Source: an uncultured Chloroflexia bacterium
Lineage (GTDB): Bacteria > Chloroflexota > Limnocylindria > Limnocylindrales > CSP1-4
NCBI GenBank assembly: GCA_963716025.1
Contig: CAVQSY010000041.1
Coordinates: forward strand, 6,985 to 70,984
DNA: 64,000 nucleotides
Direction: 5' to 3'
Every line of letters begins with the position of its first letter. Positions within the stretch are counted from its first letter, which is position 1. The notes under the pieces were generated by a model that was not told the origin of the DNA, did no database searches, and saw nothing but the letters and a program-made list of their open reading frames with translations. The position numbers and the translations under genes were made by a program. Shown here piece after piece: positions 1 through 64,000 of this stretch.

Positions 1-369
1 TGATCCCCAGCGCTCGAAGAAGCCCTCGGTGCGGACGAGGTCGGCCTCGGTGAACCGCAGGAACCGGCCCCACCGGATCAGCAGCGGGCGGCCGCCCCAG
101 TACCCGATCCCGTACGCGACCAGCGCACCCACCAGCGACCCGAGCGTCGCGAACACGACCAGGATCGGGACGTTCCACGGCGAGCCCGTCAGGGGCTCCA
201 GCGACGCCGTATCGGCCGCCAGGAATCCCGCGAAGGGCAGGATGATCTCCGACGGGATCGGGATGATGACGCTCTCGATGGCGACCCACAGGGCCACCCC
301 GAAGTAGCCCACCGCCTCGTAGATGGCCGTCACGAGGTCGCGGACGGGCCCGTTCAGGAAGTCGAACAC
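1..369 (-). CDS. DedA-family membrane protein, partial (C-terminal end lies outside window)
   Basis: Reverse-complement translation gives MFDFLNGPVRDLVTAIYEAVGYFGVALWVAIESVIIPIPSEIILPFAGFLAADTASLEPLTGSPWN..., which is the conserved DedA/SNARE-associated N-terminal pattern. The GTG start maps to 367-369. Confidence 0.55.
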   Translation of the reverse strand, partial: MFDFLNGPVRDLVTAIYEAVGYFGVALWVAIESVIIPIPSEIILPFAGFLAADTASLEPLTGSPWNVPILVVFATLGSLVGALVAYGIGYWGGRPLLIRWGRFLRFTEADLVRTEGFFERWGS

Positions 370-400
370 GGCCGAAGGGTAGCGGACTATCCTCGCTCTG

Positions 401-2032
401 GTGACCGACGCGCACTTCCTCCCTGAACGATCGCCCGTGACGCGGGCTCGCGACCTCGTCGTCCTGACCGGTGCGGACCTGTCCGTGGCGGACGTCGAAG
501 CCGTGGCGCGCCGCGGCGCGCAGGCGGCGCTGGACATCCATGCCCGCGACCGGATGCAGGAGGCCCGCGACGTCATCGAGGCGCTGGTCGCCCGAGGTGA
601 GGTCGTGTACGGCGTGACGACCGGCTTCGGCGACCTCGCGACGACGCCGATCCCGCCCGGCGATGCCGTCCAGCTGCAGGAGAACCTGCTCGTCTCACAT
701 GCCGCGGGCGTGGGGCCGGCCTTCCCGCGAGAGGTCGTGCGGGCGATGCTGCTGCTGCGGGCCAACACGCTGGCCCTGGGCCACTCGGGGTGCCGCCCGC
801 TGCTGGTGGACCGGATCTGCCGGTTCCTGGAGCTGGGAATCCACCCGGTGGTCCCGGAGCAGGGGAGCGTGGGCGCGTCGGGAGACCTGGCGCCGCTCGC
901 CCACCTCGCGCTGCCGCTGATCGGACGCGGGCAGGTGGAGCTGCGCGGTCAGGTGATGCCCGCGATGGTCGCCCTCCGGGAGTGCGACCTGGAGCCACTG
1001 ACCCTCCAGGCCAAGGAGGGCCTAGCGCTCCTCAACGGCACCCAGCTGATGAGCGCGCTCGGAGCCCTGCTGCTCGCTGACGCGGACCGGCTGGCGCGCA
1101 CGGCATCGGTGGCGGCGGCGATGTCGGTCGAGGCGCTGCTGGGGACCGAGGTGGCCTTCGCGGCGCCGTACCAGCTCGCCCGGCCGCACCCGGGCCAGGT
1201 CGCGGTGGCGGGGGAGCTGCGGCACCTGCTCCGGGGCTCCGGGCTGCAGACCGCACACCACGGGTCCGCGCACAAGGTCCAGGACCCGTACTCGCTGCGC
1301 TGCGTGCCCCAGGTGCATGGAGCCGTGCGCGATGCGCTGGACCATCTTCGGCGGGTGCTGGACATCGAGCTCAACTCCGCGACCGACAACCCGCTCGTGT
1401 TCCCGGACGGTGGTTCCGTCCCGACCGATGCGCTCGCGACCGGGGGCGGGCTCGTGATCAGCGGTGGAAACTTCCACGGGGAGCCGATCGCGCTCTCGCT
1501 CGACTTCGCGAAGCTGGCGGTCTCGGAGCTGGGAGCCATCTCGGAACGGCGGACGGCGCTGCTCCTCGATCCGCGGCTCAACGGCGGGCTGCCGGCCTTC
1601 CTCTCGCCGGACCCGGGCCGGAACAGCGGGCTGATGATCGCCCAGTACACGGCGGCCGCCCTGGCGTCGGAGAACAAGGTGCTGGCCCACCCATCGTCGG
1701 CCGACTCGATCCCCACCTCGGCGAACCAGGAGGACCACGTCTCGATGGGGGCCACGTCCGCCCGGCACGCGCGCACCGTGCTGGGGCACGTCGAGCAGAT
1801 CCTCGCGATCGAGCTGCTGTGCGCCGCGCAGGCGCTGGACCTGCGGCTGGCCCGGGTTGAGGCCGGCGCCGACGGCGCGGTCCCGGCGCCGGGCTCGGGC
1901 GTCCTCGAGGCCCATCGCCGGCTGCGCGAGCGGATCCCGTTCCTGGCCGAGGATCGCGAGCCGGGGCCGGACCTCGCGGCCGCCCTGGCGCTGGTCCACG
2001 AGGGGGCGCTCGCTGACCTCGTCGGCGGCTGA
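401..2032 (+). CDS. hutH: histidine ammonia-lyase
   Basis: 543-aa ORF with the MIO-forming GASGDLAPLAHLA (Ala-Ser-Gly) motif and an aromatic ammonia-lyase fold; in a cluster with hutU and hutI. GTG start at 401; an alternative GTG lies at 437. Confidence 0.85.
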   Translation: MTDAHFLPERSPVTRARDLVVLTGADLSVADVEAVARRGAQAALDIHARDRMQEARDVIEALVARGEVVYGVTTGFGDLATTPIPPGDAVQLQENLLVSHAAGVGPAFPREVVRAMLLLRANTLALGHSGCRPLLVDRICRFLELGIHPVVPEQGSVGASGDLAPLAHLALPLIGRGQVELRGQVMPAMVALRECDLEPLTLQAKEGLALLNGTQLMSALGALLLADADRLARTASVAAAMSVEALLGTEVAFAAPYQLARPHPGQVAVAGELRHLLRGSGLQTAHHGSAHKVQDPYSLRCVPQVHGAVRDALDHLRRVLDIELNSATDNPLVFPDGGSVPTDALATGGGLVISGGNFHGEPIALSLDFAKLAVSELGAISERRTALLLDPRLNGGLPAFLSPDPGRNSGLMIAQYTAAALASENKVLAHPSSADSIPTSANQEDHVSMGATSARHARTVLGHVEQILAIELLCAAQALDLRLARVEAGADGAVPAPGSGVLEAHRRLRERIPFLAEDREPGPDLAAALALVHEGALADLVGG

Positions 2033-2265
2033 CACGGCCCGAAGTCGGCAAGTCACCTCCGACTGGGATCCGTCACCACCGAACAGGGCTCGTCACGCGT
2101 CCAAGCGTGACCGCGCGACGAGCTCCTCGTGCTGCCCGGCCGGTTGAGTCGCTGGCGACTTGTGGCACGTGGCGCGGCCCGGTGGGGCTGCGGCGCGTCT
2201 GGGGGCCCCAGCCGGCGAGCCCCCGCCGTGCCCCCCGGTGGGCGGCCGGCATCCCCGGCGGCCCG

Positions 2266-2754
2266 TCAGGAGCGGGCGAACCGGCGCAGGCTGACTCGGC
2301 CACCCGCCAGGGCGGCGAGCAGCAGCATCAGGGCCGGCAGTTCGCCGGGTTTCGGTGACGGGCCGGGTTCCGGCGGCGGCACGAGACCGGCTGTCGCGGT
2401 GTCCGGCGCGGCGGTCACGGTGAAGAACGCGTTCGGGCCGCAGGGCTCGTCGCCACCCGGGATGCGCAGGTGCGCTCGCCACCGGCCGACGTCGGCAGCC
2501 CTCGCGACGAACCGGTACTCCTGGCCGTCCCGACCGCCAACCCGGACGCGCGCCACGCGCACGCCATCGTGGAACAGCGTCACGATGCCGGCAACGCCGC
2601 TGCCTTGTCCGATCACGAACTCGGTGCCCGCCGGGCCGCGGCGTGGCTCCACGTCGACGACGAAGCAGTGGTCGGCGTCGGCAGGGGTCGCTGCACCAGG
2701 GCTGACCAGCATGGCGATCGCCATGACCAGCGCCGTGCCCAACGTTCGTCGCAT
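2266..2754 (-). CDS. small secreted or anchored hypothetical protein (signal peptide plus C-terminal hydrophobic anchor with basic tail)
   Basis: C-terminal 162 aa of the long minus ORF 2266..3696. ATG at 2752-2754 is preceded by GGAG. N-terminus MRRTLGTALVMAIAMLVSPGAATPADA is signal-peptide-like. C-terminus ...PKPGELPALMLLLAALAGGRVSLRRFARS resembles a sorting/anchor signal. The upstream part of that ORF overlaps a better + strand gene and was discarded. Confidence 0.45.
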   Translation of the reverse strand: MRRTLGTALVMAIAMLVSPGAATPADADHCFVVDVEPRRGPAGTEFVIGQGSGVAGIVTLFHDGVRVARVRVGGRDGQEYRFVARAADVGRWRAHLRIPGGDEPCGPNAFFTVTAAPDTATAGLVPPPEPGPSPKPGELPALMLLLAALAGGRVSLRRFARS

Positions 2755-2838
2755 CGTCGTCTCCGCACTCGGTTCGCTGGGGGAGACTCCCTGGACCCCG
2801 CGGTCGTGACGGGACCCCGCACGCCGTAGACTCCAAGT

Positions 2839-3603
2839 ATGGCCATCCGCATCGTCGACGTGACCGACGACGCCACCTTCGTGCTGCTCCCGCCGTGCGC
2901 GGACGCGGGGTTCGACCACCGGTCGTGCGACTACTGGGAGGACGCGGATCGCGGCTCGCGCGCCGCCCGGTCCTCGTGGCTGAGCGCCGCCGTGCCCACC
3001 CCCGTCGCGAAGCCGCGGCCGCGCAACCCGTTCGGGGAGGACGAGGGCGACGAGCCGGTCATCAACCCCTTCGCTCGGGCCTCCCGTGGTCCGGCGCTCA
3101 ACCCGTTCGCGACCGGCGACGACGAGCCCGCCTTCAACCCCTTCGCGCCCGCGCCGAAGGCTCGGCCGGCAGTGGCCGCAGATGCGCTGCCCAAGCTGCG
3201 CCTCCTGGCCCGGGGGCTGGGCGTGTTCGGGTCGTACGCCAAGGTGCTGCTCGACGACGACGAGCCCGCCGCGTATGCCCAGTTCGGGCCGCTGTCCGCC
3301 TACCCACGGGCGCTCCGCACCCGCGACCTCTACCCGCGCCTGCCCGCCTCGCCGCTGCCCGCGGTGATCACCTGCATCGCCACCACGGCCGCGGCGCGGG
3401 AGCGCGGGCTTGCCGCGATGCTGGTCGACGCGGTTTGCGACGATCTCGCCGGCCGGGGTTTTGCCGCCGTGGAAACGTACCCGGAGATCGGTGCCCGCCC
3501 GAATGCGACCAGCTCGCCGGCCCCGGCGTTCTGGGAGCGCCTCGGCTTCGTGGTCGCGGCTCCTGACGAGCGCTTCCCGGTCATGCGCCGCGAGCTCGCG
3601 TGA
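2839..3603 (+). CDS. hypothetical protein with C-terminal GNAT-like fold
   Basis: 254-aa ORF. C-terminal segment ...ITCIATTAAARERGLAAMLVDAVCDDLAGRGFAAVETYPE... resembles the acetyl-CoA binding region of GNAT acetyltransferases. Stop overlaps the next gene start (GTGA). Confidence 0.5.
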   Translation: MAIRIVDVTDDATFVLLPPCADAGFDHRSCDYWEDADRGSRAARSSWLSAAVPTPVAKPRPRNPFGEDEGDEPVINPFARASRGPALNPFATGDDEPAFNPFAPAPKARPAVAADALPKLRLLARGLGVFGSYAKVLLDDDEPAAYAQFGPLSAYPRALRTRDLYPRLPASPLPAVITCIATTAAARERGLAAMLVDAVCDDLAGRGFAAVETYPEIGARPNATSSPAPAFWERLGFVVAAPDERFPVMRRELA

Positions 3604-4289
3604 GGCGCCTCCGAGGACCGGTGCTCGTCGCGCTCGTCGCGCTCCCGCTCGCCGCGCTGGGCACCGGATGCGGTGGCCCGGGGTCGTCGGATGCACCAGG
3701 GCCCGCCTCGACTGGCTCGCCCGCGGCAGTCACCACGACTCCGACCGCAAGCCCCGGCGCGACTCTGACCGCGAGCCCGATCCCATCGGCGCCGGGGTCC
3801 CCATCGGCTGGGTCGTCGCCCTCGCCTTCGTCGTCGAGCACCGTCCGCGCCGTCGAGGACCCCGCGCTCATCGAGATCCTCCCCGCCGAGGTTGCCGGCA
3901 ACCCCGTCACCCTCGAGTCCCTCGCCTTCGCGGAGGCCCTGGCCGACCCCGGGTTTGCGGCCAACATCGAGGCCGCCGCCTTCGGCATCGTCGTGGCCGG
4001 CAACGACCTCGCGTCCGCCGTGGTGGCAAGGCCCGTCGACGGCGTGGTGACCGACGCCTGGTTCCGCGACTGGCGCGACTCGTACAACGAGGGCGCCTGC
4101 GCCCAGTCCGGTGGCGTCGCGGGCAACGCCGAGGCCGACATCGGCGGCCGGACGGTCCACATCGGGACGTGCGCTGGGGGCCTTCGCACGTACCACACCT
4201 GGATCGAGGACCGCGGCCTGCTGGTCTCGGCGTTCTCGATCGGCGAGGGCCGGTTCGGCGAGCAGCTGATGGCGGGCCTGCGCCCCTGA
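3600..4289 (+). CDS. lipoprotein, unknown function
   Basis: GTG start overlapping the upstream stop. N-terminus [24 protein letters not shown] has a lipobox (LGTGC), followed by a Ser/Pro/Thr-rich linker and a globular domain. Confidence 0.55.
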
Positions 4290-4311
4290 CGAGCAGCGTA
4301 GACTCGGGGCC

Positions 4312-5997
4312 ATGACCACCGAGACCGACGGCGCCGATCCCTCGGGCCCGCGCCCCGTCCGCGCCCCCCGCGGCACGACCCTGTCCGCGAAGGGATGGCA
4401 GCAGGAGGCGGCCCTGCGGATGCTGATGAACAACCTCGACCCCGAGGTCGCGGAGAACCCCGACGAGCTGGTGGTCTACGGCGGGACCGGGCGCGCGGCC
4501 CGCAGCTGGGAGGCGTTCGACGCCATCGTCCGCGAGCTCCGCCGCCTCGAGGACGACGAGACCCTGCTGGTCCAGAGCGGCAAGCCCGTGGCCGTGTTCC
4601 GGACTCACGAGTGGGCGCCGCGGGTCCTGATCGCCAACTCCAACCTCGTCGGCAAGTGGGCGAACTGGGATCACTTCCGCGAGCTGGAGCGGCAGGGGCT
4701 GATGATGTACGGCCAGATGACCGCGGGGTCCTGGATCTACATCGGCACCCAGGGGATCCTCCAGGGCACCTACGAGACCTTCGCGGAGCTTGCCCGCCAG
4801 CATCACGACGGGACGCTGCACGGGACCGTGACCCTGACCGCGGGCCTCGGTGGGATGGGCGGCGCCCAGCCCCTTGCGGTGACGATGAACGAGGGCGTGT
4901 GCATCGCGATCGAGGTCGACGAGCACCGGGCCCAGCGGCGGCACGAGATCGGCTACGTGGACCGGCTGACGCACTCGCCCCAGGAGGCGCTGGCGATGGC
5001 CCGCCAGGCGGCAGCGGCCGGCGAGGCGGTCTCCATCGCCCTGGTGGGCAACGCGGCCGAGATCGAGCCGATGTGGGCGAAGGCCGGCGAGCAATTCGAC
5101 GTGGTGACGGACCAGACGTCGGCGCACGACGCGCTGGCCGGGTACGTGCCCGCCGAGATCTCGCTCCACGACGCGCACGTGCTCCGGATCTCGCAGCCGG
5201 ATGCCTACATGGAGCGCTCGATGCGGTCGATGGCCGAGCATGTCCGGGCGATGCTCGTTTTCCAGGAAGCCGGCGCGGTCGTGTTCGACTACGGCAACAA
5301 CCTTCGGGCGCAGGCGCAGGAGGCGGGTGTCGAGCACGCGTTCGACTACCCGGGCTTCGTGCCGGCGTTCATCCGCCCGCAGTTCTGCGAGGGCCGAGGC
5401 CCGTTCCGCTGGGTTGCCCTGTCGGGCGATCCCGCGGACATCCGGCGGACCGACCGGGCGCTGCTCGAGCTGTTCCCCTCCGACCGAGGCCTGCGTCGCT
5501 GGCTGGAGCTGGCCGAGGCCAAGGTGCCCTTCCAGGGCCTGCCGGCGCGGATCTGCTGGCTGGGCTACGGCGAGCGGGCGAAGGCCGGCCTGGAGTTCAA
5601 CCGGCTCGTCGCGTCGGGCGAGGTCAAGGCGCCGATCGTGATCGGGCGCGACCACCTGGACTCGGGGTCCGTGGCCTCGCCCAACCGCGAGACCGAGGCG
5701 ATGCTCGACGGCTCCGACGCGGTCGCCGACTGGCCCCTGCTCAATGCCCTGGTCAACACTGCCGCCGGGGCGACCTGGGTGTCGATCCACCACGGTGGCG
5801 GGACGGGGATCGGCTACTCGCAGCATGCGGGTATGGTGGTGGTGGCCGACGGCACCGAGCTCGCCGCCCGCAAGCTCGAGCGGGTGCTCACGAGTGATCC
5901 GGGCATGGGCGTGGTCCGCCACGTGGACGCGGGCTACGAGCGCGCGATCGAGGTCGCCCGCGAGCGCGGCGTGCGAATTCCGATGCTCGACCGCTGA
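4312..5997 (+). CDS. hutU: urocanate hydratase
   Basis: 561-aa ORF with the characteristic urocanase sequence throughout (NAD-binding region, ...[10 protein letters not shown]...); sits between hutH and hutI. Confidence 0.9.
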
Positions 5998-6053
5998 CGC
6001 CTGTCCGGATGGGGGATGACGTCCTGGTGATGGCGCGCTGACGCCATGCGTCG

Positions 6054-6308
6054 ATGATTGGCCCGATGCACGGACGCCCAGGCCGTGCCCCATCGGGGAT
6101 GGAGATGGACATCGCCCACGCGGTCGCCAGCCGGCTCACCGAGGTCCGCATCCGGCAGGCCCTCGGCGAGGCGCAGCGTGCCCGGCGCGAGGTGCTGCGA
6201 GAGGACCTGTTCGACGGCGACTGCGCCCGGTGTGTGCGTCGGGCCCGCGCCGCGGATGCTCGAGTGCGCCGCCTCGAGGCCGCGCTGCACGCCCGCCGCC
6301 AGAACTGA
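6054..6308 (+). CDS. small hypothetical protein (uncertain)
   Basis: 84-aa ORF between hutU and the formimidoyltransferase gene; charged, helical-looking composition; no recognisable domain. Confidence 0.2.
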   Translation: MIGPMHGRPGRAPSGMEMDIAHAVASRLTEVRIRQALGEAQRARREVLREDLFDGDCARCVRRARAADARVRRLEAALHARRQN

Positions 6309-6392
6309 CCCCCGGCGGTGCCGGTCGCCGCTGGGCCTGCCGGCCCGCCGGTTCGACCCGCCGGCCGGCGCCCCGGCCTGTAGATTCGAAGC

Positions 6393-7379
6393 GTGCTTGT
6401 TGAGAGCGTCCCCAACGTCTCCGAAGGCCGCCGCCTCGACGTCGTCGAGCGCCTCGCGAACGCCCTGATCTCGGTTCCCGGCGTGTTCCTGTTGGACCGC
6501 ACCTCGGACGCGAGCCACAACCGGTCCGTGTTCACCATCGCCGGTGAGCACGACGCGGTTTCGGAGGGCCTGGAACGGCTCGTGGACCAGGCGCTCGCCG
6601 ACATCGACATGGACGCCCACACGGGTGAGCACCCGCGGATCGGCGCGGTCGACGTGATCCCGTTCATTCCCCTCGGCGACACGACGATGGACGCCTGCGT
6701 GGACCTGGCCCGGTCCTTCGGCGCCCGGATCGCACACCGCTGCGACCTCCCGGTCTTCCTCTACGCCGCAGCCACGACCCGGACGGACCGGGTCAAGCTC
6801 GCCGACGTGCGTCGGGGCCAGTACGAGGGGCTCAAGGTCGAGATCACCCACAACGGACGGCAGCCGGACTACGGCCCGGCGAGGATGCACCCGCGGTTTG
6901 GCGCGGTCGCCGTGGGCGCACGGCCGTTCCTGATCGCCTGGAACATCAACCTCGACTCGGACGACGTGGAGCTGGCGAAGCGGATCGCCCGCCGGGTCCG
7001 GGAGTCGGGCGGCGGGCTGCCATCGCTGCAGGCGAACGGGTTCCGGGTCGAGGAGCCCGGGCGCGGGCACCCGGTCCGTGCCCAGGTGTCGATGAACCTG
7101 CTCGACTTCTCGGTGACTCCGCTGTGGCTGGCGTGGGCGACGGTGCGCGAGCTGGCGGCTGAGGACGGCGTCGCTCTCGCCGAGTCGGAGCTGATCGGGC
7201 TCGCTCCGCTCGCGGCACTGCTCGACGTTGCCGACCATGCCGGGGCGCCGGACGACGCCGACGTCCGGGTGCGCCTTCGCGCCGCGGCCGAGGCGATCAG
7301 CCTGCGTGACTTCTCGCCGCTGATGGCCCTCGAGCTGCGCCTCGCGGCGGCCCGCGAGACCGGCAGGATCCCGAAGTGA
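6393..7379 (+). CDS. glutamate formimidoyltransferase (FtcD N-terminal-type transferase domain)
   Basis: Starts MLVESVPNVSEGRR..., the signature of the formiminotransferase family. Its 328 aa correspond to the transferase domain only, with no cyclodeaminase domain. Stop overlaps the hutI GTG start (GTGA). Confidence 0.8.
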   Translation: MLVESVPNVSEGRRLDVVERLANALISVPGVFLLDRTSDASHNRSVFTIAGEHDAVSEGLERLVDQALADIDMDAHTGEHPRIGAVDVIPFIPLGDTTMDACVDLARSFGARIAHRCDLPVFLYAAATTRTDRVKLADVRRGQYEGLKVEITHNGRQPDYGPARMHPRFGAVAVGARPFLIAWNINLDSDDVELAKRIARRVRESGGGLPSLQANGFRVEEPGRGHPVRAQVSMNLLDFSVTPLWLAWATVRELAAEDGVALAESELIGLAPLAALLDVADHAGAPDDADVRVRLRAAAEAISLRDFSPLMALELRLAAARETGRIPK

Positions 7380-8743
7380 CCCTCCGCCTGATCGAGGGCG
7401 GACGAGCGTCGGCCGATGCGCCGGGGCTGCTGATCCATGGCGCGTCCCAGGTCGCGACGCTTGCCGGCGGCATCCGCCGGGGTGCGGCGCAGGACGATCC
7501 CGGTCTCCTCGACGCGGCGGCCGTCGGTGGGCCGGGCTCCGCGGCCGCCCCCGTCGTCGCGTGCTGGGAGGGCCGGATCGTCGCGGTCGGCCCGCGGGAC
7601 CTCGTGGAGCAGGGACTCGAGGCCAACGGCCTGCCGCTGGCGCGGTTCGTCCGGATCGACGCCGACGGCGGGGTCGTCACGCCGGGCCTCGTGGACCCCC
7701 ACACGCACCTGCTGTTCGCCGGCTCCCGCGAGGGCGAGCTCATCCTGCGCCAGCAGGGCGCGAGCTATCTCGACATCCTCGCCGGGGGCGGCGGGATCCT
7801 GGCCACGGTGGCCGCCACCCGGGCCGCCACGTCCGAGCAGCTCGCCGCACATGGGCGGCGCTGGCTGGACGAGATGGTCCGCCACGGCGTCACGACCGTC
7901 GAGGCGAAGTCCGGGTACGGGCTGGATCTCCAGACCGAGCTCCGGTTGCTCGAGGTGGCCTTCGAGCTCGGGAAGGAGGGGCCGGTGGACATCGTCCCGA
8001 CGTTCCTGGGTGCTCATGCCGTCCCCGCCGAGTACCGGTCTCGTCCGGACGGCACCGAGGCGTACGTCCGCCACGTCATCGAGGAGCAGCTGCCCGGCGT
8101 GGCGGCGCAGGGCCGCGCCCGGTCCTGCGACGTGTTCTGCGAACAGGGCGTGTTCACCGCCGAGCACAGCCGCCGCATCCTGCTGGCCGCCGCCGCGTAC
8201 GGCATGGCGATCCGGCTGCACGCCGACGAGCTGGCACCGTCGGGCGGTGCGGAGCTGGCGGCCGAGCTTGGCGCGCTGTCCGCGGACCACCTCCATTCGC
8301 CCTCCGACGAGGGGCTTCTGGCGCTGGCCGAGGCCGCGAAGGGCGAGCGGCCGACCGTCGCGACCCTGCTGCCGGCAACCACCTGGTTCCTGATGGCCGA
8401 CGAGCCCGCCCCCGCGCGCCGGTTCATCGACGCGGGCGTCCCGGTCGCCCTGGGCACCGACTTCAACCCTGGCACCTCGCCCACGCCGTCGCTGCCGCTG
8501 GTGATGACCATTGCCTGCCTCGCGATGAAGCTGTCGCCGGCAGAGGCGCTGGCGGCCGTCACCGTCAACGCGGCGCACGCGGTCGGCGTCGCCGAGGAGG
8601 TGGGATCGCTCGAGCCGGACAAGGCAGCCGACCTTGTGATCTGGCGCGCGTCGACCGTGGACCAGCTGCCGTACTGGGTCGGCGCCGACCTCGCCGAGAC
8701 GGTCATCAAGCGAGGACGCGTGATCTACCGGCGGCCCGCCTGA
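7376..8743 (+). CDS. hutI: imidazolonepropionase
   Basis: 455-aa amidohydrolase with the GLVDPHTHLLFAGSR metal-binding motif typical of HutI. Confidence 0.85.
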   Translation: MTLRLIEGGRASADAPGLLIHGASQVATLAGGIRRGAAQDDPGLLDAAAVGGPGSAAAPVVACWEGRIVAVGPRDLVEQGLEANGLPLARFVRIDADGGVVTPGLVDPHTHLLFAGSREGELILRQQGASYLDILAGGGGILATVAATRAATSEQLAAHGRRWLDEMVRHGVTTVEAKSGYGLDLQTELRLLEVAFELGKEGPVDIVPTFLGAHAVPAEYRSRPDGTEAYVRHVIEEQLPGVAAQGRARSCDVFCEQGVFTAEHSRRILLAAAAYGMAIRLHADELAPSGGAELAAELGALSADHLHSPSDEGLLALAEAAKGERPTVATLLPATTWFLMADEPAPARRFIDAGVPVALGTDFNPGTSPTPSLPLVMTIACLAMKLSPAEALAAVTVNAAHAVGVAEEVGSLEPDKAADLVIWRASTVDQLPYWVGADLAETVIKRGRVIYRRPA

Positions 8744-8752
8744 GAGTGGCTC

Positions 8753-8771
8753 CTCGCGGGGCCGGAAGCCC
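8753..8771 (+). terminator. GC-rich hairpin between convergent hutI and yhhN-like genes (possible intrinsic terminator)
   Basis: CGGGGC-cggaa-GCCCCG inverted repeat immediately after the hutI stop; there is no U tract, as is common in high-GC genomes. Confidence 0.2.
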
Positions 8772-8807
8772 CGGCAGGGAGCCGGGTCGCCGGATGGGAT
8801 CCGTGGC

Positions 8808-9482
8808 TCACCGGACCAGTGCCAGCAGGATCAGCCCCTGGGCGAGGTGGTAGGTCACCATCACCCCCGTCCGAAGCATCCGCCATCCGCCCCGTTCCCG
8901 TTCGAGATCGGACGCCCGGAACCGGCGCCAGCCCAGCAGCGCGTCCGAGGTCACGAACAGCCATGCCCCGGCGATCGCGGCTGGCTCGCCGGTCCGCGTG
9001 GCGACCACCGCCATGACCGTGATGACGGCCAGGTAGACGGCGACCGCTCCCCCCAGCCCGGCGGCGCGCGCCGCACGGAGCAGAACCCGGCCCACGGTCG
9101 CCGCGACGACCGCGCCGGCCATCAGCCCGACCACGAGCCAGGCCGGGTCGCCGGGGACCAGCAGGAAGGCCGCGAGGTAGGCGAGGTGCGCCACGAGGAA
9201 GGCCGCCAGCCCGGGCACGAAGCGTGCCGGCGGGAGCAGCAGGATGTCGCCGGCCAGCGACGCCGCCAGCCCTCCCACCAGCCACGGTCGAATGCTCGCC
9301 GCCAGGGGTGTGGAGGCCGGGGCAACGAGCGCCACCGCGATCAGCGCGATGATGACGAGGGGCTTTGCGATGCGCTCGGTGGCACGGCCGACCGGCCCGC
9401 CTGCCCACACGGCCGCCCAATTCGCGATGGCGGCAACCACGGCGACAGCGAGGGGAACCCACGGTTCCACGAGCAGCCCCAT
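8808..9482 (-). CDS. YhhN-family (lysoplasmalogenase-like) membrane protein
   Basis: 224-aa polytopic membrane protein with the YhhN/TMEM86-like hydrophobic pattern. Confidence 0.55.
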   Translation of the reverse strand: MGLLVEPWVPLAVAVVAAIANWAAVWAGGPVGRATERIAKPLVIIALIAVALVAPASTPLAASIRPWLVGGLAASLAGDILLLPPARFVPGLAAFLVAHLAYLAAFLLVPGDPAWLVVGLMAGAVVAATVGRVLLRAARAAGLGGAVAVYLAVITVMAVVATRTGEPAAIAGAWLFVTSDALLGWRRFRASDLERERGGWRMLRTGVMVTYHLAQGLILLALVR

Positions 9483-9526
9483 CCCTACCCGGTCACGACG
9501 TCAGGCCCGGGACCCGGTTCACGACG

Positions 9527-10198
9527 TCAGACCTTGCCGCGCGACTCCAGCACGACGGTCGTGGTCTCGGGCGGGAGGCTCGATGAGGTCACCGAGAGCT
9601 TCGCCTGCGGCACGGGCTCTGCGCCCATCTCGTGCAGGAACTGCTTCATCGCCTCGTCGCAGTCCGCCTCGTCCTCGCAGACCGGCATCGGAACGACGAT
9701 CTTCGGGTCCAGCTGGGCGATGAGCGCTGCCGCCATGGTGGCTGTCAGGGCCCCGCCGATCGGCACGCAGGCGATATCGATGCGCCCGATGTCCCCGAGC
9801 TTCCCCTCCGCCAGCTCGTGCCCGATATCGCCGAGGTGGATGGTGTGCAGGTTGTCCAGCTCTGTCACGAAGCTGGTCTGGCGGCCACGGCTGGAACCCT
9901 TCGCGTTGTCGCGGAAGGTGCGGACGCCGGTCAGCAGGACGTGGTGGACCTCGTACTCTCCCGGACCGTCGAGGACGAACGCCGTCTCGAGGCTCGACGG
10001 GATCGCCGTGGCTCCATCGCGCGACCGCAGGCCGGGCTTCTTGGGGAGCGGGGCGTCGTCGGGATGGCTGTAGGTGATGACGTCGGCGGTGATGCCGCGG
10101 CCGGTGGGGCCGACGACGGCGGGGTAGGCGTCGTTGACGACGACGGCGTCCTTGCCGCGCAGCCGGATGCAGGTTCGTCCGTACCAGGTGAGCTCCAT
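9527..10198 (-). CDS. MBL-fold metal-dependent hydrolase (COG2220/UlaG-like)
   Basis: Start placed at MELTWYGRTCIRLRGKDAVVVNDAYPA... (ATG at 10196-10198), the typical N-terminus of this family. The longer ORF extension upstream is R/P-rich and was rejected. Confidence 0.6.
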   Translation of the reverse strand: MELTWYGRTCIRLRGKDAVVVNDAYPAVVGPTGRGITADVITYSHPDDAPLPKKPGLRSRDGATAIPSSLETAFVLDGPGEYEVHHVLLTGVRTFRDNAKGSSRGRQTSFVTELDNLHTIHLGDIGHELAEGKLGDIGRIDIACVPIGGALTATMAAALIAQLDPKIVVPMPVCEDEADCDEAMKQFLHEMGAEPVPQAKLSVTSSSLPPETTTVVLESRGKV

Positions 10199-10476
10199 GG
10201 CTCGATTCTTGCACAGGGAGCTCACCGCGGGCGTCGCTCCCCAGCACCGATGCCCGCCCGACGCTCGCCCGTTAACGGGAGGGACCGGAAGCGCCTGCCC
10301 AATCGGCGCTCCCGGTCCGAGGGAGGGAGGATGGAACCTGAGGGGTGTTCCGGGACGAACGATAGACGCGGTCGGATTCAAGCCCGGCAGGGCGAACGGT
10401 TAAGAAACGGACATCTCGCGGGTGGACCCGGGGATCGCGGCGGGGCCGGGCCGATGCCGTGGCACAATCGCCGTCC

Positions 10477-11838
10477 ATGACTGCCTACACGCGAAGCTCG
10501 GGGACCCTGGTCGCGCTCGTCGCGGCCCTGGTCGTGGCTGCCTGCGGCCCTGCCTCCCCAACCACCCCGCCGGCGACCACAGGTCCCGCCCCCACCGAGA
10601 CCGCGGCGCCGATCGCCACCCCCACGGCGCACCCGTCGGCCTCGGCAGCGGGATCCGTGTGCGACGACAGCGTCGTCGGCTCGCCGAATCCCACCTCGGA
10701 TGCGAGCGACCCCAACGCGGACACGTACGCGGCGATCGAGTCCCAGGTCGAGGAGCTGCGCGGGCTCAGCACCACGACGCCTGTCGAGCGTGGCCTGTTC
10801 GACACGGCCGGGCTCTGCGCATACCTGCGGGACAGCTTCCGAAGGGACAATCCCGAGGATCTCATCCGCAGCACGCAGGTCCTGTACAAGGAGCTGGGCC
10901 TGATGCCGCAGGACGCATCGCTGGAGCAGCTCTACCTCGACCTCCTCACCAGCCAGGTGGCCGGCCTGTACGACGACGAGACCCGGCACATGTACGTGGT
11001 CAGCCAGTCGGGGGCGATCGGGCCGACCGAGGAGATCACCTACGCCCACGAGTACGTCCACGCGCTCCAGGACCAGCGGTTCGTCCTCAAGGGCTTCGTG
11101 GGTGAGGCCACCGACCAGGGGGATCGCACGATGGCCAGGCTCGCCGTGGTCGAGGGCGACGCGACCCTCGCGATGACCCTGTGGGCCCAGCGGTACCTGA
11201 CCCCGGCCGAGCTGTCGGAGGTCGCCGGCAGCGTGGACCCGGCGTCGCAGGCCATCCTGGACGCCATGCCGGCGATCCTGCGGGATCCCCTCGAGTTCCC
11301 CTACCTCCAGGGACTCCAGTTGACCCTCGGCGCCTTCTCGACCGGCGGCTATGACGCCGTGAACGAGCTGTTCGCCAGCCCGCCGGACTCCACCGAGCAG
11401 GTCCTGCATCCCGACCTGTTCCGGGTTCGCGAGCAGCCCGCAACGGTCGCGTTCCCGGACGACCTCGCGGCGCGCCTTGGCGACGGCTGGAGCGTCGCGG
11501 CCCAGGACACCTTTGGCGAGCTCGTCCTGGGGATCCTGCTCCGGGATGCCGAAGGCGCGACCGGAGCCTCCGATGCTGCGGCGGGCTGGGGCGGCGACCG
11601 CGTCGCCCTGATCGAAGGTCCGGACGGGCAGGTTGCCGTGGTGCTCGACACGGTGTGGGATACGGATGCGGACGCCGGCGAGTTCGAGACCGCGTTGGCG
11701 CCGACCATCGTCGAGCTGACCGGGCTGGGGCGGTCACCGGCCGTCCTGCGTCCGGCACCGGATCGGGTCGTCCTGATCAGCGCGGAATCGACGGACACGA
11801 TGGGGCGCGTCGCCAACGTTCTCGGCCTGGCCCAGTAG
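10477..11838 (+). CDS. putative zinc metalloprotease lipoprotein (HExxH)
   Basis: N-terminus MTAYTRSSGTLVALVAALVVAAC has a lipobox. An HEYVH (HExxH) motif appears in ...ITYAHEYVHALQDQ.... An alternative GTG start lies at 10459. Confidence 0.6.
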   Translation: MTAYTRSSGTLVALVAALVVAACGPASPTTPPATTGPAPTETAAPIATPTAHPSASAAGSVCDDSVVGSPNPTSDASDPNADTYAAIESQVEELRGLSTTTPVERGLFDTAGLCAYLRDSFRRDNPEDLIRSTQVLYKELGLMPQDASLEQLYLDLLTSQVAGLYDDETRHMYVVSQSGAIGPTEEITYAHEYVHALQDQRFVLKGFVGEATDQGDRTMARLAVVEGDATLAMTLWAQRYLTPAELSEVAGSVDPASQAILDAMPAILRDPLEFPYLQGLQLTLGAFSTGGYDAVNELFASPPDSTEQVLHPDLFRVREQPATVAFPDDLAARLGDGWSVAAQDTFGELVLGILLRDAEGATGASDAAAGWGGDRVALIEGPDGQVAVVLDTVWDTDADAGEFETALAPTIVELTGLGRSPAVLRPAPDRVVLISAESTDTMGRVANVLGLAQ

Positions 11839-11846
11839 GGGTCCTC

Positions 11847-12068
11847 GTGGACGTCGCCGGCGGCTGGACTGGCGACGCCAGCGGCCCGTTGTCGTGCCCG
11901 GAGTGCGGCTGGACCAGGGCGGCATCCCTGCCCCGGGGCCCGATGGAGCCTGGAGGAGACGCCATCGCCGCTGCTGCGCCGACGTGCCCGCGCTGCGGCA
12001 CGATCGTGCCACCGGATCTGCCATCCGCCGAGGAAGTCCGTGCGGCGAGGCGCGCACCGGAAGGCTGA
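11847..12068 (+). CDS. small zinc-ribbon protein (uncertain)
   Basis: GTG start. Encodes ...CPECGW...(30 aa)...CPRCGT..., i.e. two CxxC pairs; 73 aa. Confidence 0.3.
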   Translation: MDVAGGWTGDASGPLSCPECGWTRAASLPRGPMEPGGDAIAAAAPTCPRCGTIVPPDLPSAEEVRAARRAPEG

Positions 12069-12137
12069 GCGTGGCGTGCCACGATCGCGCCCGTCCGGCC
12101 GCCCGGGAGGCGCTGACGACCGGACCCGCGAAGGCGC

Positions 12138-13835
12138 CTACATCGAGTCGGGAGCGGAGATCCCCAGCAGCGCCAGCGCGTTCGCCAGCGTGGACTTCGT
12201 CGCGAGCGCGAGAGCGAGGCGCCGAGCGGACCGCTCCGGCTGCTCCGTGTCCACGACGCGCGCATCCCGGTAGAACGCGTGGAACTGGGTCGCCAGCTCC
12301 GTGGCGTACACCGTGACGCCCTGGGTCTCCTCGGCCAGGACCGCGTCCTCGACCACCTCCGGCAGCCGCGAGACCGCCCGGGCCAGCGCCGCCTCGGGCT
12401 CGCCCTCCAGCACACCCGCTGCCGATGCCGCCGGTGCCAGGCCCGCGTCGGACGCCTTGCGCACGATCGAGGCGATCCGCGCGTGTGCGTACTGGACGTA
12501 GTAGACGGGGTTGTCGGCCGACTGCTGCCGCGCCTGCTCGATGTCGAAGTCGAAGGCGACATGCGCCGAGCGTGACGCGAAGAACCAGCGCGCCGCATCG
12601 GTGCCCACGGCGTCGAGCAGGTCATCGAGCGTGACGAACGTCCCCGCGCGCTTGGACATCGAGACCTCGACGCCGTCCACCACGAACCGGACCCAGCCGA
12701 TGAGCAGCACCTGGTAGTGGTCCGGGTCGTAGCCCATCGCCTGGGCGGCGTTCTTGTTGCGGGCCACCGTCCCGTGGTGGTCCACGCCCCAGATATAGAT
12801 CAGGTGGTCGAAGCCCCGGCTGAACTTCTCGGTCACGTAGCCGATGTCGGCCGCGAAGTAGGTCGGCCGGCCGTCGGAGCGGTAGATGACCCGGTCCTTG
12901 TCGTCGCCGTAGGCCGTGGAGCGGAACCAGGTCGCGCCGTCCTGCTCGTAGACCTCGTCGGCCGCGCGCAGCCGCTGGACGGCACGCTCGACCCAGCCCT
13001 CCTCGTGCAGGGAAGCCTCGCTCTTCCAGACATCGAACTGCACGCCCAGGCGCGCGAGGCTGGCCTCGATCATGCCCCGGACCCGCGTCGAGGCCCACGC
13101 GCCGAGGACCGTGGCGGCGTCGGCGCCATCCGCGGTTGCCGCGGCCCACACGTCTTCCGGCACCTCGCGAGCGAGCTGATCGACGTAGGCGCCCTTGTAG
13201 CCGTCGTCGGGCACGGGCTCGCCGCGGCGGACCGCAACCACCGAGGCGCCCAAATGGTTGATCTGCGCGCCGGAGTCGTTGAAGTAGTACTCGCGGGTCA
13301 CGGTCTGCCCGCCCGCCTCGAGGATGCGGCACAGCAGGTCCCCCACGAACGCCCCCCGCGCGTTGCCAACCGTCAGCGGGCCGGTCGGGTTGGCCGACAC
13401 GAACTCCACGTTCACCGACCGCGGATTGACGGCCGGGATGCGGCCCCATGCGGCTGGCGCGGCCAGGATCCCGTCGAGGAGCGACTCGTAGGCGGCGCTG
13501 GCGATCCGCAGGTTGATGAACCCGGGCTTCGCCACGTCCGCGTCATCGATGAGCCCCGCACCGGCTTCGCCTCGCAGGGACTGGGCGAGCGCCTCGGCGA
13601 TCTCCATCGGCGATCGGCGCAGCGGCCGGGCGAGCTTCATCGCGAGATTGGTGGCGAAGTCCCCGAACGACGCGTTGGTCGGCCGCTCGACCTCCACGGC
13701 GGGGGCGCCCGCCTCGGCTTCGAGCGGCGGCAGGAGACCCGCCGCGACCGCTTCCATCCACGCGCGCTCGACCGCCGTCCGGACCCGCGCGCGGATGGAC
13801 TCGGGGGCGGCGACGGCATGGGTGCGACTGGACAC
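12138..13835 (-). CDS. argS: arginine--tRNA ligase
   Basis: Class I aaRS with HIGH-like SANPTGPLTVGNARG, the KMSKS variant MSKRAG, and an anticodon-binding C-terminus. Start chosen at the GTG (13833-13835) preceded by AGGAGA with 6-nt spacing, rather than the upstream ATG at 13871. Confidence 0.85.
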   Translation of the reverse strand: MSSRTHAVAAPESIRARVRTAVERAWMEAVAAGLLPPLEAEAGAPAVEVERPTNASFGDFATNLAMKLARPLRRSPMEIAEALAQSLRGEAGAGLIDDADVAKPGFINLRIASAAYESLLDGILAAPAAWGRIPAVNPRSVNVEFVSANPTGPLTVGNARGAFVGDLLCRILEAGGQTVTREYYFNDSGAQINHLGASVVAVRRGEPVPDDGYKGAYVDQLAREVPEDVWAAATADGADAATVLGAWASTRVRGMIEASLARLGVQFDVWKSEASLHEEGWVERAVQRLRAADEVYEQDGATWFRSTAYGDDKDRVIYRSDGRPTYFAADIGYVTEKFSRGFDHLIYIWGVDHHGTVARNKNAAQAMGYDPDHYQVLLIGWVRFVVDGVEVSMSKRAGTFVTLDDLLDAVGTDAARWFFASRSAHVAFDFDIEQARQQSADNPVYYVQYAHARIASIVRKASDAGLAPAASAAGVLEGEPEAALARAVSRLPEVVEDAVLAEETQGVTVYATELATQFHAFYRDARVVDTEQPERSARRLALALATKSTLANALALLGISAPDSM

Positions 13836-14006
13836 GGACGGTCTCCTGGCGGGGGCGGGTGCGGCGCCCATCCTACCGGTCGAGCTGCAGGGATACCCCG
13901 GTCGCGGGACCCGCGGTGGGAGCCTGGCACGATCCGGGTGGCGACACGCCCTGCACCGGGCTGCGGCTGCGCGGCATCCGGCCGTGCGGCATCGCCCGGG
14001 ACGTTC

Positions 14007-14771
14007 CTACAGCGCCAGGTCCGCCCCGGGCCACACCATCTCGACCGGGCCCGGGTACGCCGCCCGGCATGATTCGATCGTGGCCTCCGGGTCGTTCCCC
14101 ATCTGGAGGTGGGTGAGCAACGCCCGCGAGGCTTGCGCGGACGCCGCCAGCCGCCCCACGGACGGCCCATCGAGGTGCTGGGCGCCCGGCGGCACCGGTC
14201 CGGTCCCGAATGACACCTCGGCCAGGAGGACGTCGCCTGGCCGGATCAGCGGGGCGATGTCCTCAGCCCGGCCGCAGTCCCCGCTGTACACGAGCCCGGG
14301 CCCATCGCCCGCGGCCGGCGCCACCCGGATGGCATAGCTCTCGTCCGTGTGGGTCACCAGCCCGCCCTGCAGGGTGAGGGTGCCGACCCGGTGCGGTCCC
14401 TCCCCGAGCGTGTCGACGTCGAGCGCCTCGGCGGCGAAGCCGGGCCATGCGTGGAGCGCGTCAAGCCTCGGGGCGAGCTCCGAGGGGCCCAGGACCCGAA
14501 CACGCCGCGGCGGTGAGAACTCGTATCGCAGGTAGTGGCGGAGGGGCACGAGGTCGATGTAGTGGTCCGGATGCAGGTGGCTGATGGCCACCGCCTCGAG
14601 ATCCTCCGGGCGGAGGTGCTCGAAGATCCGCGGAAACGACCCCTGACCCAGGTCGAGCAGGAGGCGTGTCGATCCGAGCGTGATGAGGTAGCACGCGCCG
14701 GTGGACCCGGCGCGATCGGTGTAGGCGGGTCCGGCGCCGAGCACCGACAACCGCAGCGACGGGTGGCTCAT
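14007..14771 (-). CDS. MBL-fold metallo-hydrolase
   Basis: HLHPDH (HxHxDH) motif, 254 aa; last gene of the minus-strand block. Confidence 0.7.
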   Translation of the reverse strand: MSHPSLRLSVLGAGPAYTDRAGSTGACYLITLGSTRLLLDLGQGSFPRIFEHLRPEDLEAVAISHLHPDHYIDLVPLRHYLRYEFSPPRRVRVLGPSELAPRLDALHAWPGFAAEALDVDTLGEGPHRVGTLTLQGGLVTHTDESYAIRVAPAAGDGPGLVYSGDCGRAEDIAPLIRPGDVLLAEVSFGTGPVPPGAQHLDGPSVGRLAASAQASRALLTHLQMGNDPEATIESCRAAYPGPVEMVWPGADLAL

Positions 14772-14829
14772 CGTCGGGCAGGGTAGACGATGCCGAGGTC
14801 ATGGCGGCGGGCGGCCCTGCGCACGCCGC

Positions 14830-15762
14830 TCACGCCGGCCGAAGCGGGACCTGGACCCGAGGACCCCCGCGCCGGAACGCCAGCGCCTCAAACCCGGCTC
14901 CGACAACCTGGCCATACGCCCTCGAGAGGCCGTAGGCGAACCACTCCGTCCGGTGGGCATCGCTGCCGATGGTCACGTGCCGGCCCCCGACCTCCCGGTA
15001 GCGGGCGACGATCGCGGCCGACGGGTAGGTCTCGCGGGGCAGCTGCCGCAGGCCGGACGCATTGACCTCCAGGGCCGTTCCCGATTCGACGAGCGCGGCG
15101 AGGACCGGCTCGTACAGCTCCGGGGCCGCGGCGAGCTGCACCGGGAGGACGTGGGGCACGAGGTATCGCTTGACGAAGTCGAGATGGCCGATGGTGTCGA
15201 ACAGGCCCGATCTCGCGGCGCCGATCACCTCCTCGAAGTACGGGGCGACGATGTCCGACAGGGAGCGCCCCGCGACGAACGCCGCCACGTTGGAGGCCTT
15301 GTACGGGGACTCGGCGCTGATGTGGACGGAGCCGATCACGTAATCATGTGGGTGGCGGCCCAGCCATCCCCGGATGTCATCCTCGTACCGGCGCTCGTAG
15401 GTCACTTCCACGCCGAAGCGGATGGCGAGACCGCGGTCTGCCCAGCGCCCCGCCGCCTCGCGCACGTCGCGCTCCCGGTCGGCGAACGAGGCAAACCCGT
15501 AGGCGGGCATGGCGGGGTCGAAATCCACGTGGTCGGTGATCGCCAGCTCGGCGATCCCGCGCTCGACCGCGAGCACGCAGTACGCCTCGAGCATCGCGTT
15601 CGCGTCGGGCGAGCGGATCGTGTGCAGGTGCGAGTCCAGCGGCAGGTCGCTCGAATCGCCGAGCCCGGCCCCGATGCCGGCGAGGTACACGTCGCGCTCG
15701 ACATCGGCCCGCGGGCGGGTGTCGGCGGGGTCGGGCACGCCGACGGGATGGGCGGGGCTCAC
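14830..15762 (-). CDS. PHP-family histidinol-phosphatase-like phosphoesterase
   Basis: Contains ...LPLDSHLHTIRSPDANAMLEAYCVLAVERGIAELAITDHVDFDP... (PHP domain). GTG start at 15760-15762 overlaps the kbl TGA stop (GTGA). The upstream extension of the ORF is an off-frame artefact. Confidence 0.65.
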   Translation of the reverse strand: MSPAHPVGVPDPADTRPRADVERDVYLAGIGAGLGDSSDLPLDSHLHTIRSPDANAMLEAYCVLAVERGIAELAITDHVDFDPAMPAYGFASFADRERDVREAAGRWADRGLAIRFGVEVTYERRYEDDIRGWLGRHPHDYVIGSVHISAESPYKASNVAAFVAGRSLSDIVAPYFEEVIGAARSGLFDTIGHLDFVKRYLVPHVLPVQLAAAPELYEPVLAALVESGTALEVNASGLRQLPRETYPSAAIVARYREVGGRHVTIGSDAHRTEWFAYGLSRAYGQVVGAGFEALAFRRGGPRVQVPLRPA

Positions 15763-17003
15763 CCGCTGATGACGCCCAGCTCGTGCCCGACCCGGTCGAA
15801 CGCCGAGACCGCCTGCTCCAGCAGGTCGTGGGTGTGCGCCGCCGTGACGATCGTCCGGATCCGCGCCCGGTCGAGGGCCACGGTGGGGAACACCACCGAG
15901 GTACCGAACACACCCTCCTCGAACAGGCGGTTCGAGAAGCGGATGGTGAGCTCGCTGTCGCCCAGGACCACCGGCGTGATCGGCGTCTCGCTGGTGCCGA
16001 TGTCGAACCCGAGGCGGCCGAGCTCGCCCTTGAGGAAGCGGGTGTTCGCCCACAGGCGCTCGAGGAGCTCCGGCTCCTCCTGCATGATCGAGATCGCCTC
16101 GCGGCAGGCCGCGGCAACCGCGGGCGGGTGGCTGGCGGAGAACAGGAACGGACGCGCCCGCTGGACCAGGATGTCGCGCAGGGCCTGCGACCCGGCCACG
16201 TAGCCACCGAGGACGCCCATCGCCTTGGACATCGTCCCGATCTGGACGGCGACCCGCCCGTCAAGCCCGAAGTGGTTCACCGTCCCGCGGCCGTCCGCCC
16301 CGAGCACGCCCGACGCGTGCGCATCGTCCACCATGACCGCGGCCCCGAACGCCTCCGCGACCTCCACGATGCCCGGCAGCGGGGCGATGTCGCCGTCCAT
16401 CGAGAACACGCCGTCGGTGACCACCAGGATCAGCCGCCACGGGCTGCCCTCGCCATCCCGTCCCTTCTCGGTCGCCTCGGCGAGGACCTCCCGAAGCGAG
16501 TCCACGTCGGCATGGCGATAGATCTTCCGAGGCGCCTTGGACAGCCGCATGCCGTCGATGATCGAGGCGTGGTTCAGCTCGTCGGACACGATCAGGTCGG
16601 TCTCGCCGGTGAGCGTGGGGATGACACCCGTGTTGGCCGTGAACCCCGACTGGAAGGTCAGCACCGCCTCGGTGTGCTTGAAGGCCGCGAGCTCCGCCTC
16701 GAGCGCCTCGTGGAGGGTCATCGTGCCCGCGATCGTCCGCACGGCGCCGGAGCCCGCGCCGAACTGCTCCACGGCGTCGATCGCGGCCCGCTTCATGCGC
16801 GGATGGTGTGACAGCCCCAGGTAGTCGTTGGACGACAGGCTGATGACCCGCCGGTCGTCGAGTGACACGATCGGACCCTGGGCGGACGACATGACCCGCA
16901 GCGGGCGGTAGAGGTGGCGCTCGCGCAGGGCGGCCAGCTCGTCGTCGAGGAACGCGAGGGGGTTGGGGCGCGACGCCGTGTCCATCATTGCCTCCTGCGC
17001 CAC
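15759..17003 (-). CDS. kbl: glycine C-acetyltransferase (2-amino-3-ketobutyrate CoA ligase)
   Basis: PLP-dependent alpha-oxoamine synthase family with the TMSKAMG lysine region; located immediately downstream of tdh. Confidence 0.85.
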   Translation of the reverse strand: MAQEAMMDTASRPNPLAFLDDELAALRERHLYRPLRVMSSAQGPIVSLDDRRVISLSSNDYLGLSHHPRMKRAAIDAVEQFGAGSGAVRTIAGTMTLHEALEAELAAFKHTEAVLTFQSGFTANTGVIPTLTGETDLIVSDELNHASIIDGMRLSKAPRKIYRHADVDSLREVLAEATEKGRDGEGSPWRLILVVTDGVFSMDGDIAPLPGIVEVAEAFGAAVMVDDAHASGVLGADGRGTVNHFGLDGRVAVQIGTMSKAMGVLGGYVAGSQALRDILVQRARPFLFSASHPPAVAAACREAISIMQEEPELLERLWANTRFLKGELGRLGFDIGTSETPITPVVLGDSELTIRFSNRLFEEGVFGTSVVFPTVALDRARIRTIVTAAHTHDLLEQAVSAFDRVGHELGVISG

Positions 17004-17006
17004 CGG

Positions 17007-18035
17007 CTAGTCCGTCCAGTCCATGATGACCTTGCCGGAATCGCCGGACCGGGCCGCGTCGAAGGCGGCCTCGTGGTCCCGGAACCCGAACCGGTGGGTG
17101 ATGGCGGGGCGGATGTCCAGCCCGGACTGGAGCATCACCGTCATCTTGTACCAGGTCTCGTACATCTCGCGGCCGTAGATCCCCCGGATGGTCAGCAGCT
17201 TGAACACGATCTCGTTGACGTCGATCCGGATGTCCTGGGTGGGGATGCCCAGGATCGCGATCGATCCCCCGTGGGCCATGCTGTCCATGGCGCTCCGGAT
17301 GGCCGCGGGGGCGCCGGACATCTCCAGCGCCACATCGAAGCCCTCCACCATCCCCAGCTCGCGCTGGACGTCGCCGAGGTCGTCACGGGCCGGGTCCACG
17401 ACCGTGGTCGCTCCCATCCGGAGCGCAAGCTCGCGGCGGGTCGGGTTGGGTTCGGAGACCACCACGAACCGGGCGCCGGCATGCCGGACGACCGCGGCGG
17501 CCATCAGGCCGATGGGGCCGGCCCCGGTGATCAGGACGTCCTCGCCCAGGACGGGGAACGCAAGCGCCGTGTGGACGGCGTTCCCGAACGGGTCGAAGAT
17601 CGCGGCGACCTCCTCGTCGATGCCGGGCCGGTGGTGCCAGATGTTGGTCATCGGCAGCACCACGAGCTCGGCAAAGGCGCCGGCCCGGCCGACGCCCAGC
17701 CCGACCGTGTTCGCGCACAGGTGGCGGCGCCCGGCGAGGCAGTGGCGGCATCGACCGCAGGTCACGTGGCCCTCACCGCTGACCATGTCACCCGGGTGGT
17801 AGTCCACCACGTTGGAGCCCACCTCCACGATCTCGCCGACGAACTCGTGACCGGCGATCAGCGGCGGCTCGATCGTCCGTGCCGCCCACGGATCCCAGGC
17901 TTCGATATGGAGGTCCGTGCCGCAGATGCCGGTCTTGCGCACGCGGACGACGACGTCGTTGATCCCCGGGACCGGATCCGGGACGTGCTCCAGGCTGAGG
18001 CCGGGTCCGGGTGCCGTCTTCACCAGCGCGAGCAT
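17007..18035 (-). CDS. tdh: L-threonine 3-dehydrogenase
   Basis: Zn-dependent MDR with GICGTDLH and [12 protein letters not shown] motifs; 342 aa; classic tdh-kbl pair. Confidence 0.9.
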
Positions 18036-18075
18036 GGGTGGCTCCTGCCTGTGCGGTTCCGCGATGTCCGGCGAC

Positions 18076-19056
18076 TCAGGGCTCCGGTCGCGGGTCCTCG
18101 GTCCAGTCGACGATGGGATTCTCCACCGTGCCGATGCCCTCGATCTCGCACCGGACGCGGTCCCCGGGCTCCAGGAACACGGGGGGCTCGCGGAACACCC
18201 CGACGCCCGCGGGCGTGCCCGTGGCGATCAGGTCGCCGGGCTCCAGCGTGATGTGCCGGCTGATGAAGCTCACCAGGGAGGGAACGTCCTGGAGCATGTC
18301 CGCCGTGGTCCCGTCCTGCATCAGCACCGGGGTGCCAGCCTGGTCGCCGCTGCCGGGGATTCGCCAGCTCCGGAGCGCCAGACCGGCGCCCGGGTCCACC
18401 TCGTCCGGGGTGACGAACGCCGGACCCATGGGCAGGAAGGTGTCAGAGCCCTTGGCTCGCAGCCACTGGCCGTCGCCCTTCTCGCCCTCGTGCAGCGCCT
18501 GGGGGTTGCCCTGCCAGTCGCGGGCGCTGACATCGTTGACCACGACATACCCGGCGACATGCGCAAGTGCCTGTTCCGGCGTGACGCGGCGCGCGGCGCG
18601 TCCGATGACGACCCCCAGCTCCACCTCCAGGTCCAGTGCCCGCGTCCCCTGGGGCCGGACGATCGCATCCCCGTCGCCGACGATCGAGTTCTGGAACTTG
18701 GCGAACAGCATCGGCCGGTCCGGCGGCGTGCGGCCGCCCTCGGTCGCGTGGTCGCGATAGTTGAGGCCGACGCACACGATCTTGCCGGTCACGACCTCGT
18801 TGAGGGCGGGCGCCGGGCGTCGAGCCTCCAGCTCGATCAGTGGCGCCCCCGCCTTCAGCGCTCGCCTGGCCGCCCGCCGGAGCTCGCCGATCCAGTCATC
18901 GTCGAACCCCAGCTGGAAGCCGACGCCGAGATGGGTGTCGATCGACGGATCGAGACGTCCGCGCTTCTCAAGCTGCGAGCCCGTCAGGAGCCGGCCCATG
19001 ATGACGACGCCGAATCGCTCGTCGTCGTAGCGGTCGTAGTACGCGTGGAGGTGCAT
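18076..19056 (-). CDS. fumarylacetoacetate hydrolase (FAH) family protein
   Basis: C-terminal ...[42 protein letters not shown]... is the FAH-fold signature. Confidence 0.75.
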
Positions 19057-19066
19057 CGATCTCCCG

Positions 19067-19882
19067 TCAGCTTGGGGCCTGGCCTGGTGTCACCAGCGAG
19101 CCGGCGGACGGGCTCGCGGAGGGGACCGCACACTGCGGCTCCGGTGGGGCAACGAAGCGGCCGTCGGAGACACGTTCAGCGTAGCGGACGAAGAAGTCGT
19201 AGACCTGCGCGTCGTCGAGCGTGTCCAGGTAGAGCACACGGTCCCAGACCAGGGCCGCGTACCGCGTGGGCATCTGCTCGAACCGCGCCACGACCGGACC
19301 GACCACGCCCGCGGGGATGCTGCACACGGCGCTGCTGGGGAAGCCCTGGTCGAACGCCTGCAGCGCTGCGAGGCCGACGTCGTCGCATGCCCCCCGGTCG
19401 CACGAGTAGAGGAGCACGAGGCCGCCATGCTCGAGGTTGTGGATCCAGCCATTGGGGACGGAGTCGTCGTCGGGCCCGTACACCTTGGGCTCCAGCGGCC
19501 CGAACCCGGTCTTGTTGACGTGCTTGCCCGAGGCGGGTGGGCACACCGGGTAGGTGACCGTGTCGCCGGTCTGGACGTGGCCATTGCCCTGGTCCTGCTG
19601 GACCTGGCCAAGCTCGCCCGCAGCGGGTGGCTGGACGGTCTCCACCGCCGAGCAAGCATAGACCGGCGCGGCCGCACCGGCGACCACGGAGAAGCCGACT
19701 CCGACGAGCGCGACGACCGCCACGATCGCGAGGATCGGGGTGCGCAATCGCTGCAGGGCCGTCTGCTCGGGCGGGCGGTGGCGGGTGGCAACGCGTCGCC
19801 CGGCGCGGGGCGTGCCCGTCGGGCTGCGCTTGTGCGGCCGCTTGCCGGTGTCCTGGTTCGACGGTTGGCGTGAGTCGGTCAC
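19067..19882 (-). CDS. DUF3105-like membrane-anchored protein
   Basis: N-terminal TM helix, then a conserved ...NGWIHNLEHGGLVLLYSCD... motif typical of DUF3105. Confidence 0.55.
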   Translation of the reverse strand: MTDSRQPSNQDTGKRPHKRSPTGTPRAGRRVATRHRPPEQTALQRLRTPILAIVAVVALVGVGFSVVAGAAAPVYACSAVETVQPPAAGELGQVQQDQGNGHVQTGDTVTYPVCPPASGKHVNKTGFGPLEPKVYGPDDDSVPNGWIHNLEHGGLVLLYSCDRGACDDVGLAALQAFDQGFPSSAVCSIPAGVVGPVVARFEQMPTRYAALVWDRVLYLDTLDDAQVYDFFVRYAERVSDGRFVAPPEPQCAVPSASPSAGSLVTPGQAPS

Positions 19883-19963
19883 GGCGGGAAGGGTAGCGTC
19901 CCTTGCGCGCGAGCGCGCGAGCCGGGCATCTGGGGACGGACGCCGCTGGCGATGGCTCGCGGG

Positions 19964-20335
19964 CTAGGGCTCGCTCAGCCAGGCGCGGACACCGGGGCGG
20001 GTGAGGCCGAAGAACAACAGCGCGGCGAGGGCGGCGAGGATGACGGCGGCGATGGGCTGACCCGCCAGGACGGACAGCAGGATCGCGGGCAGCGTCAGGG
20101 ACGACAGGCCGAGCGCCAGGCCGCGGGCGGCCTGCTTGCGCTGGAGCACGAGCGTCGTGGTGAAGATCGTGTAGGCGAGCAGGATCATGACCACCACGCC
20201 GGGCAGCGAGACTGGCGCGCTGATGGCCTGGTCCACCACCCAGCGGAGCGAGACGCCGATCAGCCCGAGGACCAGGAAGGCGTAGCCGAGGAAGATCCGG
20301 ATGCCGCCTGGCATCCCGAGAAGCTGGCGGAGCAT
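19964..20335 (-). CDS. small polytopic membrane protein
   Basis: 123-aa hydrophobic protein (MLRQLLGMPGGIRIFLGYAFLVLGLIG...). The upstream R-rich ORF extension was rejected. Confidence 0.45.
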   Translation of the reverse strand: MLRQLLGMPGGIRIFLGYAFLVLGLIGVSLRWVVDQAISAPVSLPGVVVMILLAYTIFTTTLVLQRKQAARGLALGLSSLTLPAILLSVLAGQPIAAVILAALAALLFFGLTRPGVRAWLSEP

Positions 20336-20376
20336 GGACCGATGATGCCACCGCTGGCCCGGGTCCGTTTCGAGGC

Positions 20377-20823
20377 TCAGCCGCCGCCGATGACCCCGAG
20401 CCGCAACCGTCCCGCGAGCCACTTGACACCGTCGGGCGAGGCGCCTAGGCCGTGGTAGCTCGCCGCCTCGGCGACGGGCATCAGCCAGATCCCGGTGATG
20501 CCGAGATCGGTCGAGGTGCCGGGATTGCCGTCGTTGAGGTCGTCGAGGTGTGCCGTCAGACCGCGCAGGTCGCCGATGCCGTCGCCGTCGGAATCGGCAA
20601 AGGATCGGACGAAGATCTCGTAGAAGACGCGATCGTGCCACCAGCGAGCCTGGAGGGGCTCACCGCCGCAGGCCACCAGTGGCGGCGTGGTGGCAGCGCC
20701 CGACGGTTCCAGCACGGTCGGCAGCGACGCGGGTGCCGGCGACGCGGGTGCCGGCGCGCAGGCGGTGACCAGCAGAACGGTCGCCACGGTGAGGGCCGCA
20801 CGACGGCGGGCTGAGGAGATCAC
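20377..20823 (-). pseudogene. truncated GH13 alpha-amylase-family lipoprotein (N-terminal fragment only)
   Basis: GTG start. Lipoprotein signal [21 protein letters not shown], then [36 protein letters not shown]...[11 protein letters not shown]...SYHG, the GH13 A-domain N-terminus. The frame terminates about 110 aa into the domain, right where YHGYD is expected. Divergent from an intact GH13 gene. Confidence 0.45.
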
Positions 20824-20861
20824 CGGCCGAGTCGAGCGTCCGGTTCGGTATCCTCTCGGAC

Positions 20862-22427
20862 ATGTCCATCGACACCCCGGACTGGGTCCGCGATGCCGTG
20901 TTCTACCAGGTGTTTCCGGACCGCTTCGCGAGTTCCCCGCGGGTCGCGAAACCCGGGCCGCTGGAGCCATGGGAGGCGCCCCCCACCGACCACGGGTTCA
21001 AGGGTGGCGACCTGCTCGGCATCGTCGAGCGGCTGCCCTACCTGGCCGACCTGGGGATCACGGCGCTCTACCTCACCCCGGTCTTCGCGTCCGCCTCGAA
21101 CCACCGGTACCACACCTACGACTATTTCTCGGTCGACCCGATGCTCGGTGGCGACGCCGCCCTGCGCGAGCTGCTCGACGCGGCGCACGCGCGTGGCATG
21201 CGGGTCGTGCTCGACGGGGTGTTCAATCACACCGGACGCGGGTTCTGGGCCTTCCACCACGTCCTCGAGAACGGCGCGGGCTCACCGTACCGGGACTGGT
21301 TCCACTTCGACCCGGAGGTGCTGGAGGGCCGGCGGCCGCTCCGGCCGTACCACTGGGTGACGGACCCAGAGGGTTCACCGCCTGAGCCCGGCAGTCCGGG
21401 GGCCATCGACCCGCTCGGCGACGAGTCGCTGCAGCGGTTTGGCTATCGGGCCTGGTGGGGCCTGCCCGCGCTGCCCAAGCTGAACCTCGCCAACCCGCAT
21501 GCCCGCGAGCACGTGATGACGGCGGTCGAGCACTGGCTGCGGCTCGGCATCGACGGCTGGCGCCTGGACGTTCCCACGGAGATCCGTGAACCTGGGTTCT
21601 GGGAGGAATTCCGGCAGCGGGCCCGGGCGGTCAACCCCGATGCCTACCTCGTGGGCGAGATCTGGCACGAGGCGCCCGAGTGGCTCGCGGGCGACCGGTT
21701 CGACGCGGTCATGAACTACCCCCTGGCGCAGGCGATCCTGGGCTTCGCCGCCCAGGGCTCGCTCGACGAGCGGGTGGTCCGCGCCCACCACGAGTACGGC
21801 CGGACCGTCCTGCGCCGGGATGGCGCTGCCTTCGCGGCCGAGCTCGAGCGACGGATGGGCCTGTACGACCGGGCCGTCACGGACGTGCAGCTCAACCTCC
21901 TCGGCAGCCACGACAGCCCGCGATTCTGGACGATGGCCGGCCGCGACCCTGCCGCGTATGCGCTCGCCGTGCTGCTCCAGGCGACGCTTCCTGGCGCCCC
22001 ATGCACCTTCTACGGCGACGAGGTGGGCCTGGAGGGCGGCCACGATCCCGACTGCCGCCGGGCGTTCCCCTGGGACGAGAACGCCTGGGATCCCGACGCC
22101 GTTGCCTGGACCAGGGCCGCGTACGCCGCCCGTCATGCGCTGCCGGCGCTCCGGCGCGGGTCGTTCCGCATCGCCGGCGTGCACGAGGATGCGATCGCCT
22201 TCGTGCGGGGCGCGGCCGAGGGGGCGCCGCCGGTGCTCGTGATGGTCAATGCCGGCGACCGGCAGGTCGAGGTTGACGTCGCCGCACCCGAGCTGGCCGG
22301 GTCCACGCTCCGGGACCAGCCCCTTCCCGGCAGGGGCGCCGCCGACGTCGCCATCGGCGGCGACGGCCGGGCGCTGATCGCCGTTGCCGCGCGCGCCGGA
22401 CGCATCCTCGCGCCGGCGGCCGGCTAA
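20862..22427 (+). CDS. glycoside hydrolase family 13 protein (alpha-amylase / neopullulanase-like)
   Basis: [22 protein letters not shown]...[28 protein letters not shown]...[13 protein letters not shown]...[14 protein letters not shown]... carries the canonical GH13 regions I-IV. Confidence 0.8.
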
Positions 22428-22486
22428 CAGGTCCACGCGGGCACGGGCCGTGTCCGGGCGGGCTTCGGAGGTATGCTCGCGGCTCC

Positions 22487-23158
22487 GTGACCGACCTGCC
22501 CTTCGCTTGTGACCCCGTGCTCGCCGATCGCCTGTCCGCCGTGATGGACGTCGAAGGGCGGATCCCGCGTGCCCTCGATGCGCTGGGTCCGATTGCGGGT
22601 GCGGCCGTGGGCGCGCTCGTCGTCCCGGGGACGCCCTGGCTGGACCGGGTGCAGGCGCTGGCTCCCTCTCCGCTTGTCGCGGCACCCGCCGATCCCGGAA
22701 TCCCCCTCGTGATCCCCGCCCCGGACGCGTCGCTCGACGTGGTGGTGACGCTGTGGTCGGGCTTTCGAGGCGTGGATGCGTCCGATCTGTCGGAGGTCGA
22801 CCGGGTCCTGCGGCCCGGCGGCAGGCTGCTCGTCGTCCACGACTACGGCCGGGACGACGTGTCCGCGCTGCGCGACCCCGAGGCTCCCGAGTACCGGTCG
22901 TGGAGCCGGCGCGGAGGCCCGTTCCTGGGCCCGGCGGCGTTCAAGATCCGCGTGGTGCACTGCTTCTGGACCTTCGCGGACGTCGAGGCGGCAAAGGCGA
23001 CGCTGGCCGCCTTTGGAGCCCGCGGCGAAGCCCTTGCGGCAGCGCTGCGGCGGCCACGCCTGACCTGGAACGTGGCGGTCTACCATCGCCTGCGTCCCGG
23101 TGCCGGGTCCGGCAAGGCGCCCGATGGCGAACCGGGGCCAGGCCCCGCGACCGGCTGA
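22487..23158 (+). CDS. hypothetical protein (possible SAM-dependent methyltransferase fold)
   Basis: 223-aa ORF. Segment ...VVVTLWSGFRGVD...VLRPGGRLLVVHDYG resembles a class I MTase core. Confidence 0.4.
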   Translation: MTDLPFACDPVLADRLSAVMDVEGRIPRALDALGPIAGAAVGALVVPGTPWLDRVQALAPSPLVAAPADPGIPLVIPAPDASLDVVVTLWSGFRGVDASDLSEVDRVLRPGGRLLVVHDYGRDDVSALRDPEAPEYRSWSRRGGPFLGPAAFKIRVVHCFWTFADVEAAKATLAAFGARGEALAAALRRPRLTWNVAVYHRLRPGAGSGKAPDGEPGPGPATG

Positions 23159-23195
23159 CCGGTCCGGTGGTGGCACCCCTGCTACGCTCGGCGTC

Positions 23196-23585
23196 ATGAG
23201 CGGGCGCAGGACCTACGATCGCCGGCCGGCGGCTCCGGCCACGCACCGGCGCGGCCCCCATCTCGGGCCGGTCGGCATCTCGCCGATCCGCGTGATCCTG
23301 TTCATCGCGCTGCTGGGTGGGCTCGGCTTCCTCGGCTACGCGGTCTTCGTCCGGGACCAGCTCCAGGTGCCCTTGATGGCCTCGGGGTTTGCCGTGGTGG
23401 GGATCGTGTTCGGCGCGATGGCCCTGCTGGCGCTCCTGTCGGTGGTCCGCGCGGGTCGAGAGGGACGCGACGGGACGGCGGTCCTGACATCGGTGTTCGG
23501 GGGCCTGCTGGCCATGGCCTCGCTCCTCGCGCTCGCGGCCGCCGTGATCATGAGCCTCCTCTGGGGCGGGACCAAGGGGGCCTGA
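23196..23585 (+). CDS. small membrane protein
   Basis: Start at MSGRRTYDRRP... (ATG 23196). It has three predicted TM segments. Confidence 0.45.
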   Translation: MSGRRTYDRRPAAPATHRRGPHLGPVGISPIRVILFIALLGGLGFLGYAVFVRDQLQVPLMASGFAVVGIVFGAMALLALLSVVRAGREGRDGTAVLTSVFGGLLAMASLLALAAAVIMSLLWGGTKGA

Positions 23586-23618
23586 CTGGTACACTCGGCC
23601 GGCCGTCCGCCGCGCCGT

Positions 23619-23695
23619 GCCCCCATCGTCTAGAGGCCTAGGACGCCACCCTTTCAAGGTGGAGATCGCCGGTTCGAATCCGGCTGGGGGTACCA
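23619..23695 (+). tRNA. tRNA-Glu (anticodon UUC)
   Basis: GCCCCCATCGTCTAGAGGCCTAGGACGCCACCCTTTCAAGGTGGAGATCGCCGGTTCGAATCCGGCTGGGGGTACCA has a cloverleaf with anticodon loop CTTTCAA and a GGTTCGAATCC T-arm; CCA is encoded. Confidence 0.85.
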
Positions 23696-23769
23696 CCTTC
23701 CCCGGCCCCGGATCGGTGGACAAGCCCCCTGGCCTGACACGAACTCCGCGCCTGCGGCATGCTGCCGTC

Positions 23770-24726
23770 GTGACCCTGGTGCCGTTCACGCACGAGCACG
23801 TCCTGCCGGCCGCGGCGCTGGTGGCTGCGGGCATTGATCGCCTCCGCCACCGCGTGCCCCCGGTCCCGCCGTCGTGGACCGATCCGGCGCGCGTGGCGCG
23901 GGTGCTGGCCGGGCTCGCCGATCAAGGCGCCGGTCTGGCGGCCATCGACGACGGTGATCTCGTCGCCTTCCAGGCGGCGATCACCATCGACGGGCGAGGC
24001 GGACGCTGGACCTACACGTCCGACGTGGGCCATGCCGCGCCTCCTGACCCCGACGGAAGGCTGCGGACGCGGCTGTACGCCGCGCTGGCCGATGGCTGGA
24101 TCCGGGGCGCCAGCCCGGAGCACGTGATCTCGGTTCCTGCCGACGACGAGGTGGCGCTCGCGACGTATGCGCGGCTCGGGTTCGGGCGGCACATGATCGA
24201 CCGCATCGGGCCACTTTCGTCGATCGAGCGCGGCCCGCTCCCGGCGGGCGTCACGCTCCGGCGTGCCGGGCCCGCGGACGCAGCGGCGATCGCCGGGCTT
24301 GATGCCCACCTCCGCCGTCACCTCGAGGCGTCGCCGGTCTTCGTGCGGCCTGGTGCGTCACCGCCGGTCGAGGTTGGGCGCGGACGCCTTGGGGACCCCT
24401 CCATCGCCACGTTCATCGCCGAGCGCGACGGTGCCGCGATGGCATTCCTGCGGATCGGGCCGTGCGCCACGGACGTCGCGACGATCGTGCGCGACCCGGG
24501 AACGGCGAGCGTGACGGGTGCCTTCACGCACCCGGAGGTCCGGGGCAGGGAGATCGGCTCGCACCTGCTGGCGGCCGCCGTCGCCTGGGCCGAGACGGAG
24601 GGGTATGTCCGGTGGGCCGTGGATCACGAGTCCGCGAACGGCGAGGCCTTCCGGTTCTTTGCCCGGCACGCGACGCCCGTGACCGTCTCGATGAGCCGGA
24701 GGCTGGCTCCATTCCTGGTCCCGTGA
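23770..24726 (+). CDS. GNAT-family N-acetyltransferase (two-domain)
   Basis: GTG start downstream of the tRNA. C-terminal ...REIGSHLLAAAVAWAETEGYVRWAVDHESANGEAFRFFARHA... is a GNAT core. The 5' part of the track ORF 23617..24726 overlaps the tRNA and was excluded. Confidence 0.6.
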   Translation: MTLVPFTHEHVLPAAALVAAGIDRLRHRVPPVPPSWTDPARVARVLAGLADQGAGLAAIDDGDLVAFQAAITIDGRGGRWTYTSDVGHAAPPDPDGRLRTRLYAALADGWIRGASPEHVISVPADDEVALATYARLGFGRHMIDRIGPLSSIERGPLPAGVTLRRAGPADAAAIAGLDAHLRRHLEASPVFVRPGASPPVEVGRGRLGDPSIATFIAERDGAAMAFLRIGPCATDVATIVRDPGTASVTGAFTHPEVRGREIGSHLLAAAVAWAETEGYVRWAVDHESANGEAFRFFARHATPVTVSMSRRLAPFLVP

Positions 24727-24782
24727 GGAATTTGGCCGACCGGGGACGGCTGCCGGCCGTGCCCCCTGCTATCCTCCGGGCG

Positions 24783-25136
24783 ATGGAGCTGATGGGCGTG
24801 ACGATCCGCACAATCGTCAAGGACAACGTCGCGATCCGGTGTGACGGCTGCCGGGACATCATCCCGGGCACCCCGTGGCGCGTGAACCTGCTCGACATCG
24901 TCGCTCCTGAGGTCGCGGTCGGCTGGACCGAGTCGTCCCCTGTGAACCCTGGCCCGCACCAGTTCCACTCGGACCCCGCATGTGTCCGCCGATGGATGGC
25001 CGAGAAGGGTTACCGGTTCTGCCGGCGGGGCGAGGTCCGCGAGATCATGCGTCCGGTGCCTCTGCCCACGGAGCCCCCGTCGTGGGGACTGTGTGATGGC
25101 ATCCACCGCGACGATCACGAGTTCGTCCCGGCCTGA
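24783..25136 (+). CDS. small Cys/His-rich hypothetical protein
   Basis: 117 aa from MELMGVTIRTIVKDNVAIRCDGCRD..., with several Cys and His residues suggesting metal binding. ATG at 24783. Confidence 0.4.
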   Translation: MELMGVTIRTIVKDNVAIRCDGCRDIIPGTPWRVNLLDIVAPEVAVGWTESSPVNPGPHQFHSDPACVRRWMAEKGYRFCRRGEVREIMRPVPLPTEPPSWGLCDGIHRDDHEFVPA

Positions 25137-25497
25137 TCCGAACTCGTCCCGGCTCTGATCCGGACCTGCCCGCGTGTCCGCGCGCCGCGACCGATCCCCA
25201 GGCTCTCCGTCCCGACCCCGTCCACCCTGCCGCCCCGGCGCAGCGCCTGGACCGTGCCGTCGCGGGCCACCAGGTCGCACCTGGCCGTCGCGGGCCAGCC
25301 AGGGAGGTGCCAGATATCAGCCCTGACTGCTGCAAGCGCGGCAGGTCCGGCCTGAGGCCCGCCGAATATCAGTTGCGGCTGATGTAATCGATTGGCACCT
25401 GCGCGGGCTCGGTCGAACATCAGCCCAGGGTGATATCCGGCGGATTGGTGTCCGCCCTGCCCCCACCCCCAGCCACGACACACGATCCGTGGTGCGG

Positions 25498-25527
25498 TTG
25501 ACGACCCTCGGCAGGCGCCCCTACACT
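25498..25527 (+). promoter_or_regulatory. candidate sigma70-like promoter (TTGACG, 18-nt spacer, TACACT) upstream of the HTH regulator
   Basis: TTGACGaccctcggcaggcgcccCTACACT lies about 70 nt upstream of the GTG at 25600, followed by a direct repeat AGATTTGC x2 in the leader. Confidence 0.2.
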
Positions 25528-25599
25528 CCGCGCCGCCGGGTCTGCGACAACGGACCCAGATTTGCCAAGATTTGCTGCCTCTCCCCGCCTGGAGCACCT

Positions 25600-26319
25600 G
25601 TGCCCGACCAGCGGCCATCCCCCGAGCGGCCCCAGCCGGAGCGCCTTGCGCTCGGCGAGGCGAGCCGGCTCCTGGGCGTGGATCCTGACACGCTCCGCCG
25701 CTGGGCCGACGAGGGCCGGGTCCCTGCCTTCACGACGCCTGGCGGACACCGCCGCTTTGACCGGCGGGCGCTGGAGCGCCTGATGGCCGCGCGGCGGACC
25801 GGTCCTGCAGGTGGCCTGGCGGGTGTCGGCGCCAGCCAGGGCCGCCTGAGCGCGGCGTACCGGCGCCGCTACGGCCTGTCCCATGGCGGCACGCTGGACC
25901 CGCGGATGACGGTGCGCGCCGAGGACCGGGAGGCGTTCCGCGAGCTGGGTCGGGGCCTGGTTGACGCCCTGGTCCGCCACCTCGACGAGGCGGGTCCTGG
26001 CCGCGCGCTTGCCGAACGAGACGCCCTTGAGCTCGCCGCGCAGTTCGGGGAGCGGCTGGCTGCGCACGGTGCCCCGCTCGCCGGCGGGGTCTCCATGTTC
26101 GTCAACGCACGCCAGCCGTTCCTCGCCGAGCTGTCGGTCTTCGCCCGGCGACGTGCCGTGGATGCCTCGCGCATCGGCGAGCTGTACGACGCCTCGACGG
26201 GCCTCCTCGATCGCCTGCTGCTCGCCTTCGTGGCGGCGCACGAGGGCGCGTCGTCGACCGCTGCCGTCCCTCCCGAGCGGGCAGGTCGGCCATCGCCGGT
26301 CGTTCCGGCCGGGGACTGA
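25600..26319 (+). CDS. excisionase/MerR-superfamily HTH DNA-binding regulator
   Basis: GTG start with GGAG 5 nt upstream. N-terminal LALGEASRLLGVDPDTLRRWADEGRVPAFTTPGGHRRFDRRALERL is a MerR/excisionase-type HTH. The long C-terminal domain is uncharacterised. Confidence 0.6.
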   Translation: MPDQRPSPERPQPERLALGEASRLLGVDPDTLRRWADEGRVPAFTTPGGHRRFDRRALERLMAARRTGPAGGLAGVGASQGRLSAAYRRRYGLSHGGTLDPRMTVRAEDREAFRELGRGLVDALVRHLDEAGPGRALAERDALELAAQFGERLAAHGAPLAGGVSMFVNARQPFLAELSVFARRRAVDASRIGELYDASTGLLDRLLLAFVAAHEGASSTAAVPPERAGRPSPVVPAGD

Positions 26320-26324
26320 GCGCG

Positions 26325-27410
26325 ATGCAGGTCATGCTCCCGGCCGTGACCAGCGTCCTTGCGCTCGTCTTCGCACTGATGCTGGTGGACCAGTGGCGCG
26401 AGCGGCGCCATGGCTTCCAGCTGGTGTGGGCGCTGGGAATGCTCTGGTACGGCCTGGCCTCCGCCGCCGAGGCGCTTGCGGCGGCGTGGGGCTGGACCGA
26501 GGTCCTCTACCGGACCTGGTACCTCACCGGCGCCGTCTGGACGGCCGCGTGGCTGGGCCTCGGCACGGCCTTCCTGCTTGGCCGCACGCGGTTCGGGTAC
26601 ACGTACGCCATCCTGCTGCTGCTCTCGGGCCTGGTCGCGCTGATCATCCGGAACGCGCCGGCGTACGAGGGCGCCGGTCCGCTGCCGCTGCTGTACCTCA
26701 TCGGCGCGGTCATCCTCGCCATCGCGATCGGAGCGGAGACGTACTTCGGCAACGACGCGTGGCCCCGGTTCGCCGCTGGCGCCATCGTCGGCGTGACGCT
26801 CGTCTCGGTGGCCCTGATGGTCGCCACGCCGGCGCTGCCGGCGCCAGGCTACGCGGTCAGCCCCGCGACGGGCCAGCCGGTCGGCGACGCCATGCCCGGC
26901 TACCTCCGGCTCCTGACGCCGGTGATGAACATCCCGGGGGCGTTGTCGCTGCTGCTGGGCGCCGTGTTCTCGGCCTACGTCTTCATGCCCAAGCGGCGGG
27001 TGCTGCCGTACTCCCTGGACCCGAACCAGCCCGGCGACCAGTTCCTGTTCAACCTGTGCATCGCCCCCGTCGCCATCGTGGTCAACCTCGTCGCCTCACT
27101 TCCGGGCGCGCTGCGGGCGCTGGTTGCCGGCCGGCTCCACTCGCGCGTGCCGGCGACGATCCTGATCGCCGTCGGCGCCTTCTTCCCGACGATCACGGAC
27201 TCGCTCAACCGGGCCGGCTCCACCGAGCTGTTCGCCCTGGGGAAGTTCCTTGGCGTGGTCTTCCTGTTCGCCGGCTTCCTGGTGTCGGCCGAGGTCTTCC
27301 GCGAGATCCGGATCCCGTTCACCGGCGTCCGGTTCGTCACCCGGCAGCGGGCGGTGGACCTCGACCCTGCCGCGCCCGGTGCCCCGGGTCCCGACCCGCG
27401 ACCTTCGTAG
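26325..27410 (+). CDS. polytopic membrane protein, uncharacterised family (paralog A)
   Basis: 361 aa with about 9-10 TM segments. Strongly similar over its whole length to the protein encoded at 57583..58617 on the opposite strand. Confidence 0.7.
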   Translation: MQVMLPAVTSVLALVFALMLVDQWRERRHGFQLVWALGMLWYGLASAAEALAAAWGWTEVLYRTWYLTGAVWTAAWLGLGTAFLLGRTRFGYTYAILLLLSGLVALIIRNAPAYEGAGPLPLLYLIGAVILAIAIGAETYFGNDAWPRFAAGAIVGVTLVSVALMVATPALPAPGYAVSPATGQPVGDAMPGYLRLLTPVMNIPGALSLLLGAVFSAYVFMPKRRVLPYSLDPNQPGDQFLFNLCIAPVAIVVNLVASLPGALRALVAGRLHSRVPATILIAVGAFFPTITDSLNRAGSTELFALGKFLGVVFLFAGFLVSAEVFREIRIPFTGVRFVTRQRAVDLDPAAPGAPGPDPRPS

Positions 27411-27450
27411 GCAGCAACGCCGCTCGCGAGGTCGGCTGGGGATATCCTCG

Positions 27451-28236
27451 ATGCCGATGGACGACAGCGCTCCCGGATCAGGTATGCGTCCGTGGACGGC
27501 GATCGGGCCCCGGGATGCCACGGGCCTCGTGTTCCTCCACGGCACTCGCCTGAGCCGTGCGCAGTGGTGGCCACAGCTGCGGCGGCTGTCGGGCTCGTTC
27601 CGGTGCGTGGCGCTCGATCTTCCCGGCCACGGCGAGCTTGCCGCCGAGCCGTTCACGATCGACGCCGCGGTCGAGGCCACGTGTCGGGCCATCGAGGCCG
27701 AGATCCCGTCCGGCCGCGCGATCCTGGTCGGCCTGTCGATGGGCGGATACGTGGCCATCGACGCGGCCGAGGCCCACCCGGAGCGGGTCTCCGGCCTCGT
27801 GCTGGCCGGCTGCTCGGCGGAGGGTGTGGGCCCGATGGCCTGGCCATTCCGCCTCTTCCGCTCGCTGCTCCGGGCGACCCCGCGAGGCGCCCAGGACGTC
27901 GTCAACCGGGCGTTCTTCCGAGCTCGCTACCGGGAGGCGATCGCCGAGCCGATCATCGGGGCGGGCTTCTGGCCGGATGGCGGTGCGACGGCGCTCGACA
28001 CGCTCCTGGGCCGCCCATATCTGGAGCGCCTCGGCCGCCTGTGGACGCCGGTGCTGGTCGTGAATGGGGCGCTCGACCCGGTCTTCGGGCCGCAGGGCGA
28101 GTACTGGGCGGCATCGTGCCGGCAGGGGCGCCACGCCGTGGTCCCGCTCGCGATGCACCTCTCGAACCTCGACCGCCCGACGAGCTTCGCGCGCCTGGTG
28201 GCGGCCTTCGCGGGTCGCGTGGCGCGCGACGCCTGA
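27451..28236 (+). CDS. alpha/beta hydrolase
   Basis: HG oxyanion region LVFLHGTRLS and nucleophile elbow GLSMGG; ...CVALDLPGHGE.... ATG at 27451. Confidence 0.7.
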   Translation: MPMDDSAPGSGMRPWTAIGPRDATGLVFLHGTRLSRAQWWPQLRRLSGSFRCVALDLPGHGELAAEPFTIDAAVEATCRAIEAEIPSGRAILVGLSMGGYVAIDAAEAHPERVSGLVLAGCSAEGVGPMAWPFRLFRSLLRATPRGAQDVVNRAFFRARYREAIAEPIIGAGFWPDGGATALDTLLGRPYLERLGRLWTPVLVVNGALDPVFGPQGEYWAASCRQGRHAVVPLAMHLSNLDRPTSFARLVAAFAGRVARDA

Positions 28237-28317
28237 CACGGCCCCCGGAGCTCGTCGAGGGGGGTTCCGCGAGGGTGGCGGTATACTGGCCATCCTCCAC
28301 CCAGACTCCCGAGAGGT

Positions 28318-29199
28318 TTGATGCGCGTTCGAAAAGCCGTCTTCCCGGCTGCCGGCTGGGGCACCCGCTTCCTGCCGGCCACCAAGGCCCAGCCCAAGGA
28401 GATGCTGCCCCTGGTCGACAAGCCGGTCATCCAGTACGCGGTCGAGGAGGCGGTGGCTGCCGGCATCGAGCAGGTCATCATCGTCACCTCTTCGCAGAAG
28501 CGGATGATCGAGGACCACTTCGACCTCAACTACGAGCTGGAGCACCTGCTCGAGGAGAAGGGTGAGATCGAGAAGCTTCGCCAGGTGCGGCACATCAGTG
28601 ACCTGGCCCAGGTGGCCTACGTGCGCCAGAAGGAGCAGCTCGGCCTCGGCCACGCGGTCCTGATGGCGAAGGACCTCATCGGTCACGAGCCGTTCGCGGT
28701 GATCCTGCCCGACGACGTGGTGATCGCGGACCGGCCCTGCATCGGCCAGCTGATCCATGCCTACCACCAGCACCACGGCAGCGTGGTGGCTGTGGCCGAG
28801 GTCGCACCCGAGGACACCAGCCGCTACGGCGTGATCGCCGGCGAGCCGGTCACCGAGGGCCACGACCAGGACCGGACCTACCGTCTCACCGCCATCGTGG
28901 AGAAGCCGGAGCCGGGCACGGCCCCGTCCAACCTCGCGGTCATCGGTCGCTATGTCCTGACCCCCAAGATCTTCGACAAGCTGGAGCAGACACAGCGCGG
29001 TGCCGGCGGCGAGATCCAGCTGACCGACGCCATCCAGGCCCTGATGGACGAACAGAGCGTGTTCGGCTACGCCTACGAGGGCACGCGCTATGACGCCGGC
29101 ACCACGATGGGCTGGCTCCGCGCGTCCGTCGAGCTGGCGCTCGCCCGCCCGGAGTTCGGGAGCGAGTTCCGGGAGTACCTCCGCTCGCTGGACATCTAG
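28318..29199 (+). CDS. galU: UTP--glucose-1-phosphate uridylyltransferase
   Basis: MRVRKAVFPAAGWGTRFLPATKAQPKEMLPLVDKPVIQYAVEEA... is the GalU signature. Confidence 0.85.
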   Translation: MMRVRKAVFPAAGWGTRFLPATKAQPKEMLPLVDKPVIQYAVEEAVAAGIEQVIIVTSSQKRMIEDHFDLNYELEHLLEEKGEIEKLRQVRHISDLAQVAYVRQKEQLGLGHAVLMAKDLIGHEPFAVILPDDVVIADRPCIGQLIHAYHQHHGSVVAVAEVAPEDTSRYGVIAGEPVTEGHDQDRTYRLTAIVEKPEPGTAPSNLAVIGRYVLTPKIFDKLEQTQRGAGGEIQLTDAIQALMDEQSVFGYAYEGTRYDAGTTMGWLRASVELALARPEFGSEFREYLRSLDI

Positions 29200-29202
29200 C
29201 CA

Positions 29203-29218
29203 CCCGCCGGCGGGTGAT
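29203..29218 (+). terminator. perfect 16-nt palindrome after galU (possible terminator hairpin)
   Basis: CACCCGCCGGCGGGTG lies directly after the galU stop. Confidence 0.2.
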
Positions 29219-29250
29219 CACAGCTCCGTGGGGTAGGATGCCCCCCGGCC

Positions 29251-31200
29251 GTGGCGACAGACCCCCGGCACGAGAAGGGGACGAGCAGAACCGTGACTGA
29301 GATCGGGAGCGTGCTGGGCGGCCGCTATCGCCTGGTCGAGCTGCTCGGCCAGGGAGGCATGGCGACCATCTTCCGGGCGCGGGACGCCCAGCTGGATCGT
29401 GACGTCGCCGTCAAGCTGCTGCGCGCCGAGCTCGGGCGGGACCCGGACTTCCTGGCCCGCTTCCGCGACGAGGCCCGGGCTGCCGCCTCGCTCAACCACC
29501 CGAACATCGTGTCCGTCTTCGATTTCGGCGAGGAGGCATCCGGCCCGTACATCGTGATGGAGCTCATCGACGGCCAGGACCTGGCATCGATGCTGCGCGA
29601 GAACGGCCCGCTCGCACCCCGCCAGGCCACCAGGGTCGCCGCCGAGGTCGCCAAGGCGCTCCACGCGGCCCACGTGCGCGGGATCGTCCATCGCGACGTC
29701 AAGCCGTCGAACATCCTCGTCGGCCGCGACGGGCGGGTGAAGGTCGCGGACTTCGGGATCGCCCGTGCCCTCGCCGAGTCACAGTCGACCTCGCCCGGCG
29801 TCACGATGGGCTCGGTCCACTACTTCAGCCCCGAGCAGGCCCGCGGCGAGGCTGCCACTCAGGCGTCCGACATCTACGCCCTCGGGATCGTCCTCTACGA
29901 GGCGCTCACCGGCCAGCGTCCGTTCTCCGGCGATGGGGCGGCATCCGTCGCCCTGGCCCGCCTGACCACCACGCCCCCGCGACCCTCGGCGCTGCGAGCG
30001 GGCACACCGGTCGAGCTTGACCGGATCGTGCAGCGGGCGATGGCCCTCGACCCGGCGGACCGGTTCGCATCCTCGGCGTCCATGGCGAGTGCCCTCGAGG
30101 GCTGGCTGTCGGACCCGGCGGCGGCGCAGCCCTCGACGACCGCTGCCGGCGGGGCCACCGCCGCAACCCGCACCGTGGCCTCCGCGCAGGCTCGCCAGAA
30201 CGCCGTGCCCTATGCGGCCGACGCCTACGCACGGTCCGCGCCGCCCACCCCGGTCACCACGCGGGGGACGCCGCCGCCGCCCCCCGGATCCAGCTTTGAC
30301 GGTGACGATGGTGGCGGCTCCGGCCCCTGGGCCTGGATCGCCGGCCTGATCGGGCTCGTCATCCTCGCCATCGTCGGCTTCCTCGTGTTCCAGATGCTCA
30401 CCGGCGGCGGAGATGCGTCGCCCTCCGCCAGCCCGTCCGCGTCCGCGTCGGAGTCGGCATCGGCCGGGACCGTGAGCGTGCCCAGCTTCGTCGACCTCAC
30501 CATCGCCGACGCTCAGTCGCAGGCGGATCTGCTCGGTATCCGGCTGGTCATCGCGGGGACCGAGGAGCGCACGGACATCGATCCCGACATCGTGCTCACG
30601 CAGGAGCCGCCCGAGGGGACCTCGATCGCCGAGGGCGCCGAGGTCAGGATCACCATCTCCCGGGGTCCCACCTCCGTGGCCGTGCCGGACATCCGGACGA
30701 GGCCGGAGAACGAGGCGCTCCAGCTCATCGTCACCGCGCAGCTCTCGGTCGGCCAGAAGACCACGGCCTTCGACCCGACCATCCCGAAGAACACCGTCAT
30801 CTCGCAGAGCCCGAGCCCGGGCATCCTCGTGGCGCTCGGCACGCCGGTCGACTACGTGGTGTCCGCCGGCCCCGAGCCGACGCCGTCACCGACTCCAAGT
30901 CCCACGCCGTCACCGACTCCAAGTCCCACGCCGGCTCCGACCCCGACCCCGACGCCCGCGCCGGTGAACGTCGGCGACTACCAGTGCGTGACGGTCGAGG
31001 TGGCCACGAACCTGATCGATGCCGACGGCTTCGCCCTGGGTACGGTGACCTCCTCGCCGGCGGGCACCAGCCCGGTCCCGCAGACGTGGATCGTGATCGA
31101 CCAGACGCCCAACCCGGGGGTGAAGCGCCCACTCGGGACCGCGATCAACCTCGTTGCCGCCGACCCCGCCGACCCGGCCACCGTGGCGGCCTGTCCCTGA
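29251..31200 (+). CDS. Ser/Thr protein kinase with extracellular PASTA domains (PknB-like)
   Basis: Hanks kinase core (GGMATIFRA..., HRDVKPSNIL, DFGIA), then a TM segment and PASTA-like repeats separated by a PT-rich linker. Confidence 0.85.
   Translation: MATDPRHEKGTSRTVTEIGSVLGGRYRLVELLGQGGMATIFRARDAQLDRDVAVKLLRAELGRDPDFLARFRDEARAAASLNHPNIVSVFDFGEEASGPYIVMELIDGQDLASMLRENGPLAPRQATRVAAEVAKALHAAHVRGIVHRDVKPSNILVGRDGRVKVADFGIARALAESQSTSPGVTMGSVHYFSPEQARGEAATQASDIYALGIVLYEALTGQRPFSGDGAASVALARLTTTPPRPSALRAGTPVELDRIVQRAMALDPADRFASSASMASALEGWLSDPAAAQPSTTAAGGATAATRTVASAQARQNAVPYAADAYARSAPPTPVTTRGTPPPPPGSSFDGDDGGGSGPWAWIAGLIGLVILAIVGFLVFQMLTGGGDASPSASPSASASESASAGTVSVPSFVDLTIADAQSQADLLGIRLVIAGTEERTDIDPDIVLTQEPPEGTSIAEGAEVRITISRGPTSVAVPDIRTRPENEALQLIVTAQLSVGQKTTAFDPTIPKNTVISQSPSPGILVALGTPVDYVVSAGPEPTPSPTPSPTPSPTPSPTPAPTPTPTPAPVNVGDYQCVTVEVATNLIDADGFALGTVTSSPAGTSPVPQTWIVIDQTPNPGVKRPLGTAINLVAADPADPATVAACP
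30881..30928 (+). repeat. perfect 24-bp tandem duplication inside the PASTA-kinase PT-linker
   Basis: CGCCGTCACCGACTCCAAGTCCCA occurs twice back to back, encoding PSPTPSPT PSPTPSPT. Confidence 0.7.
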
Positions 31201-31263
31201 GCTGACGCCTCCCTCAGACCCCGAGGACACCTCCGGCGCCTGCGGTCTCCTCCGGGCCTCGGT

Positions 31264-31740
31264 CTAGAGCTCCGACCAGGGTTCCGGGTCACCCCACAGC
31301 CACCACGTCCCGGGGACGCGGCCACCGGCGCCGGTGGCCGGCGAGATTGGCGCCGCCCGGGCTACGGCCGCATCCACGGTGCCGGTCCGGGCCACCGTCA
31401 CCGGGGTCGATCCGGCTGGCGCTGCGGCTGCCTCGACCGGAACGAACGTCCTGGGCTGGCGCCCGGACAACCCGCCGGCGGGCATCCGCCCGGGTCCCAC
31501 GGCGACTGGCTCCCGCAGGCCAGGCTCGGGCGGCGGCGGTGCCGCGACCCAGCACTCGCGCATCTCGAGGCCGCTCAGCGCCGGGCGCCGGGGATCCATG
31601 CCACACACGCCCAGCCCGCCGGCGACCCCCTTCCGGAAGTGGCGGCAGGTCAGGCACGACGTGGTGGAGCGGCGGCAGACCCAGCAGCGGGACGACTCCG
31701 GCTGCGGGGTGGCGCAGTGGGGGCACCGCCAGACCGCCAT
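31264..31740 (-). CDS. Cys-rich zinc-ribbon hypothetical protein
   Basis: MAVWRCPHCATPQPESSRCWVCRRSTTSCLTCRHF... has tandem CxxC pairs. Confidence 0.4.
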   Translation of the reverse strand: MAVWRCPHCATPQPESSRCWVCRRSTTSCLTCRHFRKGVAGGLGVCGMDPRRPALSGLEMRECWVAAPPPPEPGLREPVAVGPGRMPAGGLSGRQPRTFVPVEAAAAPAGSTPVTVARTGTVDAAVARAAPISPATGAGGRVPGTWWLWGDPEPWSEL

Positions 31741-31801
31741 GGGGTGGATCGTAGCTGCGCCCGGAGCTGCTGTCGAGCGGATTCTGCCCTTGGGCGAACG
31801 T

Positions 31802-33133
31802 CTATTCGATCACCGTGAGGACCTGGCGGTCGCTGATGTCGCCTTGTCCGGACACGGTGACGAGGACGGTCGCCAGGCCACCGCCGGGCTGGGCGCCCGC
31901 CGGGATCGTCGTGGTGAAGCTCGCGACCCCGTTGGCGTCGGTCTCGGCCTCGGCCGAGACGATCGCCTCCAGCCCGGGGACGCTGACCGTGAACAGGGCG
32001 ACCGCACCCTTCAGGCGCCGGCCGTCGGGATCGGTGACCGTCACCGTGAGCGTGATCTTCTTCGGCAGCTTCGAGGCCTTGAAGCGGTACGTCGAGGCGG
32101 ACAGCACGGCCGTCAGCTTGCCGGATCCCTTGCGCAGCGTCAGCTCCGCGCTGTTCTCGTTGCCCGCCGGGTCGGTCGCCCTGACGGTGATCAGGTTCAC
32201 GCCGTTGGCCACGGCGATCGGCGTTTCCCACAGGCCGTCGCTGCCGGCGATGGTCGTGGCGATCGCCCCGTTGGCCGCGTTCTGGAGGCGGATCTCGGCG
32301 CCCGCCTGGGACTTGCCCTTGACCGTGACGTTGGACCGGTTGACCAGGGCGTTGTCCTTGGGCGTGATGACGCTGACCTTGGGCTTGGACCGGTCCAGGA
32401 TCCAGGTGGCGACCTCGGATCGCTCGCCCTCACCGCCGGGGCCGAAGACCACGGCCTGCATGTCGTTCCGGCCCGCGGACAGCGTCACGCCGACGAACAC
32501 GTGGATCGACGTGGCACCCACCGGCTCCTCGCGGATGAGCTCCGGCTCCTGGTCGGCGAGCGAGTCGTAGAGCCGGATGGTGCCGCCCACGACACCCGTC
32601 GCGGCCGCCGGCACGATGACCGTGATGTCTACCGTCTCGCGGTTGGTGTACGGGTTGTCGGGGGCCTCGATGGACGGCGCCCCGGCCGGCTCCGGAGCGG
32701 CGGTCGGAGTCGGGCTCGTTGTCACGTTGACGGCGTCCGACACCAGCCCTCCGAGGCCCGTCAGCGCCGAAGTCACCAGCGGCCCGACCTGGCCGACGCT
32801 CACCCACAGGATCGCCCCGCCGAGCAGGACGATCGAGACCGCCAGCAGCGCCTTGGCTGCCAACGGCAGTCCGCGGCGGCGCTCGATGCGGCGGTAGCGG
32901 TCGAGCCGCGTCGGCGACGGGGTGATCGGGCGGACGCGCACGGGCGACGGGCGGCCAGTGGTGGGGGGACGCGGCCTGACCTGCGAGGGCCGATCCCCAT
33001 GGCGAGGGTCCATCGGGTCCGATTGTCGCATGAAGCGGCGGGATGCCCACCCGACCACGCGCCGCCGCCGTGGTGTGGTCCGCGACGCGGCCGGATCGTC
33101 ACGGGGCTCGGTGATACGCTCCCCGTGCGACAC
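31802..33133 (-). CDS. membrane-anchored protein with Ig-like beta-sandwich repeats (start uncertain)
   Basis: R/P-rich N-terminus, one TM helix (LAAKALLAVSIVLLGGAILWV), then about 300 aa of Thr/Val/Gly-rich beta-rich repeats. Internal ATGs near 33031 and 33013 are alternative starts. Confidence 0.5.
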   Translation of the reverse strand: MSHGERITEPRDDPAASRTTPRRRRVVGWASRRFMRQSDPMDPRHGDRPSQVRPRPPTTGRPSPVRVRPITPSPTRLDRYRRIERRRGLPLAAKALLAVSIVLLGGAILWVSVGQVGPLVTSALTGLGGLVSDAVNVTTSPTPTAAPEPAGAPSIEAPDNPYTNRETVDITVIVPAAATGVVGGTIRLYDSLADQEPELIREEPVGATSIHVFVGVTLSAGRNDMQAVVFGPGGEGERSEVATWILDRSKPKVSVITPKDNALVNRSNVTVKGKSQAGAEIRLQNAANGAIATTIAGSDGLWETPIAVANGVNLITVRATDPAGNENSAELTLRKGSGKLTAVLSASTYRFKASKLPKKITLTVTVTDPDGRRLKGAVALFTVSVPGLEAIVSAEAETDANGVASFTTTIPAGAQPGGGLATVLVTVSGQGDISDRQVLTVIE

Positions 33134-33255
33134 GCCCCTGCCGCCCCGGGGGGCGTTCGTGCACGCGAGGGAGCCGTGGAACCGCGCGATCGGAGACCTG
33201 TCCGACCGTCACCGGGTGATCGAGGCTCGTGGAGCCATGGGCCGATCTCCCGCGT

Positions 33256-33790
33256 GAGCCCGCGCCCGGCCAACGGATCCGAAGATGCCGCCGATGGGCG
33301 TCCCGCATCGCCCGAGGGCCGGCCAGCACTGCCTGCCGTCCCGCCGCCGCGGTACCCGGTGGCGCCGCCGCCGGGTCCCGCACGCCGTCCTGCACCGCCG
33401 GTCTTCGGCCGTCGGCCGTCGCTCCTCGAACGCTCGCTCGCGGGGGATGGCACGTCGGTTGCGACACCGGGGCGACCGGTGGCGCCCTACGCCGCCCGGA
33501 CTGGCGTCCCCGGTGGACCCCGCACGGCATCGCCGCCGGCCCGGGGGGGATTCGGCCTGCCGAGCCTGCGGCGCAACGTCTGCCCGCACTTCTACATGAC
33601 CGGGTCACGGGGCGCGATCCCCATCCAGGCGCCCCACCTGCTCAAGGGCCTGCTGCGCCAGCCGAGCAACATCTCGCGCTGCCAGCTCCGCGGTGGTGTC
33701 CATCTCGACGAGGGCTACGTCAACGACGTCTGCCTGACGCCTCGGTTCAACCAGTGCGTGTTCTACGAGGACGGCCTGAACCAGGAGTGA
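33256..33790 (+). CDS. Pro/Arg-rich hypothetical protein with conserved Cys-containing C-terminal domain (start uncertain)
   Basis: C-terminal ...NVCPHFYMTGSRGAIPIQAPHLLKGLLRQPSNISRCQLRGGVHLDEGYVNDVCLTPRFNQCVFYEDGLNQE looks non-random. The TGA stop overlaps the folC GTG (GTGA), implying translational coupling. The N-terminus is low-complexity, so the start cannot be placed. Confidence 0.35.
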
Positions 33791-35172
33791 GCGACCTGGG
33801 CCCGCCTCGCGCTCGCACGTACGCCGAGGCCCTGGATGCCCTCCAGGCCCGCGGCCGGTACGGGATCCGGCTGGGTCTCGGTCGGGTGCGGTCGCTGCTC
33901 CGGGCGCTCGGCGAGCCCCAGCTGGACGTCCGTGGCGCGCTCGTGGCCGGCACGAACGGCAAGGGCAGCGTCATCGCCCTTGCCGCGTCCGCGCTGCGGG
34001 CTGCCGGCTACCGGGTGGGCGAGACGCCAAAGCCCCACCTCGTGACCTATCGCGAGCGGATCGTCGTGGATGGCCTCCCGATTCCCGCCGCGGAGTTCGC
34101 CCGGCTGGTGGACCTCGCCGCCGTGGCTGCGGACGGCGTGACCCGTCGCCTGGGACCCCCGACGGAGTTCGAGCTGCTCACCGCGGTCATGTTCCGCCAC
34201 TTCGCGGAGGCCTCCCTCGATCTTGCCCTGGTCGAGGTTGGCCTGGGCGGCCGGCTCGATGCCACCAACGCCTGGGACGGGGGGGTCGCGGTGGTCACCA
34301 ACATCGGCCTCGACCACACCGACCGACTGGGGCCGACGATCGGGCACATCGCCCGCGAGAAGGCGGCCATCGTGAAGCGCGGCGACGTGGCCGTGACCGG
34401 GGCGGGCGGCGAGGCACTGGTGATCCTGCAGCGGCGGTGCACGCGGCTGGGAGTGCCGCTGGCGGTGCGATCCCCGGCGCCGCTCCTCGGCTGGTCGCGT
34501 GATGCGGTCACCGTCAAGCTGCCCCGGCTCGGCGAGGTGGAGGTGGGCCTCCGGGGGCGCCACCAGGCGGCCAACGTCGCCGTGGCGGATGGCCTGCTCG
34601 ACGCCCTTTCCCAGGCGGGGATCGCGACGGTCGGCCCGGCGGCCCGGCGGCAGGGCTACGCGGCCGCCCGCTGGCCGGGACGCCTTGAGCTGGTCAAGGC
34701 GCCGGCGCACGGCGGCCTGCCGGCGCGCGAGGTCCTCCTCGACGGCGCGCACAACGCCGATGGGGCCGCCGCCCTCGCACGGGCGCTGGGGGACCTGCGC
34801 CCCTTCCTCGTGGGGGGCACCTCGATGCCGCGGCCGCCCTTGACGCTGCTCTGGGCGTCGATGGCCGACAAGGACATCGCGGCCGTCGTGGGCGCGATGG
34901 CCGGCAGCGCGGAGCTGGCCGGCGCGACCATCGTGTGCACCGAGCTGGACCTTCCCCGGGCGCTTCCCGCCGCCGATCTCGCGACGGCGTGGCGCGCGGT
35001 GCTGCCATCGTCCGACGCGGACGTGCGGGTTGAGGCGGACCCCGACACGGCGCTCGAGACCGCCCTCGCCTCGGGGCATGGGCCGCTCGTCGTTGCGGGC
35101 TCGCTCTACCTGGTGGGGGCCGTGCGGTCGAGGCTCGTGGACGACCCCGACCTGGCGCCGGACCGGGCATGA
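33787..35172 (+). CDS. folC: bifunctional folylpolyglutamate synthase / dihydrofolate synthase
   Basis: Mur-ligase-family P-loop GTNGKGS plus conserved FolC regions. GTG start overlaps the upstream stop. Confidence 0.8.
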   Translation: MSDLGPPRARTYAEALDALQARGRYGIRLGLGRVRSLLRALGEPQLDVRGALVAGTNGKGSVIALAASALRAAGYRVGETPKPHLVTYRERIVVDGLPIPAAEFARLVDLAAVAADGVTRRLGPPTEFELLTAVMFRHFAEASLDLALVEVGLGGRLDATNAWDGGVAVVTNIGLDHTDRLGPTIGHIAREKAAIVKRGDVAVTGAGGEALVILQRRCTRLGVPLAVRSPAPLLGWSRDAVTVKLPRLGEVEVGLRGRHQAANVAVADGLLDALSQAGIATVGPAARRQGYAAARWPGRLELVKAPAHGGLPAREVLLDGAHNADGAAALARALGDLRPFLVGGTSMPRPPLTLLWASMADKDIAAVVGAMAGSAELAGATIVCTELDLPRALPAADLATAWRAVLPSSDADVRVEADPDTALETALASGHGPLVVAGSLYLVGAVRSRLVDDPDLAPDRA

Positions 35173-35179
35173 TCTGCGC

Positions 35180-36064
35180 ATGAGCGACTCCGGCCTCCCC
35201 GGCATCCCGCCCCCGGTGTCGATCGGCGGCACGACATTCCGATGGGGCGAGCGCACCTACATCATGGGGATCCTCAACGTGACCCCCGACAGCTTCTCGG
35301 GCGACGGCCTGCTTGCCGCGTCGGACCCGGTGGAGGCGGCGCTCGCCCAGGCCCGGCGCATGGTCGAGGATGGTGCGGACCTGCTGGACATCGGCGGTGC
35401 CTCCAGCCGCCCGGGGCACGTGCCGATCGATCCGTCGGTGGAGGCCGCCCGCGTGGTCCCGATCATCCGCGCCGTGGCCGACGCCCTCCCCGAGGTCGTC
35501 ATCTCGGTCGACACCACCAGCCCCGCGGTCGCGCAGGGGGCTCTCGATGCCGGTGCCCACCTGCTCAACGACGTCTGGGGGGTGGGCGACGATCCTGGGA
35601 TGATGCGGATCGCCGCCGAGCGGGACGTGCCGATCGTGCTCATGCACAACCGCGCGGAGCCCAGGTACCGCACCCTGGTTGCGGAGGTCATCACCGACCT
35701 GCAACGGGCGCTGGAGCGGGCCGTGTCCCTCGGGGTTGGGTGGGACCGGCTGATCGTGGACCCGGGGTTCGGCTTCGGCAAGACGCCCGACCACAACCTG
35801 TCCCTGCTCGCCGGCCTGTCCGCCCTCCGGGTGCTGGGTCGCCCGGTCCTGCTCGGGACGTCCCGGAAGTCCACCCTGGGCAAGGTCCTTGACCTGCCAG
35901 CCGATCAGCGTGTCGAGGCGACCGTCGCGACCACGGCCCTCGGCATCGCCGCGGGCGTCGACATGGTGCGTGTCCACGATGTGCGCGAGAACGCCCGGAC
36001 GGCGCGGGTCGCGGATGCGATCCTGCGGGGGTGGCGCCCGGACGGGTGGCCCGGAGGAGCCTGA
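35180..36064 (+). CDS. folP: dihydropteroate synthase
   Basis: MSDSGLP...YIMGILNVTPDSFSGDG...DIGGASSRPG... carries the DHPS signatures. ATG at 35180. Confidence 0.85.
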   Translation: MSDSGLPGIPPPVSIGGTTFRWGERTYIMGILNVTPDSFSGDGLLAASDPVEAALAQARRMVEDGADLLDIGGASSRPGHVPIDPSVEAARVVPIIRAVADALPEVVISVDTTSPAVAQGALDAGAHLLNDVWGVGDDPGMMRIAAERDVPIVLMHNRAEPRYRTLVAEVITDLQRALERAVSLGVGWDRLIVDPGFGFGKTPDHNLSLLAGLSALRVLGRPVLLGTSRKSTLGKVLDLPADQRVEATVATTALGIAAGVDMVRVHDVRENARTARVADAILRGWRPDGWPGGA

Positions 36065-36069
36065 CGACC

Positions 36070-36453
36070 GTGACCGACCGGATCATCCTGGACTCGATGA
36101 CCTTCCGGGGGACGCACGGCGTCTACGAGGAGGAGCAGCTCACGCCGCAGCCGTTCGAGGTGGACGTGGAGCTGTTGCTCAACCTGGAGCCGGCGGGGCT
36201 CTCGGACGACCTCGCGCAGACCATCGACTACGGCGCGGTGTTCGATACCTGCCGCCAGATCGTGGAGTCAACCCGCTTCCACCTGATCGAGGCCCTCGCC
36301 GAGGCGATCGCCCAGGAGCTGCTGTCCGGCTTCCCGGTCGACGAGGTCCTCATCCGGGTCCGCAAGCCGAAGGTGAAGCTGGGCGGAACGTTGCGTTCGG
36401 CGGGCGTGGAGATCCGGCGCCGGCGCGCGTCCGCACCGACGGGCCGAGCGTGA
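36070..36453 (+). CDS. folB: dihydroneopterin aldolase
   Basis: VTDRIILDSMTFRGTHGVYEEEQLTPQPFEVDVEL... is the FolB family pattern; GTG start 6 nt after the folP stop. Confidence 0.8.
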   Translation: MTDRIILDSMTFRGTHGVYEEEQLTPQPFEVDVELLLNLEPAGLSDDLAQTIDYGAVFDTCRQIVESTRFHLIEALAEAIAQELLSGFPVDEVLIRVRKPKVKLGGTLRSAGVEIRRRRASAPTGRA

Positions 36454-36541
36454 GGCCGCGCCGGTCGCGCGCGCGCCGCCCGGGCCCTCCGGACGGCGCG
36501 CGGTCTCGCGAGGCAGCGGACACCCGCTCCTCGCCACGTGC

Positions 36542-37966
36542 CTAGAGGTTGCCGGGCCGGGTCCCGAGCACCACCGTGAGCTGGACGGACGAGCCGTCGC
36601 GCAGGACGTCCAGGATGATGGAATCCTCCGGCGCGAACTGCGTCAGCACCGCGTCGAGCGGATGCTCCTGGTCGATCCCGATGCCGTTGATGGCCACGAT
36701 GATGTCGCCATCCCGGAGGCCCGCATCGGCCGCCGGGCTGCCGGTGACGACCGCGGAGTCGGTGCCGCCGGCGTTGGTCACCAGCGCCCCGCTGTCGACG
36801 CTCAGGTTCTGATCCTTCTTGACCTGCAGATCGATCGACGTGAAGCGGATCCCGATCCACGGCCGGCTCAGTGCCTCGCCGTTCACGGCCTGCTCCATGA
36901 TCGGCCTCGCGATGTCGATCGGGATCGCGAACCCGATCCCCGCCGACGACGACGCGACCGCCGTGTTGATCCCGACGACCGCGCCGGTGGCGTCCGCGAG
37001 CGGTCCACCGGAGTTGCCGGGGTTGATGGCGGCATCGGTCTGGATCAGGTTGTTGATGCGGGTCCCGTTGTCGACGACGATGTCGCGGCCCTTGCCCGAG
37101 ACGATGCCGCTCGTCACCGAGAACGAGTAGGTGCCAAGGGGGCTGCCGATGGCGACCACGAGCTGGCCGATCTTGAGCCCGTCGCTGACGCCCAGCGGGG
37201 CGACCGGCAGACCGGTCTCGTCGATCTTCACGACCGCGAGATCCGTCAGGGTGTCGATCCCGTAGACGCGGCCCTGGTACTGGCGGCCGTCTCTGAGCTC
37301 CACGGTCAGCGTCTCGGCGTCCGCGACGACATGCCGGTTGGTGAGGATCCAGCCGTTCGGGTCATAGATGAAGCCCGACCCGACGCCCTCGCTGGGGACG
37401 CTGCCGAACGGGTCGCTCGCGGTGCCCTCGACCGTGATCTTGACCACGGCGGGGCCGACCTTCTCGGCGGCATCGATCACGGCCGACGACTCGTCGATGG
37501 TCACCGGCAGCTGGCCGGACGTCGGCTGTGCCGACCCGCTGTTCGAGGTCGGCGCGGGCCGGTCGAAGGCGCCGGTCTGGTTGAGCGCAACGACGGTCCC
37601 GCCCGAGGCGAGCACCGCCGAGAGCAGCGAGGCGGCGACGACCGTGCCGACGCCCGCTCCACCGCGCCTGCCGCCCGGCACCTGCGCGCCGGCCCGCGTG
37701 CTGTACGCCGGGGGCTGGCTGTCGATATCGGCGGACTGACTCCGGGGCAGGGTGCTGTACGGCTGCCCGGCACCTGGCTGGCCGGCCGCGCCGGACCCTG
37801 GCCAGCGCTCCGGACCGGGCTGGTCGTCGGTAGACGCCCACGCCCATCGGGCGTCCGGGCGCGGATCGGGTGGTGGCGCGTAGCGCGGAACATCGACCGG
37901 CTGCGTGTCGTCGAGCGGGTTGGGGCCGGCGGGCTGGGGCTCGCCGGGGACGGGGTTGTCGTTCAT
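36542..37966 (-). CDS. HtrA/DegP-family serine protease with PDZ domain (PepD-like)
   Basis: Catalytic-triad regions ...ILTNRHVV..., ...DLAVVKI..., GNSGGPL; C-terminal PDZ; Pro-rich N-terminus with TM. The ATG overlaps the upstream kinase stop (ATGA). Confidence 0.8.
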   Translation of the reverse strand: MNDNPVPGEPQPAGPNPLDDTQPVDVPRYAPPPDPRPDARWAWASTDDQPGPERWPGSGAAGQPGAGQPYSTLPRSQSADIDSQPPAYSTRAGAQVPGGRRGGAGVGTVVAASLLSAVLASGGTVVALNQTGAFDRPAPTSNSGSAQPTSGQLPVTIDESSAVIDAAEKVGPAVVKITVEGTASDPFGSVPSEGVGSGFIYDPNGWILTNRHVVADAETLTVELRDGRQYQGRVYGIDTLTDLAVVKIDETGLPVAPLGVSDGLKIGQLVVAIGSPLGTYSFSVTSGIVSGKGRDIVVDNGTRINNLIQTDAAINPGNSGGPLADATGAVVGINTAVASSSAGIGFAIPIDIARPIMEQAVNGEALSRPWIGIRFTSIDLQVKKDQNLSVDSGALVTNAGGTDSAVVTGSPAADAGLRDGDIIVAINGIGIDQEHPLDAVLTQFAPEDSIILDVLRDGSSVQLTVVLGTRPGNL

Positions 37967-39769
37967 TGGGGCGACGTGCTTCTCTCCGGTGGGGTCGATA
38001 GCTCGGGCTCCGACTGGCCGGAGCGCACGGACAAGGATGCCGGAACGGGATTCACGCGGGAGTCGTCAACCGGTGAAGAATCGTCCACGTTCCGTCCCCG
38101 GATCTCGGCTGTGGCGAGCACGCGGCGTTCAGGTTCGCCGTCTCGTTGCCCAGCCGGCGACTCACGCACGGCCGGCTCCACCCCGGTCACCCCCCTCGGG
38201 TCCCGGGGCAGCGTGACCACGAACCGGGAGCCGTCTCCCACGCGGCTCTCGACCGCGATGGTGCCGTGATGCAGGTCCACGATGGACTTGGCGATGGCCA
38301 GCCCGAGGCCCGAGCCGGCGCTCCGCGCCTCGTTGTTGGCCGATCCCCGGTAGAAGCGGTCGAAGATGTGCGGCAGCTCGGCGGTGGGGATGCCGACGCC
38401 CGTGTCAGTCACCTCGATGCGGGCGCCAGCGTCAGGTTCGGCTCGCGCCGTGACGCGCACCTCGCCTCCGCGCTCGGTGAACTTGACCGCATTCGCCACG
38501 AGGTTGCTGACCACCTGGCCGACCCGCGGGGAGTCGTGGCGGATCCGCAGCGGACCATCCGGCAGCGCGACCTCCAGGCCGATGCCCTTCCGCTCCGCCG
38601 CCGCGAGCTGCTGCTCGACGGCTGATTTCGATCGTCCCCCGGAGATCGTCGGGGCGCAGGTCGAGGAGGGCCAGTCCGGAGTCCAGCCGGGACAGCTCGA
38701 GCAGGTTCTGGGCGAGCCAGTCCAGGCGGTCGAGCTGGGTTGCCGACGAGGCAAGGAACTCGGCCCGCGCTGCGGGATCAACGCCGGCCGACCCCTGGAG
38801 CAGCTCCACGAACGTCCGCATGGCGGCGATCGGCGTGCGAAGCTCGTGGCTGACATCGGCGAGGAAGTCCCGGCTCCGGTCACGGTCACGACGGATGATG
38901 CCGACGCTCTCCTCGAGCCGGTCGGCCATCTGGTTGAACTGGGTCGACAGCGCTCGCAGCTCCAGCGTCCCCGACGAGAGCTCGTCGGTGGCCACCCGGG
39001 ATGCCAGGTCGCCGTCCGCCAGTCGCCGCGACGCGTCGGTCAGGCGCGTGATGGGGACGGTGAACCGGTGGGCGAGGAAGGCGGCGACCAGCACGGCGAT
39101 CAGGAACGCTGCCGACGCCATCACCAGCAGCAGCCCATTGATCGCTGCGATCGTCGTGGCGCGGCTCGTGAACGGCTCGCTCAGCGTCGCCTCGATCCCC
39201 CAGTCACGCTGCGCGTTGGCTCGTCCCGCCGACGCCGTGGCCGGGCGGATCGCGGCGTCCGGGTGCTGGCCGCGCTCGGGATCCACGCGCGTGTCGGCGT
39301 GAAACGACAGCGACGGGTCCGGCTCCGGGACCAGCGTCCCGTCCGTCTCCTGCCGGGCAGGCCCGAACGAGATCTCCACCCTCGCCAGCGCGATCTCGTC
39401 GGCGACCGTCTGCAGCAGCCCCGCATCACGCAGCAGCACGCCGACGGCCGGGTTGAGCAGGACCTCGCCGGTCCCCGGGTCCACCCACACGACCGCCTGG
39501 TCATCGCCGACGGCCCGGGCGATGAACAGCACCAGGATCTCGGCGGTCGCGTCGGCACGCTCCTGGAGTCGCGTCTCCTCCTGCTGGCGGAAGAACTCGT
39601 CGAGCTTGAGCACGAGGACCGGCGCCACGAGCGTGAGGGTGAGGGCCACCACGGCCATGAACGCGAACGTGAGCCGGGTCTGGAACGACTGGGGCACCGG
39701 GCCGCGCCGCCGCCCATCCCCGGTGCGGTGAGGCGGCGGGACCGCGTCCACGCCGCGGCCGAGGGTCAC
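37963..39769 (-). pseudogene. sensor histidine kinase (MprB-like), reading frame interrupted between HisKA and HATPase_c
   Basis: N-terminal ORF 38432..39769 has the TM, HAMP and HisKA regions (FLADVSHELRTPIAAMRTFVELL). C-terminal ORF 37963..38889 has HATPase_c (LVANAVKFTERGGEVRVTA...EVTDTGVGIP...GSGLGLAIAKSIV). The two frames switch at about 38618-38632: ...DLRGTIEIS in one frame, VEQQLAAAERKG in the other. This is a single-nucleotide indel or sequencing error. Confidence 0.6.
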
Positions 39770-39770
39770 C

Positions 39771-40469
39771 TCAGCGCTCGGCGAACTGGTACCCGGCGCC
39801 CCGGACCGTCAGGACGAACTGGGGCAGGGAGGGATCGTCCTCGATCTTGTCGCGCAGGTGGCTCACGTGGACGTTGATCGTCTTCTCGTCCTGGTCGAGC
39901 GCCTCGTAGTCCCGGAGCAGCTCCAGGAGCTCGCGACGCGAGAACACGCGACCCGGCCGGCTCGCCAGGTGGCGCAGGATCTCGAACTCGGTGGCCGTGA
40001 GGGCGATCCGTCGGTTGCCGCGCTGGACACGCCGCCGCTCGAGGTCGATGACGAGGTCTCCGTGCCGCATGACCCGGCCGCCGGCGGCGTTGGCGAGATC
40101 GCCGTACGCTCGTCGGAGCAGCGCCCGGATCCGGCTCATCAGCTCCCGGAGGGCGAAGGGCTTCGTCACGTAGTCGTCCGCGCCCAGCTCCAGCCCCACG
40201 ACCTTGTCGAACTCGTCGCCGCGGGCCGTGAGGAACAGGACCGGCGCCTTCGAGCCAACGGCGCGAAGACGGCGCAGGACCTCGAAGCCGTCGATCCCGG
40301 GCAGCCGCACGTCGAGCAGGATGAGGTCCGGGGCCTGCGTCGTGGCGAAGTCCAGCCCCTCCTCACCCGAGCGCGCAATGGTGACCTCGTACCCCTCCTG
40401 CTGGAGGGCGTACTGGATGCCGCGTGCGACGGCGAACTCGTCTTCGACGATCAGGATGGTGGCTGCCAC
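39771..40469 (-). CDS. OmpR-family response regulator (MprA-like)
   Basis: Receiver domain (LIVEDE...LDVRLPGIDG...KPF) plus winged-helix C-terminus; sits immediately upstream of the kinase. Confidence 0.85.
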   Translation of the reverse strand: MAATILIVEDEFAVARGIQYALQQEGYEVTIARSGEEGLDFATTQAPDLILLDVRLPGIDGFEVLRRLRAVGSKAPVLFLTARGDEFDKVVGLELGADDYVTKPFALRELMSRIRALLRRAYGDLANAAGGRVMRHGDLVIDLERRRVQRGNRRIALTATEFEILRHLASRPGRVFSRRELLELLRDYEALDQDEKTINVHVSHLRDKIEDDPSLPQFVLTVRGAGYQFAER

Positions 40470-40620
40470 GACCTCGCGATCCTACACCGGAGGACGGGGA
40501 GGGGCCGTCATGGTAGCCTCCCCGCTGACGCAAGCGCGGGCCGGAGGCCTGCGATGACGCGGTCCCGCCCCGCGGTGTGCGAGGGCGCGCGGGCCGCCAC
40601 CAGGACGAGGACCACCAGAC

Positions 40621-41283
40621 ATGCCCAATCGACCCAGCCTCGCGGCCGCGAGCCGCACCGTGACCGGCAAGAAGGTTGCCCGGCTCCGGAGCGATGGGCT
40701 CCTGCCGGCCATCGTCTACGGCCATGGCACCGCCAGCGAGCCGGTGACGGTCGATGCGCACGAGTTCGACCTCCTCCGCCGTCGCGTCGGCGCCTCCACG
40801 CTCGTGGACCTCGCCGTGGACGGAAAGAAGTCGCGCCCGGTGATCGTCCACGGGATCCAGGTGCACCCGATCAGCCGCAAGCCGATCCACATCGACCTGT
40901 TCGCTGTCCGGATGACCGAGGAGCTGACCGTCGAGGTCCAGCTCATCGGCAGCGGGATCGCGGCCGCGGCGGAGACCGGCGGCACCCTCGTGCACCCGGT
41001 CCAGAGCGTCAAGGTGCGTGCCCTACCGGACAACCTGCCCGAGACGCTCCACTACGATCTCTCGTCGCTGGTCGATTTCGACAGCACGATCACGGTCGGC
41101 GACCTGGTCGTCCCCGAGGGGGTCGCCATCCAGGCCGACCCCAGCGAGGTGATTGCCCGGGTGCTGCCGCCGCGCGTCGAGGTCGAGGAAGTCGAGGGCG
41201 TCGAGGGCGTCGAGGGCGAGGAAGGGGCCGAGGCGACCGCCGAGGCTGCCGAGACCGCGTCGGAGGGCGCCGAGGAGGGCTGA
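40621..41283 (+). CDS. rplY: 50S ribosomal protein L25 / general stress protein Ctc
   Basis: ...VTGKKVARLRSDGLLPAIVYGHG...HPISRKPIHIDLF... is the L25/Ctc family; acidic C-terminal tail. Confidence 0.85.
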   Translation: MPNRPSLAAASRTVTGKKVARLRSDGLLPAIVYGHGTASEPVTVDAHEFDLLRRRVGASTLVDLAVDGKKSRPVIVHGIQVHPISRKPIHIDLFAVRMTEELTVEVQLIGSGIAAAAETGGTLVHPVQSVKVRALPDNLPETLHYDLSSLVDFDSTITVGDLVVPEGVAIQADPSEVIARVLPPRVEVEEVEGVEGVEGEEGAEATAEAAETASEGAEEG

Positions 41284-41307
41284 CCTCCGCGCGACGGGTG
41301 AGCCAGC

Positions 41308-42135
41308 TCAGGCGCGCCCGCTGTGCCGCCCGGAAGCGATCACCACCGGCAGGCGCAGGCGAAGGCTGTCTGGCGGCAGCCCGCGCAGCCGCTCCAGCAG
41401 GTCCGCCTCGAGCGCGATCCGCGTGGTCGGATCGAGGGTCGCGAACAGGTCCTCGTCGTCGAAGCTCGCGAGGAATGCGAGATACGACTCGGGGGTATAC
41501 CGGTGATCGACCTCTGTCCGGGTCGCGGTGACGCCGGCGAACCCCGCCCGGCGCAGCCGGGCGGCCGCATCGCGCGGCGACCGTGGATCGTCATCGTGGC
41601 CGCCGCCACCCCCGGGCGGCTCCAACCCCGCCGCGACCAGCGCGTCGGCATAGACCTCGTCCGCTGGGAGTGAGCCCCCGGCAAGCCAGGTCGCGAACGC
41701 CAGCATCGAGCCTCGCCGCAGGGCACGCCGGCCCTCGCGGAGGACCCGGTGTGCGCTCGGGACCAGCTGGAGCACGAAGCTCGAGACCACGACATCAAAC
41801 GACGCGTCCTCGAATGGCAGCCGGTCCGCCGGCGCCTGGACGAGGTCGATCCGCGCGCGGGCCGCGGGTGGCAGGGCACCGAGCTCACGGTCCGCCACCG
41901 CGAGCATGCCCGCCGAGACATCGACCCCGGTGACGTGGGCGGACGGCCACCGGCTCGCGGCCGCGGCAGCGAACGCGCCCGTCCCGCAGCCCAGGTCCAG
42001 GATCCGGGTCGCGCCTGCTTCGAGGTCCGGGGCGATGACGTCGAGCATGGCCAGCGTGGCCGGCCGGTGGACGGGGGACCACCATCGGGCGTACCCCTCC
42101 GCGATCCGGTCGTAGCGCGCCTCCTGGTCCGGCAT
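41308..42135 (-). CDS. class I SAM-dependent methyltransferase
   Basis: Start at MPDQEARYDRIAEGYARWW... (ATG 42133-42135), with ILDLGCGTG motif I. The upstream extension of ORF 41308..42705 was rejected. Confidence 0.65.
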   Translation of the reverse strand: MPDQEARYDRIAEGYARWWSPVHRPATLAMLDVIAPDLEAGATRILDLGCGTGAFAAAAASRWPSAHVTGVDVSAGMLAVADRELGALPPAARARIDLVQAPADRLPFEDASFDVVVSSFVLQLVPSAHRVLREGRRALRRGSMLAFATWLAGGSLPADEVYADALVAAGLEPPGGGGGHDDDPRSPRDAAARLRRAGFAGVTATRTEVDHRYTPESYLAFLASFDDEDLFATLDPTTRIALEADLLERLRGLPPDSLRLRLPVVIASGRHSGRA

Positions 42136-42300
42136 CTCCCAATCGTGCCATGCCGGAATCGTGCCCTTCGGCCCGCGCCCGCAGTCCGCGGGCCGCTGTC
42201 GCACGTGAGCGGCTTGGGGGATGCTTCCATGCTGGAAGAGATCGTGAGCCCGTGCCAGCTGGTCGGAGTACCGGCGCCGGGGCTCGCAAGGAGCTCGAGC

Positions 42301-42702
42301 ATGAAGAAGATCCTGCTTGCCTACGACGGCGGAGAGCCGGCCAAGCGCGCGCTTGAGCGGACGATCGAGCTGGCCAAGGGGTTCGGAGCCGAGGTTGGCG
42401 TCGTGAGCGTCGTCCCGAGCCGCCCGGGTCGGGCGCCCGTCGATCCGTGGGATGACCGGACCGTCCACGCGGAGGAGCTGCTTGAGGCGCGCAGGCTGCT
42501 GCGCGAGGCCGGCATCGAGGCCGACCTCCTGGAGCCCGGTGGGGACGTGCCCGCGACCATCGAGCGGATCGCCGACGAGCGCGGCTACGACACCATCGTC
42601 GTGGGAAGCCGCGGCCTGAGCAGCCTTGCAAAGGTGCTCCAGGGCAGCGTCTCGGAGCACGTCGCGACACACGCCCACGCCACCGTCGTCGTTGCCCGCT
42701 GA
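42301..42702 (+). CDS. universal stress protein (UspA family)
   Basis: MKKILLAYDGGEPAKRALERTIELAKG...DTIVVGSRGLSSLAKVLQGSVSEHV... AAGGAG 6 nt upstream of the ATG. Confidence 0.75.
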   Translation: MKKILLAYDGGEPAKRALERTIELAKGFGAEVGVVSVVPSRPGRAPVDPWDDRTVHAEELLEARRLLREAGIEADLLEPGGDVPATIERIADERGYDTIVVGSRGLSSLAKVLQGSVSEHVATHAHATVVVAR

Positions 42703-42703
42703 C

Positions 42704-44455
42704 ATGCTGACCGCCCCCGCAACTCCCCGCGGTCACGCCCACCGGCTGTCGCGGCTGGTGCTCGATGCCCTCCGGACCGGGGTTGGTCCGGCTCCGGTCA
42801 CGCTCCGGGGCATGGCGCTCCTCGCCGACCCGGTGCTCAACAAGGACGCGGCCTTCACCGACGAGGAACGCGAGGGCCTCGGGATCCGCGGCCTGCTGCC
42901 GCCCCGCGTCGTCGACATGGATCACCAGGTGTCCCTGGAGCTCGAACACGTGCGCCGGAAGGCGGATGACCTCGAGCGCTACATCGGCCTGGCTGCGCTG
43001 CAGGACCGCAACGAGACCCTGTTCCACCGCGTGCTGCTCGAGCACCTCGAGGAGCTGCTGCCGATCGTCTACACCCCGACAGTCGGGCTGGCCTGCCAGG
43101 GCTTCAGCCACCTGTGGCGGCGGCCGCGCGGTGTCTGGATCACGCCCGACGACGTGGACCGGGTCCCGGAGCTCCTGCGCAACGCGGCCCGCGACGAGAT
43201 CCGGCTGATCGTGGTGACCGACAACGAGCGGATTCTCGGGCTCGGTGACCAGGGAGCCGGCGGCATGCCGATCCCGGTCGGCAAGCTCGCGCTCTACTCC
43301 GCCGCTGCAGGGATCCACCCGGGCATGACACTCCCGGTCTCGCTCGACGTGGGGACGGACCGATCCGAGCTCCTCGCGGACCCGCTGTACGTCGGCTGGC
43401 GCCATCCTCGCCTCCGCGGCGAGGCCTACGACGAGGTCGTGGAGGCCTTCGTCGCCGGCGTCCGCGAGGTGCTGCCGCGTGCCGTTCTCCAGTGGGAGGA
43501 CTTCAAGCAGCACAATGCCATCCGCCTGCTGGACCGGTATCGCCAGTGGGTCTGCTCGTTCAATGACGACATCCAGGGCACGGCGTCGATCGCGGTGGCA
43601 GGCATTCTCGCCGCGCTCCGTTCGACCGGCCGGACCCTCGAGGGCACCCGCTACGTGCTGGCGGGCGCGGGTGCAGCAGGGACCGGCATTGCCCGGCTGC
43701 TGCGCGTCGCGATGGCGGAGGCCGGGATCCCACCCGGGGAGGTGCGCGCGTCGATCGCGATGCTCGACTCCCAGGGCCTGGTCGTCGAGGGCCGCCCCGG
43801 CCTCGACGACGACAAGGCGGATGCGGCGTTGCCGCGCTCCGTCGCGGCGTCGTTGGGACTCGATCCGGACGCGCCCCACCACCTGCGCGAGGTCGTGGCT
43901 GCCGTCAAGCCGGACGTGCTGCTCGGGACGACCGGCATCGGTGGGGCCTTCGGCGAGGAGACCATTCGCGAGATGGCCGCCCACTGCGAGCGCCCGATCA
44001 TCCTGCCGCTCTCGAACCCCACCGCCAATACCGAGGCCCGGCCGGCCGACGTCCTCGCGTGGACGGACGGCAGGGCGATCGTGGCCACCGGCAGCCCGTT
44101 TGCGCCGGTGGAGATCGGTGGCCGGATCCGCCGGATCCCGCAGGCCAACAACGCCTACGTGTTCCCCGGGCTGGGCCTCGGCGCAATCGTGTCCGAGGCC
44201 CGGATCATGCCGGACTCGGTGTTCCTGGTGGCGGCCCGGCGGCTTGCGGACCTGACGGAGCCCGGAGCGCTGGCCACGGGTGCGCTGTTCCCGCCCATCG
44301 GTGACCTGCGGATGGTCGCCCGCGAGATCGCCGTCGCCGTCGTGGGACACCTCGGCGAGCTCGGGGTGGGTCGTCGCTTCCCGCCGAACGCGATCGAAGG
44401 CGCGGTGGATGCGGCGATGTGGCGGCCGGCCTACGTGCGGTACGAGGCGGTCTGA
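42704..44455 (+). CDS. NAD(P)-dependent malic enzyme
   Basis: Malic-enzyme N-terminal and NAD-binding domains (...FNDDIQGTASIAVAGILAAL...GAGAAGTGIA...). The ATG lies 1 nt after the usp stop. Confidence 0.85.
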   Translation: MLTAPATPRGHAHRLSRLVLDALRTGVGPAPVTLRGMALLADPVLNKDAAFTDEEREGLGIRGLLPPRVVDMDHQVSLELEHVRRKADDLERYIGLAALQDRNETLFHRVLLEHLEELLPIVYTPTVGLACQGFSHLWRRPRGVWITPDDVDRVPELLRNAARDEIRLIVVTDNERILGLGDQGAGGMPIPVGKLALYSAAAGIHPGMTLPVSLDVGTDRSELLADPLYVGWRHPRLRGEAYDEVVEAFVAGVREVLPRAVLQWEDFKQHNAIRLLDRYRQWVCSFNDDIQGTASIAVAGILAALRSTGRTLEGTRYVLAGAGAAGTGIARLLRVAMAEAGIPPGEVRASIAMLDSQGLVVEGRPGLDDDKADAALPRSVAASLGLDPDAPHHLREVVAAVKPDVLLGTTGIGGAFGEETIREMAAHCERPIILPLSNPTANTEARPADVLAWTDGRAIVATGSPFAPVEIGGRIRRIPQANNAYVFPGLGLGAIVSEARIMPDSVFLVAARRLADLTEPGALATGALFPPIGDLRMVAREIAVAVVGHLGELGVGRRFPPNAIEGAVDAAMWRPAYVRYEAV

Positions 44456-44572
44456 GGCAGGTCGACCCCCGCGGACGGACGAACCTCCTCCAGGGCCGTT
44501 CGCCACACCCGGGCCGGCCCGCCCGTCTCGAACGCGGCCGGCGTCATCGAACGGCCCGCGCTGGAGACCCGC

Positions 44573-46204
44573 ATGCCATCGCCTGCCCGCCGGATCGTGC
44601 TGTTTGCGCTTGCCGGGGGCGTCCTGGTCGACGTCCTCGTCCCCGGCAACGCGGCCGGAGTCAATGCGCCGCTCGTGGTGGGCGCCTTCCTGGGCACGGC
44701 GCTGGTCACCGCCGGCCGCGGCGGGCTGGCGCGCATGGATCCCGCCGATGCCTGGCTTGGGCCGGCCGCCCTGGTCCTCGCGTCGCTGAGCGTCCTTCGC
44801 ACCGACGACTGGCTGGTCACGATCGATCTGCTGCTCGCGGCGGCGCTCGCGGCCGGCGCCGTCGGATGCCTCGCCGGTGGCCGGATCACCCGCGGCCTGG
44901 TGCCGCGTGTCCTGGGGCTGGCCATGGGGGTCGCGGCGGCGGTGGGGATCGGTGCGGTGGCCATGCTCGATGCCGCCCGGCCAACCAGCTGGGGGGCCGC
45001 TGATGCTGCACCGTCGGCCGTCCGGAGCCGGCTGCGACGCGTGGCACCGGTCGTGCGCGGCCTGGTCATCGCGATCCCCCTGGTCGCCGTGTTCATGGCC
45101 CTGTTCGCGTCGGCGGACGCGGTCTTCGCCCGGCTGGCTGCCGACGCGCTCTCGTGGCAGGTGGATCTCGATCTCGAGGATCTGCTCGGACGCGCCGTGG
45201 TCATCACGCTGGTCGCGTGGGGTGCCGCCGGGCTGCTGGGGCTCGGGGCGGGGCTGCTGCCGGCGCTCGCCGCGGCGCCCACCGTGGAGGCCGGCGTCGC
45301 AGCGGAACTGCCGCCCGGCAGCCCACCCGCACCGCCATCGGCCCGGGTAACCCCGGGGCCGGCATGGGCGGCCGCCGTGGCGACCGCCGAGCGTGCACCC
45401 GTGCGGCTGGGCCACGTGGAGGCCACGACGATCCTGCTCGTGGTTGACGCGCTGTTCCTGGTCTTCGTCGTCCTCCAGCTCGCCTGGCTGTTCGGGGGCC
45501 GCGACACCCTGGCGATGACTGGGTACACCTACGCGGAGTACGCCCGACGAGGCTTCTTCGACCTGGTGATCGTCGCGGTGCTGGCCGGGATCCTCGTGGT
45601 GACCCTGGACCTCGCGGTGGCTCGCCGGATCCGGCTCCAGCTGGCGAGCTCGGTGCTCCTGCTCGGGTTGACCGCGGTCGTCCTCGTCTCGGCCTTCCTC
45701 CGGCTGCGCCTCTATCAGGATGCGTACGGCTGGACCGAGCTCCGGTTCGTGGTCGTCGTGGCGATCCTGTGGCTTGGGGGCGCCCTCACGCTGACGGCCG
45801 GGCTGCTCGTCACGTTGCGGACCCGGTGGGTGCTGCACGGGCTCGGGATCGGGGTCCTGATCGCCGTTGTGGGCATGAACGTCGTGGGGCCGCAGGCGTT
45901 CGTGGCGCAGCGGAACCTGGAGCGGGCGATCGATCCGGCGCTCGTGCCGGTCGGCGGCCGGACCGGCCTCGACGCGGCCTACCTTTACGAGCTTGGCGAC
46001 GAGGCGGTCGTCCCGATCGTCGAGGCGTGGGACAGGCTGGGCACCGCCGAGCAGGAGTCGCTGCAGCCGGCGCTCTGGGAGCGCGCGGACCGGCTCGCCA
46101 GCGACCCCACGCTCCGCGGCTGGCCGGCGTGGAACCTCACCCGCGAACGGGCCCGCGAGGCCCTGCGAGCGTGGGAGGCGGCGACGGGCACCGCCTCCCG
46201 CTGA
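44573..46204 (+). CDS. DUF4173/DUF4153-like polytopic membrane protein
   Basis: 543-aa protein with more than 10 TM segments, highly hydrophobic throughout. Confidence 0.55.
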   Translation: MPSPARRIVLFALAGGVLVDVLVPGNAAGVNAPLVVGAFLGTALVTAGRGGLARMDPADAWLGPAALVLASLSVLRTDDWLVTIDLLLAAALAAGAVGCLAGGRITRGLVPRVLGLAMGVAAAVGIGAVAMLDAARPTSWGAADAAPSAVRSRLRRVAPVVRGLVIAIPLVAVFMALFASADAVFARLAADALSWQVDLDLEDLLGRAVVITLVAWGAAGLLGLGAGLLPALAAAPTVEAGVAAELPPGSPPAPPSARVTPGPAWAAAVATAERAPVRLGHVEATTILLVVDALFLVFVVLQLAWLFGGRDTLAMTGYTYAEYARRGFFDLVIVAVLAGILVVTLDLAVARRIRLQLASSVLLLGLTAVVLVSAFLRLRLYQDAYGWTELRFVVVVAILWLGGALTLTAGLLVTLRTRWVLHGLGIGVLIAVVGMNVVGPQAFVAQRNLERAIDPALVPVGGRTGLDAAYLYELGDEAVVPIVEAWDRLGTAEQESLQPALWERADRLASDPTLRGWPAWNLTRERAREALRAWEAATGTASR

Positions 46205-46222
46205 GTCGTGCGGACGGCCGGG

Positions 46223-47209
46223 TCAGTCCTCGCTGCCGCCCCAACCGGCGATCGGGCCGGCAGGTGCGGCCGGGCCGGCTGCCCGGATCCTGGGCGAGAG
46301 GCGCCGGTATGCCCAGCGCACCACGAGCACGATCGCGAGCAGGACGAGGATCACCGGGAGCCAGACGATCCCGAACCAGATCGCGCCGGACACGATGGCC
46401 TGGCCGGCCTGGATCAGCGTCGCCGTCGCGCCGTCGACGTCCTTGCTGGGGTCCCACGCCTGCGAAGTCTGCTGGACCTGCTCGATCTCGGTGCCGAACG
46501 TGGCGACCAGGGTCCCGTAGGCCACCTGGTCCTCGAGCTGCGCCCGCTGGGCGTCGATCCGCTCGATCTCGCCGCGGACCTCGGAGATCCGCGCCTGCAC
46601 CTCGAGCAGGTCCGTGATCTTGCCGGTGCCGGACGCGATCTCGACGAGCACCGCCTCGGAGGCCCGCAGGTTCCGAAGACGCGCCTCGAGGTCCACGATC
46701 TGGCTGCCCACCTCGGTCGCCCTGGTATCGCCCCCGACGACCTTGGTCGCAAGGTCACGGAGGGTGGCGACCGTCTCGTCCCAGCGCTGGGCCGGGATGC
46801 GGTAGGTGATGGTGGCTGCGGCGTACTGGTCGTCGTTGCGCTCCGAAGATGCGCCGATGTAGCCGCCGACCGCGAGCACCGCGGTCCGGGCCCTGGCGAG
46901 GGCCGCCTGGAGGTCATCGACCACGAGCTCGAGGGAGCCCGTGTAGACCACCTTGCGGTTCTCGGCGAGGGGGGCCGACAGGGGCGGTTCCTCGCCGCCC
47001 GGGAGCTGGCCGGTGCCGTCCTCGCCGTTTGCCGGCGCCTCGGCCGGGCCCGCGGATACCCCGGGAGCGGCGTACTCATTGCCACCGCCATCCCCGCCGC
47101 CCGCCGGCGCGGCGGTGGAGCCGGCGCCGCACGCGGCGACGAGCACCGCCAGGGCCACGATCGGGATCAGGATGCGGAGCGAGCCGCTCCGCCGCACGAG
47201 AGTCGTCAT
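46223..47209 (-). CDS. DUF4349-like lipoprotein (coiled-coil) with C-terminal TM anchor
   Basis: Start at MTTLVRRSGSLRILIPIVALAVLVAAC (lipobox). Central coiled-coil ...DLEARLRNLRASEAVL..., C-terminal TM. RBS GGGGAAG. Confidence 0.55.
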   Translation of the reverse strand: MTTLVRRSGSLRILIPIVALAVLVAACGAGSTAAPAGGGDGGGNEYAAPGVSAGPAEAPANGEDGTGQLPGGEEPPLSAPLAENRKVVYTGSLELVVDDLQAALARARTAVLAVGGYIGASSERNDDQYAAATITYRIPAQRWDETVATLRDLATKVVGGDTRATEVGSQIVDLEARLRNLRASEAVLVEIASGTGKITDLLEVQARISEVRGEIERIDAQRAQLEDQVAYGTLVATFGTEIEQVQQTSQAWDPSKDVDGATATLIQAGQAIVSGAIWFGIVWLPVILVLLAIVLVVRWAYRRLSPRIRAAGPAAPAGPIAGWGGSED

Positions 47210-47393
47210 CGTCTTCCCCACCTGCGGTTCATTCCGCACGCGATATCGCGCGTGCTCGGGGGGCCGCGTGCACTGGCGGCTCTGGGGGGACGCGGCCCGG
47301 GGGACAGCGGTTCCGGGACAGCGGCATCGTACGCCCGTGGCGAGAACCTGCCATCGGCCACCCGGCGGTGTCACGGCGCGGTATCGTGCCGCC

Positions 47394-48482
47394 ATGTCCC
47401 TGCCGTTCGAGCCCCCGATGGAACCCATGCTGGCCAAGGCGTCGGAGTCACTTCCCGAGGGCGGCGGCTGGCTGTTCGAGCCCAAGTGGGACGGCTTCCG
47501 CGCCCTCGTGTTCCGCGACGGCGATGAGGTCTACACGCAGAGCCGCGACCGCAAGCCGCTGGACCGCTACTTCCCGGAGCTCGGCGCGCCGCTGCGCGAG
47601 CAGCTTCCCGAGCGCTGCGTGCTCGACGGGGAGGTGGTGATCGCCCGCGATGGCACGCTCGACTTCGAGGCGCTCCTGCTGCGCATCCACCCGGCCGAGT
47701 CCCGGGTCCGGATGCTCGCCGCCGAGTCGCCCGCGAGCTTCGTGGCCTGGGATCTCCTCGCGCTCGGCGACGAGGATCTTCGCGGCGTGCCCCAGGGGGA
47801 GCGGCGGGCACGGCTCGTGGAGGTGCTCGCCGGGGTGCACCCGCCCATCCACGTCACGCCCGCGACCGAGGACCGGGCGCTTGCCGCCGACTGGTTCGAC
47901 CGGTTCGAGGGCGCTGGGCTGGACGGCGTGGTCGCGAAGCGCCTTGACGGCGTGTACCAGCCCGGCAAGCGATCGATGCTCAAGATCAAGCACGGCCGGA
48001 CCGCCGACTGCGTGGTCGCCGGGTTCCGATGGCACAAGAACGGCCCCGGGACGCACGTCGGGAGCCTCCTGCTCGGGCTGTTCGACGATGCCGGGAAGCT
48101 CCATCACGTGGGTGTCACGTCGTCGTTCACGTGGGACCGTCGCGCCGCGCTGCTCGGGGAGCTGGCGCCGCTCCGGGACGGCGCGCTCGACGGCCACCCG
48201 TGGGCCGAGTGGGCCGAGTGGGCGTCCGCGGGCACCGACGGGTCCGGGCAGCGGCTGCCGGGGGCGGGCTCCCGGTGGAACCGCGGCAAGGATCTCTCCT
48301 GGGAGCCGCTGCGCTGCGAGCGCGTGGCCGAGGTCGGGTACGACCATCTCCAGGGGGACCGGTTCCGCCACGCGACGACGTTCAAGCGCTGGCGCCCGGA
48401 CAAGGCACCCGAGGACTGCCGCTACGACCAGCTGGAGACGGCGGTTCCCTACGAGCTCGCCCGGATCTTCGGGTCCGGCTGA
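47394..48482 (+). CDS. ATP-dependent DNA ligase (LigC/LigD ligase-domain type)
   Basis: Nucleotidyltransferase motif I region ...LFEPKWDGFRALVFRDG... plus an OB-fold C-terminus. ATG at 47394. The upstream part of the track ORF was rejected. Confidence 0.8.
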   Translation: MSLPFEPPMEPMLAKASESLPEGGGWLFEPKWDGFRALVFRDGDEVYTQSRDRKPLDRYFPELGAPLREQLPERCVLDGEVVIARDGTLDFEALLLRIHPAESRVRMLAAESPASFVAWDLLALGDEDLRGVPQGERRARLVEVLAGVHPPIHVTPATEDRALAADWFDRFEGAGLDGVVAKRLDGVYQPGKRSMLKIKHGRTADCVVAGFRWHKNGPGTHVGSLLLGLFDDAGKLHHVGVTSSFTWDRRAALLGELAPLRDGALDGHPWAEWAEWASAGTDGSGQRLPGAGSRWNRGKDLSWEPLRCERVAEVGYDHLQGDRFRHATTFKRWRPDKAPEDCRYDQLETAVPYELARIFGSG

Positions 48483-48488
48483 CCGTCC

Positions 48489-49814
48489 GTGCCGTCCGGG
48501 ACCACGCTCAACGTGCTCGAGCTGCCCGCGGGGCTGATCGGCGGGCTGGCCATCGCCGGGTTCGCGGTCGCGATCGTCGCGGCCCTGCTTGCCCCGCTCC
48601 TCGCGCGGCTGCGCCGGCTGGACCCCTGGCACGACCCGCTCAAGCTCATCCCGTATGCACTGCTGTTCGCCGGGGCCGTGCTGGCCGGCGCGGCGGCGGC
48701 GCTGGGCTCGGTGACGGCGCCGCGGCCTGGCGTGCGCGAGGTGGCCTCGGCGGCGCTCGCGATCCTGTGCCTGACGCCGCTCGTCGGGGTGGCGGCCGTG
48801 CGGCTCCGCTATGGAGCGCCGGGCGGCCGGACGTTCCCCCAGCAGATCGCTGCCAACCGCGGCTCCTCGGTGCTGCTCGTGGCGGTGCTGTTCGAGCTGA
48901 TGGCCATCACCGGGTTCCTGATCGGGGCGGCGGTGGGTGCCGGCTTCGGGGTCACCCTTGGGCTGGGGCTCCTCGTCGCGGGGGTATCCGTCGTCGTCAC
49001 CCTTGGGGCGACCGCGTTCGCGTGGGCATCGGGTGATGGGCTGATCCTCGACCTGGCCGAGGCGAAGGAGGCGGGCCCCGCCGAGCAGCAGCTGCGCAAC
49101 GTCGTCTCGGAGCTGGCGACCGCGGCGGGGGTCGCTGTGCCCAGGATCTTTGTCATCGACTCGACGTCGCTCAACGCGCTGTCGGTTGGCCGGGACCCGG
49201 ACCACGGCACGATCGCGATCACCCGCGGGCTGCTCACGGCCCTCGACCGCGAGGAGCTCCAGGGGGTCATCGCCCACGAGCTCGCCCACATCGCGAACCT
49301 GGACTCGCGGCACGCGGTGCTCGTCGCGCTCCTGGTCGGGGCCATCGTCCTGCTGACCGAGGTGTTCCTGGGGCTGATCATCGAGATCGCCAAGAACCCG
49401 TGGACCGGCGACGACCTGCAGGACACCCTGGCCGCGCTCGCGCTGTGGCTCGTGGTGGTCGTGGCGGGTCTCATCGTGGGCGGTCTGCTGCGGCTCATCG
49501 CGCCGGTGGCGGCGCTCGCCGTCCAGGCGGCCATCAGTCGCGACCGGGAGTACCTCGCGGATGCCACCGCCGTGGGGATCACGCGGAACACGGCCGGGTC
49601 GATCGGGGCGCTCTCGAAGCTGGAGCGCTCCCGGGGCTCGCTCCCTGGTGGCAACAAGGGCACCCAGCACCTGTGGATCGTCAACCCGGTGCGCGAGGCG
49701 AAGGAGGGGGGCCGTGGCTGGTTCGACACCCACCCGGCGACGCCGGACCGGATCGCGCGGCTGCGGGCACTGACGGGGCAGGACACCGGGCCGGAGGAAG
49801 CGGGCGCAGCCTGA
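48489..49814 (+). CDS. M48-family (HtpX-like) zinc metalloprotease
   Basis: N-terminal TM segments; HELAHIAN (HExxH) and downstream ...EYLAD... glutamate; a further TM pair. Confidence 0.7.
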   Translation: MPSGTTLNVLELPAGLIGGLAIAGFAVAIVAALLAPLLARLRRLDPWHDPLKLIPYALLFAGAVLAGAAAALGSVTAPRPGVREVASAALAILCLTPLVGVAAVRLRYGAPGGRTFPQQIAANRGSSVLLVAVLFELMAITGFLIGAAVGAGFGVTLGLGLLVAGVSVVVTLGATAFAWASGDGLILDLAEAKEAGPAEQQLRNVVSELATAAGVAVPRIFVIDSTSLNALSVGRDPDHGTIAITRGLLTALDREELQGVIAHELAHIANLDSRHAVLVALLVGAIVLLTEVFLGLIIEIAKNPWTGDDLQDTLAALALWLVVVVAGLIVGGLLRLIAPVAALAVQAAISRDREYLADATAVGITRNTAGSIGALSKLERSRGSLPGGNKGTQHLWIVNPVREAKEGGRGWFDTHPATPDRIARLRALTGQDTGPEEAGAA

Positions 49815-49862
49815 CCGGCGGACTTGATCGACGTCGTATTGCGTTGTGCTACGCTGCATGAC

Positions 49863-50306
49863 ATGAGCGACCGACCGCGTGCCCGCCGCGCCGTACGCGA
49901 GACGACCAGCTTCCGACTCCCGGCGGAGACGGTCGCGCGGCTCGATGCGCGGGCGAGCCTGCTCGGGTCCACCCGGACGACCATCGCCGAGCGGCTGCTC
50001 GAGGAGGGCCTCCGGCTGGTCGAGCACCCAGGCATCGTGTTCACGGACGGCGCCCAGGGCGAGCGGCGCGCCACCCTTGCCGGATCGCGCCTCGACGTGT
50101 GGATGGTCGTCGAGACGATCCGGGCGAACGCCAACAGCACGGAGGCTGCCGCGGCGTACCACGACGTGCCGCGGACCTGGATCGAGACGGCGGCCCGCTA
50201 CTTCGCCGCATTCCCGGACGAGATCGACGCCGAGATCGGGCGCAACCGGGCGTTCGCCGAGCGCGAGATGCGCCTCGCGAGCGAGCAGCGACGACTCCTG
50301 GGTTGA
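49863..50306 (+). CDS. DUF433-domain protein with N-terminal ribbon-helix-helix (antitoxin-like)
   Basis: ...TSFRLPAETVARLDARASLLGSTRTTIAERLLEEGL... is CopG/RHH-like. ...GIVFTDGAQGERRATLAGSRLDVWMVVETIRANANSTEAAAAYHDVPRTWIETAARYF... matches the DUF433 pattern. Confidence 0.5.
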   Translation: MSDRPRARRAVRETTSFRLPAETVARLDARASLLGSTRTTIAERLLEEGLRLVEHPGIVFTDGAQGERRATLAGSRLDVWMVVETIRANANSTEAAAAYHDVPRTWIETAARYFAAFPDEIDAEIGRNRAFAEREMRLASEQRRLLG

Positions 50307-50668
50307 GGTTCCTGCTCGACGAGCACATCTCGCCACTGGTGGCCTCGCTGCTCCGCGACCGGGGCCACGATGCGGTGGCGGTCGCCGAGCGCCATGGGCT
50401 CCGTGGATTGCCCGACCGGGCGCTCCTGCAGGTCGCGCTCGAGGACGACCGCGCGCTGGTCACCTTCGACGTCGGGGACTTCGGGCGTCTCGCAGGGCGC
50501 TTGGCGAGGACCGTGGAGGCATACCCGGGCATCGTGCTCGTGGCGGCCTCCGCGTTTCCGCCGGCCCTGGACGGCGTCGGGCGGCTGGCGGGCGCGCTCG
50601 ATGCCCTCGCGGCGGCGAACCCGGGCGGACTCGGCTCGCGCGTCGCCTGGCTTGAGCCGTCCCGCTGA
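50303..50668 (+). CDS. DUF5615-like protein (putative toxin partner of DUF433)
   Basis: Probable TTG start overlapping the upstream TGA. LRFLLDEHISPLVASLLRDRGHDAVAVAE...ALLQVALEDDRALVTFDVGDF... matches the M(K/R)FL(I/L)DE.. N-terminus typical of DUF5615. Confidence 0.4.
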   Translation: MRFLLDEHISPLVASLLRDRGHDAVAVAERHGLRGLPDRALLQVALEDDRALVTFDVGDFGRLAGRLARTVEAYPGIVLVAASAFPPALDGVGRLAGALDALAAANPGGLGSRVAWLEPSR

Positions 50669-50684
50669 GTGCCTGCGGGCTGCC

Positions 50685-52163
50685 TCAGCCCTCGGTGTCC
50701 GGCGTCTTGCGGCTGGGTCGCCGGCCGGCCATCCACGCGGCCCGCTCGTCGTCGGAGAGGCTCGACCAGTCGTCCGGGGCGGCGTCGGGGTCGAGCGGCT
50801 CCTGGGGAGGCCGGAGCGCCTCGGGGACGTGGACCAAGTTGAGGCGGAGCCGGTACCAGGCGTAGGCACGGCCGCGCATCGCTGTCTCGATCACATCGGC
50901 GGGCTCCAGGTGTGCCGCGGCCTCGGGGTGGCGGGTCTTCCAGCGCTCGAGGCCGGCGTGCACCTCGGCCTTGGTCGGGGCGCGCCCGAGCTCGATGACC
51001 GGGACGGTGCTCCTCCGGCGCCCGGTGGGCGAGGGGCGCGATCCTTCCCACTCGGTCGGCAGCCCGGCGTTCGCGTCGCCGGCGGCAACGGCGGCCGCAC
51101 GCTGCGCCGCCACCTCCGGCGGCGGGCCACCATCCCTGCCGCGGCCCTGGTACTCGGTGTCCGCGCGACGTTTCCTCGACGGCTGGACGCGCGGCGGCTC
51201 CCCCTCCTGCTTGGCGTAGTTGGGCGGCCACGGCGCATCGCCATCGCCCTCGGCCTCGTGGCGCTCCGACAGCTCCAGCAGCGCGTCCAGCGTGCCCATC
51301 GCATCGTCGATCCCGGCGCCGGCATCGCCCCGCTCCGCGTGGATCGCAGGCACCGTGGCCAGCGTGAAGTCCTCCATCACGCAGTCGGGGACCTCGTCCC
51401 AGCGGAGCGGGAACGACACCCGCGCGTCCGGCGTGGGCCGGACGGAGTAGGCCGAGGCCACGGTGCGGTCCTTGGCGTTCTGGTTGTAGTCGAGGAACAC
51501 GCCGTGGCGCTCCTCCTTCCACCATTTCGAGGTCGCGATCGAGGGCGCTCGCTGCTCCACGTCCCGGGCCAGGGCGAGCGCCGCCCGGCGGACCTGCGGG
51601 TACGTCCAGCGCGGCTCGATCCGCACGTTGATGTGGATCCCGCGCGACCCCGACGTCTTGGGCCAGCCGGTGAGGCCGACGGCTTCCAGCGACTCCCGGA
51701 CCACGAGCGCCACCTCGCGGACCTGCGACCACGGCACGCCCGGCACGGGGTCGAGGTCCACCCGCAGCTCGTCGGGATGGTCCAGATCTTCCGCCCGCAC
51801 CGGGTGCGGGTTGAGATCGAGACAGCCGAGGTTGGCGACCCACGCGAGGCCCGCCGCCTCGTCCACGACGATCTCGTCGGCCGTTCGCCCGGACGGGAAG
51901 GTCAGCGTCGCGACTCGCATCCATTCCGGCCGGTTGTCCGGGGCCCGCTTCTGGAAGAACGGCTCCTTCTCGGCACCGTCCACGAACCGCTTGAGGGCCA
52001 TCGGGCGGCCGCGAACGCCGACCAGGGCGCCGTCGGCCACGGCAAGGAAGTAGCGCACGAGGTCCAGCTTGGTGTGGCCGGCGCGCGGGAAGTAGACCTT
52101 GTCGGGGTTGCTGACCGCGACCTCGCGGCCGCCGATCTGGAGGAGCTCCTTCCGCGTCGCCAT
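50685..52163 (-). CDS. NHEJ DNA polymerase/primase (LigD polymerase domain)
   Basis: MATRKELLQIGGREVAVSNPDKVYFPRAGHTKLDLVRYF...GSRGIHINVRI... is the archaeo-eukaryotic Prim-Pol domain of LigD. There is a long Pro/Ala-rich C-terminal extension. Confidence 0.8.
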   Translation of the reverse strand: MATRKELLQIGGREVAVSNPDKVYFPRAGHTKLDLVRYFLAVADGALVGVRGRPMALKRFVDGAEKEPFFQKRAPDNRPEWMRVATLTFPSGRTADEIVVDEAAGLAWVANLGCLDLNPHPVRAEDLDHPDELRVDLDPVPGVPWSQVREVALVVRESLEAVGLTGWPKTSGSRGIHINVRIEPRWTYPQVRRAALALARDVEQRAPSIATSKWWKEERHGVFLDYNQNAKDRTVASAYSVRPTPDARVSFPLRWDEVPDCVMEDFTLATVPAIHAERGDAGAGIDDAMGTLDALLELSERHEAEGDGDAPWPPNYAKQEGEPPRVQPSRKRRADTEYQGRGRDGGPPPEVAAQRAAAVAAGDANAGLPTEWEGSRPSPTGRRRSTVPVIELGRAPTKAEVHAGLERWKTRHPEAAAHLEPADVIETAMRGRAYAWYRLRLNLVHVPEALRPPQEPLDPDAAPDDWSSLSDDERAAWMAGRRPSRKTPDTEG

Positions 52164-52278
52164 GCGCTGATGCTAGAAGGCCGGGCAAGCCGGTGCCTGT
52201 CGAACCCGGTGCCCGTCGTTCGTCGCTACGATGACAGCCCGGAGGGACCGGGCCCGCCGCCGAGGAGGACCGCGACCG

Positions 52279-52626
52279 ATGCGCTACCTGCTGATGATCT
52301 ACGAGCAGCCCCCGGCCACGCCCCCTACGGACGAGGAGTGGGCCGCGATGATGCCGGCCTACGGCGCGTTCAGCGACTGGCTCCGTGAGCGCGGCTGGCA
52401 GGTGGCCGCGGAGGCGCTCCAGGACGTCTCGACCGCGACCACGGTCACCGTGCGCGACGGCCGGCGGATCGTCACCGACGGACCGTTCGCGGAGACCAAG
52501 GAGCACCTGGGCGGGTTCTACCTGATCGACGCCCCGTCGCTGGATGACGCGATCGAGAGCGCGGCGCGCATCCCGGGCGCCGCCACCGGCAAGGTGGAGA
52601 TCCGCCCGATCATGGAGACGGGCTGA
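52279..52626 (+). CDS. YciI-like (DGPF) domain protein
   Basis: MRYLLMIYEQPPA...TDGPFAETKEHLGGFYLIDAPSLDDAIESAARIP... is the YCII-related family. Confidence 0.65.
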   Translation: MRYLLMIYEQPPATPPTDEEWAAMMPAYGAFSDWLRERGWQVAAEALQDVSTATTVTVRDGRRIVTDGPFAETKEHLGGFYLIDAPSLDDAIESAARIPGAATGKVEIRPIMETG

Positions 52627-53900
52627 GCACGGCCTCCGGCGACGCCGTCGCCCGGGTCTTCCGCGAGGAGCACGGGCGCGCGATCGCGTCCTTGATCCGG
52701 GTGCTCGGCGACTTCGACCTCGCCGAGGAGGCGCTGGCGGACGCCTACCTGACGGCGCTCGAGCGGTGGCCGGTGGAGGGGGTCCCGGCGGTTCCCGGAG
52801 CGTGGATCACCACCACCGCTCGCAACCGGGCGATCGACCGGTTGCGCCGGGCGCGGGTGCTCGCCGACAAGACGGCGCTCCTCGCCCGGGACGCGGCATT
52901 CGATGCGGCAGCCCGCCAGGGGGCGCTCGAGGCGGCGGCGGAGGACGAGATGGCCCCGATCCCCGATGACCAGCTGCGCCTGATCTTCACCTGCTGCCAC
53001 CCGGCGCTGGCGCCGGAGGCCGCGGTCGCCCTGACGCTTCGGACCCTCGGTGGGCTCACCACGCCGGAGATCGCCCATGCCTTCCTGGTTCCCGAGGCGA
53101 CGCTCGCCCAGCGCCTGGTCCGCGCCAAGCGCAAGATCCGCGGCGCGGGCATCGCGTACGAGGTCCCGACCGGCGACCGGCTGGCCGATCGGCTCGAGGC
53201 CGTGCTCCACGTGCTCTACCTCGTGTTCAACGAGGGCTACGACGCCACCAGCGGGGAGTCCCTGATCCGTCGTGAGCTGTGCGTCGAGGCGATCCGGCTC
53301 GCGCGGCTTGTCGCCGACCTCCTGCCGGGCGAGCCCGAGGCACTGGGGCTGCTGGCCCTGCTGCTCCTCACGGACGCTCGACGCGCGGCTCGCGAGGGTC
53401 CGGGCGGCGAGCTGGTGCGGCTGGAGGACCAGGATCGCTCGAGCTGGGATGCGGCGCGGATCGAGGAGGGGCGCTCGCTGACCGAGCGGGCGCTCCGGTT
53501 CGGTCGGGTCGGCCCGTACCAGTTGCAGGCGGCGATCGCTGCGGTGCACGACGAGGCCTCGACGGCCGCGGACACGGACTGGCCCCAGATCCTGGGGCTG
53601 TACGGAGTCCTCCAGCGGGTATCGCCGTCACCGGTCGTGGACCTCAACCGCGCCGTCGCCGTGGCCCAGGTCACTGGTCTCGAGGCGGGGCTGGCCGCCG
53701 TGGATGCCCTGGCTGCCGACCCCGCGCTGGCGGGGTACCGGTTCCTGCACTCGACCCGTGCCGACTTCCTGCGCCGGCTTGGCCGACGGGCGGAGGCGAT
53801 CGACGCCTACGAGCGGGCGCGAGCGCTCACCGAGAACCGTGCCGAGCGAGCGTTCCTCGAGCGGCGGATCGCGGAGGTCCGGACGCGCAGCGTGAGCTGA
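52623..53900 (+). CDS. ECF-type RNA polymerase sigma factor with long C-terminal extension (start codon unresolved)
   Basis: Region 2 (...FREEHGRAIASLIRVLGDFDLAEEALADAYL...) and region 4 (...LGGLTTPEIAHAFLVPEATLAQRLVRAKRKIRGA...), plus a roughly 230-aa helical extension. No ATG/GTG/TTG occurs between the in-frame stop at 52545 and the conserved region. A CTG at 52623 overlaps the yciI-like TGA. Confidence 0.6.
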   Translation: MSTASGDAVARVFREEHGRAIASLIRVLGDFDLAEEALADAYLTALERWPVEGVPAVPGAWITTTARNRAIDRLRRARVLADKTALLARDAAFDAAARQGALEAAAEDEMAPIPDDQLRLIFTCCHPALAPEAAVALTLRTLGGLTTPEIAHAFLVPEATLAQRLVRAKRKIRGAGIAYEVPTGDRLADRLEAVLHVLYLVFNEGYDATSGESLIRRELCVEAIRLARLVADLLPGEPEALGLLALLLLTDARRAAREGPGGELVRLEDQDRSSWDAARIEEGRSLTERALRFGRVGPYQLQAAIAAVHDEASTAADTDWPQILGLYGVLQRVSPSPVVDLNRAVAVAQVTGLEAGLAAVDALAADPALAGYRFLHSTRADFLRRLGRRAEAIDAYERARALTENRAERAFLERRIAEVRTRSVS

Positions 53901-53964
53901 CGCGGCCCGTGCCGTAGGCTGGACTGCGCACCGGCCTACGGCCGGACCCCCTCGATGGGAACCG

Positions 53965-55350
53965 ATGACCGCACGGATCCGCCCCTCGCTCGCGCTCGCG
54001 CTCGCGCTCGCGCTCGCGCTCGCCGCCTTCCTCGGTGCGTGCGACGTGCTGCCCAGCCCATCGCCGCCACCAACCCTCCGGACCGACTCCGGGACCGCCG
54101 GACCGCTCGGGCCGGAGGCCATCTCGGCCGCGATCGGCTCCCTCGACGGGCTGGCGTCCTATCGCTTCGTGGGCTCGACGGCGGAGGGGGACACGGGCGT
54201 CTCCGAGACCCGCGGGACCGTGGTCAACGGGGAGGTGCGGCGGACGCGGATCGCCTACAGCGCCGACGGCGCTCTCGCGGGGGCCACGATCACGATCGCC
54301 AGCCGGACCTGGGTGCGCGTTTCCGGTTCCACGTACCAGGAGCAGGACGACTCGGGTGTGGACGACAACGACTGGGTCAATCCGGTTGCCCGCCTGCTGG
54401 ACCCGTGGTCGCTGGGGATCACGGTCGTCGAGGACCTGGGTCTCGAGCCGTTGAGCGGGGTGGACGCCAGGCACCTTCGAAGCTCCATCGCCGCCGGAGA
54501 CGTCGTCGACGATGACGGGCTGCCGGTTGGGAACGGCTTCAGCGGGACCGTGGACGCCTGGATCGCCGTCGACGGCGGACACCTGGTTGCGGCGAGCGTC
54601 GTCGGCACCGAGGCCCTGCCCGGCGTCGATGCGACCGACCCCGCTCCCAGCCCCGTGGCGTACCGGCTGGACATCGTCGTCGAGGGGGTCGACGACCCGG
54701 CCAACGTCATCGAGGCGCCTGTGGCGGGTGCGGCCACGCCGGCTCCCGTGGACGACCCGGTGGCGATCCGGCTGATCAGGGACATCCGCGACGGCCAGGC
54801 AGCACTCAATTCGTACGTCTACTCGATCACGTCGAGCATCGCCGGCTTCGACATCACCTCGAGGCTGACCGTCGTGAATCGTCCCGTGGCTGCGGCGCAG
54901 GTGGAAACCGACGGGGTCTCGGGGTTCGAGGGCACCACGATCCTCGCCGTCGGCGACGACACCTGGTCGCGAACCGGCTCGGGCGCCTGGCAGCCCGGCC
55001 GCCCGGGCGACGAGCCGGCCTGCGGGATCGGTGCCGACGCAACCTCGGACCCGGCGCCGTGCACCCTCGCCCGCCTGGTGGACATCGGGGCAAGCATCCG
55101 GACCATGCGCAGCACGTTCGCCGTGGTCAGCACCAACGAGCGCACGGCGGGGATCGACGTGACCCACCTGCGCAGCGAGGCCGGCGTGCGCCAGGGCGAG
55201 GATGTCATCGCCGGCACCCGCGACGTATGGATCGCAAACGACGGCGGCTATCTCGTCAAGGATGTGTTCACCGGGCTCGAGATCTCGTTCCAGGCCGTGA
55301 TCGGCCGGGTCAACGACCCGCTGAACCGCCTCCTGGCACCCACGCGCTGA
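53965..55350 (+). CDS. lipoprotein, unknown function
   Basis: MTARIRPSLALALALALALAAFLGAC has a signal peptide and lipobox; 461 aa, beta-rich. Confidence 0.6.
   Translation: MTARIRPSLALALALALALAAFLGACDVLPSPSPPPTLRTDSGTAGPLGPEAISAAIGSLDGLASYRFVGSTAEGDTGVSETRGTVVNGEVRRTRIAYSADGALAGATITIASRTWVRVSGSTYQEQDDSGVDDNDWVNPVARLLDPWSLGITVVEDLGLEPLSGVDARHLRSSIAAGDVVDDDGLPVGNGFSGTVDAWIAVDGGHLVAASVVGTEALPGVDATDPAPSPVAYRLDIVVEGVDDPANVIEAPVAGAATPAPVDDPVAIRLIRDIRDGQAALNSYVYSITSSIAGFDITSRLTVVNRPVAAAQVETDGVSGFEGTTILAVGDDTWSRTGSGAWQPGRPGDEPACGIGADATSDPAPCTLARLVDIGASIRTMRSTFAVVSTNERTAGIDVTHLRSEAGVRQGEDVIAGTRDVWIANDGGYLVKDVFTGLEISFQAVIGRVNDPLNRLLAPTR
53985..54022 (+). repeat. hexanucleotide microsatellite (CGCGCT)x5 inside the lipoprotein signal-peptide coding region
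   Basis: ctcgct cgcgct cgcgct cgcgct cgcgct cgcgct cgcc encodes (LA)n; unit loss or gain is in-frame. Confidence 0.7.
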
Positions 55351-55377
55351 CGCTGCCGGGCACCGTACCATCCGGGC

Positions 55378-56226
55378 ATGCCCACGCTGCGGATCGCCCT
55401 GGTCCAGTTCGAGGCGCGTGACGACGTCGCCGCCAACATCACGCACGCGGCGGACCTCGCCGGCCAGGCTGCCACGGGCTCGGATCTCGTCGTGCTCCCC
55501 GAGTACGTCCAGTTCCGCGGCTCCGCCGACGGGTACCGGGCCTCGGCCCGCCCGATCCCGGGGCCCACGACCGAGCCATTCGCCGCCGTCGCGCGGGACG
55601 CGGGCTGCTGGGTCCTCGCCGGCTCGCACGCCGAGACCTCCGGGGATCCCCGCCGTCCATCCAATACCGCGGTCCTGTTCGACCGATCCGGCGCGCTCGT
55701 GGCGACCTACCGCAAGCTCCACCTGTTCGACGTCTCGGTGGACGATGGGCCGGCCGACACGGAGTCGGCGCGGGTGACGCCCGGGGACCGGGCGGTGGTG
55801 GCGTCACTCGACGGCGTGGGCCTGGGGCTTTCGATCTGCTACGACCTGCGGTTCCCGGAGCTGTACCGGGCCCTCGCGCACGCCGGTGCCGCCATCCTCG
55901 CGGTGCCCGCCGTGTTCACCGCGCGGACCGGGCGCGACCACTGGGAGCCGCTGCTGCGGGCCCGGGCCATCGAGAACGGGGCGTGGGTCCTCGCGGCGGG
56001 CGCCTGTGGTGCCGGCGGGTCGGGGGCGATCGCCGCCTGGGGGCACTCGATGGTGGTGGATCCCTGGGGCCGGGTCGTCGCCGAGGCGGGGGAGGGCGAG
56101 GCCATCCTCCGCGCCGAGCTGGACCTCGAACAGGTCGCCGCCGCCCGGCGCCAGATCCCGGTGCTTGCCAACCTGCGGCCGGATGCGCTGCCGCCGGTCC
56201 GCGACGTGGACCGGCGAGGCTTCTAG
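55378..56226 (+). CDS. carbon-nitrogen hydrolase (nitrilase superfamily)
   Basis: Glu-Lys-Cys triad context: ...VLPEYV..., ...YRKLHLFD..., ...LGLSICYDLRFPE.... Confidence 0.8.
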   Translation: MPTLRIALVQFEARDDVAANITHAADLAGQAATGSDLVVLPEYVQFRGSADGYRASARPIPGPTTEPFAAVARDAGCWVLAGSHAETSGDPRRPSNTAVLFDRSGALVATYRKLHLFDVSVDDGPADTESARVTPGDRAVVASLDGVGLGLSICYDLRFPELYRALAHAGAAILAVPAVFTARTGRDHWEPLLRARAIENGAWVLAAGACGAGGSGAIAAWGHSMVVDPWGRVVAEAGEGEAILRAELDLEQVAAARRQIPVLANLRPDALPPVRDVDRRGF

Positions 56227-56259
56227 GGCGGCCTGGCGCAGCGCGCGGCCTCCCGAGGG

Positions 56260-57501
56260 TCAGCGCCGGCGCGTGACATCCTCGGCGAAGGCGAGGACCG
56301 CCGTGAGCACGCGATCGCGCACTGGAGAGGCCTCGGTCACGAGGTCGTGGCCGGCGTCGACCTCGAGGAGCGTGGGAGGCGATGGCAGCTGCTCCAGCAG
56401 GGCGCGGGTCTGCGAGGGCCGGCTCACGACATCGGCACGGCCCTGGACCGCGAGCACCGGGACCGCGACGGCTCGTGCCCCGGCCGAGGCCATCCCCGAC
56501 ACGCGGAACAGCTGCTCGAGCAGCGACAGCGGCACCTGCAGCTCACGCAGCCTCGCCGCAGTCGCCGCGTCGCCGACGGCCAGGCGACCGAACGCCCGGA
56601 AGCCGGGCGGCAGGAAGACCCGGAGCACCGGCGCCACGATGCGCTGCCAGGGTGGCACGGGCCAGCAGAAGGGCGCCAGGAGGACGAGGCCATCCGGGGC
56701 CAGGCGCGCCGCCGTCGCCAGGGCCAGCGATCCGCCGATCGAGTGCCCGGCCACGAGCAGCGTCGTGGCACCCGAGGCTCGAAGGGCCGCCGCCGCCTCG
56801 TCGACGGCCCTGGTCCAGTCCTCGACCCGGTAGTCGGCGATCTGGCCGAAGGCGGCGCCATGGCCCGGCAGGCAGGGGACCTCGACCAGCCAGCCGTTCG
56901 CGGCGAGCACAGCAGCCAGGCCCCGCAGCTCCTTCGGCGAGCCGGCGAAGCCGTGGACGAGGAGCGCGCCGCGTACCTCCCCGGGGGCGGCCTCCGCCGC
57001 CTGGAGGTCAACCCGGCTCAGCCGGAACCCGTCGTGTCCCGGGCCGGCGAACAGCTCCACCCCGGCGGGCAGCAGCGGACCCGGCCGCGGGACCCACCGG
57101 GTGTGCGCCAGGTCGAACAGGAACAGGAGAGCTCCCTGGATGCCGAGGCCGATGCCGGCACCGGCACGCCAGGCGTCATCGCCCGCCGAGACCGCGAGCC
57201 AGGCCCCGAGCGCGACGGCGAGGGCGTCGATCGCGACGCGGACGAGGAGCAGGCGCCGGATCCGACGCGTGTGGCGGTCGCGAGCGTCCTGGTCGCCGAT
57301 GGTCCGGCGGCGGCTGCGCTCCGACAGCAGGCGAGCCGCGACACCGATCGCCGCGTCGACCGCACCCCAGCCAAGGAGTGCCGCCCCGAGGCCGCGCCAG
57401 GCGACGTCGCCCGCGACGACCGCGACGGCTCCCAGGATGACGCCGGCCAGCCCCCGGGCGACCAGGCGCCTGCCGAGGACGTCGACGAACTCGAAGATCA
57501 C
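56260..57501 (-). CDS. membrane-anchored alpha/beta hydrolase
   Basis: N-terminal roughly 150 aa with 3-4 TM segments; then LLVHGFAGSP (HG), ...PCLPGHGA..., nucleophile elbow AGHSIGG. Confidence 0.65.
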   Translation of the reverse strand: MIFEFVDVLGRRLVARGLAGVILGAVAVVAGDVAWRGLGAALLGWGAVDAAIGVAARLLSERSRRRTIGDQDARDRHTRRIRRLLLVRVAIDALAVALGAWLAVSAGDDAWRAGAGIGLGIQGALLFLFDLAHTRWVPRPGPLLPAGVELFAGPGHDGFRLSRVDLQAAEAAPGEVRGALLVHGFAGSPKELRGLAAVLAANGWLVEVPCLPGHGAAFGQIADYRVEDWTRAVDEAAAALRASGATTLLVAGHSIGGSLALATAARLAPDGLVLLAPFCWPVPPWQRIVAPVLRVFLPPGFRAFGRLAVGDAATAARLRELQVPLSLLEQLFRVSGMASAGARAVAVPVLAVQGRADVVSRPSQTRALLEQLPSPPTLLEVDAGHDLVTEASPVRDRVLTAVLAFAEDVTRRR

Positions 57502-57582
57502 GCGATGCGGCTCCTGGGGCGGCCCCCGAGCCGGCCGGTGGCGGGTCCGGGGGTTCGCGCAGGAGCCTACATCCGGATGGGG

Positions 57583-58617
57583 TCAGGCGGCTTCGCGGCG
57601 GCTGCGCAGGACCCGACGGGTGAACGGGATCCGGAACTCGCGGAAGACCTCGACCGAGACGAGCGTCCCGGCGAACAGGAACACGACCCCGAGGAACTCG
57701 CCAAGGAAGAACGTCTCGGTGATGCCGAAGCGCGACAGGCCCGAGGTGATCGACGGGATGAAGCCGCCGATGGCGAGCAGGATCGTCGCCGGGACCCGCG
57801 AGTGCAGCCTGCCCGTCAGCAGTGCGCGGACCGTGCCGGGGATCGAGACCAGCAGGTTCACCGTGATCGCGAGCGGCGCGATGACGAGGTTCAGCAGGAG
57901 CCGGCCCAGGCCACGGTCACGGGCGAGGTCGTACCGGATCACCCGCTTCTTGGGCATGAACACGTAGGTGCTGTACAGGGCACCGAGCGCCAGGGCGAAG
58001 CCGCCGGTCACGTTGAACAGCGGTGTCAGCAGCCGGACCGAGCCGGGCATCGCGGTGCCGACCGGGATGCCGGCCGTGTCGAGGACGTAGCCCGGGGCCG
58101 GGATCGCGGCCAGCAGCACGATCGGGATGGCCACCACCGACCCGCCGATGACCAGCGCGCCCGCGATGATCGCCCAGCGACCCGATCCGCGGTAGGTCTC
58201 GATCGAGATCAGGACAGCTCCGACGGCGGCGATGGCGAACGCGACATAGGGGATGCCCCCGGTGTCCGGGTACTGCGCCTTGGCCTGCGACAGGACGGTG
58301 AACAGGCCGGCAAGCAGCACCGAGAACGCCGCCCCGTACCCGAATCGGGTCCTGCCAAGGAGGAACATCGTCCCGAGGCCGAGCCACGCGGCGACGTACA
58401 CGGCGCCGATCAGGTACCACGTCCGGTACAGGGCCTCGCTCCAGCCGAACGCGCCGCCGACGAACTCGGTCCCGGCGGACAGGCCATACCAGACCATCCC
58501 GATCGTCCAGATGAGCTGGTACGAGCGCCGCCGCTCGAGCCACTGGTCGAGCAGGACGAGCGCGAACACGAAGCTCAGGAGTGACGACAGCAGGGGGAGC
58601 AGGATGTTCGGCTGCAC
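57583..58617 (-). CDS. polytopic membrane protein, uncharacterised family (paralog B)
   Basis: 344 aa; aligns by eye along its full length with the 26325..27410 product (LLDQW.ERR..YQL.W..GM.WYGLSA...LYRTWYL.GAV..AAWLGLGT.FLLGRTRFGY ... GRLHSRVPATIL...FLGVVFLFAG.LVS.EVFRE.RIPF). Confidence 0.7.
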   Translation of the reverse strand: MQPNILLPLLSSLLSFVFALVLLDQWLERRRSYQLIWTIGMVWYGLSAGTEFVGGAFGWSEALYRTWYLIGAVYVAAWLGLGTMFLLGRTRFGYGAAFSVLLAGLFTVLSQAKAQYPDTGGIPYVAFAIAAVGAVLISIETYRGSGRWAIIAGALVIGGSVVAIPIVLLAAIPAPGYVLDTAGIPVGTAMPGSVRLLTPLFNVTGGFALALGALYSTYVFMPKKRVIRYDLARDRGLGRLLLNLVIAPLAITVNLLVSIPGTVRALLTGRLHSRVPATILLAIGGFIPSITSGLSRFGITETFFLGEFLGVVFLFAGTLVSVEVFREFRIPFTRRVLRSRREAA

Positions 58618-58743
58618 GGTGGGGCACCTCAGGTTCCGGGGGCCTCGCCCGGCCCCGTGACCCTATCGAATGGCAAGGCCGCCGCTCAATGTGCCCGAGG
58701 ATCACATTCGTCCCTGCCGGGTGGCCCCTTCTCCCCCGGTCGG

Positions 58744-58769
58744 CATGGATCGGACGGCACCGATCCATG
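58744..58769. promoter_or_regulatory. perfect 10-bp-arm inverted repeat (CATGGATCGG-n6-CCGATCCATG), candidate operator in a divergent intergenic region
   Basis: Lies between the minus-strand membrane-protein paralog B start (58617) and the + strand gene at 58854; both arms contain GATC. Confidence 0.3.
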
Positions 58770-58853
58770 CGCCGGGCGCCGTCCCGCCGCGGCTCCATCG
58801 CGTAAGGCTCGCGTAAGCCCGGAGTTGGAGACCGGTAAGGGCGCTCGTGCACC

Positions 58854-59561
58854 GTGGCCACCATGAACGACACCGAGAAGCGACGAGCCAAGCGCCGGCG
58901 CAAGGCCGGCAAGGACTACCGGACCTGGGACCTGGGCAACGGGGTGGTCCAGGCCACTCCGGAGGCGGTGCTCCGGGCGATGGGCGGCCTGCCGCCGGAC
59001 CTCGAGTGGGAGGTGATGGCGCCAAACGTGATCCCCATCCTCCCTCGGCGGCGCCCGATGCCGTCCCAGGCCGGCGAGCCGTTCCGGGTCACCCTGCCGC
59101 CCGGCGTTCCCACGGGGTTCGGGATCGACATCGGCCCCGCATTCCTCGTCATCGGGGAATCGCTGCTCGGATCGTGGCCGGTCGGACCGGCCGAGCTCGT
59201 GGCCATGGCCCTGGAGAACCTGCGGACGCGGATGGCCCCGGTCCGGGCGCGGGATCTCATCCACCAGCGCTTCGAGGGCGTGCCGGCGCGGGTCCTCCAG
59301 TCCGGAGTCGGGTGTGCCTCGGCGCTCGTTCTCGCGCCGGACGAGCTCCAGCGGATCTTCGGACATCAGCCCCAGCTCCTGGTGGCGCCGATGCGGGACA
59401 TCCTGATCTCGATGCCATTCGACGTGGACAGGGGGCTCGCCGCGTGGCTCAACGAGGAGTTCGCCACCCTGGACCCCAACGGGCTGGATCTCGACGCGTT
59501 CGCGCTCGAGAACGGAGACCTCCGCTACGAGGCGCTGCCCATGCGGGGACGCCTCGACTGA
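58854..59561 (+). CDS. hypothetical protein
   Basis: 235-aa ORF with a basic N-terminus (MATMNDTEKRRAKRRRKAGKDY...); no recognisable domain. Its 3' end overlaps the tail of the convergent LarA-like ORF. Confidence 0.4.
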   Translation: MATMNDTEKRRAKRRRKAGKDYRTWDLGNGVVQATPEAVLRAMGGLPPDLEWEVMAPNVIPILPRRRPMPSQAGEPFRVTLPPGVPTGFGIDIGPAFLVIGESLLGSWPVGPAELVAMALENLRTRMAPVRARDLIHQRFEGVPARVLQSGVGCASALVLAPDELQRIFGHQPQLLVAPMRDILISMPFDVDRGLAAWLNEEFATLDPNGLDLDAFALENGDLRYEALPMRGRLD

Positions 59562-60897
59562 GGGTCGTCATCGCCGCCCGCGATCCCCGGACGCCGACGG
59601 GTCGCCTCAGCCCGCCGCGAGCTCGTCGTCGACGAACATGCCGGTCGCCGTCGAACCCGATGGCTCGTGGCTCACCGATCAAGGCGCAGTGGCCGGTGGC
59701 GAGCACGTCGTGCAGGGCGGGCTCGCTGACCAGCAGCACGGACAGGTCCTTGGTGCTGCGGGCGCGAACGATCCGCGCTTGGCCGGGGGTGACCTGCACG
59801 CTCGACGCGAGGGCGATCCCCAGCGCATCCCGGTCCGAGTCGACGGTGAGCGGCAGCCTCGCGCCCGCAATGGCCTTGGCTGTGACGCTGTTGGTGTAGG
59901 TGATGCGCTCGTCGAGGGCCGCAACGGCCCGTCGCAGCGCCACGTCGGCGAAGCCGATCCCGTTCGCGTTGCCCTCGCTCGCCGGGGTCAGGCCGCGGAC
60001 GATGATGCGCCCGATCCGGGGGCCCGACTCGGTGGAGCCCGCCTTGGCCCGGCCGATGACGTTGGGGTCCATGCCGGTGCCGCTGATGTCCTTGCCGATG
60101 AGGTCCAGCACCAGCACGTCGATCCGGTCAATCGGAAGGCGTGCCATCCGGGCACGCGCCTCGGTGAGCAGCTCGGCCTCGCGGACCTCCATTCGCCCCG
60201 CGGGGATCGCCTCCACGCGGGCCAGGTGGCCGAAGCCGTCCTCGACCATCGCCACGCCGAACCCGACCGGCGCCGCGGCCATCGTGTGGCGGGCGACCGC
60301 CGGGACAAGCTCCGCGAAGGCGTCGTAGCCCAGGTGGTGGAACGTGTCCGCCCCCCGCTGCTTGCCGAGGCCGATCGCGATCATCTTCAGCAGCCCGCTC
60401 TCGATCGGCCCCGCGAACCCGGTATGGGGCTTGACCCGATTGACCGGCACGATCAGGTCGGCGCCCTCGAACGCGTGCCGGTCGAGGTACACGGGCACGC
60501 CCGGGATCACCTCGCCCAGGTCCACGGTGTCCATCGATGCCCGGATCTCGCAGCCCATCGTCTCCGGGGTGATGCCATAGCCCGCGAGGACTGCCAGCTG
60601 GCCCTCCGGCGTCGCGCCCCCGTGGCTGCCCATCGCGGGCACGATGAACACGGTCGCGCCGGCCTCGCGGATGCTCCTCACCACCTCACCCACGATCTGG
60701 TCGATCCGGTCGATCCCGCGGCTGCCTGCCGCGACGCACACGCGCATGCCGGGGCGAACGGTGGGCAGGACGGGCCGCAGCGCCTGGCGGGTGGCCGCAG
60801 CGGCGTCGGGCAGGGCGAGATCCTCCAGCTCCTGGCGCACGGGCGCCCAGCGCGGGAGCGACTCGGTGGGGAACTCGGGATAGGCGCTGCCGGTCAT
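59449..60897 (-). CDS. LarA-like (DUF2088, nickel-pincer-dependent racemase family) protein; C-terminal end uncertain
   Basis: Start at MTGSAYPEF... (ATG 60895-60897). ...VAAGSRGIDRIDQIVGEVVRSIREAGATVFIVPAMGSHGG... follows the lactate-racemase-family pattern. The last roughly 60 aa are Arg-rich and overlap the convergent gene, so the true stop may lie earlier or in another frame. Confidence 0.55.
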   Translation of the reverse strand: MTGSAYPEFPTESLPRWAPVRQELEDLALPDAAAATRQALRPVLPTVRPGMRVCVAAGSRGIDRIDQIVGEVVRSIREAGATVFIVPAMGSHGGATPEGQLAVLAGYGITPETMGCEIRASMDTVDLGEVIPGVPVYLDRHAFEGADLIVPVNRVKPHTGFAGPIESGLLKMIAIGLGKQRGADTFHHLGYDAFAELVPAVARHTMAAAPVGFGVAMVEDGFGHLARVEAIPAGRMEVREAELLTEARARMARLPIDRIDVLVLDLIGKDISGTGMDPNVIGRAKAGSTESGPRIGRIIVRGLTPASEGNANGIGFADVALRRAVAALDERITYTNSVTAKAIAGARLPLTVDSDRDALGIALASSVQVTPGQARIVRARSTKDLSVLLVSEPALHDVLATGHCALIGEPRAIGFDGDRHVRRRRARGGLRRPVGVRGSRAAMTTLSRGVPAWAAPRSGGLRSRARTRRDPARWGPGWRTPR

Positions 60898-61008
60898 GTG
60901 TCGATGATGCCGCTTCCGGCAAGGGTCCGCCCGGTGCTGCACGAACGTCGCCACGGGGAGGATGGCGATCGATACACTGGCCGCCCCACAGCCCATGGGA
61001 GCCCAAGG

Positions 61009-61779
61009 ATGACCAACCAGCCCGATCACGTGGCGGGTGGCCAGAGCGCCCCGCCTGTTCCTCCCGTTCCGATGCCGCCTCCGGTGGCGCCCGCCCCACC
61101 CCCGGCCGGGTCCGCATGGGGGCAGCCGTCGGCGATGACCCCCGCGGCCCGACCTCGCGGACCAAGGGGGACGAGCGGCAGGATCACGCTCGTCGTGCTC
61201 GGCGTGATCGTCGGTGTCGTGCTCGGCGCCAACATCGTGAACGCCGCGCTGCCGCTGCCGCAGGACCCCTCGATCGTGGACGCGGGACCCGGGATCCCGA
61301 GCGATCCCCAGCCGGTCGACGAGCCCCAGCCCAGCCCGGTCGAGCCCGGACCGGTGACGGCCGGCGACGCGGTGGAGGTTGGCGGCGGCTTCGTCATCTT
61401 CCCGCCCGATGGATGGACATCGGTGGGCAGCGAGGACGGCACCGTGCTCCAGAAGAACGGTGTGCTCATGATCGTCGCCGGCTTCCCGTGGGAGCAATCG
61501 GCCACGGATCTCGCGTCCGCCTACCGGGACGCCTGGTTCGAGGGGGGCCAGTTCACCGGTGACGACCCGGAGGCGGGAACGCTCGGCAACGGGGTTCCCG
61601 CAGCGGGCCTCAACTACACGGGCATCTGGAACGGGACCCAGGTCGACGGCGCGATCATCTCGGCGGCCGTCGCCGGGTCGGGGCTGATCATCAACATCGT
61701 GGGGCCCACCGGGGGCCTGAACGCGGTCAGCTCGGACCTCGACATCATTCTCGGCACCGTCCAGCACACGGGAGGCTGA
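61009..61779 (+). CDS. Pro-rich membrane-anchored protein
   Basis: MTNQPDHV...(Pro-rich)...RITLVVLGVIVGVVLGANIV (TM), followed by a globular C-terminal domain. Confidence 0.5.
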   Translation: MTNQPDHVAGGQSAPPVPPVPMPPPVAPAPPPAGSAWGQPSAMTPAARPRGPRGTSGRITLVVLGVIVGVVLGANIVNAALPLPQDPSIVDAGPGIPSDPQPVDEPQPSPVEPGPVTAGDAVEVGGGFVIFPPDGWTSVGSEDGTVLQKNGVLMIVAGFPWEQSATDLASAYRDAWFEGGQFTGDDPEAGTLGNGVPAAGLNYTGIWNGTQVDGAIISAAVAGSGLIINIVGPTGGLNAVSSDLDIILGTVQHTGG

Positions 61780-61780
61780 C

Positions 61781-63715
61781 ATGACCGTCCAACCCGCTCC
61801 CGTCGCCGCCGGTCCCGCCCCCAGGTGGGGCGAGCAGACTGGCTTCTTCCAGCGCCACCAGCCGGCGTTCTGGCTGTTTGTCGTCATCCTCGGGCTGACC
61901 AGCCTCGACTTCCTCTCCCAGCAGTTCCAGATGATCGCCGCCGAGCCCACGGCCTGGCTGGTCACGATCATCCTCCTGGTCCCGTACGCGATCCCCGTGA
62001 TCGCGATCATCTACTACCTCGACCTGTTCGAGCGCGAGCCGATCTCGATCCTGATCGCTGCGCTCCTCTGGGGCGGCATCGTCGCCACCACCCTGTCGAT
62101 GTACACGAACACGCCGCTCATGGAGGTGATCTTCAAGATCACCGGGGACCCCAACTTCACGAATGAATGGGCCGCAGCCCTCACCGCACCGTTCGTCGAA
62201 GAGCTGTTCAAGGGCCTCGCGGTCGTGCTCCTGGTCGCCATCGCCCGCAACGAGCTCGACGACGTCCTCGATGGCTTCGTGTGGGGCGCGATGGTCGGGA
62301 TCGGCTTCCTGCTGGTCGAAGACGTCATCTATTTCGTGCGAGCCGCCTCCGACTCGGGCTCGATTGCTGCCGTGTTCCAGATGTTCATGATCCGGATCCT
62401 CGGGGCCGGCCCCTACAGCCACTTCCTGTACACCGGGCTCGTCGGGATGGGGATCGCCTACTTCACCGTGCGCCGCGACAAGCCGGAGGGAACCCGTCTG
62501 CTGACGGCCGTCGGGCTGGTCGCGGCGGGCGTCGGCGCCCACTTCTTCTGGAACTCGCCGCTCCTGTCGGAGCTGCTCGGCGACGGCGACAGCCTCGTCG
62601 GCTGGCTCATCTACGTCACGGCGAAGGGCCTGCCGATGCTGATCGGGCTGATCCTGGTCGTCCGGCTGGCGCGCCAGCGCGAGCGTCGCTGGTTTGCCAC
62701 CTTCACCTCGACCTTTTCTGACGACGGGTCGATCACGGCCCGCGAGGTTGCCGAGCTGAGCGGGCTCCGGTCCCGGCGGCGCGCCCGCAATGCCGCCGGT
62801 CGTGAGCGAGGTTCGGCTGGGAAGCAGCTCATGGGCCGGCTCCAGCGCGAGCAGATGGGCCTCGCGATGACCTTCAGCAAGCACGGCTCCGAGAGCCATC
62901 CCGAGGTTGCGCAGCGCATGGCCGAGATCGCAGCGCTGCGAGTGGAGTACGCCGCCCTCGGTTCGACCGCGCCGGCCGCCGCCGGCGGGTGGGTGGCTGC
63001 ACTTCCGGTCGCGGCGCCCGTGACGGGGCAACCCGCCGCGTGGGCCCAGCCGGCCCCGGTCGCCCAGCCGGCCCCGGTCGCCCAGCCGGCCCCGGTCGCC
63101 CAGCCGGCCCCGGTCGCCCAGCCGGCCCCGGTCGCCCAGCCGGCCCCGGTCGCCCAGCCGGCCCCGGTCGCCCAGCCGGCCCCGGTCGCCCAGCCGGCCC
63201 CGGTCGCCCAGCCGGCCCCGGTCGCCCAGCCGGCCCCGGTCGCCCAGCCGGCCCCGGTCGCCCAGCCGGCCCCGGTCGCCCAGCCGGCCCCGGTCGCCCA
63301 GCCGGCCCCGGTCGCCCAGCCGGCCCCGGTCGCCCAGCCGGCCCCGGTCGCCCAGCCGGCCCCGGTCGCCCAGCCGGCCCCGGTCGCCCAGCCGGCCCCG
63401 GTCGCCCAGCCGGCCCCGGTCGCCCAGCCGGCCCCGGTCGCCCAGCCGGCCCCGGTCGCCCAGCCGGCCCCGGTCGCCCAGCCGGCCCCTCCGCCCGTCT
63501 CGCACACCGCGCCAGCCTGGAGCCCCACCCATTCGGTGCCGGACGACGGCCTGGCTGCGTGGAGCGCCCCGAACCCGGCCTTGGCGCCGGTCGTGACGCT
63601 CGATCCCCACCTCGACCTGGTGGTGGTGGAGCGGGCCGGGGATTGGGCGAGGGTGGTCGCCGTCAACGGGTGGGCCGGCTGGGTGGACGCGCGGAGGCTC
63701 GTCCCCCGGGGCTGA
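61781..63715 (+). CDS. PrsW-family intramembrane metalloprotease with (PAPVAQ)24 linker and SH3-like C-terminal domain
   Basis: Multi-TM core with the EELFKG, SHFLYTG and HFFWN motifs of PrsW/CPBP-like proteases. The C-terminus has a 144-aa perfect hexapeptide repeat, then ...[32 protein letters not shown] (SH3b-like). Confidence 0.7.
63046..63477 (+). repeat. 24 perfect tandem copies of an 18-bp unit (CCGGCCCCGGTCGCCCAG)
   Basis: Read directly from the sequence; it encodes (PAPVAQ)24 in the protease frame and (PAGPGR)24 in the antisense frame, with no variant units. Confidence 0.9.
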
Positions 63716-63904
63716 ATCCACGGACCCGGTCCGCGAGGGCCGGCTCGTGAGGCGGGTCGCGACCCGGGTCGCGTCGCACCTCGCACGAAGCCGGCGGCGC
63801 GGCGCACGAAGCCGGTTCGGCGCCCAGGGAGTCCGTGCATTCCAGCACCGACTCGGACCTGTCCGCGCTCGCGCGGCGTGCGATGGTCGCGAAACGGCAC
63901 AGGA

Positions 63905-64000
63905 GTGCCAGCGGCCGTCAGCGCGTTCGACCTGACCAAGATCGGGATCGGCCCGTCGAGCTCGCACACCGTCGGGCCGATGCGGGCCGCGCGGCGGTTT
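63905..64000 (+). CDS. sdaA: L-serine dehydratase, N-terminal fragment (continues beyond window)
   Basis: [32 protein letters not shown] matches the iron-sulfur L-serine ammonia-lyase N-terminus (...[21 protein letters not shown]...). GTG start is uncertain. Confidence 0.5.

Follow-up and report, generated by a model that had tools for sequence, protein, structure and literature searches.

What is the function of the 463-nt gap that precedes a helix-turn-helix regulator gene in an uncultured member of the Limnocylindria, and does any part of it serve as an operator for that regulator? Limnocylindria are abundant, uncultured Chloroflexota of soil and freshwater for which, to our knowledge, neither a promoter nor an operator has been defined by experiment. 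The data comprised 64 kb of the organism's own metagenome-assembled genome (the window) and 8.7-kb pieces of related genomes (80 loci). The gap, 25137-25599, extends from the stop codon of a 117-aa ORF to the GTG start codon of the regulator gene at 25600, which agrees with the 463 bp of non-coding DNA described in an earlier note. The following features delimit it.

24783-25136, plus strand: Cys-rich ORF of 117 aa, the upstream neighbour (from ORF and GC3 profile); the gap opens right after its stop codon
25591-25594, plus strand: GGAG ribosome-binding site, read from sequence, 5 nt ahead of the GTG start
25600-26319, plus strand: regulator of 239 aa, with a BldC-like winged helix-turn-helix (residues ~15-65) and a helical, globin-fold-like sensor domain (residues ~100-222)
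26325-27410, plus strand: membrane protein of 361 aa (from ORF and conserved synteny), starting 6 nt past the regulator stop

Across the class, synteny is conserved, with the gene order tRNA-Glu, (GNAT), small ORF, regulator, membrane protein, hydrolase, galU. Orthologous loci encode regulators with 70-87% identity to this one, and GGAG precedes their start codons too. The 117-aa ORF, whose identity is 84-92% in L001-L025, the close orthologous loci, and 65-69% in L026/L027, lies directly 5' of the regulator in every one of these loci; searches of Pfam, NCBIfam and PDB gave no match for it. The 361-aa membrane protein, without a Pfam or NCBIfam match, is probably on the same transcript as the regulator.

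Comparison with the related loci suggests that the gap combines two parts unrelated to each other, a conserved last ~100 nt and ~300 nt (25140-25490) found in this lineage only. In the reading that we favour, with a probability of roughly 60%, the last ~100 nt hold the promoter of the operon and, just downstream of it, an autoregulatory direct-repeat operator for the adjacent BldC-like regulator, and the other ~300 nt are specific to this lineage and have no conserved role. The gap had been described as an AT-richer island, which holds weakly: GC content is 70.2% over the whole gap versus 72.6% for the window, and a dip to 65-67% is confined to 25300-25599, but the left third (25137-25299) is, at 77.9%, above the window average.

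The part restricted to this lineage contains three features.

25140-25490, no strand assigned: strain-specific extra segment of ~290-350 nt (right edge approximate), holding all ATATCAG, ATCAG and GATATC motifs
25357-25445, no strand assigned: imperfect palindrome (long hairpin) of 89 nt, an inverted repeat whose arms carry ATATCA and ATCAG
25118-25161, plus strand: near-duplicate of the ORF 3' end, CGAGTTCGTCCCGGC-CTGATCC then CGAACTCGTCCCGGCTCTGATCC, with direct and inverted repeats, at the left junction of the extra DNA

The ATATCAG and ATCAG-n-CTGAT motifs had headed the earlier note. Comparative alignment showed that they are not conserved, the ~300 nt that carry them being absent from every orthologous locus. 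Two alignments placed the absence in L001-L005, L081 and L083, and the segment is missing at the loci of all relatives, including one with an 87% identical regulator. The corresponding gap measures 134-190 nt in the closest relatives versus 463 nt here, and blastn of the insert found no match in the 80 loci and no other copy in the 64-kb window. The segment thus appears to be DNA gained solely in this lineage, with no conserved role. A larger gap (~880 nt) occurs in L020, where it consists of different DNA with an acidic ORF and without a similar palindrome.

The motifs themselves are real. The short palindrome and the GATATC site noted earlier were found in place (ATCAGTTGCGGCTGAT at 25368-25383 and ATCAGCCCAGGGTGAT at 25419-25434; GATATC at 25313-25318 and 25432-25437). 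Of the three ATATCAG-type motifs that had been counted, two are exact copies, at 25314 and 25366, which lie 52 nt apart and are the only ones in 64 kb (0.72 expected); the third is TGATAT on the other strand (25431). They are not independent elements, being arms of nested inverted repeats. The 89-nt palindrome has a minimum free energy of -49.6 kcal/mol, with z = -5.76 on the plus strand and z = -6.08 on the minus strand. A hairpin spanning the 117-aa ORF stop codon and the left-junction duplicate was not significant (z = -0.66), a TRF scan for tandem repeats found nothing, and the ORF 3'-end sequence is single-copy in relatives.

The very stable palindrome (z of about -6 on both strands), within a lineage-specific insertion whose left junction duplicates target-side sequence, is what would be expected if the extra 300 nt were a small non-autonomous mobile or repetitive element (a MITE- or REP-like palindrome) or a strain-specific small RNA. 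Codon-like GC periodicity at 25140-25320 also hints at foreign or formerly coding DNA. This origin, compatible with our explanation of the conserved part, is nevertheless unlikely, though it fares best among the alternatives. No second copy occurs in the 64-kb window or the 80 related loci, and two metagenome scans gave nothing related: an exact 22-mer of the palindrome had 0 matches, and a degenerate pattern of its architecture had 19, all in unrelated DNA of 35-63% GC with dissimilar matched sites. The duplicated sequence is tandem and at one end only rather than flanking, and in the 64 kb searched we found neither terminal inverted repeats with flanking duplication, nor multiple copies, nor an integrase or att site at a tRNA. 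Promoter and terminator are both absent inside the insert, and the candidate ORF has no homologue. That ORF, of 167 aa on the minus strand (25115-25618), fits the GC3-like periodicity at 25140-25320; it was rejected as a gene because it has no Pfam match and no homologue among 1.84 billion representatives and overlaps the conserved promoter. In the plus frame, read-through of the small ORF gives low-complexity sequence.

The small RNA that the earlier note had offered as an option found no support either. At gathering thresholds, Rfam matched only tRNA in the whole 64-kb window, and a relaxed search of 24700-25900 (E up to 10) returned only chance-level matches, well under gathering scores. 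No terminator and no conservation were found, the strong hairpin at 25357-25445 occurs in no relative, and a scan for an intrinsic terminator of the upstream genes was negative. At most, the ~300-nt segment would be a local hairpin between two transcription units. The most eye-catching motifs of the gap would then be strain-specific filler, not to be chased as operators.

The conserved part of the gap carries two features, which proved to be conserved, unique, fixed in position and linked to the regulator gene.

25498-25527, plus strand: sigma-70-type promoter of the regulator operon, with -35 TTGACG (25498-25503), an 18-nt spacer and -10 TACACT (25522-25527)
25552-25574, plus strand: predicted operator, in which ACC precedes a head-to-tail pair of 10-nt repeats, CCCAGATTTG (25555-25564) and CCAAGATTTG (25565-25574)

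The promoter-like element TTGACG-18-TACACT had been recognized earlier at these positions and linked to the downstream excisionase/MerR-type regulator; both the element and the link were borne out. It is the sole sigma-70-like match that the promoter scan gave in 24700-25900 (0.0 expected). Within the gap, matches to orthologous loci are limited to 25493-25597, and the stretch 25498-25574 is conserved 5' of the orthologous regulator gene in ~35 Limnocylindria (Chloroflexota) genomes. Promoter hexamers and repeats align over 38 sequences, in which the spacer and flanks are free to vary. Both hexamers are kept in most orthologous loci, with a spacer of 17-18 nt and variable sequence. Three loci without the -35 have TGn directly ahead of the -10, so that in them -35 loss is paired with the gain of an extended -10. 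The locus supplies a phylogenetically footprinted sigma-70-type promoter for Limnocylindria.

The repeats follow TACACT after 27 nt and would lie at about +20 to +40 of the transcription start that we infer from the promoter, near 25533-25536. The doubled direct repeat that had been pointed out in the regulator leader proved real, conserved and tied to the downstream regulator. The sequence AGATTTGC is present twice (25558-25565 and 25568-25575), far beyond chance at no more than 0.01 tandem occurrences expected per window. The tandem AGrTTT-N4-AGrTTy motif occurs once in the 64-kb window (0.00-0.08 expected). Across the 80 loci, the pattern AG[AGT]TT[TC]N4AG[AGT]TT[TC] had 30 matches, each located no more than 160 nt 5' of, and on the same strand as, a regulator homologue, and zero matches in the remaining 584 kb. 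The consensus from 38 distinct sequences is ACCyAGrTTTrCCnAGrTTy, two 10-bp repeats, in which A1, T4, T5 and A11 are invariant, eight further positions are kept in at least 35 of the 38, and the flanks are nearly random. Between the -10 and the repeat lie 24-29 nt, and between the repeat and the start codon 27-72 nt. This fixed spacing on one side, against a variable one on the other, suggests that the site is anchored to the promoter. The same repeat is found 5' of paralogues of 38-43% identity in another context, at the head of haem-biosynthesis operons upstream of hemA/hemCD/hemB; therefore, the motif tracks the regulator gene and not its neighbours.

The promoter and the AGATTTGC repeats are conserved and tied to the regulator, and therefore a regulatory site for the regulator probably exists in the gap. 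An operator cluster for the downstream regulator, as had been suggested, is not supported for the ATATCAG/ATCAG-n-CTGAT motifs. The candidate operator is sharply defined and would belong to a widespread two-domain regulator.

The DNA-binding domain of this regulator has a BldC-like fold. Pfam assigns the helix-turn-helix to HTH_17/MerR and MerR/MerR_1, and the best NCBIfam match is HTH_BldC (NF033787), at 48.5 bits, under the cut-off of 77. A phmmer search against PDB placed the BldC-DNA complexes 6AMK (first) and 6AMA on top, with E = 1e-6. The top seven Foldseek matches of the domain are BldC chains, with TM scores of 0.80-0.88 (normalised to the BldC chain), rmsd of 1.0-1.2 A and 36-39% identity. 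Among the key residues of BldC for DNA contact and for the interface (PMC5859096), the PDB alignment shows that Arg30, Trp31 and His46 are kept, Lys36 is replaced by Arg, Lys26 by Asp and Leu43 by Pro. A disordered linker at residues 66-80 follows, and the C-terminal domain of ~120 residues is all-helical, with globin-type sensor domains as its Foldseek matches.

Taken together with the behaviour of BldC, this would allow the following mechanism. The housekeeping-type promoter at 25498-25527 would drive transcription of the regulator and membrane-protein genes and perhaps of the hydrolase gene. The repeats CCCAGATTTG CCAAGATTTG (25555-25574), ~20 nt into the transcribed region, would be the operator of the regulator encoded next downstream. 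By analogy with BldC, and with CarH, two BldC-like winged-helix domains may occupy them side by side in the same orientation. By impeding promoter escape or elongation from its position at about +20 to +40, the bound protein would give negative autoregulation, and the C-terminal globin-fold sensor domain may tune binding in response to a signal. Binding of the regulator to the repeats, its head-to-tail mode and the sign of regulation are all predictions; BldC itself acts as an activator as well as a repressor.

The repeats might instead be the site of another protein that controls the operon, such as an OmpR/PhoB-type response regulator or a stand-alone BldC encoded elsewhere. OmpR/PhoB-type response regulators bind ~10-bp direct repeats. 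Several regulator families are compatible with direct repeats of 10-bp period (PMC5859096), the repeat is out of register with the BldC consensus, and the inspected DNA is a small part of each genome. We nevertheless regard such a protein as a rather poor candidate. The motif goes with the regulator gene in two unrelated contexts and is found nowhere else in the 584 kb, and whether it is present correlates with residues in the DNA-binding domain of the regulator itself: homologues without the repeat have ASR changed to A[SC]x and G[RQ] changed to G[DE], the second change being at the position of BldC Lys36.

Less probable still is a role of the repeats in the mRNA leader, where an RNA-binding protein might attach to them or where they might help to form a riboswitch-like or attenuator structure acting on translation or stability. 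The repeats do lie inside the predicted 5' untranslated region, and in the clade of this organism a small 5'-proximal hairpin (GGGUCYG...CGGACCC; z = -2.0 to -2.6) precedes them. However, no Rfam family was matched at gathering or relaxed thresholds, RNAalifold gave 0 consensus pairs on 38 sequences, the leaders are no more stable than shuffles (mean z = +0.25; z = -0.14 for the leader in the window), and the pairing state of the repeats varies between genomes. The distance that is fixed is the one to the promoter, and that to the start codon and ribosome-binding site varies. In some paralogues, moreover, the repeats begin just 4 nt past the -10, no further downstream than the likely transcription start.

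Finally, it is highly improbable that the ATATCAG/ATCAG-n-CTGAT palindromes are operators of a MerR-type regulator, or the remnant of an element integrated beside tRNA-Glu: the motifs are clustered, with the only two ATATCAG of 64 kb 52 nt apart, and palindromic, as are the sites of classical MerR proteins, but their segment is missing at all orthologous loci despite a 70-87% identical regulator, they lie 60-190 nt upstream of the -35 and outside a promoter spacer that is 17-18 nt long and not palindromic, and the DNA-binding domain is BldC-like, a type that binds direct repeats. Against integration, synteny is conserved for tRNA-Glu and every flanking gene, the order from tRNA-Glu to galU being kept across the class, and the 64 kb searched contained no integrase, no other copy of the insert and no terminal repeats at its ends.

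A broader, tentative proposal concerns the regulator family. The protein search returned more than 2,400 homologues. In Actinomycetota, the gene that precedes the relatives abounds in CxxCH haem-binding motifs and may encode a multihaem cytochrome. No relevant description of a protein joining a winged helix to a globin sensor emerged from a literature search. It is possible, though doubtful as a whole, that the regulator belongs to an undescribed, class-wide Limnocylindria family that combines a BldC-type winged helix with a globin-fold sensor and regulates itself through the tandem AGrTTT repeat. Its sister subfamily would head hemA/hemCD/hemB operons, and the family would act as a haem-, redox- or gas-responsive switch, including feedback on tetrapyrrole synthesis.

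Among known systems, the classical MerR operators (MerR, SoxR, CueR and BmrR) resemble the locus in the Pfam assignment of the helix-turn-helix (MerR/MerR_1) and in the position of the regulator gene beside the target promoter. They differ in having a palindrome within a 19- to 20-nt spacer, whereas the spacer here is 17-18 nt, unconserved in sequence and without a palindrome, and the site, a direct repeat, lies 3' of the -10. The regulator also lacks the coiled-coil dimerisation helix right after the wing, where it has the disordered linker instead. Its sensor domain is similar to globin-fold sensors without proven haem (the RsbR N-domain and pXO1-118/pXO2-61), with Foldseek TM scores of 0.5-0.7 (normalised to the target chain) and mostly weak Pfam RsbRD_N matches on homologues. 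In contrast with these, it is fused to a DNA-binding domain, and is neither fused to STAS nor stand-alone; a haem ligand was looked for, but no histidine is invariant across the two subfamilies.

The CarH/LitR-type photoreceptor repressors (5C8E and 8JBS) resemble the regulator in placing a sensor domain after a winged helix. The TPGGHRRF wing motif is common to the regulator and 8JBS (E = 2.3e-6), and 5C8E is among the fold matches. CarH reportedly binds tandem 11-bp direct repeats at its own promoter. The sensor is, however, all-helical and globin-type here and a B12-binding Rossmann/four-helix module in CarH, and the site, past the -10, has two repeats of 10-bp period, in contrast with three 11-bp repeats over the -35.

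BldC of Streptomyces (6AMK and 6AMA) has the closest DNA-binding domain by sequence, profile and fold. BldC binds direct repeats head to tail, each an AT-rich tetrad with a C-G pair, as in GATTTCCCC and CATTTGCAC, and its Leu43 is a residue of the head-to-tail interface (PMC5859096). The target predicted here likewise consists of head-to-tail direct repeats of ~10-bp period, an AT-rich tract in GC-rich DNA with conserved G/C, and the regulator keeps Arg30, Trp31 and His46, the last in the GGHRR wing. Several differences set the two apart: BldC has 68 residues in a single domain and the regulator 239 with a C-terminal sensor-like domain; the profile score is 48.5 bits against the NCBIfam cut-off of 77; Lys26 is Asp and Leu43 is Pro; and ACCyAGrTTTrCCnAGrTTy is out of register with the BldC consensus AATTxxxx(C). 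BldC is also pleiotropic, with many targets and variable repeat number, whereas in the DNA covered here an autoregulatory two-repeat site alone is predicted. If confirmed, binding of the regulator to this site would extend head-to-tail recognition of direct repeats from the single-domain BldC to a regulator fused to a globin-type sensor.

The window has a GC content of 72.6%, and its proteins are closest to those of metagenome-assembled genomes labelled Candidatus Limnocylindrales/Limnocylindria (Chloroflexota). All genes surrounding the gap lie on the plus strand.

Features around the gap
23619-23695, plus strand: tRNA-Glu(UUC)
~23758-24726, plus strand: GNAT acetyltransferase
24783-25136, plus strand: Cys-rich ORF, 117 aa, without family match
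25137-25599: gap
25600-26319, plus strand: HTH_17/MerR-type regulator, 239 aa, GTG start
26325-27410, plus strand: membrane protein, 361 aa, 6 nt past the regulator stop
27451-28236, plus strand: alpha/beta hydrolase
28318-29199, plus strand: galU
29251-31200, plus strand: serine/threonine kinase-like ORF, read from translation alone

The Cys-rich ORF carries the pattern CDGC...C...C...C, ends in HEFVPA and had no match in Pfam, NCBIfam or the PDB. It is 84-92% identical among the close orthologous loci L001-L025, in which most neighbour proteins are only 50-85% identical; galU is conserved to a similar degree. In every case the ORF is the next feature before the regulator's promoter. The membrane protein is multi-pass, 60-90% identical across the class and without a Pfam or NCBIfam family, and it probably shares a transcript with the regulator.

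The regulator protein was scanned against one genome per species, which yielded 80 loci, and syntenic flanking genes were found in 35 of them (L001-L034 and L065), in the order tRNA-Glu, (GNAT), small ORF, regulator, membrane protein, hydrolase, galU. The blastn match of the gap to these loci was confined to its last ~105 nt (25493-25597), in each case directly 5' of the regulator gene. The distance from the small-ORF stop to the regulator start is ~150-200 nt in most orthologous loci and 134-190 nt in the closest relatives, versus 463 nt in the window. Alignments with the closest relatives, including a Logan contig with an 87% identical regulator, place ~290-350 extra nt at roughly 25140-25490, between the stop codon and the -35 element. 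A few lineages have bigger gaps, e.g., ~880 nt in locus L020, where the same place (2634-3498) holds unrelated DNA, including a minus-strand ORF of 192 aa rich in Asp/Glu. Sequence has been gained repeatedly in this spacer. Relatives also differ in whether tRNA-Glu and the small ORF are separated by a GNAT gene (window 23619-24726; L006, L022 and L030 were compared): where it is missing, ~50 nt lie between the two, and L010 has ~1.4 kb of other DNA at this place. This variable spot beside the tRNA precedes the small ORF and is outside the gap.

The conserved end of the gap contains the TTGACG-18-TACACT promoter and the AGATTTGC pair recognized in the earlier note. The promoter-like element, at 25498-25527, is the sole such site in 24700-25900 (0.0 expected), and the pair belongs to a 10-nt tandem repeat, CCCAGATTTG / CCAAGATTTG, at 25555-25574. 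The layout drawn from 38 distinct sequences consists of a -35 element TTGAC(G/A), a spacer of 17-18 nt with free sequence, a -10 element TACACT, TAGACT or TATCCT and, after 24-29 nt, the tandem ACC-yAGrTTTrC-CnAGrTTy. Positions A1, T4, T5 and A11 of the repeat are invariant and eight further positions are common to at least 35 of the 38 sequences, while its flanks hold just 0.04-0.35 bits of information per position. The distance from the repeat to the -10 element is kept, whereas that to the start codon varies from 27 to 72 nt. Four loci lack the -35 element, and three of these carry TGn immediately 5' of the -10 element, which occurs in no locus retaining the -35. This compensatory pairing of loss and gain is the pattern expected of a working promoter, and thus supports promoter function.

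Extended -10 elements, TGn before TACACT with TTGACG lost (alignment A3 of orthologous promoter regions, columns 20-52)
L006, ~3895-3912
L008, ~3895-3912
L025, ~3895-3910

The 64 kb of the window contain the tandem motif only once (0.00-0.08 expected). The strict pattern AG[AGT]TT[TC]N4AG[AGT]TT[TC] occurred 30 times in the 80 loci, each time on the same strand and within 160 nt 5' of a regulator homologue (12.5 kb of sequence), and was absent from the other 584 kb. Nine of the occurrences, in eight loci, are at paralogues with 38-43% identity from other Limnocylindria genomes, in loci where small ORF, membrane protein and galU are all missing. The presence of the repeat in a different gene context indicates that the motif travels with the regulator gene. 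In at least four of these loci, the paralogue, which also has the tandem AGrTTT repeat 5' of its start, is directly upstream of a hemC-hemD fusion, hemB (ALAD) or hemA (glutamyl-tRNA reductase), which suggests a subfamily controlling tetrapyrrole synthesis.

Paralogues with haem-biosynthesis genes
L036, 3977-7394
L037, 3968-7346
L043, 3980-7333
L047, 3968-5819

In homologues without the repeat, including those of Actinomycetota, ASR in the first helix becomes A[SC]x, and R/Q becomes D/E at the position equivalent to BldC Lys36. The Actinomycetota homologues (among L050-L072, e.g., L066, L068 and L070) are 32-37% identical to the regulator, lack the upstream tandem repeat and directly follow, with no gap, a gene with repeated CxxCH motifs at its 3' end (in the ~200 nt before the match), suggesting a multihaem cytochrome. 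A Limnocylindria subgroup without the strict 10-bp tandem (L040, L044, L045, L060, L077 and L079) has a different repeated motif ~60-130 nt before the match, e.g., two copies of AGATTCGAGCG ~21 nt apart in L044; this may be a variant operator. In L015, the tRNA-Val predicted by ARAGORN within the regulator coding sequence (4089-4172) is probably a false positive.

Residues 18-66 of the regulator matched Pfam HTH_17, MerR and MerR_1, and the best NCBIfam match was HTH_BldC, at 48.5 bits, under the cut-off of 77. The top PDB sequence matches were the BldC-DNA complexes 6AMK (E = 1e-6) and 6AMA (E = 9e-6), followed by 8JBS, a CarH-like cobalamin photoreceptor. The AlphaFold model (pLDDT 74; domains 77-94; linker 66-80 disordered) predicts a BldC-like fold for the DNA-binding domain: the top seven Foldseek matches were BldC chains (TM 0.80-0.88, normalised to the BldC chain; rmsd 1.0-1.2 Å). 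The C-terminal domain, predicted to be helical, is similar to sensor domains of the globin type, namely, pXO2-61, pXO1-118, globin-coupled sensors and the RsbR N-domain. The BldC residues Arg30, Trp31 and His46 are kept, and Lys26 and Leu43 are changed to Asp and Pro.

The repeat is conserved, unique, fixed in position near the promoter, linked to the regulator gene and co-varies with its DNA-binding residues. We infer that the promoter drives the regulator and the membrane protein, and perhaps the hydrolase, and that a pair of the regulator's winged-helix domains occupies both repeats in tandem, head to tail. The repeats would lie at ~+20 to +40 relative to the putative start, and their binding would most likely repress the regulator's own operon, with the globin-fold domain sensing some signal and modulating DNA binding. 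The repeats could possibly serve another binding protein, which is disfavoured by their linkage to the regulator gene and their co-variation with its residues. Action at the RNA level in the leader is also disfavoured: there was no Rfam match and no consensus pair in the 38 sequences, stability was no greater than that of shuffles (mean z = +0.25 across leaders; z = -0.14 for the window's own leader), and the position of the site is tied to the promoter, not to the ribosome-binding site.

The other motifs listed in the earlier note were likewise all found in the window, with three corrections to the list. ATATCAG has two exact copies (25314 and 25366), the supposed third being TGATAT on the opposite strand (25431). 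ATATCA / TGATAT and ATCAG / CTGAT are not separate elements but arms of nested inverted repeats, which jointly make up the 89-nt imperfect palindrome described below. The AT-richer island is modest. The gap has 70.2% GC overall and 77.9% in its left third, and only 25300-25599 falls to 65-67%. Across orthologous gaps, the promoter and direct repeats are conserved, whereas the ATATCAG, ATCAG and GATATC motifs and the palindrome all lie in the extra DNA. The absence of this segment from relatives, with flanking synteny conserved, contradicts both an operator cluster of ATATCAG/ATCAG motifs and an integrated-element remnant near tRNA-Glu; these motifs are ordinary, strain-specific sequence.

At the left junction of the extra DNA, a second copy of the small ORF's final 21 nt, differing by two changes, follows in tandem (25118-25161). 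An imperfect palindrome of 89 nt (25357-25445) has an MFE of -49.6 kcal/mol (z = -5.8 and -6.1 on the plus and minus strands), and nothing related to it was found in two metagenome scans. The extra DNA has no tandem array, no Rfam match, no second copy in the window or the loci and, in our scan, neither promoter nor terminator. Codon-like GC periodicity continues past the small-ORF stop (25140-25320; every third base 87-100% GC) and fits a minus-strand ORF of 167 aa. This candidate was rejected; it extends over the conserved promoter, had no match in Pfam and lacked any homologue in a set of 1.84 billion representative proteins. The extra DNA is concluded to be lineage specific, without sign of conserved function; on the 64 kb of the genome covered, it may be a repeat element or encode a small RNA specific to the strain.

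The site differs from a classical MerR operator, a dyad within a spacer of 19-20 bp, which is absent here. The fusion of a sensor domain to a winged helix is shared with CarH, a tandem-repeat binder, and the regulator would likewise bind its tandem repeat. It is not a member of the BldC family in the strict sense, since its score is below the curated cut-off, it has two domains, it is changed at two key residues and its predicted operator has a different repeat register. BldC forms head-to-tail multimers on direct repeats, whose unit comprises an AT-rich tetrad that His46 reads through the minor groove and a C-G pair recognised by Arg30, and its natural sites include GATTTCCCC and CATTTGCAC (PMC5859096). 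The locus would work like BldC, with the regulator presumably bound to its own repeat.

Follow-up and report, generated by a model that had tools for sequence, protein, structure and literature searches.

A nucleotide-perfect 18-bp tandem array in the tether of a PrsW-family protein from uncultured Chloroflexota: a probable recent expansion of an older short repeat

In region R of the Staphylococcus aureus ClfA/Sdr proteins, in-frame 18-bp repeats coding for Ser-Asp form a strain-variable spacer that sets the reach of the binding domain, and the alpha C and Rib proteins of group B Streptococcus carry nucleotide-identical tandem repeats within the gene that expand and contract in frame. Flexible, extended tethers rich in Ala and Pro, 20-70 aa in length, are also known from the cytoplasm and the periplasm, where they give a small domain freedom to shift with respect to a core; examples are the interdomain linkers in E2 chains of 2-oxo-acid dehydrogenases and, in TonB, the Pro-rich spacer. 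PilZ domains bind c-di-GMP, an intracellular messenger. Among intramembrane proteases of the PrsW family, LIC_20173 of Leptospira interrogans is a fusion of PrsW and PilZ with two extra transmembrane (TM) helices (PMC12943098). At the DNA level, tandem repeats of Mycobacterium tuberculosis change in copy number frequently, and the changes are obscured by short reads (PMC12817950).

The locus described here lies within a 64-kb window (by which we mean the whole stretch of DNA analysed, 64,000 nucleotides) and centers on a PrsW-family gene with a long, perfect tandem array in the part encoding its C-terminal tether (Table 1). The gene has a GGAGG motif 8 nt upstream of its ATG and starts 1 nt past the stop of the upstream gene. 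Its product scores 141.2 bits with PF13367 against a gathering cut-off of 23.5 (E 3.9e-41), which places it in the PrsW family, and it contains the catalytic motifs E140-E141-x-x-K144, F176xxxE180, H214 and H254xxxN258, as defined for PrsW (EExxK, FxxxE, His and HxxxD/N; PMC4602095 and PMC12943098). Across 101 sequences, E140, E141, K144, H214, H254 and N258 are invariant and F176 and E180 at least 90% conserved. PrsW (YpdC) of Bacillus subtilis, the site-1 protease of the anti-sigma factor RsiW, belongs to the same Pfam family and has the same four motifs; the window protein differs from it in an extra N-terminal TM helix, a basic helical tail of ~100 aa, a long tether and an SH3-like domain, and with 36.9 bits against a cut-off of 225 for the B. 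subtilis PrsW equivalog family (NCBIfam NF033739) it is not an orthologue. LIC_20173 resembles the window protein in joining a PrsW membrane domain to an extra C-terminal soluble domain and offers a precedent for fused regulatory or adaptor domains, but its domain is PilZ rather than SH3-like, it has the two extra TM helices and it lacks a repeat tether. No sigma or anti-sigma gene was identified adjoining prsW. Among solved structures, the Foldseek search with the full model found none for the membrane domain and matched SH3 only, at the C-terminus.

Table 1. Positions of the array, the host gene and its parts, and the neighboring genes in the window
Feature	Position	Strand	Basis
Conserved upstream partner gene, 256 aa	61009..61779	+	sequence, start context, synteny in most related loci
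PrsW-family intramembrane protease gene, 644 aa, with C-terminal tether and SH3-like domain	61781..63715	+	ORF list, Pfam PF13367 141 bits, ~280 homologues
Membrane domain, aa 28-312, 8 TM helices	61862..62716	+	AF2 helices with pLDDT >90
Pfam PrsW match, aa 86-278	62036..62614	+	PF13367
Helical tail following TM8 (aa 320-392), conserved and strongly basic; cytoplasmic by prediction	62738..62956	+	AF2 and conservation
Disordered Ala/Pro/Val/Gln tether, aa 395-579, 185 aa	62963..63517	+	pLDDT 41-65, no secondary structure
Perfect tandem array, 18 bp x 24.8, unit GCCCAGCCGGCCCCGGTC	63044..63489	+	Tandem Repeats Finder and base-by-base check
SH3-fold domain, aa 580-644	63518..63712	+	AF2, Foldseek
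Start of L-serine dehydratase gene, cut by window end; right boundary of locus	63905..64000	+	PF03315 SDH_beta, E 2.5e-12

Tandem Repeats Finder (TRF) reported the array with period 18, 100% matches, 0% indels and a score of 892, and a direct base-by-base check recovered the same interval as the maximal perfect period-18 run, gap-free and 446 bp long; the identity of all units in nucleotides, noted at the outset, is thus borne out. The original prediction had put 24 units at 63046..63477, an interval that lies inside the perfect run but whose register is not codon-aligned and which falls short of the full 446 bp and 24.8 copies. Translated in frame, the array reads AQ-(PAPVAQ)24-PAP, of which (PAPVAQ)24 occupies aa 424-567 (nt 63050..63481). 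With head-to-tail units within the ~10-100 bp range, in frame and inside a gene, it is a coding minisatellite, and nothing of comparable scale was found in the 64 kb: the next TRF score was 110, and the + strand outside the array holds no extra copy of the unit with up to three mismatches. For a unit of this peptide, the codon usage of the genome would produce the same six codons with p = 0.034, and the chance of 23 further units with identical codons is about 1e-34; unit identity therefore reflects descent or artefact, not codon preference. Recent expansion, homogenisation or an assembly problem, the three options initially named for this homogeneity, are in our judgement the right set.

The unit has a G+C content of 89% (72.6% for the genome) and contains no stop triplet in any frame, so all six frames are open across the array. 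The (PAGPGR) frame had been assigned to the antisense strand; it is in fact the +1-shifted sense frame, (PAGPGR)n in the ORF at 62989..63750 on the + strand, and its openness follows trivially from composition, while the antisense ORFs read (LGDRGR)n and (GWATGA)n. An overlapping or antisense gene in the array was considered and dismissed as a compositional artefact, the alternative ORFs having no homologue support.

The array supplies 144 of the 185 aa of the tether. The AF2 model has no secondary structure over aa 393-580, with pLDDT of ~45-60, in line with the flexible Pro/Ala-rich linker originally proposed, and the PF13367 match (E 4e-41) on one side and the SH3-fold model with its Foldseek matches on the other uphold its placement between a PrsW protease and an SH3-like domain. 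Two Trp motifs, GGWVAA and QPAAWAQPA, occur in the tether, the latter adjoining the array. The repeat itself was rejected as a canonical SH3 ligand array: the prolines of PAPVAQ recur at i, i+2 and i+6, and there is no PxxP core. Upstream of the tether, the basic tail is modelled as helices at 320-326, 329-368 and 374-392, with R332, R336 and G344 invariant among 101 sequences, and across aa 296-392 the family members average 18.9 K+R and 11.6 D+E.

Downstream, aa 576-644 are modelled at pLDDT 93.7 with five strands. The top Foldseek matches in the PDB are all SH3, the best bacterial ones being 9a7d_A (TM 0.79) and 2krs (TM 0.73, rmsd 2.1 A). In Pfam scans with an alignment of 22 domain sequences, SH3_4 was matched by 18 of the 22 relatives (best E 6e-7) and SH3_3 by 17; the window protein reaches 12.9 bits with SH3_4 as a whole and 17.7 bits as an isolated domain, below the cut-off of 24.1, and when the C-terminal domain was searched as a profile in the PDB sequences, the only hit was a marginal one to Abl2-SH3 (E 0.43). 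The domain's closest structural likeness is to extracellular bacterial SH3b, which sits uneasily with the location predicted for it.

By the positive-inside rule, the predicted topology is N-in, with 8 TM and C-in: the loops on the N-terminal side carry 12.1 K+R per protein versus 3.0 on the opposite side, and the bias has the same direction in 101 of 101 family members. Because of this bias and the basic segment of ~100 aa after the last TM helix, the tether and the SH3-like domain are predicted to be cytoplasmic, in agreement with the 7-TM core published for PrsW and with the Leptospira PrsW with its two extra TM helices and C-terminal PilZ. The same sequence-based considerations speak against the original proposal of an SH3b domain binding the cell wall, and we consider such binding unlikely.

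The 256-aa protein encoded upstream has no Pfam or NCBIfam match and consists, in order, of a Pro-rich N-terminal tail with AWGQP, the stretch RPRGPRGTSGR, one TM helix and an extracytoplasmic domain. A Trp-containing Pro-rich motif with the consensus AAP[A/G]WGQPA occurs both in PrsW tethers and in this protein's N-terminal tail, which is predicted to be cytoplasmic. One could imagine from this that the tether serves as a fast-evolving "reach rheostat" in an undescribed cytoplasmic adaptor system, in which the SH3-like domain would bind AAP[A/G]WGQPA and expansion or contraction of the array, promoted by G-quadruplexes (G4), would tune the delivery of this upstream protein to the protease or its shielding from it; we give this scheme little credence. 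Co-variation of the SH3 domain with the partner's Trp motif was looked for and rejected, one relative without SH3 (L040) keeping the motif and one with SH3 (L010) having none.

Among 99 full-length family members, tethers are between 15 and 185 aa long (median 43), that of the window protein being the longest, and the composition is A 32%, P 24%, V 11%, G 8% and Q 8%. Chloroflexota MAG relatives carry period-18, -36 or -54 arrays at the homologous position that are short and degenerate: by TRF, 7.4 copies at 65% match in L001 and 8.3 copies at 80% in L002, with consensus units identical to the window unit at 17 and 16 of the 18 positions, respectively, and 4.9 copies at 87% in L011. Near-perfect expansions have arisen independently in L041 (36 bp x 6.7, 97%), L011 (36 bp x 2.4, 100%) and L004 (15 bp x 2.9, 100%). 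The nearest relatives are wholly unlike the window protein in this part: L001 has the short degenerate array just given, L042/P0001 has a tether of 16 aa, and L040/P0007 has neither tether nor SH3 domain, its truncated prsW directly abutting sdaA, the L-serine dehydratase gene; P0007 is also the closest protein relative overall, at 86% identity. No conspecific was found in GTDB species-representative genomes (best protein 81%) or JGI metagenome contigs (best 67%), and with the C-terminal 89 aa as a protein query no conspecific fragment appeared (best 78%). Several related long-read MAGs have frameshifts in or near the tether (L010, L011, L012, P0062, P0063, P0084 and P0087), which marks it as a place prone to errors in assemblies. 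Across the relatives, the tether repeatedly expands, contracts or, in assemblies, frameshifts, or the whole module is deleted.

Within the array, none of the 144 third codon positions differs, whereas the nearest relatives are 0.33-0.49 substitutions per four-fold site away; the expansion or homogenisation was therefore very recent. Most likely, an old short repeat expanded very recently into the array and lengthened a floppy intracellular spacer. We put at roughly 0.65 the probability that it is a genuine in-frame coding minisatellite in the PrsW tether of an uncultured Limnocylindria-like Chloroflexota, amplified recently in this lineage and acting as a passive spacer. The ancestral state would have been an array of the hexapeptide QPAPV[A/V], short and degenerate and in the same position of the tether, as in the relatives. 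From it one unit would have been amplified to ~24.8 identical copies, long after the lineage had parted from every relative sampled, probably through replication slippage, unequal sister-strand recombination or both. By default, the array may then serve only as a passive, extended and flexible spacer between the basic helical tail and the SH3-like domain. A longer tether would widen the reach of the domain and lower its effective local concentration at the protease, the end-to-end distance being, on a polymer scaling estimate, roughly two-fold that of the 43-aa family-median tether, and changes in copy number would shift the tether in steps of 6 aa without a frame shift. Exact tether length is probably under weak selection, since the family tolerates anything from 15 aa down to complete loss of the module.

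The alternative that the copy number, the perfect homogeneity or both were made by the assembler or a consensus step is unlikely. A perfect identity over 446 bp resembles a collapsed or re-expanded repeat, the window protein has no record in an exact-protein look-up, the nearest relatives are Nanopore soil MAGs (PMC12313526), several of them frameshifted around the tether, and tandem repeats are documented as a source of assembly error (PMC6868369). Against this, the locus is otherwise clean, all 8 indels in a three-way alignment over 5.2 kb, with L001 and L040 as the other two members, being intergenic and none coding, and homologous arrays and near-perfect expansions recur in unrelated assemblies, including a JGI metagenome contig (L041). 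By the logic of assemblers, short-read k-mers could not cross a 446-bp array of an 18-bp unit, and its presence in a long contig implies spanning reads. The array also keeps the frame and a confidently folding downstream domain, an argument of little weight since any multiple of 18 bp would do so.

If the array is real, its length could be adaptive and mutable, making it a contingency-type locus acting on reach and adjusting the coupling of an SH3 partner to the protease. Such tuning draws on the recurrent independent expansions and the 12-fold length range of the family tether, and on the antisense strand of the array, which holds 12 of the 26 canonical G4 motifs in the window. Copy-number change of tandem repeats in high-G+C bacteria can reach 1e-2 to 1e-3 per chromosome (PMC12817950), and G4-forming minisatellites are known to be unstable (PMC2673046). 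That a close relative (L040) dispenses with the whole module and that a tether can be as short as 15 aa indicate weak constraint rather than tuning, however, and in-frame units give no switch; the phase variation once suggested for the linker fails on the same ground, as units of exactly six codons, repeated within the coding sequence, can alter length only and set no on/off state. We regard selected length tuning as distinctly improbable. The notion that the tether crosses to the outside and holds a cell-wall-binding SH3b domain away from the membrane protease fares worse still and strikes us as very improbable. It can point to the best TM-scores in both searches, which belong to extracellular SH3b (the YrvJ amidase model 9a7d_A and 2krs of C. 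perfringens), to NlpC/P60 SH3b among the Foldseek matches of the full-length model and to the SH3_3 and SH3_4 matches in relatives, but eight TM helices with a positive-inside bias uniform across the family put the C-terminus inside, the AF2 model shows neither another TM segment nor a signal sequence on the way from TM8 to the domain, and the ~100-aa segment after TM8, with its ~19 K+R, would be very hard to export. It is hardly credible, finally, that the array is a DNA-level element, be it a G4/i-motif array or a recombination hot spot, kept for a nucleic-acid function and only incidentally in a gene: the 12 canonical G4 motifs stand in tandem on the antisense strand at a density of ~27 per kb versus 0.22 per kb elsewhere in the window, but in relatives, whose codons differ, it is in the protein that periodicity and peptide motif are preserved, and in a genome of 72.6% G+C, runs of G arise as a by-product of coding for Pro, Ala and Gly. 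Hairpin folding of six units was on either strand no better than that of shuffled sequences (z 0.09 and -0.97), a result that also led us to discard slipped-hairpin instability.

With a recent expansion of an intracellular spacer as the preferred reading, the value of the locus is mainly practical and cautionary: it shows a coding minisatellite that is both long and perfect in its nucleotides, in a soil lineage of high G+C that is uncultured. Such arrays are carried through assembly only by long reads, and this one would be suited as a marker for strain typing or assembly quality in the lineage. The array also offers a natural linker-length series for asking whether length matters to a membrane protease with a predicted cytoplasmic SH3-like domain, and the corrected topology redirects the function to be sought from the cell wall outside to the cytoplasm inside.

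Set beside known systems, the window shares with M. tuberculosis a high-G+C genome with tandem repeats, but the functional cases there are promoter repeats that alter expression (PMC12817950), whereas the repeat described here is coding and in frame. The family tethers, with A+P of 56%, are akin to the E2 and TonB linkers; those linkers, however, are not assembled from units identical in nucleotides, and their role, as swinging arm or spanning element, is defined, while a spacer role for the array is only presumed. In the nucleotide identity of units inside a gene, the array is like the alpha C and Rib repeats, whose units are far longer and form folded surface-antigen domains under immune selection, in contrast to an 18-bp unit in a disordered tether. 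Region R of ClfA/Sdr likewise has 18-bp in-frame units that encode a low-complexity spacer with a terminal domain, but the staphylococcal spacer lies outside the cell, where it spans the wall, is encoded by degenerate DNA units and is built of Ser-Asp rather than Pro-Ala-Val-Gln. Measured against these examples, the array is a fairly ordinary kind of coding minisatellite and no new kind of system.

The array is a minisatellite that expanded in frame very recently, within the length-tolerant tether of a PrsW-family protease; it is striking in look and ordinary in concept. Its 18-bp unit, GCCCAGCCGGCCCCGGTC, is repeated 24.8 times with 100% matches and 0 indels (Tandem Repeats Finder score 892), and in a direct check the 18-bp period held without gap or mismatch over 446 bp, the full extent of the perfect run; the interval 63046..63477 of the original prediction falls inside it, and the nucleotide-level identity claimed for the units is borne out. 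Nothing comparable exists in the 64 kb, the runner-up scoring 110; two smaller repeats are listed in the table. Under the genome's codon usage, the array's exact six codons have a probability of 0.034 per unit given the peptide, and, with the peptide repeat taken as given, the chance of 23 further identical units by codon choice is ~1e-34; the units are thus identical by descent or through an artefact, not through codon preference. While four-fold sites have diverged from the nearest relatives by 0.33-0.49 substitutions per site, none of the 144 third-codon positions differs within the array, the 95% upper bound on unit age being ~0.02 substitutions per site. By this measure, the split from the nearest sampled relative is at least 15-fold older than the units, as the proposed recent origin would have it. 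All six frames of the array are open because the 89% G+C unit holds no stop triplet, and this openness is without biological meaning; the (PAGPGR)n frame, originally placed on the antisense strand, is on the sense strand, and the ORFs on the antisense strand encode (LGDRGR)n and (GWATGA)n.

Features and their coordinates in the window and in related loci (L) or proteins (P)
Feature	Source	Position	Details
Perfect 18-bp array	window	63044..63489 (+)	
(PAPVAQ)24	window	63050..63481; aa 424-567	
prsW ORF	window	61781..63715 (+)	
(PAGPGR)n ORF	window	62989..63750 (+)	
Partner gene	window	61009..61779 (+)	
Opposite-strand upstream gene	window	59449..60800 (-)	
Trp motif, tether	window	62963..63049; aa 395-423	also tethers of P0026, P0027, P0044, P0052, others
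Trp motif, partner N-terminal tail	window	61009..61140	
Small repeat	window	53987..54023	perfect (CGCTCG)x6.2
Small repeat	window	30866..30944	24-bp unit x 2.6-3.3, 85-94% identity
PrsW domain (Pfam)	window protein	aa 86-278	141 bits, cut-off 23.5
Helical membrane domain (AlphaFold2)	window protein	aa 28-312	confident
Helical tail (AlphaFold2)	window protein	aa 320-392	conserved
Tether (AlphaFold2)	window protein	aa 393-580	no secondary structure, pLDDT ~41-65
Beta domain (AlphaFold2)	window protein	C-terminus	confident
Imperfect array, same position	L001		7.4 copies, 65% match
Imperfect array, same position	L002		8.3 copies, 80% match
Imperfect array, same position	L011		4.9 copies, 87% match
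Own tether expansion, near-perfect	L041 (JGI Ga0376481_034629; P0016)	1144..1385	36 bp x 6.7, 97%; codes (QPQPVAQPAPAA)n
Own tether expansion	L011		36 bp x 2.4, 100%
Own tether expansion	L004		15 bp x 2.9, 100%
Site without tether	L040 (P0007; ENA ERZ25039549 contig_27466)	5100..5400	
Frame switch	L010	4342..5628	
Frame switch	L011	3749..5599	
Frame switch	L012	3749..5611	
SH3-like copies	L013 (Actinomycetota MAG)	3959..5419	at least 3 in tandem
SH3-like copy	L014 (Burkholderiales MAG)	2..514	one, then multi-TM region
17/35-bp array	L010	6216..6464	4.7 copies, 94%

The family is common among Chloroflexota MAGs labelled Limnocylindrales-type or "uncultured Chloroflexia", many members stemming from the Nanopore-based Microflora Danica set (PMC12313526). 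The nearest loci, L001 and L040, are syntenic with the window at a DNA identity of only ~84-85%. Imperfect period-18/36/54 arrays lie at the homologous position in relatives, and the consensus units of L001 and L002 are identical to the window's at 17/18 and 16/18 bases, so that the unit itself is ancestral and the novelty lies in its amplification alone. The closest relatives all differ at the site: L001 has a short degenerate array, the tether of P0001 (locus L042) is 16 aa long, and L040 is without the tether, the SH3-like domain and a 189-bp spacer. The L040 protease, with 87% amino acid identity in the core, terminates just past the helical tail at 406 aa, its stop codon adjoining the start codon of the serine dehydratase gene; the C-terminal module is therefore dispensable in at least one lineage. 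Other tethers have expansions of their own, that of L041 being independent of the window's. In 99 full-length members, the distance from helical tail to SH3-like domain is 15-185 aa (median 43), the window's being the longest, and the tethers consist of A 32%, P 24%, V 11%, G 8% and Q 8%. As judged from these sequences, the tether is a fast-turnover, weakly constrained region. Downstream of the L010 prsW locus, a 17/35-bp array is followed by more 17/34-bp repeats.

It could be that the copy number or homogeneity of the array is materially wrong in the assembly: tandem repeats are a recognised source of assembly error (PMC6868369), and frameshifts occur in or near the tether in several related long-read MAGs. 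We consider such an error unlikely, however, as all eight indels in a 5.2-kb three-way alignment of the window, L001 and L040 are intergenic, the domain downstream of the array is intact and in frame, and homologous as well as independently expanded arrays occur in unrelated assemblies; furthermore, for 446 bp of an 18-bp repeat to appear inside a long contig, reads would have had to span it. No conspecific sequence was found by exact protein look-up or among GTDB species representatives, JGI metagenome contigs and C-terminal protein search hits. The frame switches, which fall within or close to the tether or the core, are also seen in P0062, P0063, P0084 and P0087; the homologues concerned come mostly from Nanopore soil MAGs, and their SH3-like domain is read in another frame. 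Sequencing indels in G+C-rich repeats are the probable cause, real pseudogenes a less probable one.

Tandem arrays lengthen and shorten via replication slippage and unequal sister-strand exchange, and 446 bp of perfect homology is a good substrate for both. The array has no special hairpin potential (z 0.09 and -0.97 vs. shuffles). Its antisense strand carries 12 of the 26 canonical G-quadruplex motifs (G3+N1-7 x4) of the whole window, in tandem and non-overlapping, and these may contribute to instability, G4-forming minisatellites being known for instability in other systems (PMC2673046). Since the unit is six codons, a change in copy number cannot toggle the gene on or off; the predicted phase variation fits only loosely, as a name for a putative reversible length polymorphism.

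A GGAGG box precedes the prsW start by 8 nt. Invariant in the 101-sequence family alignment are E140, E141, K144, H214, H254 and N258, with F176 and E180 at least 90% conserved, and these residues are those of the published motifs EExxK, FxxxE, H and HxxxD/N (PMC4602095, PMC12943098). The protein is not an orthologue of B. subtilis PrsW (NCBIfam equivalog model 36.9 bits vs. a cut-off of 225). A full-protein AlphaFold2 model built on the family alignment had a mean pLDDT of 79.7; modelled alone, the C-terminal domain reached 93.7. Its top Foldseek PDB matches are all SH3 domains, the best TM-scores being to bacterial ones (9a7d_A, 0.79; 2krs, 0.73, rmsd 2.1 A), and Pfam SH3_4 and SH3_3 are found in 18 (best E 6e-7) and 17 of 22 relatives' C-terminal domains. 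"SH3-like" is thus right at the level of fold and family; the window's own SH3_4 score is below threshold (17.7 vs. 24.1 bits). Elsewhere, the SH3-like copies of L013 are separated by Pro/Ala-rich linkers and followed by a hydrophobic region, and P0125 (136 aa) has two TM helices and then one copy.

From its composition, predicted disorder, in-frame units, location with a folded part on either side and tolerance of any length family-wide, we infer that the tether is a passive, extended, flexible spacer, in line with the linker originally described. By the standard scaling law for disordered chains, the 185-aa tether would have roughly twice the end-to-end distance of one of median length, and the bigger search volume would lower the SH3-like domain's effective local concentration at the protease ~10-fold. 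With prolines at i, i+2 and i+6, PAPVAQ has no PxxP core, and the array is therefore not one of canonical SH3 ligands.

Directly 5' of prsW, its stop codon one base before the prsW start, lies a gene with homologues at the same place in L001-L005, L007-L010, L015-L019, L026 and L040. The encoded protein belongs to no known family and spans the membrane once; its N-terminal tail is rich in Pro and is followed by the basic patch RPRGPRGTSGR, the single TM helix and a domain on the extracytoplasmic side. It could be a partner of the protease or one of its substrates. A short Trp motif with the consensus AAP[A/G]WGQPA occurs up to six times per tether in 39 of 99 PrsW tethers, its count correlating with tether length (r 0.77), and PAW-PTH forms the beginning of the SH3-like domain; the motif showed no covariation with presence of the SH3 domain, L040 having the motif without the domain. 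The opposite-strand upstream gene shows a weak likeness to proteins with the N-terminal domain of LarA-type lactate racemase, based on Lar_N (PF09861), which is weakly annotated in the syntenic L040 gene; the 853-aa ORF there extends too far, as is typical in high-G+C DNA.

Eight TM helices were placed from the model and hydropathy, and loop Lys+Arg were counted family-wide: N-terminal-side loops hold 12.1 per protein vs. 3.0 in the opposite loops, an excess present in 101/101 sequences. The most basic stretches are the loop after TM6 (RRDKPEGTR) and 10 residues after TM8, the ~100 residues past TM8 hold 18.9 on average, and the model has no additional TM segment between TM8 and the SH3-like domain; together, the loop bias and the lack of a further segment put both the N- and the C-terminus inside. 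The EE motif lies at the start of TM4, immediately past a predicted outside loop. The tether and SH3-like domain are thus predicted, with good confidence, to be cytoplasmic, although the structures most similar to the domain's are those of extracellular SH3b domains. This placement speaks against cell-wall binding, so that of the original interpretation the linker and its recent origin stand, and cell-wall tethering, phase variation and the antisense frame do not. The published PrsW core has seven TM helices, and a Leptospira PrsW is described as having two extra ones and a C-terminal PilZ domain (PMC12943098); the predicted N-in, C-in topology agrees with both the seven-helix core and the PrsW-PilZ layout.
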